Positions 1 to 64,000 of a stretch of DNA of 64,000 nt are shown piece by piece. The notes beneath the pieces were generated by a model. The model saw only the letters and a list, made by a program, of their open reading frames with translations. It made no database searches and had not been told where the DNA came from. Position 1 is the first letter of the stretch, and each line of letters opens with the position of its first letter. The DNA comes from Glaucostegus cemiculus. Its lineage: Eukaryota. The position numbers were made by a program, and so were the translations under genes. Where the stretch lies: contig CDPCPM010000012.1 in assembly GCA_976551045.1 (NCBI GenBank), positions 7,068,001-7,132,000 of the forward strand, given 5' to 3'.

Positions 1-2344
1 GCATTTAAACATTTACATCTGCAAGTAATTTAAAGCTGTCTCGTTTCTCTGTGGTACACTGTGCAATGCAATGGTTAACAAGGAACCCCAACCCCCTTGA
101 GTGCGAAAGATGAAAGCAATGCAAATAATTATTATCACAAAGCCATTAAGTACATCTGTTATCGGTTATATAATCTTTGTCAATTGACAGAATAGAATAC
201 CATTAATGAATCAATAGTTGGAAACTAGTTTGGCTCATTTCATTTTACAGGACATTTTCTGAATTCGGCCTTTGAAAAACAAGCTCTTCTTACGAAGCTG
301 AAAATATAAAACGAATAAAACAATAGTTAAGTCCCCTTCCAGAAAAAAACTGATGTAGACAGGATGAAATGCTCTATGCAAAGCTGATAACCTACGCTGC
401 CATTATGTAAAGACTATTTTTATGGATGATGGTCTCCCCAACAACAGGGCAGCAGCTCTGTCAGCTCTCTTCTACAATATCATGTTTCCAGACTGTAGTC
501 CTGCTACTTACTGCATCGCAGACTAACATCTCTAGTGTGCTATTAATATCAATGAGGAGCAGATTCCATTTCCACGTAAGAAAACCTTCATGTTACACTA
601 CAGTCATTTTGCTGAAGAAGCAAAGTCACAAGACAATATTAAGTGGTGGGTCTAACTGCCTTAGACTGTTCCATATTATCATTTTCAAATAGAGTGTACA
701 AAGGGTCTCCATCAAGAATGATACAAACAGTCAAAAGTCCTCAGTATAAATGATAAAAAAGCAAGACCATGCAATGGAAAAGTAATGAATCAGTTTACTT
801 TATCCATGAATGTTTTATTAGCTGCAAATACAACACTTAATACATTGGACATATGCATTGAGGCATTCCTAGAAGCCACCTGCATGCAAGTACACACTGT
901 ACTCTCCATTCCTATAAACCATAAACTTCAGAGAACTACTCAATTATATTTCAGAAACTGCAATCTGTTAGCAGTTGTAAGCTTATGAATCTTTTTTATT
1001 TCCTCCAAACAAAAACATGTACTAAAAATGTAACTGTAACTGCACTTACCCATTAACTATGAAGCTAAAAAGATTTTGATTATCTGTAATCTTCAGGGAT
1101 TAAAAAGCTACTGAGCTTTTAAAAACTAACTCCTTCAATATTCAACATGAACTCCAATAGACTGCAGTATAATGAAGGACTGGAGGTATGTGATCTAAAC
1201 ACAACAAAAGCCACTGCCTTGCTCTAGATTAAATATTCAGGAAGAGGCCCCTTTGCATAAACACAAACAGTCAGCAAATGAGCAACTGGCTCAAGTCAGC
1301 TGCTCGCTGAGCCATCTACCTGTCCTGCTTTGAGGTGAAAAGTCACTGACATGTTTGTCAGTATCCTTAATGTAAATTCTATCCCAGGGCAGTTATGTGC
1401 TGTTTTTTCCCTTGTCTGACATTCTACCATCATTCTTTGATCTTGTCCTAACACTCTTCATTTTTAGTGTCCCTTAAATTTTATCAATACATTAAAAAAA
1501 ATTCTGAGCAGCAAAGAGACATGTGAATGCTACATTCCAGCCAGTGTATCCAAGCAGTCTGGAGCAGCCTGCTTGAAAAGCCTAGACTGAAACAAACAAA
1601 ACAGAAGCACAGCCCTGAAGAAAATCAGCTGCAAAGCTCTGGATACTGACTGACACATACTGATGCAAGGAGTCAAAGATGTCATTTTCATGCGAGCCTT
1701 ACTTGCTAGAAGCAGGGAAAGAGAAGGACCTCTCGAAAATAAACAGTGTACTATTTCAAAGGCAAGGAATATAGGCATTCCATTGTTGAAGCCAATTATC
1801 AGTGGAAAATAATAACAACAGATGGATTCAGAGTTGCTGACTTGTTTCATACACTTCACTGCTGTCCAACAGATGATGAAATCCTAGAGCCATCTCTAAT
1901 AGTCAAAAGTCAAAAATAGTGCAAGGATTCAGACCACAGATGGGGTCATTTTAGCAGACTTGGTTCGTCCATATGTAAGCTTTTGAGCAAAAAAAGTCTG
2001 CTTTCAATGGTGGGCAGCTGCAGCAAATGTCACACAGACATTTTACCACTATCCACCAAACAAAACAGCCCCCTCCTACTCAAACCTAAATGCCACAAAC
2101 CACGTGTAAATGAAGTAAGATTAAAGTATTGTTGTTGGTTTAAAAAAATTAAGAATGGAAAAAATGAGAATTTGTCTGATAAATTTGTTACACTGGCAAC
2201 AGGATAACATCAGTTATAGTTTACCATAAGTGCATATTTAAAGTAAGCAATCTTAGAGAAGTTTGATAAATTTAGGGAAAAATAGACATGGGCATTTAAG
2301 AAAATCTATGATTTCTCACAAACAGCACAAGTGTATATTTTTGT

Positions 2345-2500
2345 CAAGGCCGGCAATTATTGCCCACCCTTAAATGCCCTGAGGAAGTGGTGGTGAGCCA
2401 GGGTAGGAAAATCCAGTGAAGGTGAACAATGGCAATTCCAATTCTGGATGCTGTGTGACATAGAGGGAATCTGCGGGTGGTGGTATTTCCATGCTCCTAG
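2345..2500 (-). mobile_element. Degenerate 3' fragment of a shark/ray non-LTR retrotransposon
   Basis: Motif 'attattgcccacccttaaatgccctgaggaagtggtggtgagcc...ggtggtggtatttccatg' resembles a common chondrichthyan LINE 3' end (recalled consensus). Confidence 0.45.
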
Positions 2501-2939
2501 CAATTCCTTTATCTTGTAACTTAAATAACAAATGCAAGAAATATTTTGACTCAAACTCTTGCCATGACAGCTACATTTAGCAACTGTCACTTCATAATAA
2601 TTTAAATTGTGCTAAGGTACAAGCCAAATTTGGCCCAGTCCCACGAGTCTTCAGTCTATAGTAATTTTCCTCACACATTCTCCCCACCCATTTCTCATAC
2701 CTGTGAAGACACACACAATAAAGCCTTCTGTTACATTTTTGAGAGAGTCCTGGACACTCATATTCATAGATAAAACAGGAGAGTCTGAAGAATCTGACAT
2801 GGATCACAAATATGAGAGGCTAGAGATGACGGATGGAAGGAGGGGCCAGAGGAGCAGCTCAAAGATCACACATTTAATTACATGTTTTGTCCTTCATCAA
2901 ATAAGAATGACATGAACATGTTACTGTGAAGATCAAGAT

Positions 2940-3420
2940 ATACTTGTATTTATGAGGTGCCTTACACAACTTCAGGTGCCCCAAATGCCTTAGAGCCAAT
3001 TAAAAACTCTTGAAATGAAGTCACCATTGTAATGTAAGAAATGTGGCAGGGAATTTGCCACAGTAAGCTCCCACAAAGAGCAATGAAATCATCAACACAA
3101 ATCCATTCTTGGCGATGGTGATTGAGGAATGAAAATTAGCCAGGACACAAGAGAATTTATGTGTCGGCATAGGCCAGTTGGGCCGAAGTGCCTGCTTCCA
3201 TGCTGCATTACTCTATAACTCCTGTGCTCTTCTTTAAAACAATGCTATGGAATCTTTTATGCCCACTTAATGGGACACAAGTATTTCATTCAAAAGTGTA
3301 CAGTTTCCCAATAAAGCATCAGCTTAACTTTCTATACTCAAACCTCCAGAGATGGACTTGAACCCATATTCTTCTGACTGAGACATAACAGAGCCTTTAA
3401 CAGATCTACAGCTGATACTG
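2940..3420 (-). mobile_element. Ancient Deu-domain SINE (SacSINE1/AmnSINE-like), interrupted by a short CR1-tail fragment at ~3160-3215
   Basis: Deu-like core 'gtcaccattgtaatgtaagaaatgtggcag...gctcccacaaagagcaatga' and 'ctcttctttaaaacaatgctatggaatctttta'; tRNA-like head remnant 'ggacttgaacccat...ttctgactgagac'; embedded 'ggccagttgggccgaagtgcctgcttccatgctg' CR1 tail. Confidence 0.6.
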
Positions 3421-5829
3421 CTAAAGGTATTGCATACACTGTCTCTCTTCTACACATGCACGCACACAAGCACAGACTTCACATCAGTGAACTGTCTGCC
3501 CGAATTCTGCCTCACGTATAAAAAATAATGCTGGTGTTGGTATGTTGCTTCTCGTACAAATCTGGTTACTATCTGACAACACTGCTTTAACAAAGGATAG
3601 TCTACTGGGTTCTTCCGAGTTAAGAGGTACACAAGTTGAGAACATGGGTAAAAATACAGGTTACAGAATACCAACTATTAGGTTAGTAGAACCTGTCATA
3701 GAAATTGCTTTATCTGTCCTGTTCAGACTTTGAGCAAAGCAAATAACAACAGCCACATTTTATAAAAAAAAGTAAACAATATTCTTTTGTCACCGTTACC
3801 AAAATAAATATTTGCAGCAGGGTTCAATTTGTTAAATGCATACCAAGAAATACAATGCCGCTTTTTATATCTACAACATTAGTAAATGCAGTAAACCATT
3901 TCTTTGCCACAATTGTTTTACAACAAATGTTCCTTTTAAATGCAAATAAAGCAAGCAAACAGACATGCTGATCAAAAGCAGCTGATTTTTTTCACGCAAG
4001 GTGCTGATCTCCTCAATAACACACAATGCATGAGTGCTGAAACATTTCAAAACCTGTTCCTGTTGGTTAAATGAATATTTTACAGAAGTCTAATTGCAAA
4101 GCTCTTCAAACATGCCTACACATCGCCTCCAAAATGTTGGTTTTAAAACTTCAGCTATTGCTGCTGAAGTGTCAGTGGTAAAGTCAACGGCAAAATCATG
4201 TCAAATGCTGAAGCAGCTCAACAATGAAAGATGATGAGATCTTGACAAGTTTCAAATTTTTTAACAGTGAAACAGTACAAAATCTGATAAACAGCAAGCC
4301 TCAAGAATAATGGATACTTCACAGTGCATTACATGACTATAACCTAATCAAGAGGTTCAGGTGATATTATGAATCATGACAGTGAAGATATAGAGGTCAT
4401 CTGAACCCTGGGATTAGGTTACTAACTTTAGTTTGCCCTGCTATCTTATATCATTACATAAGTTATATAATATAAGTAGGGTATAGAGTGCTACAGTTAA
4501 AATGTTTATGATCTTTGGGAGAGCTTCAGGCATTTCTTGCCATTTTCACAAGCGTTCTAGTGTCGCACTGCAGTGGTCAATGATGTGTTCTGTCACAGGA
4601 AAGTATTGCACTCATTTGTGACATCATTACTGCAGGACGATTTAGTAAAAAAGACAACTTACACTAGATTAAAGGAAAATGTTAAAATATATGAACATAC
4701 TATCATTGCTCTAAGAATCTGTGAAACAAAACAGACCTCTTTAATTCTACCTCCAGAAAATAAAAGTATTAATAAAACTAAGTAAATAGAACAAGCTTTT
4801 ATTTAAGATATTTTAATTGCAGGATAGTCATACTCCAGCAATAAGCAATTACAACATTTAATGTACAGGGAAGCTTAATTTTTTTTCATCCAACTCCAAT
4901 CCCCACCCTCTCCCATCAATTAAACTAGTGCTAATAAAGGCCTGTGTGGAGAATCATGAATATTGTTCAGGTGTATGATGCCTTAGAGGGCTCTTATGTC
5001 AATCAATAAATTTCACACAATAAGAGCCGGAAGTAGAATGCTGCTGCTCAGATGGTGCCCTATTACCTAATCAGTTGATATGCAAGTGGTTTTGCCAAGA
5101 ATTGAAGAGGTCTGGCAACAATGAAAAGATCTGAGCACACAATGCTTTGTTTCATTCAGTTTATGCAAATAATATAGCTATTAGCAGACAATTAACATTC
5201 TGAAAGCTCATTATTTAAAGGTATTTAAACTATACAAATTACAGATTGCTTTTTTCCTTCCTTTTTGTTGCAATCATGTATAACCAGGAATCATTGCATT
5301 GAAAACAAGGCTACAACCAATTATTGTACTACTACCGAAGAAAATTTTCCTGGAACCTTATTAAGGAATAATCATAATAACCAACCTTATTTTAATACTA
5401 TCAGTTCATACATACTTATCCTTTTTATTCCTCCTTTGTTTACATGTAAAATAGTAACCCTTTGCACATCATGTCAAATACATCAAATTTAAGTATGAGA
5501 CATCTGCAGGCTCCCAGTGGTTAATGGGTTAAATAGAGCGGCATCTTTGGGCCAGAATTTTTTTCTCTCTCTCTCTGACATAGGTAGATGCTTAAGAAGC
5601 CAACCTGCTAAGAAATTTTCAAGATCTTCAAGTTTCTACAATGGAAAAAGATCAGATGTGCGCAGATAATTCACTTTACCCAGTCATCCTGTTAGGCAAT
5701 CACTGAACAATAACTTGAACAGAATAATGAGATGGTAGAACGAGCACACATGCTAAATTTTGAAAAACCTATTCATTACTTAAACATGACTTTGTTTTCA
5801 AGAATGTGATGAGAACACTCTTTATAAAG

Positions 5830-6240
5830 GTAAGGCAGCAACTGTGGAGAGAGAACAGAGTTAACACTGCAGCTCAAAACTGCTTAATAGGAACTGAGAA
5901 AATGAGAAAAGATGTAGAGAGAAAAGGGGACAGGATGGATAGGACAAATAGAAATCTCTAAAAGAATGAGGTCATAGGGGTTGCCTAGATAATCCTAATG
6001 TTTACAATGCCATCTAGTTAAAAGGTTTATTAGGGAGGTTAGAGAGAGGTGAAAAAATGCTGTGAAATGCATGTCAGAGTCATTGATGTAACCAAAACCA
6101 AAAGGAGAATGCTGGAAATGTCCAGCAGTTCAGGCCGTATCTATGGAGGGGAAAAAAATAAGTTAACATTACAGATGGATTACCTTTCTGCTTTCCATTC
6201 TATCAGGTTTCTGAGGTGTGCCTGGCGACTTCCTTTTATA
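5830..6240. mobile_element. Degenerate Penelope-like terminal/purine-rich remnants
   Basis: 'gaatgctggaaatgtccagcagttcaggccgtatctatggaggg...agttaacatt' and 'ggcagcaactgtggagagagaacagagttaac' match the terminal motif of clearer copies at 13430 and 42135. Confidence 0.5.
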
Positions 6241-7159
6241 AAAAAGACCTTCCTGTCAAAGTGGCTAATAAGCCTCACTGTTATTTATGGTATAGCAAGT
6301 TCAAGTGACAGACTAACGTGAAGGAAAAGCCAAATACCCAAAAGTTAACACCCAAGTTGCACTGGCACTCTTCCATTAGCTTTGTGGAAATAGCATTCAC
6401 TGTCTAGTTCAGCACTGAATCCAATGAATGGTACAGTTCTGCATTGCATACATCATTCTTATTTCAGTTTAAGAACCCTAACCATGTGAGAAATGCACAC
6501 GTTGCTAATCTTACTGCTTTGAAAATTAGCTAGTATGAAGTTTTATATCTTTGGGTTTCGATTATCGTTAGAAAATTCATAGATTTTCTTTAAAAATGTT
6601 CTTTGTCTCTTTTTTTCCTCTCAATCCAATCTTTGTTTCTCATTTCATTCTCACTCTCTTACTCTCTGCAAATGATTTGACAATGAGTTCACTCAACAAA
6701 GTTTACAGCTCCTTCTCAGTGCTTGCACTGTTGATTTCCCAGACCATTAATCTGATAGGTAAAAAAGAGAGACTTTCACTTCCACTATTCAGTCAGGCCC
6801 CAGATGCCCCAATCATTGTTATTATGACACAATAAATTCACATTTTACATTTTATATCTGACAAATTGCTGAAAAACTTGTAAGTGCAAATCTAACCAAA
6901 GGCAGAGTTACTTAGGTACACTTTTTGTCATTGACTAAAGAAACTAGAATTAATTTTATTTAAAATCCTTCTATTATCGACATGTAATTTGTTGAATAAT
7001 GGCAAAGACAGTAATGGACAGGTCGCAACCCATCCTTTATCACAGATATGAATGCAAACCACTTTAACATTATGGCCCCTGACCACTGCGATGCAATGGT
7101 ATTTCTTTCAGGGCCATCTGGGTAATTTTCCAACTGCTGATCATACCCACAATCTTTTA

Positions 7160-7390
7160 ATATCAGAATCAGATTTACTATCACTGACATATGAAGTGAA
7201 ATTTGTTGTTTTGCAGTAGCAGTACAGTGCAAAGAAATAAAAATCTATATATGACAAAAATAAATAGTGTATTAAAAAAGGAATAATGAGGTAGTGTTCA
7301 TAGATCGTTCAGAAATGTGATGGTGAAGGGGAAGAAGCTGTTCCTGAATTGTTGAGTTTGGGTCTTCAGGCTCCTGTACCCCCTCCCTAA
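7160..7390 (-). mobile_element. Rex1/Babar-type LINE, 3' end only (5'-truncated)
   Basis: 'atcagaatcagatttactatcactgac...ttgttgttttgcagtagcagtacagtgc...gaagctgttcctgaa...gggtcttcaggctcctgtacc' is clearly homologous to the copy at 8980-9345. Confidence 0.8.
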
Positions 7391-7589
7391 TATATTCATC
7401 AGATAAATGAGATTAAACTTGGCAAATTATTTTCATGAATCCTTCATTTAAAGTAATACATTAGTGATAACTGGCCTTTAAATGAAAGGGTGCTTATTCC
7501 ATTAGCTATGGGGGTGAGAGGGGTCACAGATCTTCTGTGACTCACTGAATGGCAGAGCAGGTTGATAAACTAAATAGCCCACTTGTATT

Positions 7590-7785
7590 CCGATGAGGGG
7601 GAGGAGAGAATGCAGGGGGGAAATGGGGATAAGAAGGTGGTTCAGGGGAAAAGAAGCAAGCTGGTGGGAGGGAAAGAGGGGAGGGGGAACGAGCGGAAAG
7701 GTAAGTGAGGAGAATAAAAGAGGGGGAGACAAAATGGGAGGGGAAGGGACTGGGAAAAGCAAGGGGGGAAATGGGAAGGGGGAAC
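7590..7785 (+). repeat. Purine-rich (G/A) low-complexity tract with many G-runs
   Basis: Almost purely G/A with repeated GGG(G) runs; this explains the ORFs 7502-7813 and 7593-7868. Confidence 0.85.
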
Positions 7786-8329
7786 TAATTTTCATCCACC
7801 ACCCAGATATCAATGGGACAAAAATCAGGCTGGTAATCCACTATAAAAGATTGCACCCAGTAGTTTAGGAGAATATTTACCCCATTCTTTTAATTTTTTC
7901 CTGGTGAACATTTCCAGAAGGATTTTTCTGCTATGAACTGAATGATTCAAAATAGTTCTTCAGAAGATCCATAATCGTGAAATGTTAAATAATCAGGCAA
8001 ACTACATAAAGTTTAACTATCAGCCTCATGTGTATTATACAGCTCGAGCAGACTGAAATGATGCCATAAAGTATGACAGTGAAATTAAAATGATTAATTA
8101 AAAAATTACAACAAAAATATTTGGAAGTTTGAAACACACTTCAAAGTCCAGCATTTTATGTTATTATCAAAATGTAATTGTTTCTTGCATATTTTTCTGT
8201 CAACTTGCTCTTTTCCTTTTTCTATTTCCTTTCCCTTTCAGGGAAGCATTAACCTTTATTAAAGTAGAATACTGAGGTGCCAAGAGCCTCCTTATACCTC
8301 CCAAAGTGGCCATTCCTCAAGGATAAGTA

Positions 8330-8425
8330 GTCAGAGTCATACAGCAGGGAAACAGGCCTTTCAGCCCAACTAGTCCATGCTGACCAAAATGTTCTACCCA
8401 AGCTAGTCTCATTTGCTAGTGTTTG
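8330..8425 (-). mobile_element. CR1 LINE 3' tail fragment
   Basis: 'agagtcatacagcagggaaacaggcctttcagcccaactagtccatgctgacc' is the CR1/HER1-type 3' terminus. Confidence 0.7.
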
Positions 8426-8494
8426 TCGTTATTTAAAAAGTACAGACTTTTAAATCAGATGAACATTCCAAGTTGAGTTATACAGTACATCCAT

Positions 8495-8650
8495 TTTAAC
8501 CAAGGGAAGGAGCTCTTGTACCACTGAGGCCAATTGTTACATCTCAACTGTTGCCTTAGCTTAGATCAGTAAACTCAGCACAACTCGAAATCAAGGCTTA
8601 GCAGGAACAATGTGGTTCAATGATACAAATGGCAATGTATTTACCAATTA
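8495..8650 (-). mobile_element. Ancient tRNA-derived SINE remnant (same family as 48010-48350 and 59950-60130)
   Basis: 'cactgaggccaattgt...agatcagtaaactcagcaca' is the reverse complement of 'tgtgctgaggtagctaat...acaattgcccttagt' at ~48080-48132. Confidence 0.45.
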
Positions 8651-8979
8651 AGCTAAAGGTAGCTATTAGAAATCCTTGATAAAGCCTAACTCAATGTAAT
8701 TTTCCATTGGTCATTGCTGACAAGCACAGTGGAAAGTCTCAATTATTTAATCTTTCTTTACAGACTGATAAGAAAGATTTTAACAGATTAAATGCATGAA
8801 TAAACCTTTTAAGTGTCCTTAAACAATGTTTAATGTAAACAAAAGTTCTTAGTAATCCAAAATTCACATTATTGATGCCAAAAACTAGATACTAAGCCAA
8901 GTTTAATATAGGTGTATTTTTGCACTAGTTGGCTTTTTGGTATTTAGTAATAGACAATGGTTACAGCAGAATTTGTATT

Positions 8980-9345
8980 TCAGAATCAGGTTTATTATTA
9001 TCACTGACAAACATTGTGAAACTTGTTGTTTTGTGGCAGCAGTAAGTTACCAAAAAATAAACAAAATAGTGCAAAAGAGGAATAACGAGGCAGCATTCAT
9101 GGACTGTTCAGAAATCTAATGGCAGAGGGAAAGCAACTATTCCTGAAACATTGAGTGTGGGTCTTCAGGCTCCTGTACCTCCTCCCTGATGGTAGTAATG
9201 AGAAGAGGACACGTCCCGGATGGTGAGGGCCCTTAATGATGGATGCCACCTTCTTGAGGCACTGCCACTTGAAGATGTCCTCAATGGTGGGAAGGGTTGC
9301 GCCTGTGATGGAGCTGGCTGAGTCTACAACCTTCTGTAGCCTCTT
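8980..9345 (-). mobile_element. Rex1/Babar-type LINE 3' fragment encoding the RT C-terminal region
   Basis: Minus strand reads KRLQKVVDSASSITGATLPTIEDIFKWQCLKKVASIIKGPHHPGRVLFSLLPSGRRYRSLKTHTQCFRNSCFPSAIRFLN, the characteristic Rex1/Babar C-terminus; ends in a cagaat-type tail. Confidence 0.9.
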
Positions 9346-9590
9346 TTCATTCTGCCCATTAGAGCCTCTAAACTGTATTTTAAAATGTCTGCAACCTTAT
9401 TATGAAAATGGAAGTAAAACTAAAAACAGCCATTCTTGTACCCTATTCTGTCAACCTTATAAGTAATTATACAAACAAAGCATCTGTATTTCTCTAGCAA
9501 GGAAGAAATATTATTTTACTAAATCAAATCTAAAAGTATAATTCAAAATGGCAACAGTATGGTGGTCCACTGCATTGAAGCACTACTTAG

Positions 9591-9606
9591 CAGCGCCACC
9601 AACTGG
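9591..9606 (-). promoter_or_regulatory. Candidate CTCF-binding site
   Basis: Minus strand CCAGTTGGTGGCGCTG differs by one base from the CCASYAGRKGGCRS core and retains its CpG; motif match only. Confidence 0.3.
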
Positions 9607-12600
9607 ATTCTGCTTTTGACCTCAATTACCTGTGTGAACTATATACCAAACTGAGCTCGGCTGGTCCGTGACAGGGGCAGGGATAAGATCCTCAGGCTGC
9701 TCTTATAATCAACTAATACTTAGTTCACAAACTAGGCATAAGATACCCTGTAAGATCTGTGAATGAAGTTGGCATGTGGCTTGAAGTTCAGGGAATGAAG
9801 AGCAAAGTAGCCTAACAATGATTTTTATGTGTGGAGGGAAATTTTGGATTCACAGCCTTTTTTGTTCAGATCTGACATATATGCTCACATTTCTGGCACT
9901 GAATGCCTGCTGGTGATGGCACTTTTAAGTGTGCAGCAAACACCCTCCAAAAGGTATACAGAAAAGGCAGATCAAGCCATCTGTATGCTCCACAAGCTCA
10001 GCAGCTGAACTTGCTTGCAACGTGAAACAAGACTCACCAATACATTTTGAGGCTGCTACAATATCCAAAGGCTCTTCTCTACATTGTTGTTTAATTAGGC
10101 AAGTAAGAAGATTAACCTTCCAGCCAAACATCATTTATTGATGGCAAGCAACATTAACCTAGCAGCAGTGGCTGAAGCAACAATGTATCAGAAGTCATAC
10201 CAAATGCCTCTTAAAGATATATACATATTCAATATATATACTCTGCTTTCCCCAAAAACGTAATAAACCTGCATCGAGCTACCTACGCATACTATTTTCT
10301 CAAATAACTTTTATATAAAATTAATTTACTAAACACATAAACAGTCAATAACAAAAAAAATCAAGTTTAACATAAATCTAAGTAACAATATACTTAAAAT
10401 TCAACAGTATATGCCCTTGATACTAATTAACCCAATGAATGACCTGACCTCCAAAAGCTTCACATATGACAAATATGAGATCTTGCACTAAAAAAATTTA
10501 CTTCAACTATACACAACAATGAATATAGTCATCACACGCATTTCTCATCATCAGATGTATCACCCAAAACTTAACATGGACAATACCTCATTAACTACTA
10601 CAGAAATTATTATACATTTTTTCCAATGTATTTCCAAGTACCACAAGCTCAATAATTACAAATTTAATTTCCTTTAATATTTCCCAGCTTCTTACTTTCA
10701 TGCACACTATTTCACAATACACCTCTCATTTGACTCACCATGGGCACTTGACCTTTCTCTCAGCTGACCATTTCAAATTAGAAAGTCATCACCTCTGACT
10801 GTCTTCTCTGGTCGTCTTTCAGTGAGCGCAATTTAAACAGCAAGGTTCTCAGCCTCTCTTGCTGCACATTGGCTACAGATTACTGAACCAACGTCAGCTC
10901 AGCAAGTCAAATCTTTACAGCAGTTGCCTTCTTGTGGAAACTTCACATCTATGCAATGTGCCCTATCTGGTAGCAATTAAAGTATCATGGCATATTAAAT
11001 GGATATTCCAAGACTGTGTCGCTTCCAGAACAGCTACAGCATAGTACCTTGTCTTCACCACCTAAGTTATTCACATTCTTGTAACCTTTGGCACTCACAT
11101 GATGACCTTTGAAATTAGTATCTTTAACCTGATGATTTGTTGACCCATAGTTTCTTCTGGTTCCTGGCAGCACATACTGAATGTGCAACCTGCAAAAATC
11201 TCTGAAGGAGCTATGTTAAGATGTCTCACCAAAATTCTTATATCTTCTTGGGAAATTTTTTCCATGGTTCATGGCGCTAATAAGTAGTGCTTTTACCTGT
11301 CCACTAGTAATATCCTCAGTAGTATTATCTCTGTCTTTTCATGTACAGCTCCTCTTCCAGGACCTTGACAATAGCCCAGGAACACCTATACATCTGCTCC
11401 ATTTGAAAGTGAATGGCTATAACCCCTGATACTTCACCAGTTCACCATATAACTTCTTGCCAATTCCTTGGCAGCAATACTAAATGTTGCCAATGAGCAT
11501 CCGTAGGTCCTGCTCTGTACTGCTGCTTTATAAAGCAAATAAACAGGAAGGGACTCCTAACCAAACAGACTTTATTAACAGCGAACAACACTCAATAACA
11601 GCAGTGGCTGATACAGGTCATTGTGATTCACACAGTTCTTATGTACTCTATATACTACAGCTGCCAGTTGCTACTGTTGTACAGATGATTTTCAAAGTTG
11701 TTAAAGTCTGCAGACTGGGGTGTGGCATGTGCTGTCTCTATCCTTATTTCAAGCTGTCTGCACAACCTAGATGCTCTTACACATGGGTACAATTATAGAC
11801 TCTCCCTGTGTAACACAGAGTAACTATGGGAATGAGCAGGCCCAAGCCATGATGCTAGAAGACAAAGAGGTGGGGATTACTCTCAACAGAAGACCATATC
11901 CACCAATGTTCAGGGAGAAATTCTATTTGAATTTCGGAATAGTTATATGAGATGTCAGTAAAAACCTCCTCACAGAAATTCACTACTAATTGCAGCCACA
12001 ATACACCTCACTTTTAGATGGTGCAGTCAGGTTTTATGTTTTGCATTAAGTGGTCCCAGCCTCTAAAAGTTTTCAGCATATTACTGAAATATGCAGCCAC
12101 TCAACAGTGTGGGTAGCAATGGCTGCACGTGGTTAATCATATTAATTAGAATGCAACATAAAATATGCACTACCTGCATCAGATCCATCAGATGCTAGGT
12201 AATCCTGCATTGCTATTCCTTGGTCCATTTATTAAATTTAGTTCCTGTGGTATTTAATGTAAAAACTGCTCAAAAAGCTTGTGATGAGTTTGTCATTAGT
12301 ACTTCATACAATAATTTTCTTTGTGGGTCTACAATTCTACCACCAGAGTAAAGGAAATAGAGCAGAATTGTGAAAGCAGAGAGCTGGCTGCTGAACATGG
12401 GTGTCCTAAATCAGAACAAAGTGAGCAGCAATATAAATAGACTTTTGGCAGTGATACCTGAGCACAGCAGTAACAATGGTAGTTTCTCTCATATTGATTG
12501 GTACTTCTGGGACCACAAATAATGTGGATTAATAGAAGGAATAAAGTTGTATCAAGTTACATTGGTCATTTCTTGTATAGCTCCTGTTCAATGCAAAATC

Positions 12601-13429
12601 CTTATTTTTTTATTATCGACTAGATTCTAAAGAATAATCATACCCATTTTATCAAGAACGAAATCAAAATATATCCTACCACTAAATTTCCATTTTTATT
12701 AAGTGTGAAATATATGGAAACACACTGAATTTTCCCCACAGTCCTCAGTGATTTATTAAAGTTACCAGGTGACACTGGGGACTTCCTAGTGAATTTCAGG
12801 TCACCATGGGTGGAAAGTGATCCTCCTCCCTGGGATTTTGCACTTTAAACACACAGATGCCAGCTACCCATCAGTCAATTAAACAAGTTGCGTCAGCAGG
12901 AGCTACTGAAGAAAGTTAATTTTACTTTCTGTGAGGAGGACTGTACTTGGATGAAGTAAAGGTGCTGTGCAGATTCCACACTGAGCAGAAGCAGGTCAAC
13001 AGCAAATAAGTTCTCAAAGGAAATTATTCTCCTGTCATAATATAAAAGGCTCTTGTATTTACCTTCTATCACTTAAGATAGCATGTTTGAGATCCAAATA
13101 TTTTCTCTGTGGAGAGTAAAGTCAAGCATGTACTCAAATTCACACTGGTGACCTTCATCTGACAACTTTATAAACATGAAACCTGATTATGCTTAGAAAA
13201 TAACAGTGTGACTAGTGCTTACTGGTCACTGTTATTTATGTGCAAATTGTACAGTAATTTTGGACAAAAGGCATATGTATGTTCAAGTCAGAACATCTAG
13301 AAGTTTCTGTCCAAGTTGGTCTGCCCTGACATTAACCTCAAATGCCTGTCTCACCATGAATATATCTTAAGTGTCATAAAATGTCTGCATTTGGGTGACA
13401 GCTATGAACAAAACACAATACAGATACTT

Positions 13430-13557
13430 GCAGCAAAAAACAAACTGCTGGAGGAACTCAGTGAGTCAGGCAGCATCTGTGGAGGGAAATGGACAGTCGA
13501 CGATTTGGGTTGAGACACTTCGTCTGATTCCAGCATCCACAGTCTTTTGCTGTCTCT
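13430..13557. mobile_element. Short Penelope-like terminal remnant
   Basis: 'aaactgctggaggaactcagtgagtcaggcagcatctgtggagggaaatggacagtcgacg...' followed by the inverted end 'attccagcatccacagtc'. Confidence 0.75.
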
Positions 13558-13734
13558 GCATACCAGGAACTCACCAGATTTGTCTCCAGCAACGTATGTA
13601 AGTATTTGAGTCAAAGAGGGCGAGGCTGTCAACACATTATTTTTTATAATTTTGTAAGCAGATGAAAGAGGTAGCTTAAAACTGGTGACCATCTGTAACA
13701 TTTGTGTCCCCTGCTGTGTTATTATCTACCAATC

Positions 13735-13930
13735 AAACAGAAACAGGCCATTCGACCCAACAAGTTCATGCCTGTGTTTATGCTTTGCTTAAGCCTCCTC
13801 TTTTCTTCATCTAAACCTATCATTGTAACCTTCCCTTGTATGCTTTTTCAGTAACTCCATGAAAGAGAGTTCAACACCCTCAAAATCCAGATGGGTGAAG
13901 ATGTTCCATCTGAATTCCCTAGTGACCATC
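13735..13930 (-). mobile_element. Degenerate CR1 3' end
   Basis: 'cagaaacaggccattcgacccaac' tail plus 'gagagttcaacaccctca...ctgaattccct' CR1 3' region. Confidence 0.55.
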
Positions 13931-16900
13931 TGATGGGTGTTATGTGATCAGAGAGTAAGAAAAGCATGTCCTGGCAATCTATGTGCACCATGCAATATCA
14001 GGGAGTGGGTCAGTCCAGTGCCAGAAACATTTGGGAATAGCATTCAAAACTCCTTTCCTTCTTCAGACTGGCACAGAAGTGCTGGTCTACATTTATGTTT
14101 CACAATCACATTCTCCCTCCCTATCTATACAACCTGTGAAAATCCAGACTGGAAGAGGTAACTGATAGAAACAGAGCACATGTCCATCTTCCATCACTGC
14201 ACATCAGCAACACATTATTGCTAATATTATTTTACAGACACCTTTTTTCCAATAAACTTCTTAAAGTAGGAAAATTCTACAAATTATTGGGGATTTTATT
14301 TTTTTTCAAAGGAGTCAAGGTCAACAATAGCCACACATAATCATATTTACCTGTATAAAAATAATAGCTTATGTTATTTGCACGTATTCATCCAGACATT
14401 ATGAGAATAAGGATTTAATTATTCTACATTTTTGTCGCACTTAGAAGAGTGCAGATTCCATGCAAGTGTATTGTTACAGCTAATCATTGTGACATTTTTC
14501 TTTGTAAGGATCTGCTGCATTTGTTCACTCAATGCTCAAAATACAATTTATTCAAAATTTACAAATTTGACAGTTGACTAGTATGTGGTCAACAATAATT
14601 GCAGTTCCAGAATTCAATACAGCGAAATTTGATACAGCAAAGCAAACATGGATATTTTAGTTGGGTGTAACTTGCATTTTTTTTCTTTCAGAGTATGGAT
14701 TTAAAATAAACATCTGTTCATCATAGCCACAATAGGGCGCATTCATTTTAGATCCAAATTTAAATTAACAAGTTTTGGAAACAATCTTTTACAGTTTGGA
14801 AAATGTAGGCTGACCTTTCCAAGGTTTCCAAAACTTTCATTCCAGCTAAATTGAGGTTGATTAAGTTACCATTCTAAAGAAGGCAAAATTTCCTGACTGT
14901 AAGAATCTTTCATTTGGCAGCAGCAGCAGAAATTCCACAATGAAACAGTGCACAATGTCCGGGCCCCCGGCTGACAGAGTAACAGGCCATTCCTTGCTCT
15001 ACGGATTCTACTTCATCATTGCTGGGACCTTGGTTTCATTTGCTTGATGATTTGTGTTTAAGTATAGCACAAGTATTTACCTCTTCTCATGAAACTATTT
15101 TAGTATGTAATAGGCAGAATAATCACAACATTCACTGCTGTTGCCCTGTTTATAAGATTTCTGCATCTTAAATGCCAAAAAACTAGATTCATTTACCCCT
15201 CTATAGCTCAATGCAAAACTAACCCCGTGGAAGTTTACTTTTAGAATGCATTTATCTATTTGCTGCATAAATATCTCAAAATATTTTGCATGCAGTTAGT
15301 TGCTTTGTGGTGTCAATGAACCTAAAATTCCACAAACTGCAAAAGCTTCGTGATCAGTTCACCTGATGTTATTTTAGAGAGGAATGTAACCAGTAGTCAG
15401 AAAACTCATACTGGTATTTGAATGGTGCAACAGAATCTTCAACATCCACTTGAACCACCAGAATTTTGGTTGAAAATCTTATTTGAAGAATTAAGACCAA
15501 GAACACATCCAATATTGTTCTAGGCTGTCAGCCTTGATGTGCTCAAGTCTCAAGAGTTGTGTACAAACTTAGAATGTTTTAATCTGAAGCACAACAGTAG
15601 TACCAACAAAGCCTGGCATGCATATTACTGTTCATAACAGTGACTTAGATTGTTTAGAAACTTTGTTCCATACTAGTGGCTAAATGATTTTAAAGAAATA
15701 TAGTGACAAGTTTCAACTGCACTGTTGCTGTGGCAGTATGCCCTCGTAATCAGCCTGTGCTAGAGGCAGCCAAATAAATATTAGGGCCCAATGCTGTTAG
15801 GTCAATTACCACATAAAATCAGCAAGCTTTCAAAGATGAAACTTGCTACTTGGTCTAGGGGAAAACATGCAAGTCCAAATGTATACAGTCTTCATTAGCA
15901 CTGCTACTGGTAGGCTAGTATCCAAATTGCAATTACTCTTTATTAAATCATCCATGGTGTTGTGAAAATCACACACAAACATCTGTACTGTACATACATC
16001 TGTTTCATGCATGTGTACTCATTGAGTACATATGCCACTAGATAATTGTTAGTCACCAGATTTCCAGTGGACATCAAGATCCAACCTAAATAATAGTAAA
16101 AGGGGTATTAGGACCTGCCCCATCCTCCATTGGAAGGACCTGCTGCAGTGAGTAGGGGTGGAAATCTGGCAATAACAAATTCAGCCCCAATCTATTCACT
16201 CCTCGAATGCTGGATTTTTGTCTCATGTTAAAGACTGGAACAATGCTAAAAGATTGAAATGAAAATGTTTTGATCCAGTATTAGCACTTGATTCAATTTG
16301 GTGTCAGCTTCAGTTCTGATGACTTTCTTCAGGTGGGTAGAATAGAGTGCTGACACCAATCCTCGATCAAGTTATATTAGACTTTGTACCACCAGTGTCC
16401 CAAGGATAAAAGAATTAGTCTTGGTTGAAATACACCCAGTTGTCAACTATCCACACAGTACGCTAGTGCAACACCCCAAAGGAATCTAATTGCATTAGAT
16501 TTGTAGTAGCTGTCAATGCTGTGACAGGAAGCACTTACAGAAAACTGCTTCCCCACCAAACTGTTAAAGGATAGAATTGAGATTTGTCTGTAACTCAAAT
16601 CGATATGGAGAAAGTTGCATCACTTCTCACCCTGGCCACTAGACGGCATGTTTCATAGATCAAAACGTGCAGGGATGCTGAGACCAGAGACTGGCAATCA
16701 ATGAGAAACACAGAAGGTGGTATGGGATAATTTGTAATGCAAATAAATCATTCTGGCTGAAAATGACTATGGCAATGGCAACAAACTATTTTCCATAGAT
16801 TAGCTTACAGTGAACACATATTCTTATATGTATCTTTAACACCATGATTAGAAAAAGAGTAAACTACTCCTAGTCAGTTGACAATTGATTCTCATTACAT

Positions 16901-16950
16901 GTTCATACCAAGGTGAAATAAGTGGAATCGCATCACTACATTAAAAAAAC

Positions 16951-17013
16951 AAATTTCTGTGCTTCATAAAAATTACAAGCAAACTTAAATTTCTGTGCTT
17001 CATAAAATTACAA
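16951..17013 (+). repeat. Short direct duplication (2 x ~27-28 bp, aaatttctgtgcttcataaaa(a)ttacaa)
   Basis: Two near-identical copies separated by 9 bp, read directly from the sequence. Confidence 0.9.
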
Positions 17014-20000
17014 TTCTTTCTCCCACAAGCAAGAGTAAACAAATAAAGGTTTGTTCTCCCAGGGTTGTACACGTACATCACAGACCTGAGATTTGTTACA
17101 TTGTTTCCCATGAATACAAAATTATTTTATTTTATTCTTCCATTTGTAACTCCAATAATTTTATAAAATAACAATTTTGTGCCAAAATAATGTTTCACCA
17201 AAAAAAAGAACCTCTATCTGTTAATTTTGGCTGTACATATTCCAATTTAAAGAGATGCAGAACTTGTTAATATAACCAGAAGTTGTTTCCAATCATGTTG
17301 GTAACTACCAGTTTAAATTGTAATTAGCTCTTTTTCCAAAACTAATAGTGACAAAATTGCCAGGAAGTGTATTTTTTTTTCCAATAATACAAGAAGAAAT
17401 ATTTTCTTTCATCCAATTTTCTCAAAATGCATTAGAAAGTATATAAATTTTCACCACAAAAAAATACACTGCTGCCCTGCTTAGTACACAGGATACATTC
17501 CCAGGAACAAGAAGGATAATGGAATCAGTGCAAAAAGGGGTCATTATAGTATTATATATAGAGTGTTACTGAGAGTGCTGCTGTGCTGGGAATGTGGCAT
17601 GAACTCCTGTCCTTCCACTGATGCACTGGCAACCCAGCACAATCCCTACCTTCTCCATTACTGTGTCATGTATCTGGTGCAAATCCAGCAATGAATCACC
17701 CCACAACTCAGTGTGAAGAGGCTGTCTGTGAGGACTGGTTTTGGCTGACAGAGACAAGTGGTGTAGCAACTCAGCACTGAGATGCTCAGGGCTGCTCTCC
17801 AACCAGCACAGTGAGTGCAGCCATTTCTGGAAACTGGCAGCACCTGCTCCACGTGTTGACCGACACACATCACATAAGGGATGATGAGAGAGACTGTTGG
17901 ATCTGGGCAGTTTGTCAATACATAGAGCACTCACTGTGCTGGCCAGGATACAGCTCTGTGCCTCACGTCCCAGTACTAAGAAGCTGTACCACTTGATCTT
18001 GCATGCCCATTGCCAGATCTCCCAGGCAGCCTCTCCAAACCAAGCAGTGGAGCACTTCATTGCTGTGACAGCACTGGAGAATATTCACACAACATTCCTG
18101 ATAGAGCAGGGGTTCGCGCCATATCTCTGGCACAGCCATTCGCAGCCCAAATGAATGTCTTTTTCCGAATAGTACCAGTGAGTGCTTTGGCTGGAGGACC
18201 AAGAGCAATATAATCAATGACTGGGCTACCAGTGTAGAGGAATAATCAGTTCATGCACTCACAAGGCAAACCTCTATATACCTTGCTTCCAAATTCCTGA
18301 CGTATACAAAATTAACGGATAAAATCTAAAGGTCAGGGGTATTGGTGGGTTCACTATATATTACCGAAATTTATCTTCGATGTAAAAATGTGATAGGTTT
18401 ATGACAAATTGCCCTAGGAAAAATACTTCTAACAGGCAGGATCCTTCAGCTAGGATCAATGCATTTGCAGCAACAATGAGAGCTGCATTTCTAAAAGCCT
18501 TGTATGAAAGTTAGAGAAACTGTGTTCCCATGTGTACATTTAACACAAAAATTCTAACTGGTTGGTATAACAACATGAAGCATTTCCAAGTTATAGGCTA
18601 TGTCTGGGTCAACTGGACTAAATAAGAATTTATTTTTAAAATGTCCCACAAGCCCTGTTGCCCAGCAGCTAAGAGGAAGCACATACACAGAGTTGCTATG
18701 CCAAACTAGTACAAAATACTTTGTACTCCACGTTACATCATGACATCAATGATTAGTCATGCCATTACATTCAAAATATATATGGATGTAGGCATATACA
18801 AGGTGACATCATGTCATCATCAAGGAGTCATGTTTATAACTCACTACCACTGGGGTACAAAACTTTTATTTGGTTTATTTAGACTGCTTGTCCAAAAATG
18901 CAAAAGTTGCATCTTTATCTGGCCATGGTGTTCTGAGACCTGAGCTACAGGAGCAAGCAACGGAACAGCATGTTATCCATACAGCAGGTTCTTTATTGAT
19001 GTTCCTTATTGGATATGTGCTACAAAAGCTTCAGATGTAAAGGTATGAACCCCAATGTGGGCTCAATGAAAAGATTAGGAGTTTGGGAGAAGAAACTTCA
19101 ATGCATTAATTCTCAATGTCAAAATCGAGATCAAATTTCATACCAATGATTTTGTGATCATGATGCAGGTATAAAATAAAAAAATATATTTAAGTTATCT
19201 GATGAGCATCTATAAATTAGTAATAATGTTCATATCTACATTATTAGCATAATAAATGAGAATTTTCAGAGATTTTAATAAAAGATTTGAACAGTAGATC
19301 AACCTGAGAATTGGCTTTTTCTGAATAGAACAGAAAGTGGTATAAGTCAATCGTTTTTAAAACTTTTCTGTCTAAGGATCATCTGCAAATATTGACAACA
19401 TCAGGTCTCCTTGAGTTTAGTTTTTTGCCAGCTTATACAAAAGAAGTTCAGGATTTCTTTCGCATTTATTTAGAAATAGAAGTGATGTGTGAGTAAGTCA
19501 ATAAGTGCAGAAATTTGCTTAGACATGGAATGAAATCTAATGAACTCACATGCCCTAGGAATACCCCAGCTGACCTACTCGAGTCCGGGGAAACCAATCT
19601 GAAAATCTATTGTGTAAGTTGAGAAAGAAAGGAACTTTCAGGAGGCATTAACTGCTGAATGTCTCATAGGTTGCGACCTGGAGACTTTTGGAACTGAAAA
19701 TTAAAGCTGCAGCTAAGAACATGTAATCAGACATGGTACATCCAACAGTGGTGTGCCAAAATTAAACAAAAGGTTCATTTTGCAAAAGAGCCTGCAAATT
19801 AATTTGTTCAGATTATTACTTTGATCTTGGGTAAAGGTTTTAAATGGGGAAAAGTGAAATATAGAACTTAGGTTTAGAAATCACTCTTCATGTGAGAATC
19901 TCCAAAGGTAGTTTGGAGACTAACGTATTATTGATAAGGTAGTTAAATACTAACTGAGTTACGTTTTATCAACTGGTGGACTAAAATTGTGAAATTGAAC

Positions 20001-20984
20001 CCCCCCCCAAATGCATGACTCATGGTAAATGGAATAACTCAAGCAAGATAAAATCAATTATTATAATAAAGCACTGTGTGAAATACTTTAAGTATAAAAG
20101 ATGGAGCTTTTATTAGGATTTTGATTTGATCAAACATAATCAAAACCTAAGCATGATTCAAGAAATTTTTCCATTTCATTAAAAGGTTGGGGGGGGGGGG
20201 GTTAAGGATTCAGTTAGCAATGTGAGCATCCAAAATACATTGTAAATGAGTCCATCCAAGCAGGTAGAAGGTTGATGGTAGTGGTGGTGAGATGTTGATG
20301 GTGGTGTGGGGAATGTGAAATAATAAGAACAGAAATATATCTTGGAATTATGGGGTTCCAGGGATTCAAGCAGATGCATTGAGCCTGCAAGTTTGCATTC
20401 ACACCTCGTGCAAAGGTAAAGGACATATTAACATGGCGAGATTTGGAAAGAAAGTGGTAAGATCCTGATGTTATGGCCCAATTTGGGATCAACAATATAT
20501 GGAAAAGAGAAATACTGAGGGAGTATCAGAAGTGAGTAATCACAGAGGGGAAAAAAGACACTTGCATGGGATCCTTGCAAACACAACTCAAGCCATGTGC
20601 TGACTGTCCAATCAGAAAGCTTGACTGTATGACAAAAGGACTGGTATAGTAAACTTGGGTTCAATCTCATGGGTGTCTGGGCCAGGAAACATTGTATTGC
20701 TAGGGTGAGCCCCTTTGAGCTAGGTTGGGATCAGTCCCAACCCAGCAGAAAGAATAAACAGAACTGCCAATAGGTCTTTAAACGAATAGAACCATATAAA
20801 GGATCTGCTGAAAATAACATAATTCAGAAGATGAAGAAGTCACTTTCAGGTTGGAATGTTTTAATCATTAAGAATCCACAGGAATCAGTTCTAGGCCTCG
20901 ATTTACATGAAGGGATCTATCGTGCAATGACTGGTGGGATTTCAGATGAGAAAAGATAGGTGGGAAAGCAGGTTGAAGGGAGGA

Positions 20985-21560
20985 TGCAAGGAGCTGGCAA
21001 GTAGATATAGATAGGCTAAGCACATGAGCAATTGTTTGGTAGGTGGAGTTTAACATGTGGAAATGTGGTAGGTAGAATTTAAGCTATTGTTTAAATAGAG
21101 AGGAATGCCAGAAAACCGCTTTACAGAGAGATCTGTGTTTCCTCATGCATGAAACACAGAAAGGTAGCATGTAGGCACAGCGAGTAATTAGGAAGGCAAA
21201 TGGAATGTCAGCTTCTATTGCAAGGGATGGAGTAAAGTATGGATTACACTGTATTTATATGGGGCTTTAGTAAAACACATCTGGACTTCTATGTACAGTT
21301 TTGATAGTCTTATTTACGGAGGAATATACTTGCATTGAAGGCAGTTGAACAAAGATTCATCCCTTGGATTCAATGGATGAAGGGAGTGTCTTAAACGGAC
21401 GGTTTGAACAGGCTGGGCCTAAACTCATGTTTAGAAAATGAAAGATGATTTCATTCAAACTTCAAAGATTATGAAGGGGATAGATATTGAGAGGATGGTC
21501 CCCCTCATGGGGACTCTAAAACTAGGGAACATATTTTCAGTACAGGAGGTCATCCATGGG
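20985..21560 (+). mobile_element. Decayed CR1 LINE, RT 3' region
   Basis: CR1 landmarks 'gatatagataggctaag...ggagtttaac...aaatgtg', 'gaaggcaaatggaatg', 'tgtacagttttg', 'aactaggg'; many stops and frameshifts. Confidence 0.8.
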
Positions 21561-22044
21561 TAAATAAGAAAAGTTTAAGTATTTTCAAGATAAAGCTTAA
21601 GTTGCTTCAGTAATGATAGCTCTGATTATATCCTGTGTTCTTCTATGCTCCTGCATTGGTTTTTTTCTAGCAACGTGAAATGATGTATTAAAGCATCAAA
21701 TAGAGTTATCACTCAGTGTATTGTGCATTGATTATATCATAGCATAATGTATTGCATCTAATTCTGTACACAGTACAAAGGGCAACAGTCCATTGCTGGA
21801 AGCACTACATAAAGAGCCCCAGCAGCAGGTGATTCCTGGTCTCATCTCCAAGTCCAGTCTTTCAAGTGCCACTTCAATGATTTAAAGTGCCACTTCAGTA
21901 ACTTAAAGCATCTGACCTAGACAGTGATCTTAGTTCAAAACCAACAAAGGACTGTTGTAGACGTAATCTTTTGGATGAGTCACTGCGCTGAGTCTTGATT
22001 TTGGCAGGTAGATGTAAAAGAATACTGTGTACCATTTGAAGAAC

Positions 22045-22450
22045 AGCAGAGGAGATGTTCTGGCCGAAGAAGTAGGGTTTTAAGGTGCATCTAAAGGAAT
22101 GAGACAGAGAGATTACTAGGCAGAGAGGCTTCAAAAGGATATTCCAGTCAGCTGCAGGTGAACCAACCATTGATGGAATAATTAAAATCAGGGGTGGACA
22201 AGAGGCAAGAACTGGAGAAACTCAGCAATCTTGTTAAGTTCTAGGACCGGACTGGAGAAAATTACTGCGAGAGGGAAAAGGAAGGCTACAGCAAAGCAAT
22301 GAAGAATTTTTAACCTTAAGTGTTGCCATGTTGGGAGGCATGCAGAAAGTTCATGGGTTAATAGGGTTTAGCGTTTGAGCAGTAGAATCTTGGATGAGAT
22401 AATTTTATGGAGGATGAAAGGTTGGCCAAAAAAGCATTGGAATACTTAAA
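22045..22450 (-). mobile_element. Decayed L2-type LINE 3' fragment
   Basis: 'gaagtagggttttaaggtgcatctaaagga...gagaggcttcaaaaggatattccag' resembles the L2 3' region also seen at 37110-37870. Confidence 0.55.
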
Positions 22451-23359
22451 CATACATGATAAATGTAGAACTTACAATGGGCATCAAAAGAAAGCATATA
22501 TTTAAATGGACTCCAATAAAATAATAGAAATGAAAACCATAGAATCATTTAGAAAACAAATGTTGCAATGACGATAGGTGCTTTCAAGTCATTCCAGACT
22601 TTTTCATCCAAACAAGCCAAAAGGCTATTCTCATCCATATATGTGAGATTGATTCCACTTGTATACAAATCTCTGAAGGGGCACTGTCTATATGTATATG
22701 TGTGTGTAGCTCCAGGAATCATGAAAGATGAGCAGCAATACCCATAAAAGGATGGTATCTTGGGTGCAATAAAGATGTTTTATCTTGTAAACAGTGTGAG
22801 GGTGTGGTGGAGGGGTTGTAAATGTAATTAGTGGGTGCACAGGCCCAGCCAATGATCATTAATCACAATAAACTCATACTCCTATGAGAATAATTTGTGA
22901 ATATTTAATATGCCTCTCTAAAAGTACCCAGATTTAAAACTATGTGCACATCTATAATCAGAAATAGTAATTCCAAATTGGTACCCAATATCTGACAATG
23001 TCAATGGGAGAAAGTAAAAGGAATTGTGGGGAAGTCTTCTGCTGAAATTCTGCTTTAAACACTGACATTTTCCCCACCCTTTCCATTTTGGCAGAAGCCA
23101 TATGTTTATTTCCCTCTCACATTTTCAATTTTAGAAGTGTCTAAAAGATGGAAGAAATTTGTGGAAGCCATTACTATTAGATTTTAACAGCCTATATTGT
23201 GTATTTTACAGGTTCTTATCATTGAGGATGAACATAAAGCCTTTCTTGGAACTTAAATCATGGGCATTCCAAAAGCAAATTTTAAAATTTGGTCCACCAT
23301 TCACCCACTGACCCCTTTCTCACCACTCCCTCTTTCCTCTTTGTACAACTGTTTTCTAT

Positions 23360-23480
23360 GGTGGTTGTGTTAGTGGACAGCAGCCAGAGTTTTGGACCAC
23401 TGCTCCAGAGTGATGAGTTCAAATTCCACCTTGGTGGCTAGACAATTTAAATTCAAGTAATTAAAACTCATCTAGAATTT
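23360..23480 (+). mobile_element. tRNA-derived SINE head (SacSINE1-like), truncated
   Basis: B-box-like 'gagttcaaattccacc' followed by 'tggct...aatttaaattcaag'. Confidence 0.5.
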
Positions 23481-23869
23481 TTAGAGGGCTCCACTCACCC
23501 ACACTGAGTCAGGAGTTGAACGGTATTCTCTTGTCTTATGTGGGGGCAAGTGGAGCTACAACAACACTATTGTTGAAAAGCAGCTATTCACCATCTTAAA
23601 CACTCACTCCTATCACATCAGGTGCACTGTGGCAGAGTGTTCACTGGTTGCTTTTTATCTATCCTATCAATGCAGTGTTACCCTAATGGATACAGAGTGG
23701 TTGACAGTTGGCAGAGGACTTTTAGAGTCTGCAAATGTCCTAGGAGGATAACCTTAACCGATTTTGTGCCTAAAAAGCAAAAGCTTAGGCAGTGTTTTTG
23801 GAGAAAGGAGCAATGTTTCAGGCTGATGACCTTTAACCAGAACTGGGAAAAGCTGGAAGTGAGACAAAT

Positions 23870-24025
23870 NNNNNNNNNNNNNNNNNNNNNNNNNNNNNNN
23901 NNNNNNNNNNNNNNNNNNNNNNNNNNNNNNNNNNNNNNNNNNNNNNNNNNNNNNNNNNNNNNNNNNNNNNNNNNNNNNNNNNNNNNNNNNNNNNNNNNNN
24001 NNNNNNNNNNNNNNNNNNNNNNNNN
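23870..24025. other. Assembly gap (156 N)
   Basis: Run of N; the flanks look like a Penelope-type purine-rich remnant (23790-23869). Confidence 0.99.
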
Positions 24026-24054
24026 ATGGTGGCAGTGCCGCAGGGAAATGACAT

Positions 24055-24357
24055 TTATATATTTATTTATTAGTCACATGTACATCGAAACACATAGTAA
24101 CATGGGTCTTTTTGCGTTACTCAGAATGTGCTGGGGGAAGCCCGCAAGTATCGCCACTCTTCCAGCGCCAACACAGCATGCCCACAACTTACCAACCCGT
24201 ACGTCTTTGGAATGTGGGAGGAAACTGGAGCACCCAGAGGAAACCCACACAGACACATGGGGAGAACGTACAAACACCTTACAGACAGTGGCGGGAACTG
24301 AACCCGGGTCACTGGTGCTGTAATAGCGTTATGCTAACCACTACGCTACCATGCTGC
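24055..24357 (-). mobile_element. V-SINE (tRNA head + V core) with a 'tttattagtcacatgtacatcgaaacac' 3' tail
   Basis: V-domain 'ggaaactggagcacccagaggaaacccacacagacac...ggagaacgtacaaac', B-box 'gaacccggg', head 'gctaaccactacgctacc'. Confidence 0.9.
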
Positions 24358-25014
24358 GAAGAAGGAAGATTTGTGGTAGGGTGGAGACCAGGAGAGATTA
24401 CAAGCAGTGGTGCTCGGATTCCGTATGATGTCCAAATTACTTCAGAAATAGGAGCATTTAGTTTTAAATGTTTTAACAGATTTTCAAGAAATGCACTGTT
24501 AGAGCACTTGGCAGTACAAGCATGCAATAAACAGCATGATGTTCAGAAAGGCAAGACTTGAATGTTACAGATATTTCTCTACCTCCAGCATGAAATTGGA
24601 AAGCAACTGGAGATGTGTGTCAACTAACAGGGAGTTCTAGTGGCAACCTGCAAATTAGCAAAATTGTTTGAATCTTTAGTCAATGAGATCCCATGTAAAA
24701 TTAGAATGTCCCACTTGAGGGAAAGATTTCCTAGCAAAACACTCAGGTTTAGAAAATTATGTCCCAAACTGCAGAGCTCTTTAAAGAATGCATAAGACAC
24801 ATATGGAGCTCAGACACAGTTCATGGTTTAAAGCAGAAAGTGAGACTGCAGCCAAACAAGATGCAACTATCCAAGAAGTTAGCATAGCAACAGCTGCCAA
24901 TATCAATACAGAGCATAAGTACTGTGGGCAGAACCCATAGCAGAAAAAAGCAAAAGGTTCCACACATGGTCAGCTGTGCAGGAAGCACAGAAAACTTTTA
25001 CAGCAAAATAATTG

Positions 25015-25320
25015 AAGCACTATGTGCATTTCTGGTTGCCACATTGCTAAATGTACAAACACTGGAGTGGTGAACCAAAGAACAACAAAAGTGATTCCAA
25101 GTGCAAGTTAAAAAAAATCAACCTGTTTTCTGTGATAAAATAGGTAAAGCAGTGAGGAACTTGGTAAAATATATACAGGATTAAACAGTTAAATAAATTG
25201 AGATTATAATTTTAAATCTAAATAGGCTAATGCATAACGGTCATGGGAAAGTGAAGTAAGAATAATAACTTGCATTCATATAATGGAGACTAAATTTGAT
25301 AGCTTTCAAAACAGACACTA
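25015..25320 (+). mobile_element. Highly decayed CR1 3' fragment
   Basis: 'tatgtgcatttctggttgccaca...gtgattcca' is the CVQFWSPH-coding region in degraded form. Confidence 0.5.
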
Positions 25321-25861
25321 TGATCAGCAAAAGAAACTCATCTGAACCCATCGCCACCCTTGCAAGACCAAGGTAAGGTACAGATGGGAGCAGGAGGAGC
25401 AAAGTGGAAGATAGGTGAGCATATGGGTCCCCTATGGAGAAGAGATTATGGCAATTATTGGAATGGCCATTACTGAGGCCAGAGTCAGATTCAAACCATC
25501 CAAGTTGTTGATAACCTCATATGATCCTTTTTCTTATACCCAACTTCCATCATAGCCAGACTGTTCTGATTTGTAAGCTATATATGGTCTTAGCACATTG
25601 CTAGTACTTTCTCTCCCACCCCTTCCTCTCTGTATTACAGCCAAAAGATTGGCCTTTTTTCCTTTGAAATCCCCAAGATCTACTACGTTGCCAGATGGTG
25701 GAAGAAGAGCAAGACACTATTGATGGAAACATACTGTCACTGATTTCAAATTTGCAACTATCAGCACAGTGTCATCAGAGATAACTTCCAGGATAGGAGG
25801 AATTAGATGTGGCAGGCTGAAAGACAAGACTGATGATAATTCAAAATTAAATGCACAGATA

Positions 25862-25942
25862 GGATAAGATCTTTATTAGTCACATGTACATCGAAACACA
25901 CAATGAAATGCATTTTTTGCATAGAGTTCTGGGGGTAGCAGC
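25862..25942 (-). mobile_element. 3' tail fragment of the SINE type at 24055
   Basis: 'tttattagtcacatgtacatcgaaacaca' is identical to 24067-24095. Confidence 0.85.
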
Positions 25943-26733
25943 CGAATATTGGAAATCCTTGAAGAAGGTTGTTTTCAGGATTAACTAGCATGGAGTTCTA
26001 CACCAAATTGATACAGAGCACTGTGTAGAGCTTGGAGCCCATCCTTTACAGTGTGGGAGCAATGACCAACTCAGTCTGCACACTTCTGGACCCTGTTACC
26101 TCTACCTTAAAAATATCCAAAGATTCTGCTTCTACCAACCTTCCTGGAAGAGAGTTAGACTCACAATCCTCTTAGTGGAAAAAGAATGCTTCATCGCTGC
26201 CTGAAATAGGCAACCCCTTATTGTGAAACAGTGGCCCAAGCTCTAGATTCCCCAGCCCATGACACTCATTACTAGGAATGCTGTGGAGGGTAGCAGACAT
26301 TCCATCAAAAAAAAATGGTGACTATCTCAAGATGACAGCATTCATCCACCCTATCTACCCATGCCACCAGTACTGTTGCTGATGTCCATCAGCCAGCAAT
26401 GTAGATTTCTGCGTCTCCTCAGGAGGCTGCTTGAAGTCCTATCCTATTGCCAGCTTGTGTAGTCTCCTGCACTGAAAGTCAGCAACCTTCCATGAGTCAC
26501 ATTGCAGCCACACATTAGCACTTTGTGATACTCAGATACACAAATGCTGTTGGTAGACCTGTAATAAGTATTTCACAAAGGAATTTAGGTGACTATTTTC
26601 TTTAAAACTGCATGAGTTACATTACAAATTTGTTTTGGAAATGTGTCATTTTGTGATAGCGTTATTTGGCATTGAGGGTGCTGTAATGACAATAACAGAG
26701 GGAAGATAAAGTTGCCAAGAGTGTAATTGGGGA

Positions 26734-27534
26734 ATAGAACACAGAACATTACAGCACAGTACAGGCCCTTCAGCCCACAATGTTGTGCCGACATTTTATC
26801 CTGCTCTAAGATCTATCGAACCCTTCCCTCCCGCATAGCCCCCCATTTCTCTGTCATTCATGTGTCTATCTAAAAGTCTCTTAAATGTCCCTAATGCATC
26901 TGCCCCCACAACCTCTGCTGGCAGTGCGTTCCATGCACCCACCACTCTGTGTTAAAAACTTACTCCTGACATCCCCTTATATCTGCCTCCAATCACCTTA
27001 AAATTATGACTCTCATGTTAGCCATTGTCAACTTGAGAAAAAGTCTCTGACTGTCCACTCGATCTATGCCTCTTATCACCTTGTACACCTCTATCAAGAC
27101 ACCTCTCATCCTCTTTTGTTCCAAAAGAGAAAAGCTCTAGCTCACTCAACCTATCCTCATAAGACATGCTCTCCAATTCAGGCAACATCCTGGTAAATCT
27201 CCTCTGCACCCTCTCCAAAGCTTCCACATCCTTCCTATAATGAGGCGACCAGAACTGAACACAATACTCCAAGTGTGGTCTAACCAGAGTTCTATAGAGC
27301 TGCAACATCACTTCATGGCTCTTGAACTCAACACCCCAACTAATGAAGGTGAACACACCACATGCCTGAACAACCCTATCGACCTGCACGGCAACCGTGA
27401 TCTATGGACGTGAACCCCAAGATCCTTCTGTTCCTCCACACTGCTAAGAGTCCTGCCATTAACCTTGTATTCTACCTTCAGATTTGATCTCCCGAAGTGT
27501 ATCACTTCACACTTATCTAGGTTGAACTCTATCT
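26734..27534 (-). mobile_element. CR1 LINE (HER1-like), 5'-truncated: RT C-terminus + 3' UTR
   Basis: ORFs give EFNLDKCEVIHFGRSN...DLGVHVH and LQLYRTLVRPHLEYCVQFWSPHYRKDVEALERVQRRFTRMLP, canonical CR1 ORF2 motifs; tail 'tagaacacagaacattacagcacagtacaggcccttcagccca'. Confidence 0.97.
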
Positions 27535-30506
27535 TGTTATTGGTATCACAATGCACTCATAAGAGTTCCTTATGCACACCCAGAGTGTAAAATTTAAATC
27601 AAGATAATGCTTAAAGTTCCAAAATGTTACATTGTTGTTGCATCTTAGTTTAGTCAATATTTCATCTAGTAAGAGATTTGATTAATTCAAAGACAACATA
27701 TATCACAAGATTTTGGGGTTATTTGTCAAATTAATTGATGTTTGATCTGCTGAGAATACTGATATAAGGATGCTGTATACCAATAGTCACAGAGCTCAAA
27801 TGAAATGATTATGAGGAAATCATTTATTTAGCTAAACAATAGTTTAACTAGTAAAGAAATACTGTAGTAGGCAGATGCCACAGAAAGAGCAATTAAGCAA
27901 CTGAAACAGCCAATTCAAGCAGCACACAGATAACTTACAGATGCGAAGAATTGGTACAGCAGATTGAAAAGTTATTAGCAGTAATAAACACACTTGAGCA
28001 ATTCCATCAATAAACTTATGCTGGACCATTGACTGCATCGGCAGATCATCAGCTCTTAGAAGTTACAGTGCATAAAAACACTTTGAAATATTTCGGAAAG
28101 GCTATAAGCGATAATATATCTGGTTTATTAATTGTCTTATCAGCCAGGAAAACAGATGCAGCTTGCCAATGCTATATGTATTTACCCTATAAGTCCAGAG
28201 GGAATTGAAAGGGAAGACTGATCAAAAGTGAATGTTATAGAAATGATGCCTATAAAAAAAACCCTGTTTGGGGTACGGACTCATTTAATACAAGAGGCAA
28301 ACATGTGAGCTCCCCAAATAAAAAGGACAAAGGTCAGCCAATCCCATTAAAGACTAAACAACATGTCAATCAACCTTAAGGCTTCTCTTTTCGAATCACA
28401 ACATGTCCAATATATGCATTCATTCATCAAAATCCAATTGCTTCCATCCTTAAGCTATTTTAGTTGCTCTCATTTGTGTAGCAGATTGTTCATAACTAAA
28501 TCCAAACTTACTTTGAATCATTCATGAGAGTGAGTCTATCCCCAATCTATATAGACTTTGATTTTACTAATGGACACAATATTCATAATGATTTCTGCTT
28601 ACAGAAGTGTGAATAACCATTCTTAAAACATTATGGAGACATAATGTAGTTTATCAATTTATCAAACATGGAGCCAAATCTGAATGTAAAACTGAAGTAC
28701 GATGGTGAGAAATGTGATGTCAAACAGAAGAAATTAAATAGCAGAATGAGTCAGTAAATCTTAAAGTAGTCTGATCCATCCAAAGTCAAAGGTTGAAATT
28801 GATTTGATTGTCTTTGATGATAATATTCTTATGCTGGTCGATTGTAAATTAGTGAGCATCTATCCTTTTGGATGATATCATAGTGAAAGGTATAAGAAAA
28901 CTCTATTTACTGTGATGGATATTCACTTTCTGGGCCCCAAAAAAGCTTATTGTTAACCTCAGCTTTTTAGCACAGCAGCATGACCTGTCCAAAGGTCAAG
29001 AAGTAGTTACTCATTAAGCTAAAATCCCTTTTACAAAAACAGCAGAAATTGTCCAAGGCTCAAGATGTTTGTTGTTTGCTAAGTTAAACTTCTAACCAAT
29101 ATTCCCTGCTCAGCCTCTTAACATACACAAGAGAACAATGGATCCATGTTTACTTTATTAAACAATCCAGTCACCTGGCCTGAAGATGTGGTTGAAAAAA
29201 CACCACATGCCAATTATGTCAACTGAGTGAGGAAAGAGTATCAATGTTAGAAAGCAGTCAGGGTAGGGTGGGAGTGGGTGGAAATGACAGCGAGATGACA
29301 GGGTTACAGAAAGAAGACCTAGAATTCACTCCTCAACGTTTGGTCTTTGCGATGAATGAGTTGTTCATCTGCAACTTGTTCGTATGACTTTTTAGTTTAT
29401 AAGAATTGTACTTGTGTTCGGAGATCCTTTACGTTACAAGTCGCTGATTAAGAATTACTTATTTGAATTAAATGTGTCTCACTTAAGATAAAATAAACTG
29501 CTTTAAGACTGTTTCTTTTAGCTGGAAGTATCTTCTGCTTGGTTGGGAGGAGGGACCCACCGCTCAAAATAGTGATTATTGACAACTAGACCTTTCTGTA
29601 GAGACTAAAGTAGTGAAGCAAACTAGTCCTTGAAGTATAGGTTGATACAGTATAATCTCCCTGTAGTGAGGGTGCTCGTAGATACTTACGCCAGATAGAA
29701 CTTAAAGTCTTGACTTGTTTAGAGCTCTCGGACGGTATACTCAGTATCATCACATTACATGATATGGACATCTGATGCATGGTTTTCAAGGAATGGTCTA
29801 CAGTATTTTTCTGAAGATATAAATAAATTCACAAGTGATATTTCTGGTGTATTACTTTACTGACAATATGTCAACATTTCCAGAAAAACTAGAGAAATGG
29901 AAAAATGAAGTAAGCAATCCAATCAGAATTTCCATTAAGGCTGAAATATAGGAATACATGTTGTTCTATTGTAAAAAGCTTTCACTGACCACAATCTCAT
30001 TGTGAACATTGTCATCGTGGTCTTGATGTACATGAGGTGCATTGCAATTGCTTTCTATGCCCTTTGCACCCCCCTCCCATACTCACCCACAAAATTTTCC
30101 TGTCTGATTATCTATTCAAACCAACATAACACTACTGTGGCATTTATACCTAAATTCCATGCTCACCTCTTTCCTTGATGTTCTAGCACCTTCTAGCCAC
30201 TCAAGCAACTGTACTAGTTCCCTTCTTCCTACCTCTTGTTTACAACTCACTTTGTCTATCACTAAACCTCAGTGACATTGTGAAAACCTCTTCCTTTCTA
30301 TCTTACTTGTCTTGACCCCCAACCTGTTAATCATATCAGCCCAGTCAGCATACCTATTCTCATTTTTCAATCAGTCTACCCCATTCACACTCTTAACAAA
30401 TCAATCCTCCTTCCCCTATCAATCTCTCATATCTTGTAATTCCCCAAGAATTGTTGCTATCGCAGTTATAAAGACCTTGAGCATTAGGTGTTTACAGCTC
30501 CATTTT

Positions 30507-30542
30507 AAGCAACACCTCCATCTCAAGCAACACCTCCATCTC
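30507..30542 (+). repeat. 18-bp tandem duplication (aagcaacacctccatctc x2)
   Basis: Directly visible. Confidence 0.9.
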
Positions 30543-32734
30543 TGTCTCGACTCCTAGTGTGTCTTTCTGCTCTCATTATTGTATGATTATCCGAATGAGT
30601 TAGAACAATATATTCCTTTTTGTTGATGACTTTCCTCAAATTTGTTTTCCGTAACCCTCCAAGCCTTGTCATTGTTTAAAAAAAATCTAATTCTGTTTTT
30701 GAGTGAGGTTATCATCACCACGTTTCTTCACTCCTCTCTTGAACAACAATCCCCTCACTCACTCCAGTTCTTAACCTCAATCACTCTGCAGCTTTTTTGT
30801 ATGACTTTCCCTTCACTCTGAAACCAACATACAGTGCTTCTGACTCCCTAAAACGCACTAAATTTTAGACCAGATTTCCTTCTGGCAGCAGAGAATGAAG
30901 CACGAGCAGGATCCCTGCTCTTACACCTCTATTAAATTTAATCATGAGTTGGAAGGATCAAATGGGAGGGTGGAAATCCTGCTTCACCATGATTTCAAAA
31001 AGGACCTTAAAATCCAAATCACAACTCTGATATATCTGGTTATATAATGAAATAGCATCTAAGTTAAGGGCCATCAGTTTACCTTGAGATTTATCAGCAC
31101 ATATGCCCTGCATTCCCTCACCAGTTATGGACAAATTTCCATTGCTTTAGGTTGTTCCATCTTTTACTCATTACAAAATATTTCTGTCCAAGCTTTAATT
31201 CTGTGGGTATCTGATAAAGCAATGAATCAAGACCTCTTGTTTGCACTTACTCCTTCAAGCATTTCAGTAATAATAAATCCTAATCCAGAGTAATTTTCTG
31301 TTTCTGGTTCTTTGACTCCCACTGCTACTAAAATTAGATTTTTAAAACTGGTGCCATGTTCTGAGCTTATTTTACTGATTTATTGAGGTGCTTTTGTCTT
31401 TAGCGTAGATTCCAATCCCAATTATAACTAAGGTTGTCAGACATACAAGAGCATTGAAGCAAGATACATCCATCTGTGTAATAAAATAACACAAAATGGG
31501 CATTTTGCATATGTATCAGTGCACTGATCTATGTTTTTTGACAAATGTACATTGTGCAATATGTGTATTACTATGTGAAATTTCTTTCTAACTGGAAGAT
31601 TACTTCACAAGGAACAAATTTGACATTTTATGTTATAGTATTGATACAATTGCATCTGATAGAGTTTTGTAACATGTCCATATATAAGAAACTGGTAAAA
31701 TTAATTTTAAAAATAAGCACCACCTCCTAATAACTAGGATTCAACAACTTATCACGACTACCAGAGGAAAAAAATCACTTTGGGGCACAAAAATTCTGGT
31801 AGTGACTTGTGAATCCATTATTCGTTTGTGCTGAACTTATCAATCCACAGTTAAGCACTTAAGATGCAAAGTTGTGAAAATACATAATTTTGGAATATCA
31901 TGACAAAGTAAACAGTGAAATTTCATCCACGTATAACAAATTCCATTAAGAGCAACTGAGAAGCAGGAAAAAAATTAGTCAAATATGCCTTTCCATAACC
32001 TTTAATCAAAGCTGATATTTTGGTGAGGGTACCAGAATATTATGAAATTGTTTTCTTTATTTAACATTGAAGTTAATGAAGACAGCAGTTTGAAAAATAT
32101 ATTTATGTTTCTAGAAAGAAACAACTGAAGTGATGCAATTATATCCCAACCAGGTGATTAGAGGTTCATTTTCTAGAGCTACCTGTCTCCTGCTTTCTAC
32201 TGCCACATTAGAGAATGATTGAAGCCAATTGACAGATGTCATTTGAAGCAGACCATCCTTAAGAAAAAAGAAGTTAAGTTACCCAGAGCTGCCATCAGAA
32301 TATTTCACTAGTACTTCTAATGACTACAAGTAATTCCACCCTCTAACTACTGTAACCTGCCAATTGGTATTGAAAATGCATTCATCATGCTCTATCCAAA
32401 ACATATCATAAAACTGTCAGCAACTAACTAGCATGTAACATGTAGATGGTGCAGTCAATTTTCCAAATAAAATGTCATGTAAATTTTGCTGCAAACACAG
32501 TATCTGCAGCTGGTACTATCAAATCCCTGGTTAGTTGTCCTGGTAAATCTGGCAAGAGAAGTGTGATTAATTACAAGCATTGATATCAGAGTCCCCAATG
32601 AAGAAAGTAAGTCATGGATTCCAGGTCAGTACTGCATTGATATTAAAGTGATGTTAATGATCTGATGTTGGTAACTCAAATACTCAGGAATTCTGTGGAA
32701 TTTTGATTACTTGTAAGTGGAATTATATTGAATA

Positions 32735-32945
32735 TACAGAAGTTAAATAGGCCATTTGGGCTAACTAGACTGTGGTGGTATTTATCCTTGGGTGACTCCT
32801 TTTTCATCTAACTCATCTCATCTCAGCCTTTTGGCATATCTTTCTATTCCCTCTTCTCTGGTGTACAAATAATGTTTCCTTCTGAAAGTATCCATGTTAT
32901 TTAACTTGAGCACTTCCTATGGTGAGAGTTCCATATTCTAACCAA
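32735..32945 (-). mobile_element. Decayed CR1 3' end
   Basis: 'tacagaagttaaataggccatttgggcta...ggtgagagttccatattctaacca'. Confidence 0.5.
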
Positions 32946-33059
32946 GATATTTATTCTTACTTTTCTATGTTGTATTTATGGCCCTAGATAGTTGATTATG
33001 CCACTTAGAAACTTATTAAGACTGTATTTGACAACATTGCATGAACATCAGTAGAAATC

Positions 33060-33350
33060 CTGCATTGAATGTCCATCCCTAATTTCCCCTGGACTGTAGA
33101 CAAATTCAAATGTCAACCATGTTGTTGGGTCTGGAGTCACATAAAGACCAGACTAGTTAAGAACGACAGATTTCCTCTCTGTAGAACATTAGTGAAATGA
33201 ATGTTTTGTTTCACAACATTCGTAGTTATTTTTATTGAACGTTTCATTCAATTACTTGAAGTTACATTCTCCAGCTGTTATGACAGGTTCATACCCCTGG
33301 ACCAAAAGTCCCCAACTCTAGTTTCAAATCCAGTAAACTGCCCACTGCAT
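33060..33350 (-). mobile_element. Ancient SINE remnant (SacSINE1-like)
   Basis: 'tgtccatccctaatt...gtcaaccat...gggtctggagtcacat...ccagactagttaag...cagatttcct...acattagtgaa' and head remnant 'aatccagtaa'. Confidence 0.55.
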
Positions 33351-33384
33351 CATTAAATCTACTTCTATCTGGTCCACTTCATTT

Positions 33385-33600
33385 GTAACCTTAAAGGCCT
33401 CCATCAAGTCTTCTCATTTTCTCTGTCCCGAAAAGCTTCAATATGTTCAATCTCTCCCGATAATTGCATCTATCAGACCCGGTACCATTCCTGTAACCTC
33501 TCATGACTCTTTTTCTAATGCTTCTACATCCATTCCATGGAATGGAGACTAGAATTTTGCGCAAGACTCCAGGTTCAGCCTGAGAGGAATCCCCAGACAA
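33385..33600 (-). mobile_element. Decayed CR1 RT fragment
   Basis: Minus ORF ...NYRERLNILKLF...RRL.G.L matches the CR1 'SYEERL..LGLFSLE.RRLRGDL' pattern. Confidence 0.65.
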
Positions 33601-35739
33601 ATACATTTTTAACTTCTGACCTGTACTGCTGCTTTTAATCATTTATTCACGTCTCCATTTATTCTTTGAGCCCATTCAGTTTATTTCCTAAGGTGTAGGA
33701 GATATTGTTGTTTTTCCTAAAGCTTTTCCTCAGATTTATCTAAGGTTTATTTTTCAATTAGCTGCAACTTTTCTAACGCCTTGTTGTACTGGCCTCAATT
33801 TTGCAGGCAAATTCTTACAGCTCCAGAAACTTTCAGAAATTTTCATAGTTTATGATGACTTTGACAGCTGGCTAACCTAAGGAGTGTGGCTTAGTCACCT
33901 ATCAAAACTTTATTCAGCAGTTTTGTTAATGGGCTTGTTCTACTTCCCTCCACCACTACAATTCCAGATAATGTAATTTATTCATTAGAACCCTATAGGT
34001 GATGCAGGCTTTATCCAGCAAATTTGTATGGATGTGAAAAGTAAAAGGGAAGCTAGCCAAAATGAACCCAAATGGCTCTTCTCTGCCTGCAAAGTCTGGG
34101 AGTACATGTTGCATTCTCCATGAACGGTACCTACATCAACTATCACCATTGTGAACTACAACAGTACAGAAATGTTCAGCAGGAGTATCAATGATGCTTC
34201 AACACAAAAAATACATTTAAAAATGCTTAATTCTTTTACTTTTCATTGAACATGCAAATAATACAAACTGTAATGACAGCAAGGTATTAGAAATCAAATG
34301 GTTTCAAAACCTGAAATGTAGACATAACTGGATAATTATTGGGCAGGTAATGGTGGAAGAAGTGCACCAGCTCCCAAACTACTCAAGTATCCATCCCATC
34401 AAGCACCACCTGCCCCAGTTCTGAGAGCGGATGCATGTTCCACATTGGCTTCATCCATTATCTCTGAATTCACAGAATCTGAGCAGAAGCAAGTTATTTT
34501 TGATTCCAAAGAATAAAAAAGACCAGTTGCTAGATTATTTAAAATAGAGTTAACACGACAATTGCTGCTTGCTGGTCTCAGAGCTAAAAAATTCTCAGGA
34601 TTCAAATTAAAAGACCAATGTTAGAGATCTTTTAAAGCATATTTCTCAAATCACATTGATAACCTGGAAGTATAACTATGTGCCATATTACTAACTAGTT
34701 AAATTTTAACCAATTATGAAGTAATAGCTTGGTTCTGAGAAAAATCAAAATTAATCATTTCTTCCACATAACACAAATAAACCCATCATTTAAATAAGTC
34801 TGAACAATAAAATTGATATTGTTAGTTGTTCCTGCTTTGATATAAAGTACATTAACAAAAATACTGAGTTTTGATTGCCACAGCTGTAAATCGGTGGTAT
34901 TTGTCAAAAAAAATTTCAAAATCCATTTCCTCAAACCAAGGAAACATGGAAAAAGTCCATCCTGCCAGTGGAAACATTCAACAGTTGAAAGCCCACTGCT
35001 GTGGTTTCTTGCAGAGGCAGCAAACTTTTGAAAGGGAAATTGCTGCCAACTCAAATACAGTTTGCTTTCACACCCAAGAACAAACTGTGTGCACACTAAA
35101 GGCTTCCTGAGGGCTCATTGCAGCTGGAGCAATGTGAATAAAGGTAAATGCAGTATCAGTGCTACTGGGAACCATTTCTATGCTCCTAAATTTAATTTAA
35201 TATTGTTCCTGTGAAGTACCTTGGGACACTTTGCTCCGTTAAAGCAACTACATAAGTGTAAGCTGTTTCTGTTGCATAAGTAGTGAATCAGTAATAAAAT
35301 GCCTAGTAGTGACCTACCTCAGTACAACAGGTTTTTAGATATTTCAGTAATGAGGGCTACTAAAATGTAATGCAAAAATTCACTTAAAATGAATATTGTA
35401 CATATTGATTATTGCAATTGGACTCTATAATGTAAAGTGTTTAGACCATGAATGTAGTTTACATTTGTTGCACGAGTATTATTTTAGAATAAAGAACAGT
35501 TGTAGAGGAGTTAGATTTGTAGGATTACTTAGGCTGCTACATTTTAACAGGTAGAAGGAGGACAATGGGAAAATTAAAAGAAAAATAAAATTTAAAATTA
35601 TTTTGATTCTGAAAGAGGTGTTTTAATAAAATATACCAAATCAAAAGCACCAATTTATGTCATGTAGTATGCTGGAAATTTTAAAACCAGTATTATCTTG
35701 GGGTCACACAACATTAATTCTAAAACAGCTTTCAAATTG

Positions 35740-35830
35740 CTCACTGCAGATGCCCACTTTACTGGCAGAGTTTTTCCAGCATTTTGTACTTGCTTTTTGT
35801 ATTCAGAATGTCGACAGTATTTTAGTTTTG
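35740..35830. mobile_element. Penelope-like terminal remnant
   Basis: 'cagatgcc...ggcagagtttttccagcattttgtacttg...attcaga' terminal motif. Confidence 0.5.
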
Positions 35831-37109
35831 TTTCAAAGCTGGTTGTATCACACATTTCTTTGCTATTAAGCCTGAGATTTTATGCACCACCATCTTTTAC
35901 AAAATAAATAAATGTACATCTGTATAAAAGCATGGAGGATGTATGTATGAAAACAATATCCTTTAAGGCCTGTAAATTTGTCCTTTGGAAATTTTAAGCA
36001 ACACTCTTAAACCTAAGTTACTTTACATCAATTGATACTGACTGATTTTCAAACTTTTGAACTACAACTAAATTATGCAAAGATAAAGAAAAAAAATCTC
36101 CTCTCACTTGCTAAATGTACTTCATCAATGTCTGCTCATGATGATTGATGCAATGTTATTTTTCTTTCAGCACCTTTTACCATGTCTCGTTACTAAATGA
36201 GATGATTCTAGGAAGCTCCACAAACACACAGCTTTCAGCTTGAAGCATGCAATTCTCCAGTGCAATCTCATTGTAAATGTCCTTGTAGCCAATGGTACTT
36301 AAGGCCACAAAGTTCAAGCTGACTGTGGAGTGGAACAGCACTGAACATCTGGCCATGAATGTTCAGAAAGGCTACTAACTAACCGTGCTGGGCTCCTGAT
36401 GAAAAATTCAACATTTTCCTTGTTGGCACAGTTGTTTTGTAGTATTCTCTTGAGCTTCCTGAATTATATTAAGAAAATTTCACTGCAGCAATTTATATCT
36501 GTGAGAACAGCTGGCGCTGAAAGGGGATCTGCTACACACCAATTGCTGGGGGACCTGAGATTGGATCCTGCTCCATTCACTACATTTGTCCTTGAAAATT
36601 AGTTTTGCAGAATAAAATAAAAGTTTAACTAACTTATCATTATAAACATGATGATAGCCTATGGTATCCAAAAATTCATCAGTGCATGAGTTACTTTTTT
36701 TGTAAAGAACATATACAAATAAAACAAAATATATGACTTACATCCAAAAGATGGAGATAGTAAAAGCCTCCTCACGTCCTCATTACAGCAGATGTCTCTT
36801 TTACTTACAAATAATCCAAACATACTTTATTTTCCCTTAAGTTCAGTGGCATTTAATGCTTTTGTAATGTCTGTTATATATGCCAAAATAAAACCACAAT
36901 CAGAAACCTGGCAGATGTGCAGAAAGCCAAAAATTATTTATGGCAAGAAGACACAGCAGCAACAAAGCAGCAGAGCATGATGTTGTCAGATTGCAGAAGT
37001 AAACAAAATTTACTAAATATCTGAATTCAACCAATGGAATATGAAAGTGTTTAGAATATACTGAATTTGTTGATCTCAGTAAACTGCATCTTGCGTTCAT
37101 ATAGAGCAT

Positions 37110-37870
37110 TTAATATAGAACATCATACCACATCAAGGTACTTCACAGAATTGTGAGTTGATTTGTAAAGACTGATGTGAAGCCATAGAGAGAGAGAGAG
37201 ATATAATAAAAGCAGTGACTGAAAGATGTGATTTTAATGTGGGTCAAAGGAATAAAAGATTTGAAAAGACATAGAGGTTTAAGGAGGGAATTTTGCATCA
37301 AAGGGGTCACAAATTCCTGAACATGTCTCCCCCAACAGTAAGGAAAAGGTGATGGGGTTTACTTAAGAGCTCAGAGCAAAATATTTTGAAGGTTGTGGGG
37401 CAGAAGAGTAACAAAGATATGGAGGGATGAGGCAAATCATTGATTTAGACATCAGGAGCCAATACAAGTCAATGAAAATAGAGAAAATGAATGTGCAAAA
37501 CTTAGTGGGGAATGGAATGAGTTTGGATAGGCTGAAGTTAATGAAGGGTAGAGTATGGAATACCAGCCAGGTGGGTATGGAGGAGCTTGGGTGTGGCAAA
37601 GACATGGATGACAACTTTAGGAATATATGAACATTTGTTGCAGAGGTGGAGGTATTGGGTCTTAGTGATGGAGAAGATAGTGAATTAGAAGTCAACCCAC
37701 AGTCAAATAATGGGAAGTTACAATTATTCTGAGATAATTAAATGGTGGACAGGAAAGGGATGGACTCAATGTCAAGATTACAGCATCTGTGGCAAAGGTT
37801 GAAGATGAAGGCTTTAGCCTTCCTGCTATGGGATTCAGGGAACTGCAACAGAATAGTTGAGGAATAGAAC
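37110..37870 (-). mobile_element. Decayed L2-type LINE, RT 3' region
   Basis: Minus ORF 37363-37695 contains FIDLYWL and PPYLC, matching L2 'L.DLHWLP' and 'PPYL' C-terminal motifs; 3' tail-like 'catcaaggtacttcacag'. Confidence 0.65.
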
Positions 37871-40417
37871 TAATTATCATGAGCATATCACTAATCACCT
37901 AAAATTATTGCCCCCACAGTCTGTTCAGGTTTGATTAATTATAAATATCAAAACTGAGATTAATAAGCTTTTGTCAGACTAGAGTATTGTTTCAAAATTA
38001 AATTAGGTAGATAGAGTTAAGATACAGATCAGCAATAGCCCAGCTGAATATCCAACAAGGCTTGAGGACTGGTCTAGTCCTGTTCCTGCTACTACTTCTT
38101 TGAGCTGTCAATAGTTGACTTTCAACTTTTGACCTTTGACTCTTTATAGAACATCTCTTTCATATCCAATAGAGGGCCAACGGCTAGACAATAGATAATT
38201 AGAAAGTGCAGTTTTACTGATAATCGATGTTTGAACGTGACATTGATAAGAATGCAAGTGCATTACAGGAGAATAGTAGTGTTTGGAGACAGCCACAATC
38301 AAGGCAGTGGAAGTCAGATGATCATAAAGCTGAGGAAGGGGTTGTGGGCAGGGGAAAGGAATTGTACAGAGTGACAAAATGAAGAGGACAGATATTGTTA
38401 AAACAAAAGAAAAAGGTAAGCTGAGATATAGTTGAAAATCACCAAGGGAGAGAGACACATAGAGCAGAAGCACAGAGAGTAGAGAGAGACCATCTCAAAT
38501 CGAAACCAGGAATGGTTCACAGAGAACAAGGATTTAAAAGAAAAAACAAGTATGGTGATGGAAGAAAAATGGAGGCAAAACTAAAAAAAAACAAAAGCTC
38601 TGTGTGGTTGAAAAATAAAGCAATATTGCAAACATTTTTGGGTGTCCTAAGAGCAGTTACTAGCATCTTCTGCTTATTTGGGGCTGTGATATGTGTTCAC
38701 TTATGTTCCAATTTCAAACTAGTTCAGATGATGTTGGTGGTAGTGCAAAATTCATCATCAATGAAATTTTCAACCACATCGGTCTGAAAAACAAAAGTGG
38801 CTGTTCATTGCAGAAGAACCGGCTTTTACTGACATGGCAATATTCTCACAGTTTAGTGCTGTTCAATCAATTTGCAGCTCCACTGCAGCTGGTGCAAATC
38901 CCGTGACTGGCAATGGCCACCTTTGTTGGAGGTGTATGCAGGAGATGGGTCCTGAAACCTCACAGTTAGCTGTTAGCTGTGTCTAAGAAAGAAACAAAGC
39001 ACAGATCGTGTTGTGGAGAAGAGACATGGAGAAGGAGAGAGACAAGAAGAGAAAAATGGAGAGCAGCAGGGAAATTGAGTGGGGGAAAGAGACAGATCGA
39101 GCATCACTCAGAAAAGAAAGTACATTTCGAGAAGGAGGGGCATGGTAAGAGACAGAAGTAAAGGGAAAGCAAAGGAAGATGGAGGTTGAAGCAGCTTGTG
39201 TAAATGAGTGAATGAATATGTGGTTAAAAAAAAGGTGTCATCTGACTGTGATTCATGTTTGGTGGTGACATTGTGCACATGTACCTTAAGTTGGTTGATG
39301 AAATACCAGCTGCATGGCTTAAGTGCTGGCAGCTGCAAGAAATTTAACTACTGCTTTACAACAATTCCTGATGTTTTGGAAACACATGGCATTACACAAG
39401 GGAGCCAGAAAATATTTTCAAAATGGTACTGTATAATATTGAGATCTTTTTGGACATGCAACTCAGTTTTCATGCAGAAAAAAATACATGTGCATTTCTA
39501 ACACAGAAATTTTAGAGAAGGACACTAAGGAATGCCTTGCCATGTCTGATTGGTATCCAATGTGCCCTGGGTTTTTTGATATTGTGTGACCCAAGCGTTA
39601 ATTGTGATTCAAGGGACTGCACAGCCAGCTGACACTAGTAATACATTTTAAATTCTGAAACCTTTAAAGTTGTACCTACAGGGTGCCATGACCCACTTGT
39701 ATTCCTGAAGCAGAAACGGGCCTGTAAGGACAATGGCAGACATACAGAATGGGCGGTGAATAAAGAAAAAATGATGAAAATATGGAAAGGGTCTGAAAAT
39801 AATTAGTTTGTGATGTGTAAAATTTACAATGCTAGAAACATATTAGGTAAGTCAGTACCTGTGCAGAGAAACAGGAGGTTGTGTCTTTGGAGATATGCCC
39901 AAATAAATTATTCCAATTACTTGAAAGATTTATAAAAAAAAATTATTACTAAATGTGAAAGTTGGGACTTGAGAGTGTAAATCAATGCTGTATTTCTTAC
40001 TCTCCTTTTTCTTTGCAGCCTTCCATGCTGCTGACCCTGTAGTATAACTAAGAGAACTTGTGGGCAACACCAGGAACTTCTAAAGCCTCTGTCATTGCCA
40101 GTGTGGTCAGCCAGTAAAAGGTACTGACCTGCAATGTGGCAAAACTCCAAATGGTTGCAGAAATTTGTAGTTTATCCTTACAGCTCATAGGAAAGAATTG
40201 AATATATATTGCTATATATAGGAAGAGTATTCTAAAGTAAAATTTATGTACATTATGTTCTGCTTTACCATGCTGCAAACTCAACAAATTACAGCTATTA
40301 TTTAATGAGAAATCAAAGTATGAATTTGCAGTAAGAAAAGTGTGTACTAAACTTCAACTTATAAAAGAACCTAAAATAAAGTCTAAAACTTAAAATTGAC
40401 AAAATTTGTGAAAAATT

Positions 40418-40725
40418 TCAAAGTCAAAGTCAAGTTTATTATCATATGCACAAATATATGTATGCATAGGTGCAACGAAAAACTTACTTGCAACACATAG
40501 GATCATATAAGTAGCATTCACAAGACAACATAAATTAAACAATGTTTATAAGAAAGAATACAAACTAGAAAAAAAAATGAAGTCCATTTTGATTGCAGAA
40601 TGAACAAAGTGTTGCTAAACTCTAGTGATTAGGGTTGTGCCGGTTGGTTCAGGAACCAAATGGTTGAAGGACAGCAGCTGTTCTTGAACCTGGTTGCTTC
40701 TGTACCTCCTGCCCGATGGTAGCAG
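40418..40725 (-). mobile_element. Rex1/Babar-type LINE 3' end
   Basis: 'caaagtcaaagtcaagtttatt' tail plus 'gcagctgttcttgaacctgg...tctgtacctcctgcccgatggtagc'. Confidence 0.75.
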
Positions 40726-41716
40726 TAAGAATTATTATTATTAAAATTATTATTTTAAGAATTCCAATAATTCCTAGATAGGCATAAGTACAAGTCTCTA
40801 AAATTCAAAGGTGCATTTTTAATAATGTGACTTTTCTAAATGTTTAACAATCATGCAGTTCTATTTATTACATTCTTTATGCTGTTACTCTTTGATAATA
40901 ATAATTACAGCAGCTGGTTGTGCCTTGTATTATAGATGTTCTAAGACAGTATCTTCACAAGCATGTAGACTTACTATACACCTCTGCAGTGGTTTACAAC
41001 AGAGGGTTTAGTGTGTGAACCTTAGGAACCTTTTGCCTCGCTGCTCAGCCCTACAAGAAGATAATAAATCTCAAATTCATCTTTTTATTTTGGATAGAGA
41101 TCTATCGAATCCATGTGTTTTTAAACAGTATATTTTTCATCTACAGTTCACAATACTCCAGGCCTTCTGTATATAAAAATAATCAGAGTTTTTAATAATT
41201 CATTGATGCTCCTGCCAGAACACTTCCCTCCAATCAGTGTCCTAGAACCAAATTAGAAAATCACAACTCATATGGTGGTGATGATATTCAGTGATGATGA
41301 TTTTCTGATGGAGGATGTAATAAACTATTCTGTATATTACTGAATCATGTTATGATGTGGATAACTGAATTTGTCATACACTTCTTTGAATAACTAGTAC
41401 ACATAAATCCCAACTGAAAATTCACACAATATAAATGATGTCTAAGATTTATACAATCCATCTCCAATCATTGGTTTTCAGACCCTTCTGCTTGAGCGAC
41501 CCCCAAGAAATATTGTCACACTCCCTTCTTCAGTGTCTTTCTTACAAAGTGTTCTATTTCAACTTGATCCCAGATTTTGATTGAGCACTTGTGGGCAATA
41601 TTAGGAACATCCAAAGTCTCTGTCAATGAATGCTAGTATAGTGAGTTGAAGGGCAATGTAACTTCAAAATATAACTTCAAAAATATAGATTCATTTAAAA
41701 GAAAGTTAGAGACAGA

Positions 41717-42762
41717 CAGCATCTTCTATAGATTATCTGTGGCATTCTGCAACAGCGATGCCATCAAGCCAATAAAGGGGAAGTGGGATACATGGATGAT
41801 TGAGCTAGGTGAAAGAAGGCATGGATCAGTTGGAATGAATAACTGATGAAAATGATAATAGTGGAAAAAGTAAATCCAAACTAATAAGTTCAAACAATTT
41901 ATATTACCTTCTGCAGAGACATCCTGCTGATTCGTACAAAATATCACCAGGAATGAAATGGTAAGTATTCTGCCTGAAGACAACTAGTTGGCCATTGCTA
42001 GTCTGAACCAAGCCAAAATATTGATTTGGAAGTTGTGGTGACAATAGCAGTGAAGTATAATGGGAAAAATCTGGCAGTGCTTTGTGAAATACATATGTGT
42101 AGTTAAATAGGGAAATCATGAACTTGCTCTCAGTGAAATATTGCAGATGCTGGAATCTGGAGCAATACACAAAATGTGCTGGAGGAACTCAGCAGGTCAA
42201 GCAGCATGCATGGAAGGAAATAAACAGTCCACGTTTCGGGCCGAGTCCCTTCATCAGGACTCTACCCTCATATGAACGCGGAGGTCCCACCATTTCCATC
42301 CATGGATGCTGCCTGACCTGCAGAGTTCCTCCAGTACTTTTTGTGTATTGAACTTGCTCTCAGTAATAGCTTGTTCCATTGCATGCCTCACATTTGACAA
42401 TTAATGTTCATTTCAAATTTTTATAAATTATTCCTGATGTTAAAATTTTACATTTACTCTGTGAACAACAGGTAGTGACAAAGGTGTTGCTGAATGCATC
42501 TCTGGTGCTAAAGATGAAATTTTGTGTGTTTTAGCTCTAATGCTCTTGGAATAATTCTCTCAGAATGTGTTTCTAATTCAAAATTCAATGCACTTTAAGA
42601 TACCTTTTTTTAAAGTTTATGTTATATCTAGGTCCCAAATTTTATCTCAGTAGAATGTTTCCTGTTGGCTGTCTGTCAGCATTCTTTAATCTTATTGGCT
42701 GTTCAACCAGCTTGATGGCATCGCTGTTGCAGAATGCCACAGATAATCTATAGAAGATGCTG
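41717..42762. repeat. Perfect 53-bp inverted repeat: arms 41717-41769 and 42710-42762, 940-bp spacer
   Basis: cagcatcttctatagattatctgtggcattctgcaacagcgatgccatcaagc is the exact reverse complement of 42710-42762; both ORF tracks show SIFYRLSVAFCNSDAIK. Confidence 0.98.
42135..42348. mobile_element. Short Penelope-like insertion with internally inverted ends and a 16-bp TSD
   Basis: tgaacttgctctcagt at both 42119-42134 and 42349-42364; internal 'acacaaaatgtgctggaggaactcagcaggtcaagcagcat' versus inverted 'atgctgcctgacctgcagagttcctccagtactttttgtgt'. Confidence 0.9.
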
Positions 42763-43750
42763 CCAGCAACCGGCATCAGGAAAGGAGGATTCCACATTAC
42801 TGAGCTTGCTGATGCCTTGTGGGGATATTTCCTCAAGATCAGCATCAAGTGCCATCCCTTCTGTTGCCAACCAGAAAAACTGGGCTATCTTTTAGAAGGG
42901 GAATGCAACTAGGAAAGGAAAATAAATGGAATCTAGAGCTTTAGGGCATCTGGTCAGGAGCCAAATTTACAACTTTACAACTATTTGGCTAGCACAGTAA
43001 TTGTTAATATAATACATAAATGCAAAGAATAATAAATAAGAAACAAAGGGACACTGCAATGGCTTCATGCAATTAAGATTCAGCTATAAAATCACACACA
43101 TATTCAGCAAGGCAACTCTTGTATCTTCTTTTGTATCACTCCCAAAGAGTGTTTCTGCAATAGTTTCGTAAGATTTTAAATTATCTTTCTTTTGTGTTAA
43201 CCAAGAAGCTCTATGGAAGTTCAAAACTTTTCAGTTTGTTCCCTGAATTGATCACATTTAGTATCCAATACAGTAAAGCAACACTAAAGATAGACCACTG
43301 AAATGAAAATTGAAGATTTAAATCAAAGCCACATGCAAATATTCCTACAATATTACCTGTTATTTTCAGTTACATTATTTTGACAAATCTCAGTGTTACT
43401 GCCTTACACTACAGTTAACTTAAGAAATAACATTAATTCATCACAGCCACCATGTCAATTACATCAGAAAAACTTTGAATATAACTAATACATGGTGAGG
43501 AACTCAGAAGTTAATCTCTCTGACTTCAAATCAAAGGTGTAGAAATTGGATCTTATTTCAGAAACTAAGCCAATTTCTGGGACCACTACTTGACACCCGC
43601 AGGATGCCTGAAATCTGACCAACTTTACATTGGTGCCTGCTGGTTTACAGCTGCTTTGATGACCAACTGAAAAATGCAGAAGACTATTACGTAGATGCAA
43701 ATGAGAGGCTTAACACCTGCTTCAGACCGACTCAATCATAGCAGGAGCCA

Positions 43751-43775
43751 GATCTGATCTGATCTGATCTGATCT
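43751..43775 (+). repeat. (GATCT)5 microsatellite
   Basis: Directly visible. Confidence 0.95.
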
Positions 43776-43837
43776 GTCTGGAGTTTAAAAATGCTATCAA
43801 GGTGTCAGGTGGAATCACAATATTACAAAATCAAAAA

Positions 43838-43945
43838 AACTACAGATGTTAGAGATCTAAAATAAATACAGAAAATGCTGGAAATATTCAGCAGGTCAGT
43901 TCACATCTGTGAGAAGAAAAGCAGAGTTAACGTTTCAGACTGAAG
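43838..43945. mobile_element. Penelope-like terminal remnant
   Basis: 'actacagatgttagagatct...cagaaaatgctggaaatattcagcaggtcag...catctgtg...gagttaacgtttcag'. Confidence 0.7.
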
Positions 43946-44656
43946 CATGGGAAGCAGAGAAAAGAAGCTTGGTAAGCTGCAATATTTCCCTAACACTGCA
44001 GCACTCATCATTACCTTGCCCCTCACTAATTCCACCTGCGATTTTCTACCACCTTCCTGGAACTTGTACTTTTGGATCAATCTGAGAATTGCAAACAGAT
44101 TTTGATTTCAAGTTGGCAGTCTGCTAAGAGAGATGCAGTAGTTCATCCTGTGTAATTTTAGGTGGTCCTGGTATCCTGTTCAGAGCTGATGCCCATTTTG
44201 TACCAGAAAATGGACCTAAAAGTTCAGTTCCCACAGTTTTCTAATTACAAAAGTGTCATTATTGCAGCCTTTACTGTAATGTTTCTTAAATTATTTAGAA
44301 TAATCTTCACAGTCCTTAATTGCAGCCAAAGCCTATTATTAGAAGAGATTACTTTCCCTGTCTCAAATTGTAAAATGTTTGCAAAATGTTCTAAGAAATT
44401 TTAAAATAGTAATCTATATTAATACATACTTGCACAAAGAATTTCAAAAAATTAGTCTTTTTTCAAAGACTGGCATTGACAATCAGCATCATGAAAAATT
44501 CTTGAGACATGGAGGAAGGTAAAAATATCAGCCACACATACTCCTGACTACTTAGGGTTCAACAGCGATGGAAACATGAAGACAAATCATTTATCTTGGC
44601 TGGTGAAGGATAAATGAAAAGTTAAAAATGGTAAGTCAGGATTGGAACACTAAATA

Positions 44657-44792
44657 AAAAATATAATAAACAAACTGTTGGAGAACTTAGCGGTTCAAGC
44701 TGAATCTGTGGTGACAAAAGGATGGTTGATATTTTGGATCAAGACCCTGCATCACCTCCAGATTCCAACATATGCAGTCTCTCGTGTCTCCA
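44657..44792. mobile_element. Short Penelope-like insertion with a probable 11-bp TSD
   Basis: Same structure as 13430-13557; flanked by aacactaaata (44646) and aacaccaaata (44793), one mismatch. Confidence 0.65.
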
Positions 44793-46739
44793 AACACCAA
44801 ATATATTTCTTTTGAATGCTTTACTTATAAATTGGTAAATTACTATAACATATTTGTATATGATTTGGCAATGGATCAAATTGCCTCCATACTCTGTAAA
44901 CAACTATGCACATCAATTAAAATTCCAAAAGGTCAAAAATTCAATTTATTGGTATTTAGAAGGAGCCTCATCACCTACTAACAGACTGATTCTACCACAG
45001 GGTTAAATTAAAATCTTTCATATTTACATAAAGCACAATTTCTTGCCAATACATCCACCAACCAGTTCCAGTGAAACCAATATGTCTGTAACCCACTCAG
45101 CCACTGAAGCTATTTAACTGATGAATCAGTAAAGTATCAAGATAAGCAGCAATGAATCAGAAGGTTTCTCTGGGGGTGGGGGATAAAACTGCAGGACATG
45201 CTCAATTCAGTTTTGCAACTTATATTTGCCTATTAATATATAGTAGTTAGATCTCAGTCTTTCGTCTTTACCACAATTTTCTCCCCTTTTTCTGCCCACC
45301 TCTCTTGAAAGTACTGACTCACATGGGCATGCATTTCTATGTCTACCTTCCCCGAGCAGACAATTTTAATAAGTGGAATTTAACAATAGATGTTAATAAG
45401 CCATTCAACAGTCAAGGGGCTAGAGTTGTGCTGAATCTTGTCTTCATCCTCTGGAAATAAATCAGCAGTCTGGAGCATGCTTCCTCAGGTACTCTCTTTA
45501 TCATAACCTATTAGGGTGGAGAACAACTACTCACCGAAGACTCAACCTAGGACTTGTTTGCTCGGAATGAAATAACTATAAATATATATTCATGATCATT
45601 TTAGAAATAAAACTTCAAGGAACACAGGCTAGTAAAAATAAACTTCAGCATTCTAGCCCTGATTTAGTCAACTGCATTGCACTGCATTTAAGCACAATTC
45701 CTCCTAGGAAATGACAGATTTTAAAATTCACTTTTATATAAGAGAGCACAATACACATTAATTACCCCACTCCCCAAGTTAAACAGCTACTTTTAAAAAG
45801 AATGGATACCATGACTTGATCATCTTCTTTGAATTCTGCCAGAAGTGGTTAATAACAAGTAGCTGGAGGAACAGTGGAACTTATGTCTGCACCACAGACC
45901 AAGGCGAAAACTGAGAGCAGATCCCACCTTACATTTTAGAATAAAGTATATCCTCACCATTTTCTTAAAAAAATTAACTTGCCACATCTAGCATTTTTCT
46001 GTCATTATGTTCAAAAAGCCAGTGAGTCCACTTTCAACTCTGTATTTCTTTAGAAGTGGGGCAAAACGAAGACCAATGTCAGCTTTTAGAATAATGGGAT
46101 AATATAAGCAGCATGTAAATCTTCTTGAAGCTGCATTGAATAACAAACTGTTACCATGCTACAGAATTTGAAACAAATACAGTTACACCGTGCATGCTCA
46201 TGTTACTTTATATTATAATCAGATTATCACAGGATCCAAAACATCAATCTTTCCATTTAATCTTCCCATAAAATTTTTATACTGTTTGTGTCATAATAGA
46301 GACTGTATAATGGCATACATTTTCTGAAATAAAGCACCCCAGTTAAACTAAGCTAACCTAAATTCAATACATAAACGGACCTGGCCTAGGTGTAAATAGA
46401 ACCATGAATAACATTACCCTTTGAATAGCCCTGATCTTTGAATTAATCCTTTAATCCCTTTCCACCTATTTTACAACACTTAGAGAAACCTCTAATTATC
46501 ATATTTTTAATTCCATTCAATACATCTTTTCATATTTGTTGATTACTTTTTTTATTCTATTTTTAGTTTTGCTTCCACCATTCTTCCCATGCCTGTGCAT
46601 AAATTTCCTTAAAATAAGGATGGTAAACTGAACAGGATAAGGGTTAACTTGATTAAGGTTTACTATTAAAATTGTATTAACACTCCATTTAACTTCCATC
46701 TTCAAATCTGAACTATATGTCTAAGGCTTTCAATAGCTC

Positions 46740-47800
46740 TTGTTGATAAAAGGAAAATAACTGAATCATCATATAATCCCGGACAAGAATCTGCCAAATT
46801 CAGACAGGCTGCCAACACAAGACTAGTTTTGTAGGTAACCGCCACTCATTTAGTGAATGCCACATTAAACAAAGCCCTCAAGGAATTGGAGTAATTGATG
46901 GAAATTATGTCCAATGCATAGCATCCTTACCAATACAGTTCCAACTTAATAATAAAGCCAATTCAAAGGATGTATATCGACTTTTGCCGGAACAGGATGA
47001 ACATATGGACTCTGAAATACCTAGCAGCATGGCAAGGCTGATCCCTCACATTCTAGCAACATTCGTTGGAGATCATGGAAAAAATGGAGATGTGAATAAG
47101 TCCTACGCAGAAAGGACTTATAAAGTAACATAAAGGAAGGAAATTTACTCCAGGTGCACAGATCATTCAAGAAACCACTTTGGCTTTGGTACGGTCCAGC
47201 ACGGAGTATTTGTGCTCCTCACTCAGATGCTGAATGTTCTACAAAATATAGCCATGTGTTACATCATTGGAGAGTGAAGAGTTGCATCTGGCTCCTGCCA
47301 CTATCAAATAACAATTGTCCTGATATGGAAGGGAAGCCCCGACTGCCTGCTTCACCAACTTTATCTCTTTGAACTTTTCATGCCTAATCTATAGAATAGA
47401 AGGCATGCCAAGTCAAATTAAAGAAATCATGATGGAAGGGTTTCTATTATACAACTTGGTTAACACAAGGAACAATGGAGACCTCAATGGTATGACAATG
47501 GCATTCTAAACAAAAACTCCGTCACCAATCACACAGAATCCACTAGACAATATCTGGTTAGCCCTGAAATCAACAAGGAAGATGTGGACATATTTTATGC
47601 CAATGGAAACTCAAATCAAGTCCAAGTTGCGATAACAGCAAAGAAAGTCAAATAATTGACCATATCACCAAAGATTGCCCCTTCCAATCATTTCCAGGTT
47701 GCAAGGGCAAATATTCACATTACTGCACCAGATACCATAACCTGGCTCAAAAACCTAGTCATCAATATACAAGTTGCTACTAATGACATTAAACAAGACT
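46740..47800 (+). mobile_element. Decayed Vingi-like (Ingi/I-group) non-LTR retrotransposon: RT 3' half + C-terminal Cys/His region
   Basis: Colinear frame-shifted peptides FQLNNKA, KYL, GAQIIQETTLALVRSSTEY, GRCGHILCQWKLKSSPSCD...QIIDHITKDCPFQSFPG and IHITAPDTITWLKNLVINI match recalled FHLNN, TSALALVYSTAEY, GRC...W....SP.CDCG...QT..HI...CP and A..WL..LD..L motifs. Confidence 0.8.
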
Positions 47801-48009
47801 GTACAACAAAAATAATAAGTTTAGATTGTTAACATTTTCATTAAAGCAGTTCTTGGCTGGAGTGGGAGCATTGTTTGGAAATGAAAGCATAATAAAATAC
47901 CAGTGGAAAAACTGAAATGGCAATTACTTACAATCTGCTAAGTACTTTCTTCTAATAACTGGCTGCAAAATTTTTATGGCAATTACATAATATGGATATC
48001 AATGTCTTC

Positions 48010-48350
48010 TAATGACTGAGCAGGTAAATGAACTGTGTGATCCAGTGTGAAGTCGGGAGGTCCCAGATTTAATTCACAATCTGTGCTGAGGTAGCTAATT
48101 TAAGCAACTGGGACTCTACAATTGCCCTTAGTATCTCTGTTTTAGTGATGGAATGTTTGAAATCAGACAGAAGCATTTCCTCTTGATTTATACACAGTAG
48201 CTGTTGTAGGAAAATATGTAAATACAAAAGTTAGATGAGAAAAGGTTCATGCTCAATCATGATGCTCTCCGTGATAAGAAGCCTACAAATACATTACCTA
48301 GTTGCAAAAGAATGTCTATTTAAGTGAGGTGCCAAGTTATATTACCCATG
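48010..48350 (+). mobile_element. Ancient tRNA-derived SINE remnant
   Basis: 'gtcccagatttaattcacaatctgtgctgaggtagctaat...ctacaattgcccttagt' is shared with 8495-8650 (inverted) and 59950-60130. Confidence 0.45.
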
Positions 48351-49045
48351 GAACCACACATTAAATAATATTAACACACTTTAAGACTGCAAATAAAAGG
48401 TAAAAAAGTTCAGAGAGTACAATTACACAGGAAGATAATGTGGGAAATAATCAATACATCAAATATTTCATGCTGTGCTTTAACCAGACTAGAATTTTAA
48501 TGCACACTAAATATGTGGTTCAATTATACTAAGTTTTGTCTTATTCAAACATATGAACACTTAAGGTGGCATTGGATGGGGTCCTGATTGACGAGCCGGG
48601 GTTTTGATCAAAGGATCAATCAATTACTCAAATATTTGTAAAACTTATTTTTCAAAGTGCCTAGTTTAAAACTCCACTTCCTGTTTGCATTTTCTTCCTT
48701 CATCATCCATTCCTCATCAAGGAGACATGGCAGACAAACTGCTTGTTTTCTGTCTTTGGCCAGTGCAATTATATTACTTAATTTGTGAAAGACTGGTTCA
48801 ATTTAATTCACCTCTTATTTTTCATCCCAATGGAGATGCCCCGTTACATAGTTCTTCATGTCCCTGTCTAGGTGGCTAATACTTTCTGTGTGGAAACATA
48901 CTTTTATTCTGTTAGTACAATGATATGCTGCATTACTTGATAATCACGTTATAAATTAGCATTGCTATTTGCAGCTGGATAGTATCTTTTAATGAAAAGC
49001 ACTTGATAACCTTTATGTTTGCCGAAAAGACAAAACGATAATAAA

Positions 49046-50267
49046 GTGAGCTTCTTGGTAAATAAAATAAGAGAAATTAAGCTTAAATCATCAGTTCTTT
49101 CAAAACAAAATGACTGTCACGTCATTTTCCTCCTTGCATCTCCAGAGCAGTACACTTCCTTTTCAACTGGTGCAGTGAGAGGTCAGATTCTGATGCACCT
49201 GATCTTTCACCCCACCCCTGGATTCACCATTGAGACTGGGGCAATTCCTGTTTGATCTGAGCCAGAGGATGGGGGTCAGATACACTCTTATTGCAGCCTC
49301 ATGTCTACTGCAGTCCCAGACATTTAAATGGGATCATTGACCTGCACTGAGAAAAGTGGCTGGTTTCTTTCCCTGCATTTTAACTATTAATTAGGTTACA
49401 TCAGATGACTGTTTTTAATTAAATTTATTCCATTTCCATGTTATATTTACAATTATTTTTAATATTTAATTGTTGAAGTACAATTCAATGTTTTAAAATT
49501 TCTCTCATCACCAGAGATATAGAAATAATTACAAGACCTTTGACAACTGTCAAAAGCCACTGGGAAAGATCTGACCAGGGTCTCTTGATTTACCACCTAA
49601 GGACACGTCAAAGTTTCATGATGCAACCCGGGCAGTGAGGCCTTAAGGTTGTTGGGAGACACAGAGCTGCACTAATAGCACAAGGGTTTACTTAAGATGC
49701 AGGCCAAATAGAGCAGAACCCTGCCCAATAACACTGCTGTTGAGGAGATCTGATGAGAGGTCATTATCCTGAAATGTGAACTCTATTTCTTCCATCCCCA
49801 AAATCAATTAACATTGAATATTCCCAGCATTTTCTAATGTTATGATGCTATGTTGATCTATCTGCCTGAATCTTAAGAGTAGTTTTATGTTTCTTCTATT
49901 ATATCCCTCTTCAACAAATTATCTAATTATTATGGCATTGCTATTTGTGAGAGCTAGCTATGTGCAAACTGGCTACCACGTTTCCTAAATTACAATAGTG
50001 ACTATACTTCGAAGTGAAAGTACCCCATTGCTGCAAAGCATTTTGGGATGATCTGAAAAGGACATAAAGGAAAATCAGGTGACTTTCTTGATAAATAAAA
50101 TAAGGGAAATTAAGTCTGAATCATCAGTCCTTTTAAAAGAAGATTGTCATTTCATTTTCTTCCTTGCATCCCCACTTCTTCTTTCACCTAGTGCAGTGAG
50201 AGGTCAGATGTTGATACACCTGATCTTTCACCCCACCCCTGGAGTTACCACTGAGACCTGGGGCAAT
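49046..50267 (+). repeat. Diverged direct duplication: 49046-49245 and 50079-50267 (~1.03-kb offset)
   Basis: Colinear, roughly 80% identical by eye; both ORF tracks read FL(V/I)NKIREIK..SSVL...AVRGQ...HLIFHPTPG. Confidence 0.95.
49930..50060 (+). mobile_element. Deu-domain SINE 3' remnant
   Basis: 'cattgctatttgtgagagc...tgtgcaaactggctaccacgtttcct...ttacaatagtgactatacttc...gcaaagcattttgggatg' is the reverse complement of the 2940-3090 pattern. Confidence 0.6.
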
Positions 50268-51340
50268 ACAAGTGTAAGCTTCTTTTATGCTTTAACCATA
50301 AAACTGGATTCAGAAAAAAAAATCAAACTACTTTTCACAATAAAACTCCAATATGTCTGAAAATGTTTAAACTAAAGCATGAAAAATACAATAATTGGCA
50401 CCTTCAGTCACATCATTCCTCTGGTGCACCATTTTGGGTTTGAAATTATTGCATCTAATATTATAATACTAATTTATTTTCACACAAATCCAGTATTTTG
50501 TTCTTTTTAATCAAATGTGTCCATCTGCAGCCCATTACTCATATTGCCAAGCAACTTCAGTTGTTTTCAAATGAGCTTAGCTCCATCTCTGGTCTCCTGA
50601 CAAAAAGTGAGCCATCTTTTCTGGTTTCTGTCTACAGAAATGCTACTAAAAATCACAATGCCATCTCCACTGATAATTGTTCTCACATTAAGGTGCTAAC
50701 CTCCTGATCATTATCTATTTTTACACATGATTTTTTGTGGTCTGAGGAATACATAAATGAAACAACAACTATTTTCTCACTTCAGATGTGTAAAATATCT
50801 TGCACACAACATTTCCATCCAAACTAGCATAGTTAAGGTAACAAAAACATTGTAAATTATTTTGGAATGAATGGTGAAATGTCACTGGGTAGAAATGTCA
50901 GTATGTCTCTCTAAATACCTCTTACGGTATGAAAATATATACACTGATGTAAGGGCTCTCTGTTTTATGCTCTTCAGACTATTTTAGTTGTCCAGAGTGT
51001 TTTAATGTGTGAACTTAAGTTGCAACTCTGATATCTATTTCCATATGTTCTGATCCAAGGTCTACAATACTGGTTCAGGTGGCAACAGAAATGTGGTCTC
51101 AAGCTGGCACATGAAAACCAAAGCAATACAAACACCAGTAGCAATTTCAGAAATATGAAAATTAGATAGGGGCCAAGTTGCATAGCGCACTAAAGCAGGG
51201 CATGAGGATTGGGACTGAAATATATCTTGCACTCACAATGAAAACTGCACGTAAATTTCTACTGCTTATTGTAATAATAGTGATGTTCAATCAACACCAA
51301 TGGTGTTTTTTATTTGGTGGAGCCAATATCATGAGCGTCC

Positions 51341-51587
51341 ATTTTTTTTTATTTACAGCGTGGTAACAGGCCCTTTCAGCCCAACGAGTCCACGCCGCCC
51401 ATTTTAACCCCCCAAATTAACCTACCCGTACATCTTTTTACAATGTGGGAGGAAACCAGAGCACCCGGAGGAAACCCACGCAGACACGGGAGAACGTACA
51501 AACTCCTTACAGACAGCGACGGGAATCGAACCCCGATCGCTGGTGCTGTAACAGCGTCGCGCTAACCGCTGCGCTATCTTGCCACCC
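51341..51587 (-). mobile_element. Young V-SINE with a CR1-like 3' tail
   Basis: CpG-intact 'ggaaaccagagcacccggaggaaacccacgcagacacgggagaacgtacaaactcc...gggaatcgaacccc'; tail 'atttacagcgtggtaacaggccctttcagcccaacg' after a T-run. Confidence 0.93.
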
Positions 51588-51764
51588 TATCAATTAAAAT
51601 TATCCTATATCACTTAAACAGGACCTCACATATGAAAGAAAGTGCATCTTGTCTGAGGCAGCCGCTGCTAACTGTTATACAAGCAAATCTGGCCTGGGAA
51701 ACGGTGAAGAATTGCATATTTTTGGAACAGGTGGTAAGTAGGAAAAAGTCCTGTATCTAGAGGA

Positions 51765-51862
51765 GTTCTGAGGAAAGGTGGCTAAGCTGAAATGTTAACT
51801 GGTGTTTCTTTCCACAGATGCTGTTTGACTGGCTGAGTTCTTCTAGTAATTTCCATTTTTGT
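51765..51862. mobile_element. Penelope-like terminal remnant
   Basis: 'ctgaaatgttaact...ccacagatgctgtttgactggctgagttcttctag'. Confidence 0.65.
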
Positions 51863-53174
51863 TCCATAGGAGCGTGGATGCCTTTAGGCAGAAACACATA
51901 AGACACACGGATTGCTCTGGAGATCAATTCCAATGCCCCAGGCATTTTCCATTCACCCATACCTACCACTAATCTCTTTCAATTAGGACTTGCACCTAAC
52001 CTTCATGTGCTCTGAAATGCAAAAATTTACTTTCTCATCTCATTACTATGAATATTTAGAATGAATGACAAGTAAAGTAAGCTATGCAAGCTTTTTGTAT
52101 TTCTTGCGTAAGTTTTTGTAAATGAAGTTTAGTTTGTAAATTAAAAAATAAAACTGATCATCTATATTTGTTGAACTCATTGGTTCCATTTCCCACACTT
52201 TTGCTCTCAATCCCTCTTCTCCCACCTTTTTGGGTTCTGGTATCGGACATGGGTGATGAGTGGTGCCTGAAAAGCATGTTGTCAACAGCACCTAGTGTCA
52301 GCTTCCAGGCCTAGCAAAGCCAAATGTTCTCTCCAGCTGCTGGTCTCTGGCAAGTGAGTAAAATGCAATCAGCTATCTGCAAATATCTCTAGTAACAGTC
52401 AGAAGTACAAGTTCAAGAGAGTCTGTGAGCTAATCACATGGCCCCAATTTACAAATGACATGTCAATGAGAGCCTGTACAGATAACCAAAAACATGTATA
52501 TTTCTTTTCCCAAAGTTGCAGTTCTTTTGTTTGCCACTGATTTTTACCACGGCACTAATGAAGATGCTGAGATATTAATCCAATTGATAGAGGCAGCTGC
52601 AATGGTGGCTTGTTCAAATAGCCATCAAAGTTCCACAAGCTATTTTTATCATCAGAGCTGAGCTCAACCCTACTGTCACACATAATTAATACACATGTAC
52701 ATCTCATCATGGATCACTGGTTTGCAATCAGGGAAAGGAACCCTCAATGATATTTCCCCTGTGCCTGGCTCAAACAGTAATGTCACACTTGGCATTCCAA
52801 CAGTAGTTCCCAGCATGCGAAGAGACAACCCCCCAGAGCCGCAACAGAAAGTTGCCAGGTAAGTCTCTGTAAGGACAATGAATGGCTTGGCGATAATAGA
52901 ATGTATAGCTTCGAGAATAGGTCTTCAGCATCAAAATCAAATTGGCTGAAGATTGGTCTGTGAGAAGGTGGGGATCTCAGGAGGATATCAGTATCGAATA
53001 TCCACTCAGCATTTCTGGCCGTAATGGTTGCAAACATTGCAACCTGGGATTCTCATACTCACACACTAGCTCTGCCGTCACTGAGGATGTTTAATTAATT
53101 TGGTTGTTTAATTTTCAACACCATCCATGATTGGATGCAATAGAACTGCAGTGTGTTGAACTGATCTTTGCAGG

Positions 53175-53241
53175 ATAGAACATAGAACGTAGATACCTAC
53201 AGCACAATTCAGGCCCTTCGGCCCACAAAGCTGTGCCGAAC
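53175..53241 (-). mobile_element. CR1 3' tail fragment
   Basis: 'atagaacatagaac...tacagcacaattcaggcccttcggcccacaaagctgtgccga'. Confidence 0.8.
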
Positions 53242-53477
53242 AAAGCATGACTATTTATTACATGCTGCCTCAACTGATTACTATGAATGTAGCCCTCCAT
53301 GTAATTACCCAGTCAGTGGCCTGATGCTATTCCTGGCATTCATTTTTACTCAAGAGAACCAAGGTTAGACCTCCGCTTCTCATGATGATTGAGTGAGAAG
53401 CCTTAATATGGTGGATTCCAGTTCTGCTGCTGGTCATGGCCCATATATCTCAAACTGTCCAGTTTCAACTTCATGAT

Positions 53478-54770
53478 GAGATGTCCAGCTTCTTTTCTAG
53501 CCAGGGCTTCCACCCCAACCCCCCCACCCCCAAATGTGGTTGAGAGAGCTTGCACCCACATCTCTACCATTTCCCGCACCTCAGCTCTCACCCCCACTCT
53601 TCCCAGACCCAACAGGAGTAGGGTCCCCCTTGTCCCCACATTTCATCCCACCAGCCTACATATCCAACACATCATTCTCCACCATCTCCAACGGGACCCC
53701 ACCACCAAGCATATCTTCCCCTCCCCACCCCTTTCTGCCTTTTGCAGGGACTGCTCTCTCCGCGGCTCCCTTGTTCACTCCTCCCCCCCCAACCCATCGC
53801 ACTCCCAACCCCGGGAACTTTCCACTGCCCCCACCATAGGTGCAACACCTGCCCCTACATCACCTCCATCCAGGGACCCAAACAATCCTTGTAGGTGAGA
53901 CAGAGATTCACCTGCACCTCCTTTAATATCATCCACTGAATTCGGTGCTCTAAGTGTGGCCTCCTCTACACTAGTGAAACCAAATGCAGACTAGGTGACC
54001 CTTTCGCAGAACACCTGCACTCTGTCTGTAATCATGACCTGCATTTTCCCGTTGCCAGTCACTTCAACTCCCCCTCCCACACTATCACTGATACGACAGT
54101 CCTCAGTCTCCTCCACTGTCAGGAGAATTCCAAACACAAACTGGAGGAACAGCAGCTCATTTTCCTTCTTGGAACCTTAGAGCCTAATTTTTTTTTTAAT
54201 TTTTAAAAAACTTTTTAATTTTTTTTATTTACAGCGTGGTAACAGGCCCTTTTGGCCCAACGAATCCGCGCTGCCTATTTTAAACCCCAAAATTAACCTA
54301 CCCATACGTCTTTTAGAATGTTGGAGGAAACCAGAGCACCCGGAGGAAACCCACGCAGACACAAGAGAATGTACAAGCTCCTTACAGTCAGCAACAGGAA
54401 TCGAACCCCGATCGCTGGCACTGTAACAGCGTTGCAGTAACCACTACACTATCGTGCCACCTAATGGCATGAATATTGAATTCTTCCACTTAGGTAATCC
54501 ACCCCCCCACCACCATGTTTCTTCTTTTCTTCCCTTTCCTAGCCTCCTTTTTTTTCCCCTCTCTTCATACCTCTCACCAGTGGATCTGCTCTCTCCACCT
54601 CCCCTACACCTGCCCATCACTGCTCTGCCTTCCCCTCCTATATATCGAGCTTCCCCTTTTCCTATCTTCAGGAAGATAGGAAAAGGGTTGACTGCCTGCT
54701 TTTCTCCACAGATGCTGCCTGGTCTGCTGAGTCCCTCCAGCATCATCGTATTTATCTCCAGTTTCAAGTC
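53478..54770 (+). mobile_element. Penelope-like element 3' part with a GIY-YIG endonuclease remnant, interrupted by a SINE
   Basis: Frame from ~53895 reads FTCTSFNIIH*IRCSKCGLLYTSETKCRLGDPFAEHLHSV...PVASHFNSPSH...KLEEQQLIFLLGTLEPN, resuming GMNIEF after the SINE; pyrimidine-rich 3' region and 'cagatgctgcctggtctgctgagt' end. Confidence 0.92.
54189..54459 (-). mobile_element. V-SINE (same subfamily as 51341) nested in the Penelope element, 6-bp TSD cctaat
   Basis: cctaat at 54183-54188 and 54460-54465; the Penelope reading frame is restored when the insert and one TSD copy are removed. Confidence 0.92.
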
Positions 54771-54949
54771 TGTTCCAAATATATCCCTTCCAACATAGTA
54801 AACCCACACAATAACCAGTGGAAGTTCTGGGTGTAAAAATGCCAATTTTTTTTTCCAAAATGACCATGCATTGGTCAGTTTTAACAACACTGCTGTGGAC
54901 TGGTGCAGCTACAGTGGGTAGACACTGAAGACAAGATCAATCTGACTTA

Positions 54950-55300
54950 ATTCTCTTGTTTGTTCTCTCCCTTGTGCCAGAGTGTGGCAGCTACGTCTTT
55001 CAGGACTGGTGCAGATTAGTGAATGGCAGCGCTACCAAGTTATTTTTAGTGACAGACAATGAGAATTCTCCCTCATTCTCTGCCCTTGCTCCTTTCAGTA
55101 GTGCTCCAAACCAGTACTCAGTGTGGAGGAATACCCAATCATCAATTGAAGGGGATTGGCAGGCACTTCCTTGTCTGCCTCTGACCTGATGCCATGAAAT
55201 TCATGGGGTCTTGATTCAATGCTCTCCTGGCTGTATACCACTGTGCAGCCATCTCTGGTGGGCTGTCCTGCTGGTAAGACAGGACTCATCCATTGATTCT
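54950..55300 (-). mobile_element. Decayed apurinic-endonuclease (APE) domain fragment of a non-LTR retrotransposon
   Basis: Minus ORF PTRDGCTVVYSQE...SRPHE matches recalled 'DRPTRGGGTVVYSREG...SGPHEVSW' of chondrichthyan LINE endonucleases. Confidence 0.7.
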
Positions 55301-55480
55301 GATGGATGAGCCTGGGAAGTGCCTTTAGTTCCATGCAGAACTGGTGTCTGGAAAGCAGCTAATTCTGGTCGATATTAACTTTGGTGTTAAAAGTCACACC
55401 TTTGTGTAACTTATCATGCACCTTAATTGGCAGCAATTATACTGTACAATCAGGGTTAGAATTTTAGCAAATTGTGAACT

Positions 55481-55519
55481 GTGGAAAAAGCAAGAACAGT
55501 GGAAAAAGCAAGAACAGTG
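55481..55519 (+). repeat. 18-bp tandem duplication (gtggaaaaagcaagaaca x2)
   Basis: Directly visible, immediately 5' of a SINE head. Confidence 0.9.
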
Positions 55520-55872
55520 CACAGTGGCCCAGCTGGAAGACCTGCTCCCTTACAACTCCAGCAATCCAGGTTCAATCATAACCTCTACTGCTGGCTGTGT
55601 GGAGTTTGCATGTTCTCCTTGTAACCATATGACTTTTGTCTGGATGCTCCAGTTTCCTCCCATGTCCCATAGATGTGTGATTTGCTAGGTTAATTTGCCA
55701 CTGTGAATTGCCCCTAGTGTGTAGGAGAGTTGTAGGATCTGTGGGAAGTTAATCGGAATGTGGACAGAATAAAAGTAAAGGCATTGGTGTCGGATTGGTG
55801 TAAATGTGCATGATGGCCGATGTGGACTCGTTAAACAGAAAGACCTGTTCCTGTGCTATGTGGTTCTATGAC
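55519..55872 (+). mobile_element. Older HE1/V-SINE, near full length
   Basis: Head 'gcacagtggcccagc...ccaggttcaatc', V core 'tgtgtggagtttgcatgttctcc...ggatgctccagtttcctccca', CR1-like tail 'cctgttcctgtgctatgtggttctatgactc'. Confidence 0.88.
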
Positions 55873-58800
55873 TCGACAACTAACAACACTTCCTCCAGAT
55901 TTTGTTCTTTTATGTACTTTTAGGAAGAAAAAGGTAAATTCTTTGTGGTTTTCATATATATTATTTTGGAGCATTGCAGTCCCTATTATCACTACACAAG
56001 CTAGGCATAGGATTGATATATTGCAAGTGATGGTGACATTTCACCTTCCTCAAAAATTGGATATTTGAATTTGTTGCATGGTTTGCATTTATCTTCTGCT
56101 TCCTTTGTTATAATCTGTTTTATTATAGTAATGTAAAACTTTCAAAAATAGCACCAAATTAGCCATTGTAAATTATCACTAATTGCTAAAATTCAGGGCA
56201 TATCAAAATATGAAAATACAGGTTAGAACTTCAAGTAAGAAGATCAGTCTTTCAGTGATTTAAGATGAAAGTTACTTTAAAAAGTCCCATTCAGAAGCCA
56301 CATTTTCTTTGTACTGAAGTTTTAACTTCAGACACAAATTTCTGGGTAAATTGAATAATTTATAACATTCATATATATTTTTATATCATAAAATTCCAAT
56401 TGAAAGAAAAGAGTACAAACTTTTACACAATTTCATTAGGATAACAAACTTAGAATTTTTGTTTGTAGAACTTTCATTCCATATGTTGGCCTTCTTTTGA
56501 GAGATTTGAATGAAAGTGATACACAGCTGTAACGATGATTACTACTCTATTACATTCCCACACAAATCACATGGAAATTTTTTACAAAATTCTGTGTTTT
56601 TGAGCATATTGATCTCTCCCGATTTGATCAAAAACTGAAACATCTCCCTTTGTGTACTGAAACAGGAAAGAAAGTGCTTATACTGCAGAATTTAAAGATA
56701 AATCTCATACCTAATTAGTACCTCTTACATGCTAGTTAGCATAAAAGGAAGTGGTTTGCATTTCTCAAAATTTTTTGAAGTTGAGAGATGGAGTTTTTTT
56801 TTCCAGAAACCCTTAATTGCGTTTTACATTTTGGTGATGGCTTGTGACCATGGATTTTCAGCTTCAAAATAAAGCTCTCTGACACATCCGCAAAGGCTAT
56901 GGTTTCTGAAAAAGAGAACACACACCTGCCATTGCTGGAACTGGACTATTCAAGTGAAACAACTGAAGGGAGGAAGGTGAACCAATTGTAATGTTGTGTA
57001 AATAAGACAAATGAGGTCTGCGTGAAGCTCATAATCGACTGCATAAATCTTTTCTTTTTACAGGGTGTCTGCCTTGCCTCATTATAATACTCCTCTTCAT
57101 TACTGTTTATGTCTAGCCCTCTTTGCCAGGCTTGGGCACTCTACGTATACCAGAGGATAATATGTGATGTCTCTCCTTTCCTTGCAATTACCTGACCCAG
57201 TCACTTCTGAATGAAGACTGCTGTATCCCTTGATACAGTCTGTGAATGTAATCATGGTTCGTATGACAACAAGTGAGGTACCTCACAATCTAACCCCTTG
57301 AGAATGCCTTTTCTGAGTTTTCACCAGAATGGCTGTTCCTACTGTGTTAAGGAATGGTGCAGCGGCAGGTCCCAGAGACATACATATGCACTCTAGGGAA
57401 TGGATGGATTTATCTATTATCAGAAACACAGTAAATAGGACACAATTGTACATTTATTATTTATCCCTTTATACTTCCCAACAGAGAAGACAAGAGTCCC
57501 TTGACAATGAGTGCTCTCTTCAGAAAGCACTGGGTAGGCTAAAGGATACGACAAAACTGACAGTAAGTAAGCACCAGCTGCAGTGAATATTTTACACAAA
57601 AGTTAGCATTTGTGTTTTACTGAGTCTTATTTCTCTGTGTAATATGGTTTTTTGAAAAAAGAAAGGCTAATGGGGTAGTTAACAGTTCAAAGTGCAGGTT
57701 TTTCTACCCAGAAATGTCAAATGTTTTGATTGTATATGTGGATATAGCAGATGTATTCAATACATGGGCTTTTCTTGCCCTTGGGCAGTGACAATATGTC
57801 CATTCTACTGTATGCAATTACAGAATCAATAAAACATCCCTTTGAAAGGCATTGGACTAGTGCCGACATGCAGGCTGTAGTCATACTGATATTTCAATGC
57901 TACTGTTATTACCAGCGTCAAACATATTTTGTAACAAATATCAAAATATAGTTCCACCCTGAGATCAAACCACAAAACCATGTTTGTTCACTGAAGGAAC
58001 ATAACTATGAAGTAAACAACCTGCTGAACATGGTTTAGGGGAAATCATTTTTTCCTTAAGGCAAGCTTTACAACTGAGTTTTAAACTGATTCTTCTAGTA
58101 AGTAAAATTAATGTCCTGAACCAAACCTTAAAGACAATGTCTGTTTTGAAAGACTAAGGCTCTATTCTGCCATCTTAAATTTTAAAATTAATGTAGCACT
58201 TATGTAAATAAAGTGGTTATATTCTAATCACATAGACATTACCATATTAATGTATTGCTAAAACAGAATTCTGAGTGACAACCAACCATACATTACAAAC
58301 TCTGCTAATTTTAAAGGACATAAAACCTCTTACACAGGTACAACTCATACTAATACTTATATTTTCAAAGTTTATTTAGACAAAATCAAGAGAATTAATT
58401 CTGTATACTTAATTGTTCATCTTAGTTTAGATTTCAGTTTATACTTTCAAAAACAAATATTCAGATTACTGATCAAAAAAGGCTGAAGCAGTGTACCTTG
58501 CTACATGCACTTCCACTGAAATTAACAGGACCTGGCAAACTATTTAAATTTGTTTTTACCAGGTACTAAGGGTGCAGTTTGCAAATCTCCAAAAACAATA
58601 ACAGCATGTAAAAACAGGTCGATCAAGTTTGTCGTCTTGCTCATAGGACTTACAGTTAAGGTTCTTTATTTGCCAACAATGAATTATAACTTGCTTTAAA
58701 TCAATATTCCAAATATTTCAATTCAAAAGGCTTTTCTCCCCAATGCTAGAAACTTATTCAGCCACATGAAAATTGTTCTCTTTACGACTGAAATATCTTT

Positions 58801-59949
58801 GATGCTCAAGCTGCTGGGAAAGGAGCAAATACCCATTTTCACAATACATCTCATCCTAATAAAATATATTTAAGATAAAACATATGCATTTCTATGACAA
58901 TTCATTACAATATTTTGACTTTTTTTAGATTTTGTATTGTGAGTTCTTAGATTACACATTTAAATTTCCAAATTGCACTGATGTCCACACTGTAAATACC
59001 AGCCAATGATTGAAGAATGAGCCAGCTAATTTTCTTTTTTACCTGAAAATAGTAACCTGGTTAAAAACCTTCAATTTTTTTGCTAATACCAAAAGAGTAA
59101 ATGTTTGCTTGCTGTTTGACCAGTAAAAATTCAAAGCTGCCCCTATTTCAATGAACTCATGCACTTTTAACCTGGCATTACCGGATAGTCATCGGCAATG
59201 ATTGAACTAATTCACTCATCTCCTAAACCTGCAAGAACCAAATATAACACTGACATCCCAACTAAAAGCAGCTACTTTTGCACAGGGTGGAAGTTATTTC
59301 TTGATATTTACTAGTATATCTTGCACATTAGCAGGTCAGAATTCACCTGCACATTACAGTACATTTGCTACTTGATCATTAGTGCAGCTCAGTAAAGAAA
59401 AAGCTGTTCAAAATCTCAAATAACCAATTGATGAATTAATAGAAAAGCAATAGCTTGGAAAAGATGAAAGCTTAAAAATTCATCCCAACTGGTGGCATTA
59501 AATACCCCCCCTTCGAAAATTTACTTATCCCCAGCTCACCCTTGGTAAATATGCATAGCCTTACAAATCTGTCCCCACAAAGCCTTCAGAGATGTCCTGC
59601 AAAACCCAAGGGGGAAGACTGACACAGTTAAGAAACCTCTGAAATAGATTATGGACAAGCAATTGTTCATTTCTAAGCAAGCAACTGAATTAAATCTTTC
59701 ATCAACACTATAAGGAATACTTTATGCACCAGAAGCTTATGCAGAGTTAGGAGCCTCCACAGGACTGTAGATCTATTCATATTAAGAGGTAGAAAATCTC
59801 AGTGACATCCATACCTATATCCCCATTGTTGCATGATTTGCACTAAATGCTCCTCACTGCAATTGCAAATCAACCCTTACATGTAACCAACAGAGACAAA
59901 TTATTGTCTGCCTCCAAAAAAAACGCGCCACACAAGCTCCTTTGGTAGA

Positions 59950-60130
59950 TCAATGGGTTTATGCTATAAACTGCTTAGCTCTACGGATCAAGAAGATCCA
60001 GGTTTTATATGTAGTCTGCACTACACAAGTCGATTTTAGCCAATTCACAGGTGGAAGTGGTACTTCAGTCTCAATAATTTGGGGGTAAGGAAAGGAAAAA
60101 AACTAATTCTGTTTTGCGTAATCCATACAC
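59950..60130 (+). mobile_element. Ancient tRNA-derived SINE remnant
   Basis: 'gaagatccaggtttta...gtctgcac...agtcgattttagcc' is a weak match to the 48010 copy. Confidence 0.35.
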
Positions 60131-63100
60131 CTGCAAAAAAGTGTGCCAACACTCAAAATCAGAGCTAAGAAAGATGATCATCCAAGCAATGTACTCTGTA
60201 TTAGAGACATTGTGGAAAAATATACCACCAAAGGGTCAAGTTCTTTGAAAGGAGAAGCGAAAGTAGTAGTTTTGTGATTTAAACCATGCCCTTCTGCAAA
60301 CAACTGGCACAAGAATCTACATCAGCAATGATAATAATCTTTAGGTTCATGCCACTGGATTTTATTGTATTTACCACAGGTATCTGATGGAAAACTCAGG
60401 TTCATCAGAAACAGTTACAAATTTAATTTAAGACAGTCTAGATACTAATAATATTAGGCTAAGATGGCTAGAGAATAAAAACAAGTCAGACTTAAAAATG
60501 AATATGTTTTAAATAGCACAATTAGCTTGTTTAAAAAATGTAAAGGATATATTTTCACAAAAATGCTTACCAGGTGCACTTAATCCCACAATGAAAGTTA
60601 TCTAATCACAAGGAAAAATATGTTTCTGGTTTCTTCAGAAACCGAGAGTAAACAGGTTCTGATACTTTACCAGATGACAAACTGGTATACTAAATGTAAA
60701 AACACTTTTCAAAAAAAGGGGCAATAAGTTTTCACATTGATAAAGCGCAAGCGTTACCAAGTAACAACGCAAAATATTGCAATTAAAACAAAATTATTTT
60801 CCTTCTAAGCAGTATAGATCCTATGGTTCTTTTTGGATCCAGTCCAAGAACAAACCCTACAACAAGTCCAGGCCAAATAAGATGATTAATTAATTATCTA
60901 TGTTTTCTTAAGAATATCAAAACCATTCTATTCTTTGACATGCAGCTGTTAAGCTTTTTTTTAAATCAGTCAATGACCATTTCTGAAATTACCCAATTTG
61001 AATTTTAAACTTTCTACAACTGTTAATAATAGTCAACAGCAAAAGTAAGTTGCTCACTTCCCACTTTCAACGCCCAAACAATATTTTTGGCACATTTCAC
61101 TCCTGAATCTGACGCTGCCTTGATCCTGCCCTTCCAACCCTATAAAGGAACTTCCTATGATGTTGCATTACAAGTGTATTCCAAGCAGACACATATTACA
61201 CAATACTTTCTCCTGAAAGGCTATGGCCTTAGCAATCAAGTTGCTTTTTTTTAAAAAAGAAAATGATCAAACCAGGGGGTGGGGACAGCATATCCTGCGT
61301 GAAACCGCATCCTGCACAGCATCACCACGATTCACTGTAAATAAATACTCTTGTAGCAGAGCTTCCGTCAACTGTCACTGCATTGACTGTAATCACCTTC
61401 AAGTCCAAACAGGAAAGTACAGAAAAGCAAGTGAGATGGGAGATACGGGGTTTAATTTGCTTTTCACTGCAGATTTCATTGGTGGTGTGTTTCCGATTCT
61501 CTTAGCTGCCAGCTGCCTGGAATCACTTCTGGATCTGGGTCCTTCCTGTTAACCTTCATAACTTCTCTGTCATAACAGTATTATTATGGGTGAGCCCAGG
61601 AAAGTGTGCTCCTATCCAAATGTGGACTCGCCCCTTTATTGTTCTCAGTTGCCAAAAAGAAAAATCTGCTGAATGCTTTACCATAAGAAACTCTTCATGT
61701 CCAAAACTTTTATAATACTGCAAACATTAACTCTCCACTGACACTCTAGACCTGTTCAATTCTGCAATTCAATCAAAACACAATCTGAAAATCCTCTTGT
61801 CATCCAGCTCTGCATTCATATGCTCAAGCCTTGTCTAAGGATAACTGCATACAATCTTTCCCCCGAGCGGTGCTTATATTGTTTTATTACAGCTCAATGA
61901 GTGTAGTTAAAATTGCATGCAGCTGCTGACTACTGCGGTCTATCTATGTTATGCATGGACACAAGTATTGCCCACCGGGCTTAAAAAATCATTCAGTTAC
62001 TGGCCTGACAAAAGATTATGTAGAGCTCTTTGGAAGGAAGAACATCTTGTATACTACAGCAGGAACGGGTGATGTTAATGGATCAGCTCCTTTATAAAAG
62101 GATTGTGAAAGTCCTATCAAATGTCACTTGAGAATGCTAAATGTTAAACATGTGGCCATACCACATAAATGCAAAAATAAACCTTAAGACCTATGCAGTC
62201 TAAGGAAGCTTTAGAGAAGGAGATGATGAGGTATATTAAGATTCAGAAAAAGTCCTTGACAGACACTGCTTTCAGCTACAAATAATATGAAGTTTTAAAA
62301 TGGAAAAGGAGACTCTAAATGTATTTCTCTCTGACAAATATAGGAGATAGGTTTACTTTTGAAGTGATTATACCAAATATATATATTCAATCAAATAAAG
62401 GCACCAACACTTTTATAAATACCAAAGATAGATCTTCCTTAGCCCACCCCTCAACCAACCCCCTAACTCACCACCACCTACCATTCCTACCACTACACTT
62501 CCACACAAAGTATTGCTTACAGTTTAAATATACAAAAAATGCTTTTTTGTTATATTATTTCTTGAAATAAAATTAATTTGCAACCAATAAATGCAGAAGA
62601 GGCAGAATACACCTAAACAAGTACAATAAAATGTGTGTGTGTCATTTCCTATTCTGTTTTGTGGATTAGGTATGATGCGTTTTATTTCGTTTTATGCCAA
62701 TTCTACAAATTATATATAACATAAAGAAACCCAGTTAAATTTATCCACATCTCCTTGACAAAATGCAAGAAAAGTTATCAATGAATTTTTGCTTAAAAAA
62801 TGAGGAATTATACTTCTAAATGGCAACTTTGCTCATCTAAATATTACTTAATTTAAAAATAAAATATTATCAATGCTTTCAAAACCGCTGGATTATTTGA
62901 AAGGGAACACTGTAAACATGCCTTGACTTGGATTTCAGCTCGGAATTGTAAGACGGTTTTACAGTTTTAACTCCACACAATATAACAGACACAATAATAT
63001 TTTCCATGTGTGAAAGCTTTCATTATAGCGGGATTCCAATTATACAGTATATCGGTAATGTTCTCCATGCTGTGTCGCACCAGTATACTATGCCACCTAT

Positions 63101-64000
63101 TCTATCAGCATTCACATTCTGCTGTTTAACTCAACCCAGTTAAGAACATGAGCTGCAAGTGGTCGTCAGCAATTGATCTTTCTGCTCATTCCACAATTCC
63201 CACCACAAATTACCTATGTATAATTATTTTGACACCATAATGAAAAGGAAATGAGATTTGGTCACTGAAGGTTTATCTAATAATACTATTCCTTGCTAGA
63301 CTTCATAAGACTGACAATCAAAAAGCCTTGCCCGTTTCAGCACAAAAACATTTGATAATTTTTTTTAGAAGAAACATTATTTATTTCCACAGAGTTGCCA
63401 TTATCAGGAGGCAATGATAGCTGAATAATGAAAACGAAATCAAGGAATTTTGGTATTTCAAAGCTTTAATTTTTCCTGCTCTCACTTATGACATTTTCTT
63501 CCCCTGGAGAGACAAGATAAAGTGCTGTCATAAATGGGTGAATCTCTTGTCAAATGACAGACTTGATTCACCATGGCAACCACAAATCAAGGTGCTAGTG
63601 TGAATTAAAGCTTTGCTTAAAAGGCTTTTTGTATTTAAAAATGAATTTCAATCAAACAGATATTGGGTTAAGGCTTACCTTCTTTGTAGTTGTTGACTAA
63701 AAAAACTGCTTTGCTGTTGGTCAGTATTTGTACATTTAGATTGTAGATAACTGTGACAACTGAACCATTAGATATACAGGTAGACTATTTGTAATTTGGT
63801 TATACATGAGCTGTAATGAATATGGATGATCAGCACTTTTAGCATAATAAATTTCAGTTCCTCAAAAGGTATGGATTTTTTTTTCCAGATTTACAGATAT
63901 TTCATTTTTAACAGGTTCATTTGTATAAAAGTTTAATGTTCTTACATTTGATTCATAATGCATTCTTCATAAAAATAAGCTAGCTTAACTAAAAATGTTT

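What the first reader, a model, noticed from the sequence alone, without database searches (positions are those of the whole stretch)
41711..41775. Three-piece templated insertion copied in inverted orientation from ~1 kb downstream, joined at microhomologies
Seen: 41711-41720 (gacagacagc) is the reverse complement of 42668-42677, 41717-41769 that of 42710-42762 (53/53), and 41767-41775 (agccaataa) that of 42692-42700. The pieces overlap by CAGC and AGC, so all 65 bp derive from one 95-bp donor in rearranged order. The patch interrupts what looks like an old CR1 3'-end remnant and has no TSD. Established: patchwork templated insertions with microhomology junctions are the signature of polymerase-theta-mediated end joining or FoSTeS/MMBIR template switching. 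Inference: a recent germline repair scar, since it has no mismatches in an otherwise decayed neighbourhood. The 9- and 10-bp pieces are short, but both map within 45 bp of the main donor.
Basis: partly seen in the sequence, partly recalled or inferred. Interest (0 to 1): 0.7.

Follow-up and report, generated by a model that had tools for sequence, protein, structure and literature searches.

The report
Old inverted DNA-repair copy scar
A short patch of non-coding DNA is a backwards copy of sequence lying 1 kb away, is shared with four related species and so is old rather than recent, and is most likely an ordinary DNA-repair copying scar of a kind already catalogued in humans and other vertebrates.

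Summary
The donor sits collinearly inside an old dispersed repeat, so 41.7 kb is the copy. 'Recent' is wrong: contigs of four related species, 4-6% diverged, carry the patch (three span it, one its right part), and in two the arms differ. Identity of 53/53 at that age has probability about 0.05-0.34. The anatomy needs revision: the 53-mer and 9-mer are one donor tract with a 12-nt slip; the 10-mer is weaker (P 0.01-0.15); the host CR1 register suggests a ~74-nt insertion ending in 11 nt of untraced filler. This fits proximal repair-mediated duplication (Pace 2009; mean distance 1.2 kb) and complex germline MMB-TI. It is common here: 5 isolated inverted patches in 1.86 Mb. This scan found the same kind before on other DNA and in this genome. 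One side result: without anchoring on transposons, 10-12 of 17 local duplications lie 0.6-1.4 kb apart, so the 1.2-kb peak that Pace et al. feared was an artefact may be real.

The parts
41685..41712 (+). Left part of host: decayed CR1-like 3'-end remnant
   Evidence: 25-27 nt hit to a profile of local CR1 3' ends, above 150 of 150 shuffles; the only other genomic 21-mer within 1 mismatch lies in a CR1 3' end
41711..41720 (-). Piece 1: 10-nt inverted match to 42668-42677, overlapping the core by 4 nt; 41711-41712 are probably host letters
   Evidence: chance P 0.01-0.03, or 0.04-0.15 with the B/D allele at 41711; the window's letter at 41711 is seen in 0 of 31 parsed CR1 copies
41717..41769 (-). 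Core: 53-nt perfect inverted copy of 42710-42762
   Evidence: present in relatives A, B, D (whole) and E (41740-41769)
41767..41775 (-). Piece 3: 9-nt inverted match to 42692-42700; collinear with the core across a 12-nt skip at a 3-nt repeat
41776..41786 (.). Probable filler of about 11 nt with no traced template (inferred boundary)
   Evidence: best host register joins 41712 to 41787; no exact match of 9 nt or more for the window allele within 36-48 kb
41787..41850 (+). Right part of host: continuation of the CR1-like remnant
   Evidence: mean local score to 71 CR1 copies 22.0 versus at most 20.8 in 100 shuffles; joined register 9.2 bits, reached by 2 of 100 shuffles
42668..42762 (+). Donor region (42668-42677, 42692-42700, 42710-42762)
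42540..42830 (+). Old dispersed repeat of unidentified family that holds the donor, collinear through both ends of the 53-mer
   Evidence: 12 other genomic hits at 74-87%; alignments run across 42710 and, in L006 and L013, past 42762

Best explanation
The patch is a backwards copy of DNA 1 kb away, fixed before five related species split, and was likely written when a broken or stalled DNA end in a dead CR1 fragment used the nearby sequence as a template and then rejoined. Inferred steps: a break at about 41712|41787; a 3' end pairs with the donor in inverted geometry (invasion of the duplex or of the opposite strand at a fork by the left end, or fold-back of a right-hand tail resected by about 1 kb); it copies about 59 nt of 42692-42762, slipping 12 nt at a 3-nt repeat; it re-primes once at a 4-nt microhomology about 40-90 nt away (piece 1); about 11 nt of filler are added and the ends rejoin with little or no loss of host DNA. 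Shown: the matches, the direction of copying, presence in relatives, absence of a target-site duplication. Inferred: the break, the pathway, the order of steps, the outer boundaries. I favour strand-invasion copying of the SDSA/MMBIR type (about 0.65) over polymerase theta alone (about 0.2). No function is indicated.
For: Exact matches and internal microhomologies of 4 and 3 nt. Two genomic places only. Donor collinear with an old repeat on both sides. Flanks of the patch fit one CR1 3' end in register when 74 nt are removed (9.2 bits, 2 of 100 shuffles reach it; 12.4 bits with the B/D letter at 41711). Patch present in A, B, D, E from four studies. Arms drift apart in relatives: D copy has 4 changes in the 53 nt, B donor has 5-6, so no sign of constraint. 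Same structure is common: 5 isolated inverted pairs in 1.86 Mb, one a multi-piece patch inside a LINE remnant 37 kb away. Pace et al. describe 824 human cases with donor within 5 kb, mean 1.2 kb, microhomology 2-9 nt and filler 1-68 nt (PMC2671141); Osia et al. found 33 and 26 complex germline events in two people (PMC8421209).
Against: No empty orthologous site was found, so the outer junctions, any priming microhomology and any deletion rest on a weak CR1 alignment (the intact region scores only about 0-2 bits; a first multiple alignment placed the flanks differently; gap estimates from pairwise alignments were scattered). Piece 1 could be chance or host sequence (P up to 0.15). The 12-nt skip may be a later deletion. 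No reads of the window's own species cover the patch (X9 covers only 41844-42041; X11 laid nothing), so 53/53 itself is from the assembly alone. Sequence cannot tell SDSA, MMBIR, fork switching and polymerase theta apart.
Confidence: 0.9

Rival explanations
1. Recent or polymorphic germline scar.
For: 0 mismatches in 65 nt in the window; upper 95% bound on copy-donor divergence 4.5%.
Against: A, B, D span it in one contig with 2-4 gap letters over 41540-41960 or 4 over 41430-42164, E holds 41740-41960; these differ from the window by 17 of 421, 24 of 421 and 9 of 221 letters. P(0 of 53) is 0.05-0.34 for 5.5-2% arm divergence.
Confidence: 0.01
2. The same old scar, but its two arms have since been homogenised from time to time by gene conversion or hairpin-templated repair, which is why the window's arms are identical.
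For: At 41737 the copy has T in A, B and D while the window's copy matches its donor; in B both arms carry that T (2 contigs, depth 27.1 of 27.1). E's arms are identical over 41740-41769. Distances (W-B 17, W-D 24 of 421) do not force the window's species to be the outgroup.
Against: One site. If the window's species is sister to A, B, D, no conversion is needed; a nearby old paralogue (40052-40097) sides once with each group. B's donor has 5-6 changes, so a parallel hit is not unlikely. D's arms differ at 3-5 of 53.
Confidence: 0.2
3. Polymerase-theta-mediated end joining alone wrote the patch by hairpin priming and repeated abortive synthesis.
For: Inverted orientation, short microhomologies and several rounds are its marks; inverted insertions are read as hairpin-primed (PMC7165422, passages). 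The donor lies on the side and strand that a resected right end could fold back on.
Against: Primary tracts rarely exceed 10 bp and distal templates were under 0.1% of repair in that study; here the tract is 53-59 nt from 940 bp away.
Confidence: 0.2
4. The two 53-mers are terminal inverted repeats of a 1046-bp DNA transposon or MITE.
For: Perfect inverted ends about 1 kb apart that begin with CAG (a recalled TIR-like start).
Against: No target-site duplication (longest 3 nt with 3 nt of slack); two genomic places; the right arm is internal to an older repeat, and the host CR1 continues across the left arm into the supposed interior.
Confidence: 0.01
5. The arms are duplications left at the two ends of a 940-bp inversion made by staggered breaks.
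For: Inverted duplicates flank a 940-bp segment (mechanism recalled, from no call).
Against: The donor repeat is unbroken across 42710 and the CR1 remnant keeps one orientation across the patch, so neither end is an inversion breakpoint.
Confidence: 0.02
6. The inverted repeat is kept because it forms an RNA duplex around an exon or regulatory element.
For: The arms pair fully in a predicted fold of 41700-42780 (trivial for perfect arms); an exon-like 44-nt stretch with splice-like ends lies at 41917-41960 (seen).
Against: Arms diverge in B and D at or above the background rate, without compensation except 41737 in B. 0 of 98 open frames of 45 aa or more at 36-50 kb hit Pfam, the 27-aa frame hit neither Pfam nor PDB, no Rfam hit at 40-45 kb.
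Confidence: 0.04

Closest known systems
Proximal repair-mediated duplication (RD), Pace, Sen, Batzer and Feschotte 2009, PMC2671141 (seen: abstract, passages, sections 6 and 12, part 1 of 2 of section 13; supplements not seen)
   Same: Insertion of 50 bp or more interrupting a transposon remnant, donor at one other place within 5 kb (mean 1.2 kb), no polyA tail, microhomology plus filler, sometimes chimeric, old events fixed across species.
   Different: At 59-74 nt it is at the short end (mean 162 bp); its second template is within 45 bp of the first, closer than their chimeric cases (289-3,432 bp); no empty site in hand; their survey had no cartilaginous fish.
Complex germline MMB-TI, Osia et al. 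2021, PMC8421209 (seen: passages and part 1 of 2 of section 10; supplements not seen)
   Same: Inverted templated insertion with microhomology at each switch and up to several templates; germline; 33 and 26 complex events in two people.
   Different: Their tool looks for templates within 100 bp; here the template is 940 bp away.
Polymerase theta templated insertions (TINS), Carvajal-Garcia et al. 2020, PMC7165422 (seen: passages)
   Same: Inverted class, repeated rounds of priming at short microhomologies.
   Different: Tracts rarely over 10 bp and templates local; distal templates under 0.1% of repair.
Local 2-jumps in cancer genomes, Li et al. 2020, PMC7025897 (seen: passages); short-range template switches in apes, Walker et al. 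2021, PMC7954356 (seen: abstract); yeast fold-back inverted insertions, Yu et al. 2024, PMC11724301 (seen: abstract)
   Same: Nearby sequence copied in inverted orientation by template switching.
   Different: Scale: structural variants in tumours, or switches and fold-backs adjacent to the break (about 5-34 bp in yeast).

Membership tests
Proximal repair-mediated duplication (Pace 2009) | Insertion of at least 50 bp that interrupts a transposon whose two parts continue in register | tested here: met
   Both flanks resemble CR1 3' ends and join in register at 41712|41787; support is modest (2 of 100 shuffles reach the score)
Proximal repair-mediated duplication (Pace 2009) | [quoted passage not shown] | tested here: met
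   2 places in G000; other members of the donor's repeat family are 74-87% alike; the search skips very common words
Proximal repair-mediated duplication (Pace 2009) | Donor more than 50 bp and less than 5 kb away | tested here: met
   940 nt between arms
Proximal repair-mediated duplication (Pace 2009) | No polyA/T tract; microhomology, filler or small deletion at the breakpoints | tested here: met
   No tract of 5 or more at either end; internal microhomologies 4 and 3 nt; about 11 nt filler inferred
Proximal repair-mediated duplication (Pace 2009) | Empty site at the orthologous locus | tested here: inconclusive
   All 4 relatives that cover the patch carry it; 2 further runs did not cover it. 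Pace et al. accept the transposon alignment in place of an empty site
Complex MMB-TI (Osia 2021) | Inverted copy with microhomology at junctions and more than one template switch | tested here: met
   the second switch (piece 1) is only moderately supported
Complex MMB-TI (Osia 2021) | Template within 100 bp (operational limit of their tool) | tested here: not met
   940 bp
Polymerase theta TINS | Short primary tract (rarely over 10 bp) from a template next to the break | tested here: not met
   53-59 nt from 940 bp away
Polymerase theta TINS | Dependence on POLQ | not testable with these tools
   Fossil event; needs mutants
TIR transposon or MITE | Target-site duplication and further copies with the same ends | tested here: not met
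Inversion with staggered-break duplications | Flanking sequence broken and reversed at both duplicated ends | tested here: not met
   Donor repeat and host CR1 both continuous

The most novel reading that the evidence does not exclude
This scar is one of thousands in a slowly evolving shark/ray-type genome, and together they show that germline repair has a real preferred reach of about 1 kb when it picks a template. In 1.2 Mb from three other contigs, scanned without anchoring on transposons, 10-12 of 17 locally two-copy duplications lie 0.6-1.4 kb apart and only 1 lies at 100-450 bp (p 0.0002 or less against a log-uniform spread). Pace et al. saw a 1.2-kb peak in humans but warned it might be an artefact of their method; these genomes would make it directly testable, and the density (about 14 per Mb) may be far above their 0.08-0.65 per Mb of transposon DNA, though the two pipelines are not comparable.
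Probability: 0.4. Interest if true: 0.45.

Novelty: new member of a known kind. Interest (0 to 1): 0.2.

Why it matters
The patch itself matters little: a neutral, fixed scar of a class counted in the hundreds per vertebrate genome. It is a clean warning that perfect arm identity over 50 nt does not mean recent in slowly evolving genomes, and it could serve as a shared derived marker for the five species. The wider pattern of a ~1-kb donor distance, if it holds genome-wide, would constrain how far a broken end reaches for a template (resection length, fork geometry or chromatin looping).

Tried and rejected
Own-genome DNA searches with the flanks found no close relative of the host element. 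A multiple alignment of the intact region with 7 CR1 ends misplaced the flanks; my first guess of a ~40-nt host deletion was not supported (N-spacer test) and gave way to the near-zero-loss register. In one search, 40 of 71 copies did not match my motif and were left out of the 0-of-31 count; 3 of 40 random controls there scored far above the real join, presumably because they were CR1 copies (not checked), so the shuffle control is the one I rely on. An 8-nt direct match of 41775-41782 to 42896-42903 was no better than four other 8-mers within 36-48 kb and was rejected as a fourth template. A crude splice-site scan with recalled weights did not list the exon-like stretch at 41917-41960; Pfam, PDB and Rfam found nothing, so gene context is undetermined. 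No RNA holder was listed for the stretch and no RNA run was laid. X9 and X11 (organism C, 198 of 198 identical where X9 covers) did not cover the patch; a hole proves nothing. The donor's repeat family was not identified. Abyzov et al. 2015, which I recall reporting two characteristic template distances at human deletions, and Thomas et al. on doublets were not held; I saw nothing of them beyond citation by other papers. Paper searches found no study of such insertions in sharks or rays (listings only); the library lacks most subscription papers. Supplements of PMC2671141 and PMC8421209 were not read and may hold closer cases or orientation counts.

Full report
Observation. The three inverted matches are exactly as reported, and the 53-nt pair is the longest perfect inverted repeat at 39-46 kb, with 940 nt between the arms. 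A search of the 2.85-Gb own genome returned only the patch and the donor. With the core fixed and about 20,000 random flanks, a junction-spanning match of 10 nt on the left arises with P 0.010-0.034 and one of 9 nt on the right with P 0.015-0.030, depending on a template range of 50-250 bp. The short pieces are thus probably real together, but neither is strong alone. The core and the 9-mer are one tract: 41717-41775 (59 nt) is donor 42692-42762 (71 nt) reversed, with 12 nt missing at a 3-nt repeat. Only the 10-mer is out of order.

Direction. The donor lies in an old dispersed repeat with 12 other hits at 74-87%. Family members align across the 42710 edge (7 of the 8 fetched start upstream of it by 15 nt or more, one by 14) and two run on past 42762. 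So 42.7 kb is the source and 41.7 kb the copy, and 42710 is not an inversion breakpoint.

Host. The left flank gives a weak hit to a profile of local CR1 3' ends that stops at the patch (above 150 of 150 shuffles), and the only other genomic 21-mer within one mismatch sits in a CR1 3' end. Against 71 copies from 664 kb, the right flank scored above 100 of 100 shuffles and the left above the shuffle mean (19.5 versus 16.5) but not above the top shuffle (19.7). Scoring 208 possible joins of the flanks, the five best all remove 74 nt, the best being 41712|41787 (9.2 bits; 2 of 100 shuffles over the same grid reach it; 12.4 bits with the letter that B and D carry at 41711). The window's letter at that column occurs in 0 of 31 parsed copies (40 of 71 not parsed). 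I infer an insertion of about 74 nt with little host loss, in which 41711-41712 are host, and 41776-41786 is filler with no template of 9 nt or more within 36-48 kb for the window allele. This rests on a decayed element and is moderate evidence.

Age. Thirteen runs of six studies hold part of 41000-43500, none with more than 0.20 of the words, i.e. relatives. Of 6 runs laid, contigs of organisms A, B and D cross the whole patch without a joint, E covers 41740-41960 including the right junction with 36 letters on the patch side, and the two runs of organism C did not cover it. Differences from the window over the second lay were 17 of 421 (B), 24 of 421 (D) and 9 of 221 (E). Within the 53-mer B's copy has 2 changes and its donor 5 plus one at the edge, D's copy 4 and its donor 1, E's donor 1 (most donor changes are counted but not placed). 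The patch is therefore fixed, older than the split of these species, and not an assembly artefact. Identity of 53/53 has probability 0.34, 0.11 and 0.05 at 2, 4 and 5.5% arm divergence, and 0 of 65 bounds the divergence at 4.5%, so the event probably fell not long before that split. No calibrated date is possible; at the epaulette shark rate of 7e-10 per generation (CI 1.4-14.1e-10; PMC10587355, passages), 2% per lineage is over ten million generations. That the organism is a shark or ray rests on recalled repeat types and on earlier notes on this genome, not on a test here. One site hints at conversion: 41737 is T in the copies of A, B and D, and in B also in the donor, while the window's arms both have C. 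One site cannot separate this from rooting and parallel change.

Mechanism. Most likely a break or stalled fork in the CR1 remnant was repaired by a 3' end that primed on the donor in inverted geometry, copied about 59 nt with one 12-nt slip, re-primed once at a 4-nt microhomology, gained filler and rejoined. Two geometries fit: the left end invading, or switching to the opposite strand ahead of a fork; or the right end, resected by about 1 kb, folding back on its own tail. Polymerase theta alone fits less well, since its primary tracts are rarely over 10 bp and distal templates were under 0.1% of repair (PMC7165422). TIR ends, a staggered-break inversion and a selected RNA duplex are each contradicted; no coding or structured-RNA family was found nearby.

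Base rate. In 1.864 Mb (664 kb around the window plus 400 kb each from three other contigs) a scan for locally two-copy pairs of 30 nt or more gave 43 rows, 10 under 100 bp apart and 33 further; 5 were isolated inverted pairs, this one included. One, 37 kb away, is a 33-nt perfect inverted patch with further 12-13-nt pieces inside a LINE remnant that 10 other copies span. None of 14 pairs checked had a target-site duplication over 3 nt. Extrapolated, the genome holds thousands.

Known class. Pace et al. 2009 (PMC2671141; a lead from earlier notes, then read) define repair-mediated duplications: insertions of 50 bp or more inside transposons, donor within 5 kb, mean 1.2 kb, with microhomology, filler or small deletions; 824 in human, 80 in zebrafish. 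This patch meets every feature tested except the empty site, which was not obtained. Osia et al. 2021 (PMC8421209) report about 100 germline templated insertions per person, 26-33 of them multi-template. The scan has met the kind before: 36 notes in at least 25 genomes hold the same words, with one in this genome at 986 bp. These are unchecked AI notes and are not counted as support.

Side result. After seeing spacings near 1 kb around the window I wrote down a test before fetching the other three contigs. There, 23 rows merged into 19 loci; 2 beyond 10 kb were dropped; 12 of 17 fall at 600-1400 bp, or 10 of 17 if two merged loci are scored by their other row (p 0.0002 against log-uniform 100-10,000 bp); 10 of 15 for strictly two-hit loci and 6 of 10 for inverted ones (p 0.00005 and 0.004). 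Pace et al. warned that their 1.2-kb peak might come from anchoring on transposons; this scan does not anchor so. Against it: the null is arbitrary, n is small, and ends of rare LTR or TIR elements could contribute, since uniqueness was judged within 1.86 Mb only.

Verdict. A real, old, apparently neutral repair-mediated duplication; new member of a known kind; interest 0.2.

Noticed in passing
L017:4701-4743 (donor L017:6036-6092): A second inverted templated patch 37 kb from the finding: 33 nt perfect from 1.33 kb away plus 13- and 12-nt pieces, inside a LINE remnant spanned by 10 other copies.
   Followed up: partly
G000:C29, C114, C241 stretches (L078-L197): Locally two-copy duplications cluster at 0.45-1.25 kb spacing, with 1 of 17 at 100-450 bp.
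   Followed up: partly
window 41737 and 42742: Organism B carries the same change in both arms, and the window's copy matches its donor where A, B and D copies do not; possible gene conversion.
   Followed up: partly
window 42540-42830; L006-L013 near position 1500: An unidentified, very old dispersed repeat with a conserved core of about 90 nt (63-87% among copies).
   Followed up: partly
window 40052-40097 and 41583-41628: 46-nt direct duplicate, 83% alike, 1.5 kb apart; perhaps an older scar of the same kind.
   Followed up: no
window 49161-49236 and 50182-50257: Direct duplicate about 1 kb apart, 76 nt at 89.5% within about 224 nt at 80%.
   Followed up: no
window 42135-42350: Two halves of a very high-copy short repeat in inverted orientation (59 nt, 90% complementary, 70-nt spacer) inside the spacer.
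   Followed up: no
L016:8236-8416: Near-perfect hairpin, arms 83 nt at 98.8%, 15-nt loop.
   Followed up: no
L054:3223-3457 and 4287-4521: 235-nt inverted duplicate at 95.7%, 829 nt apart, no target-site duplication.
   Followed up: partly
window 41917-41960: Exon-like 44 nt with splice-like ends on the + strand between the arms; no Pfam or PDB hit, not listed by a crude splice scan.
   Followed up: partly
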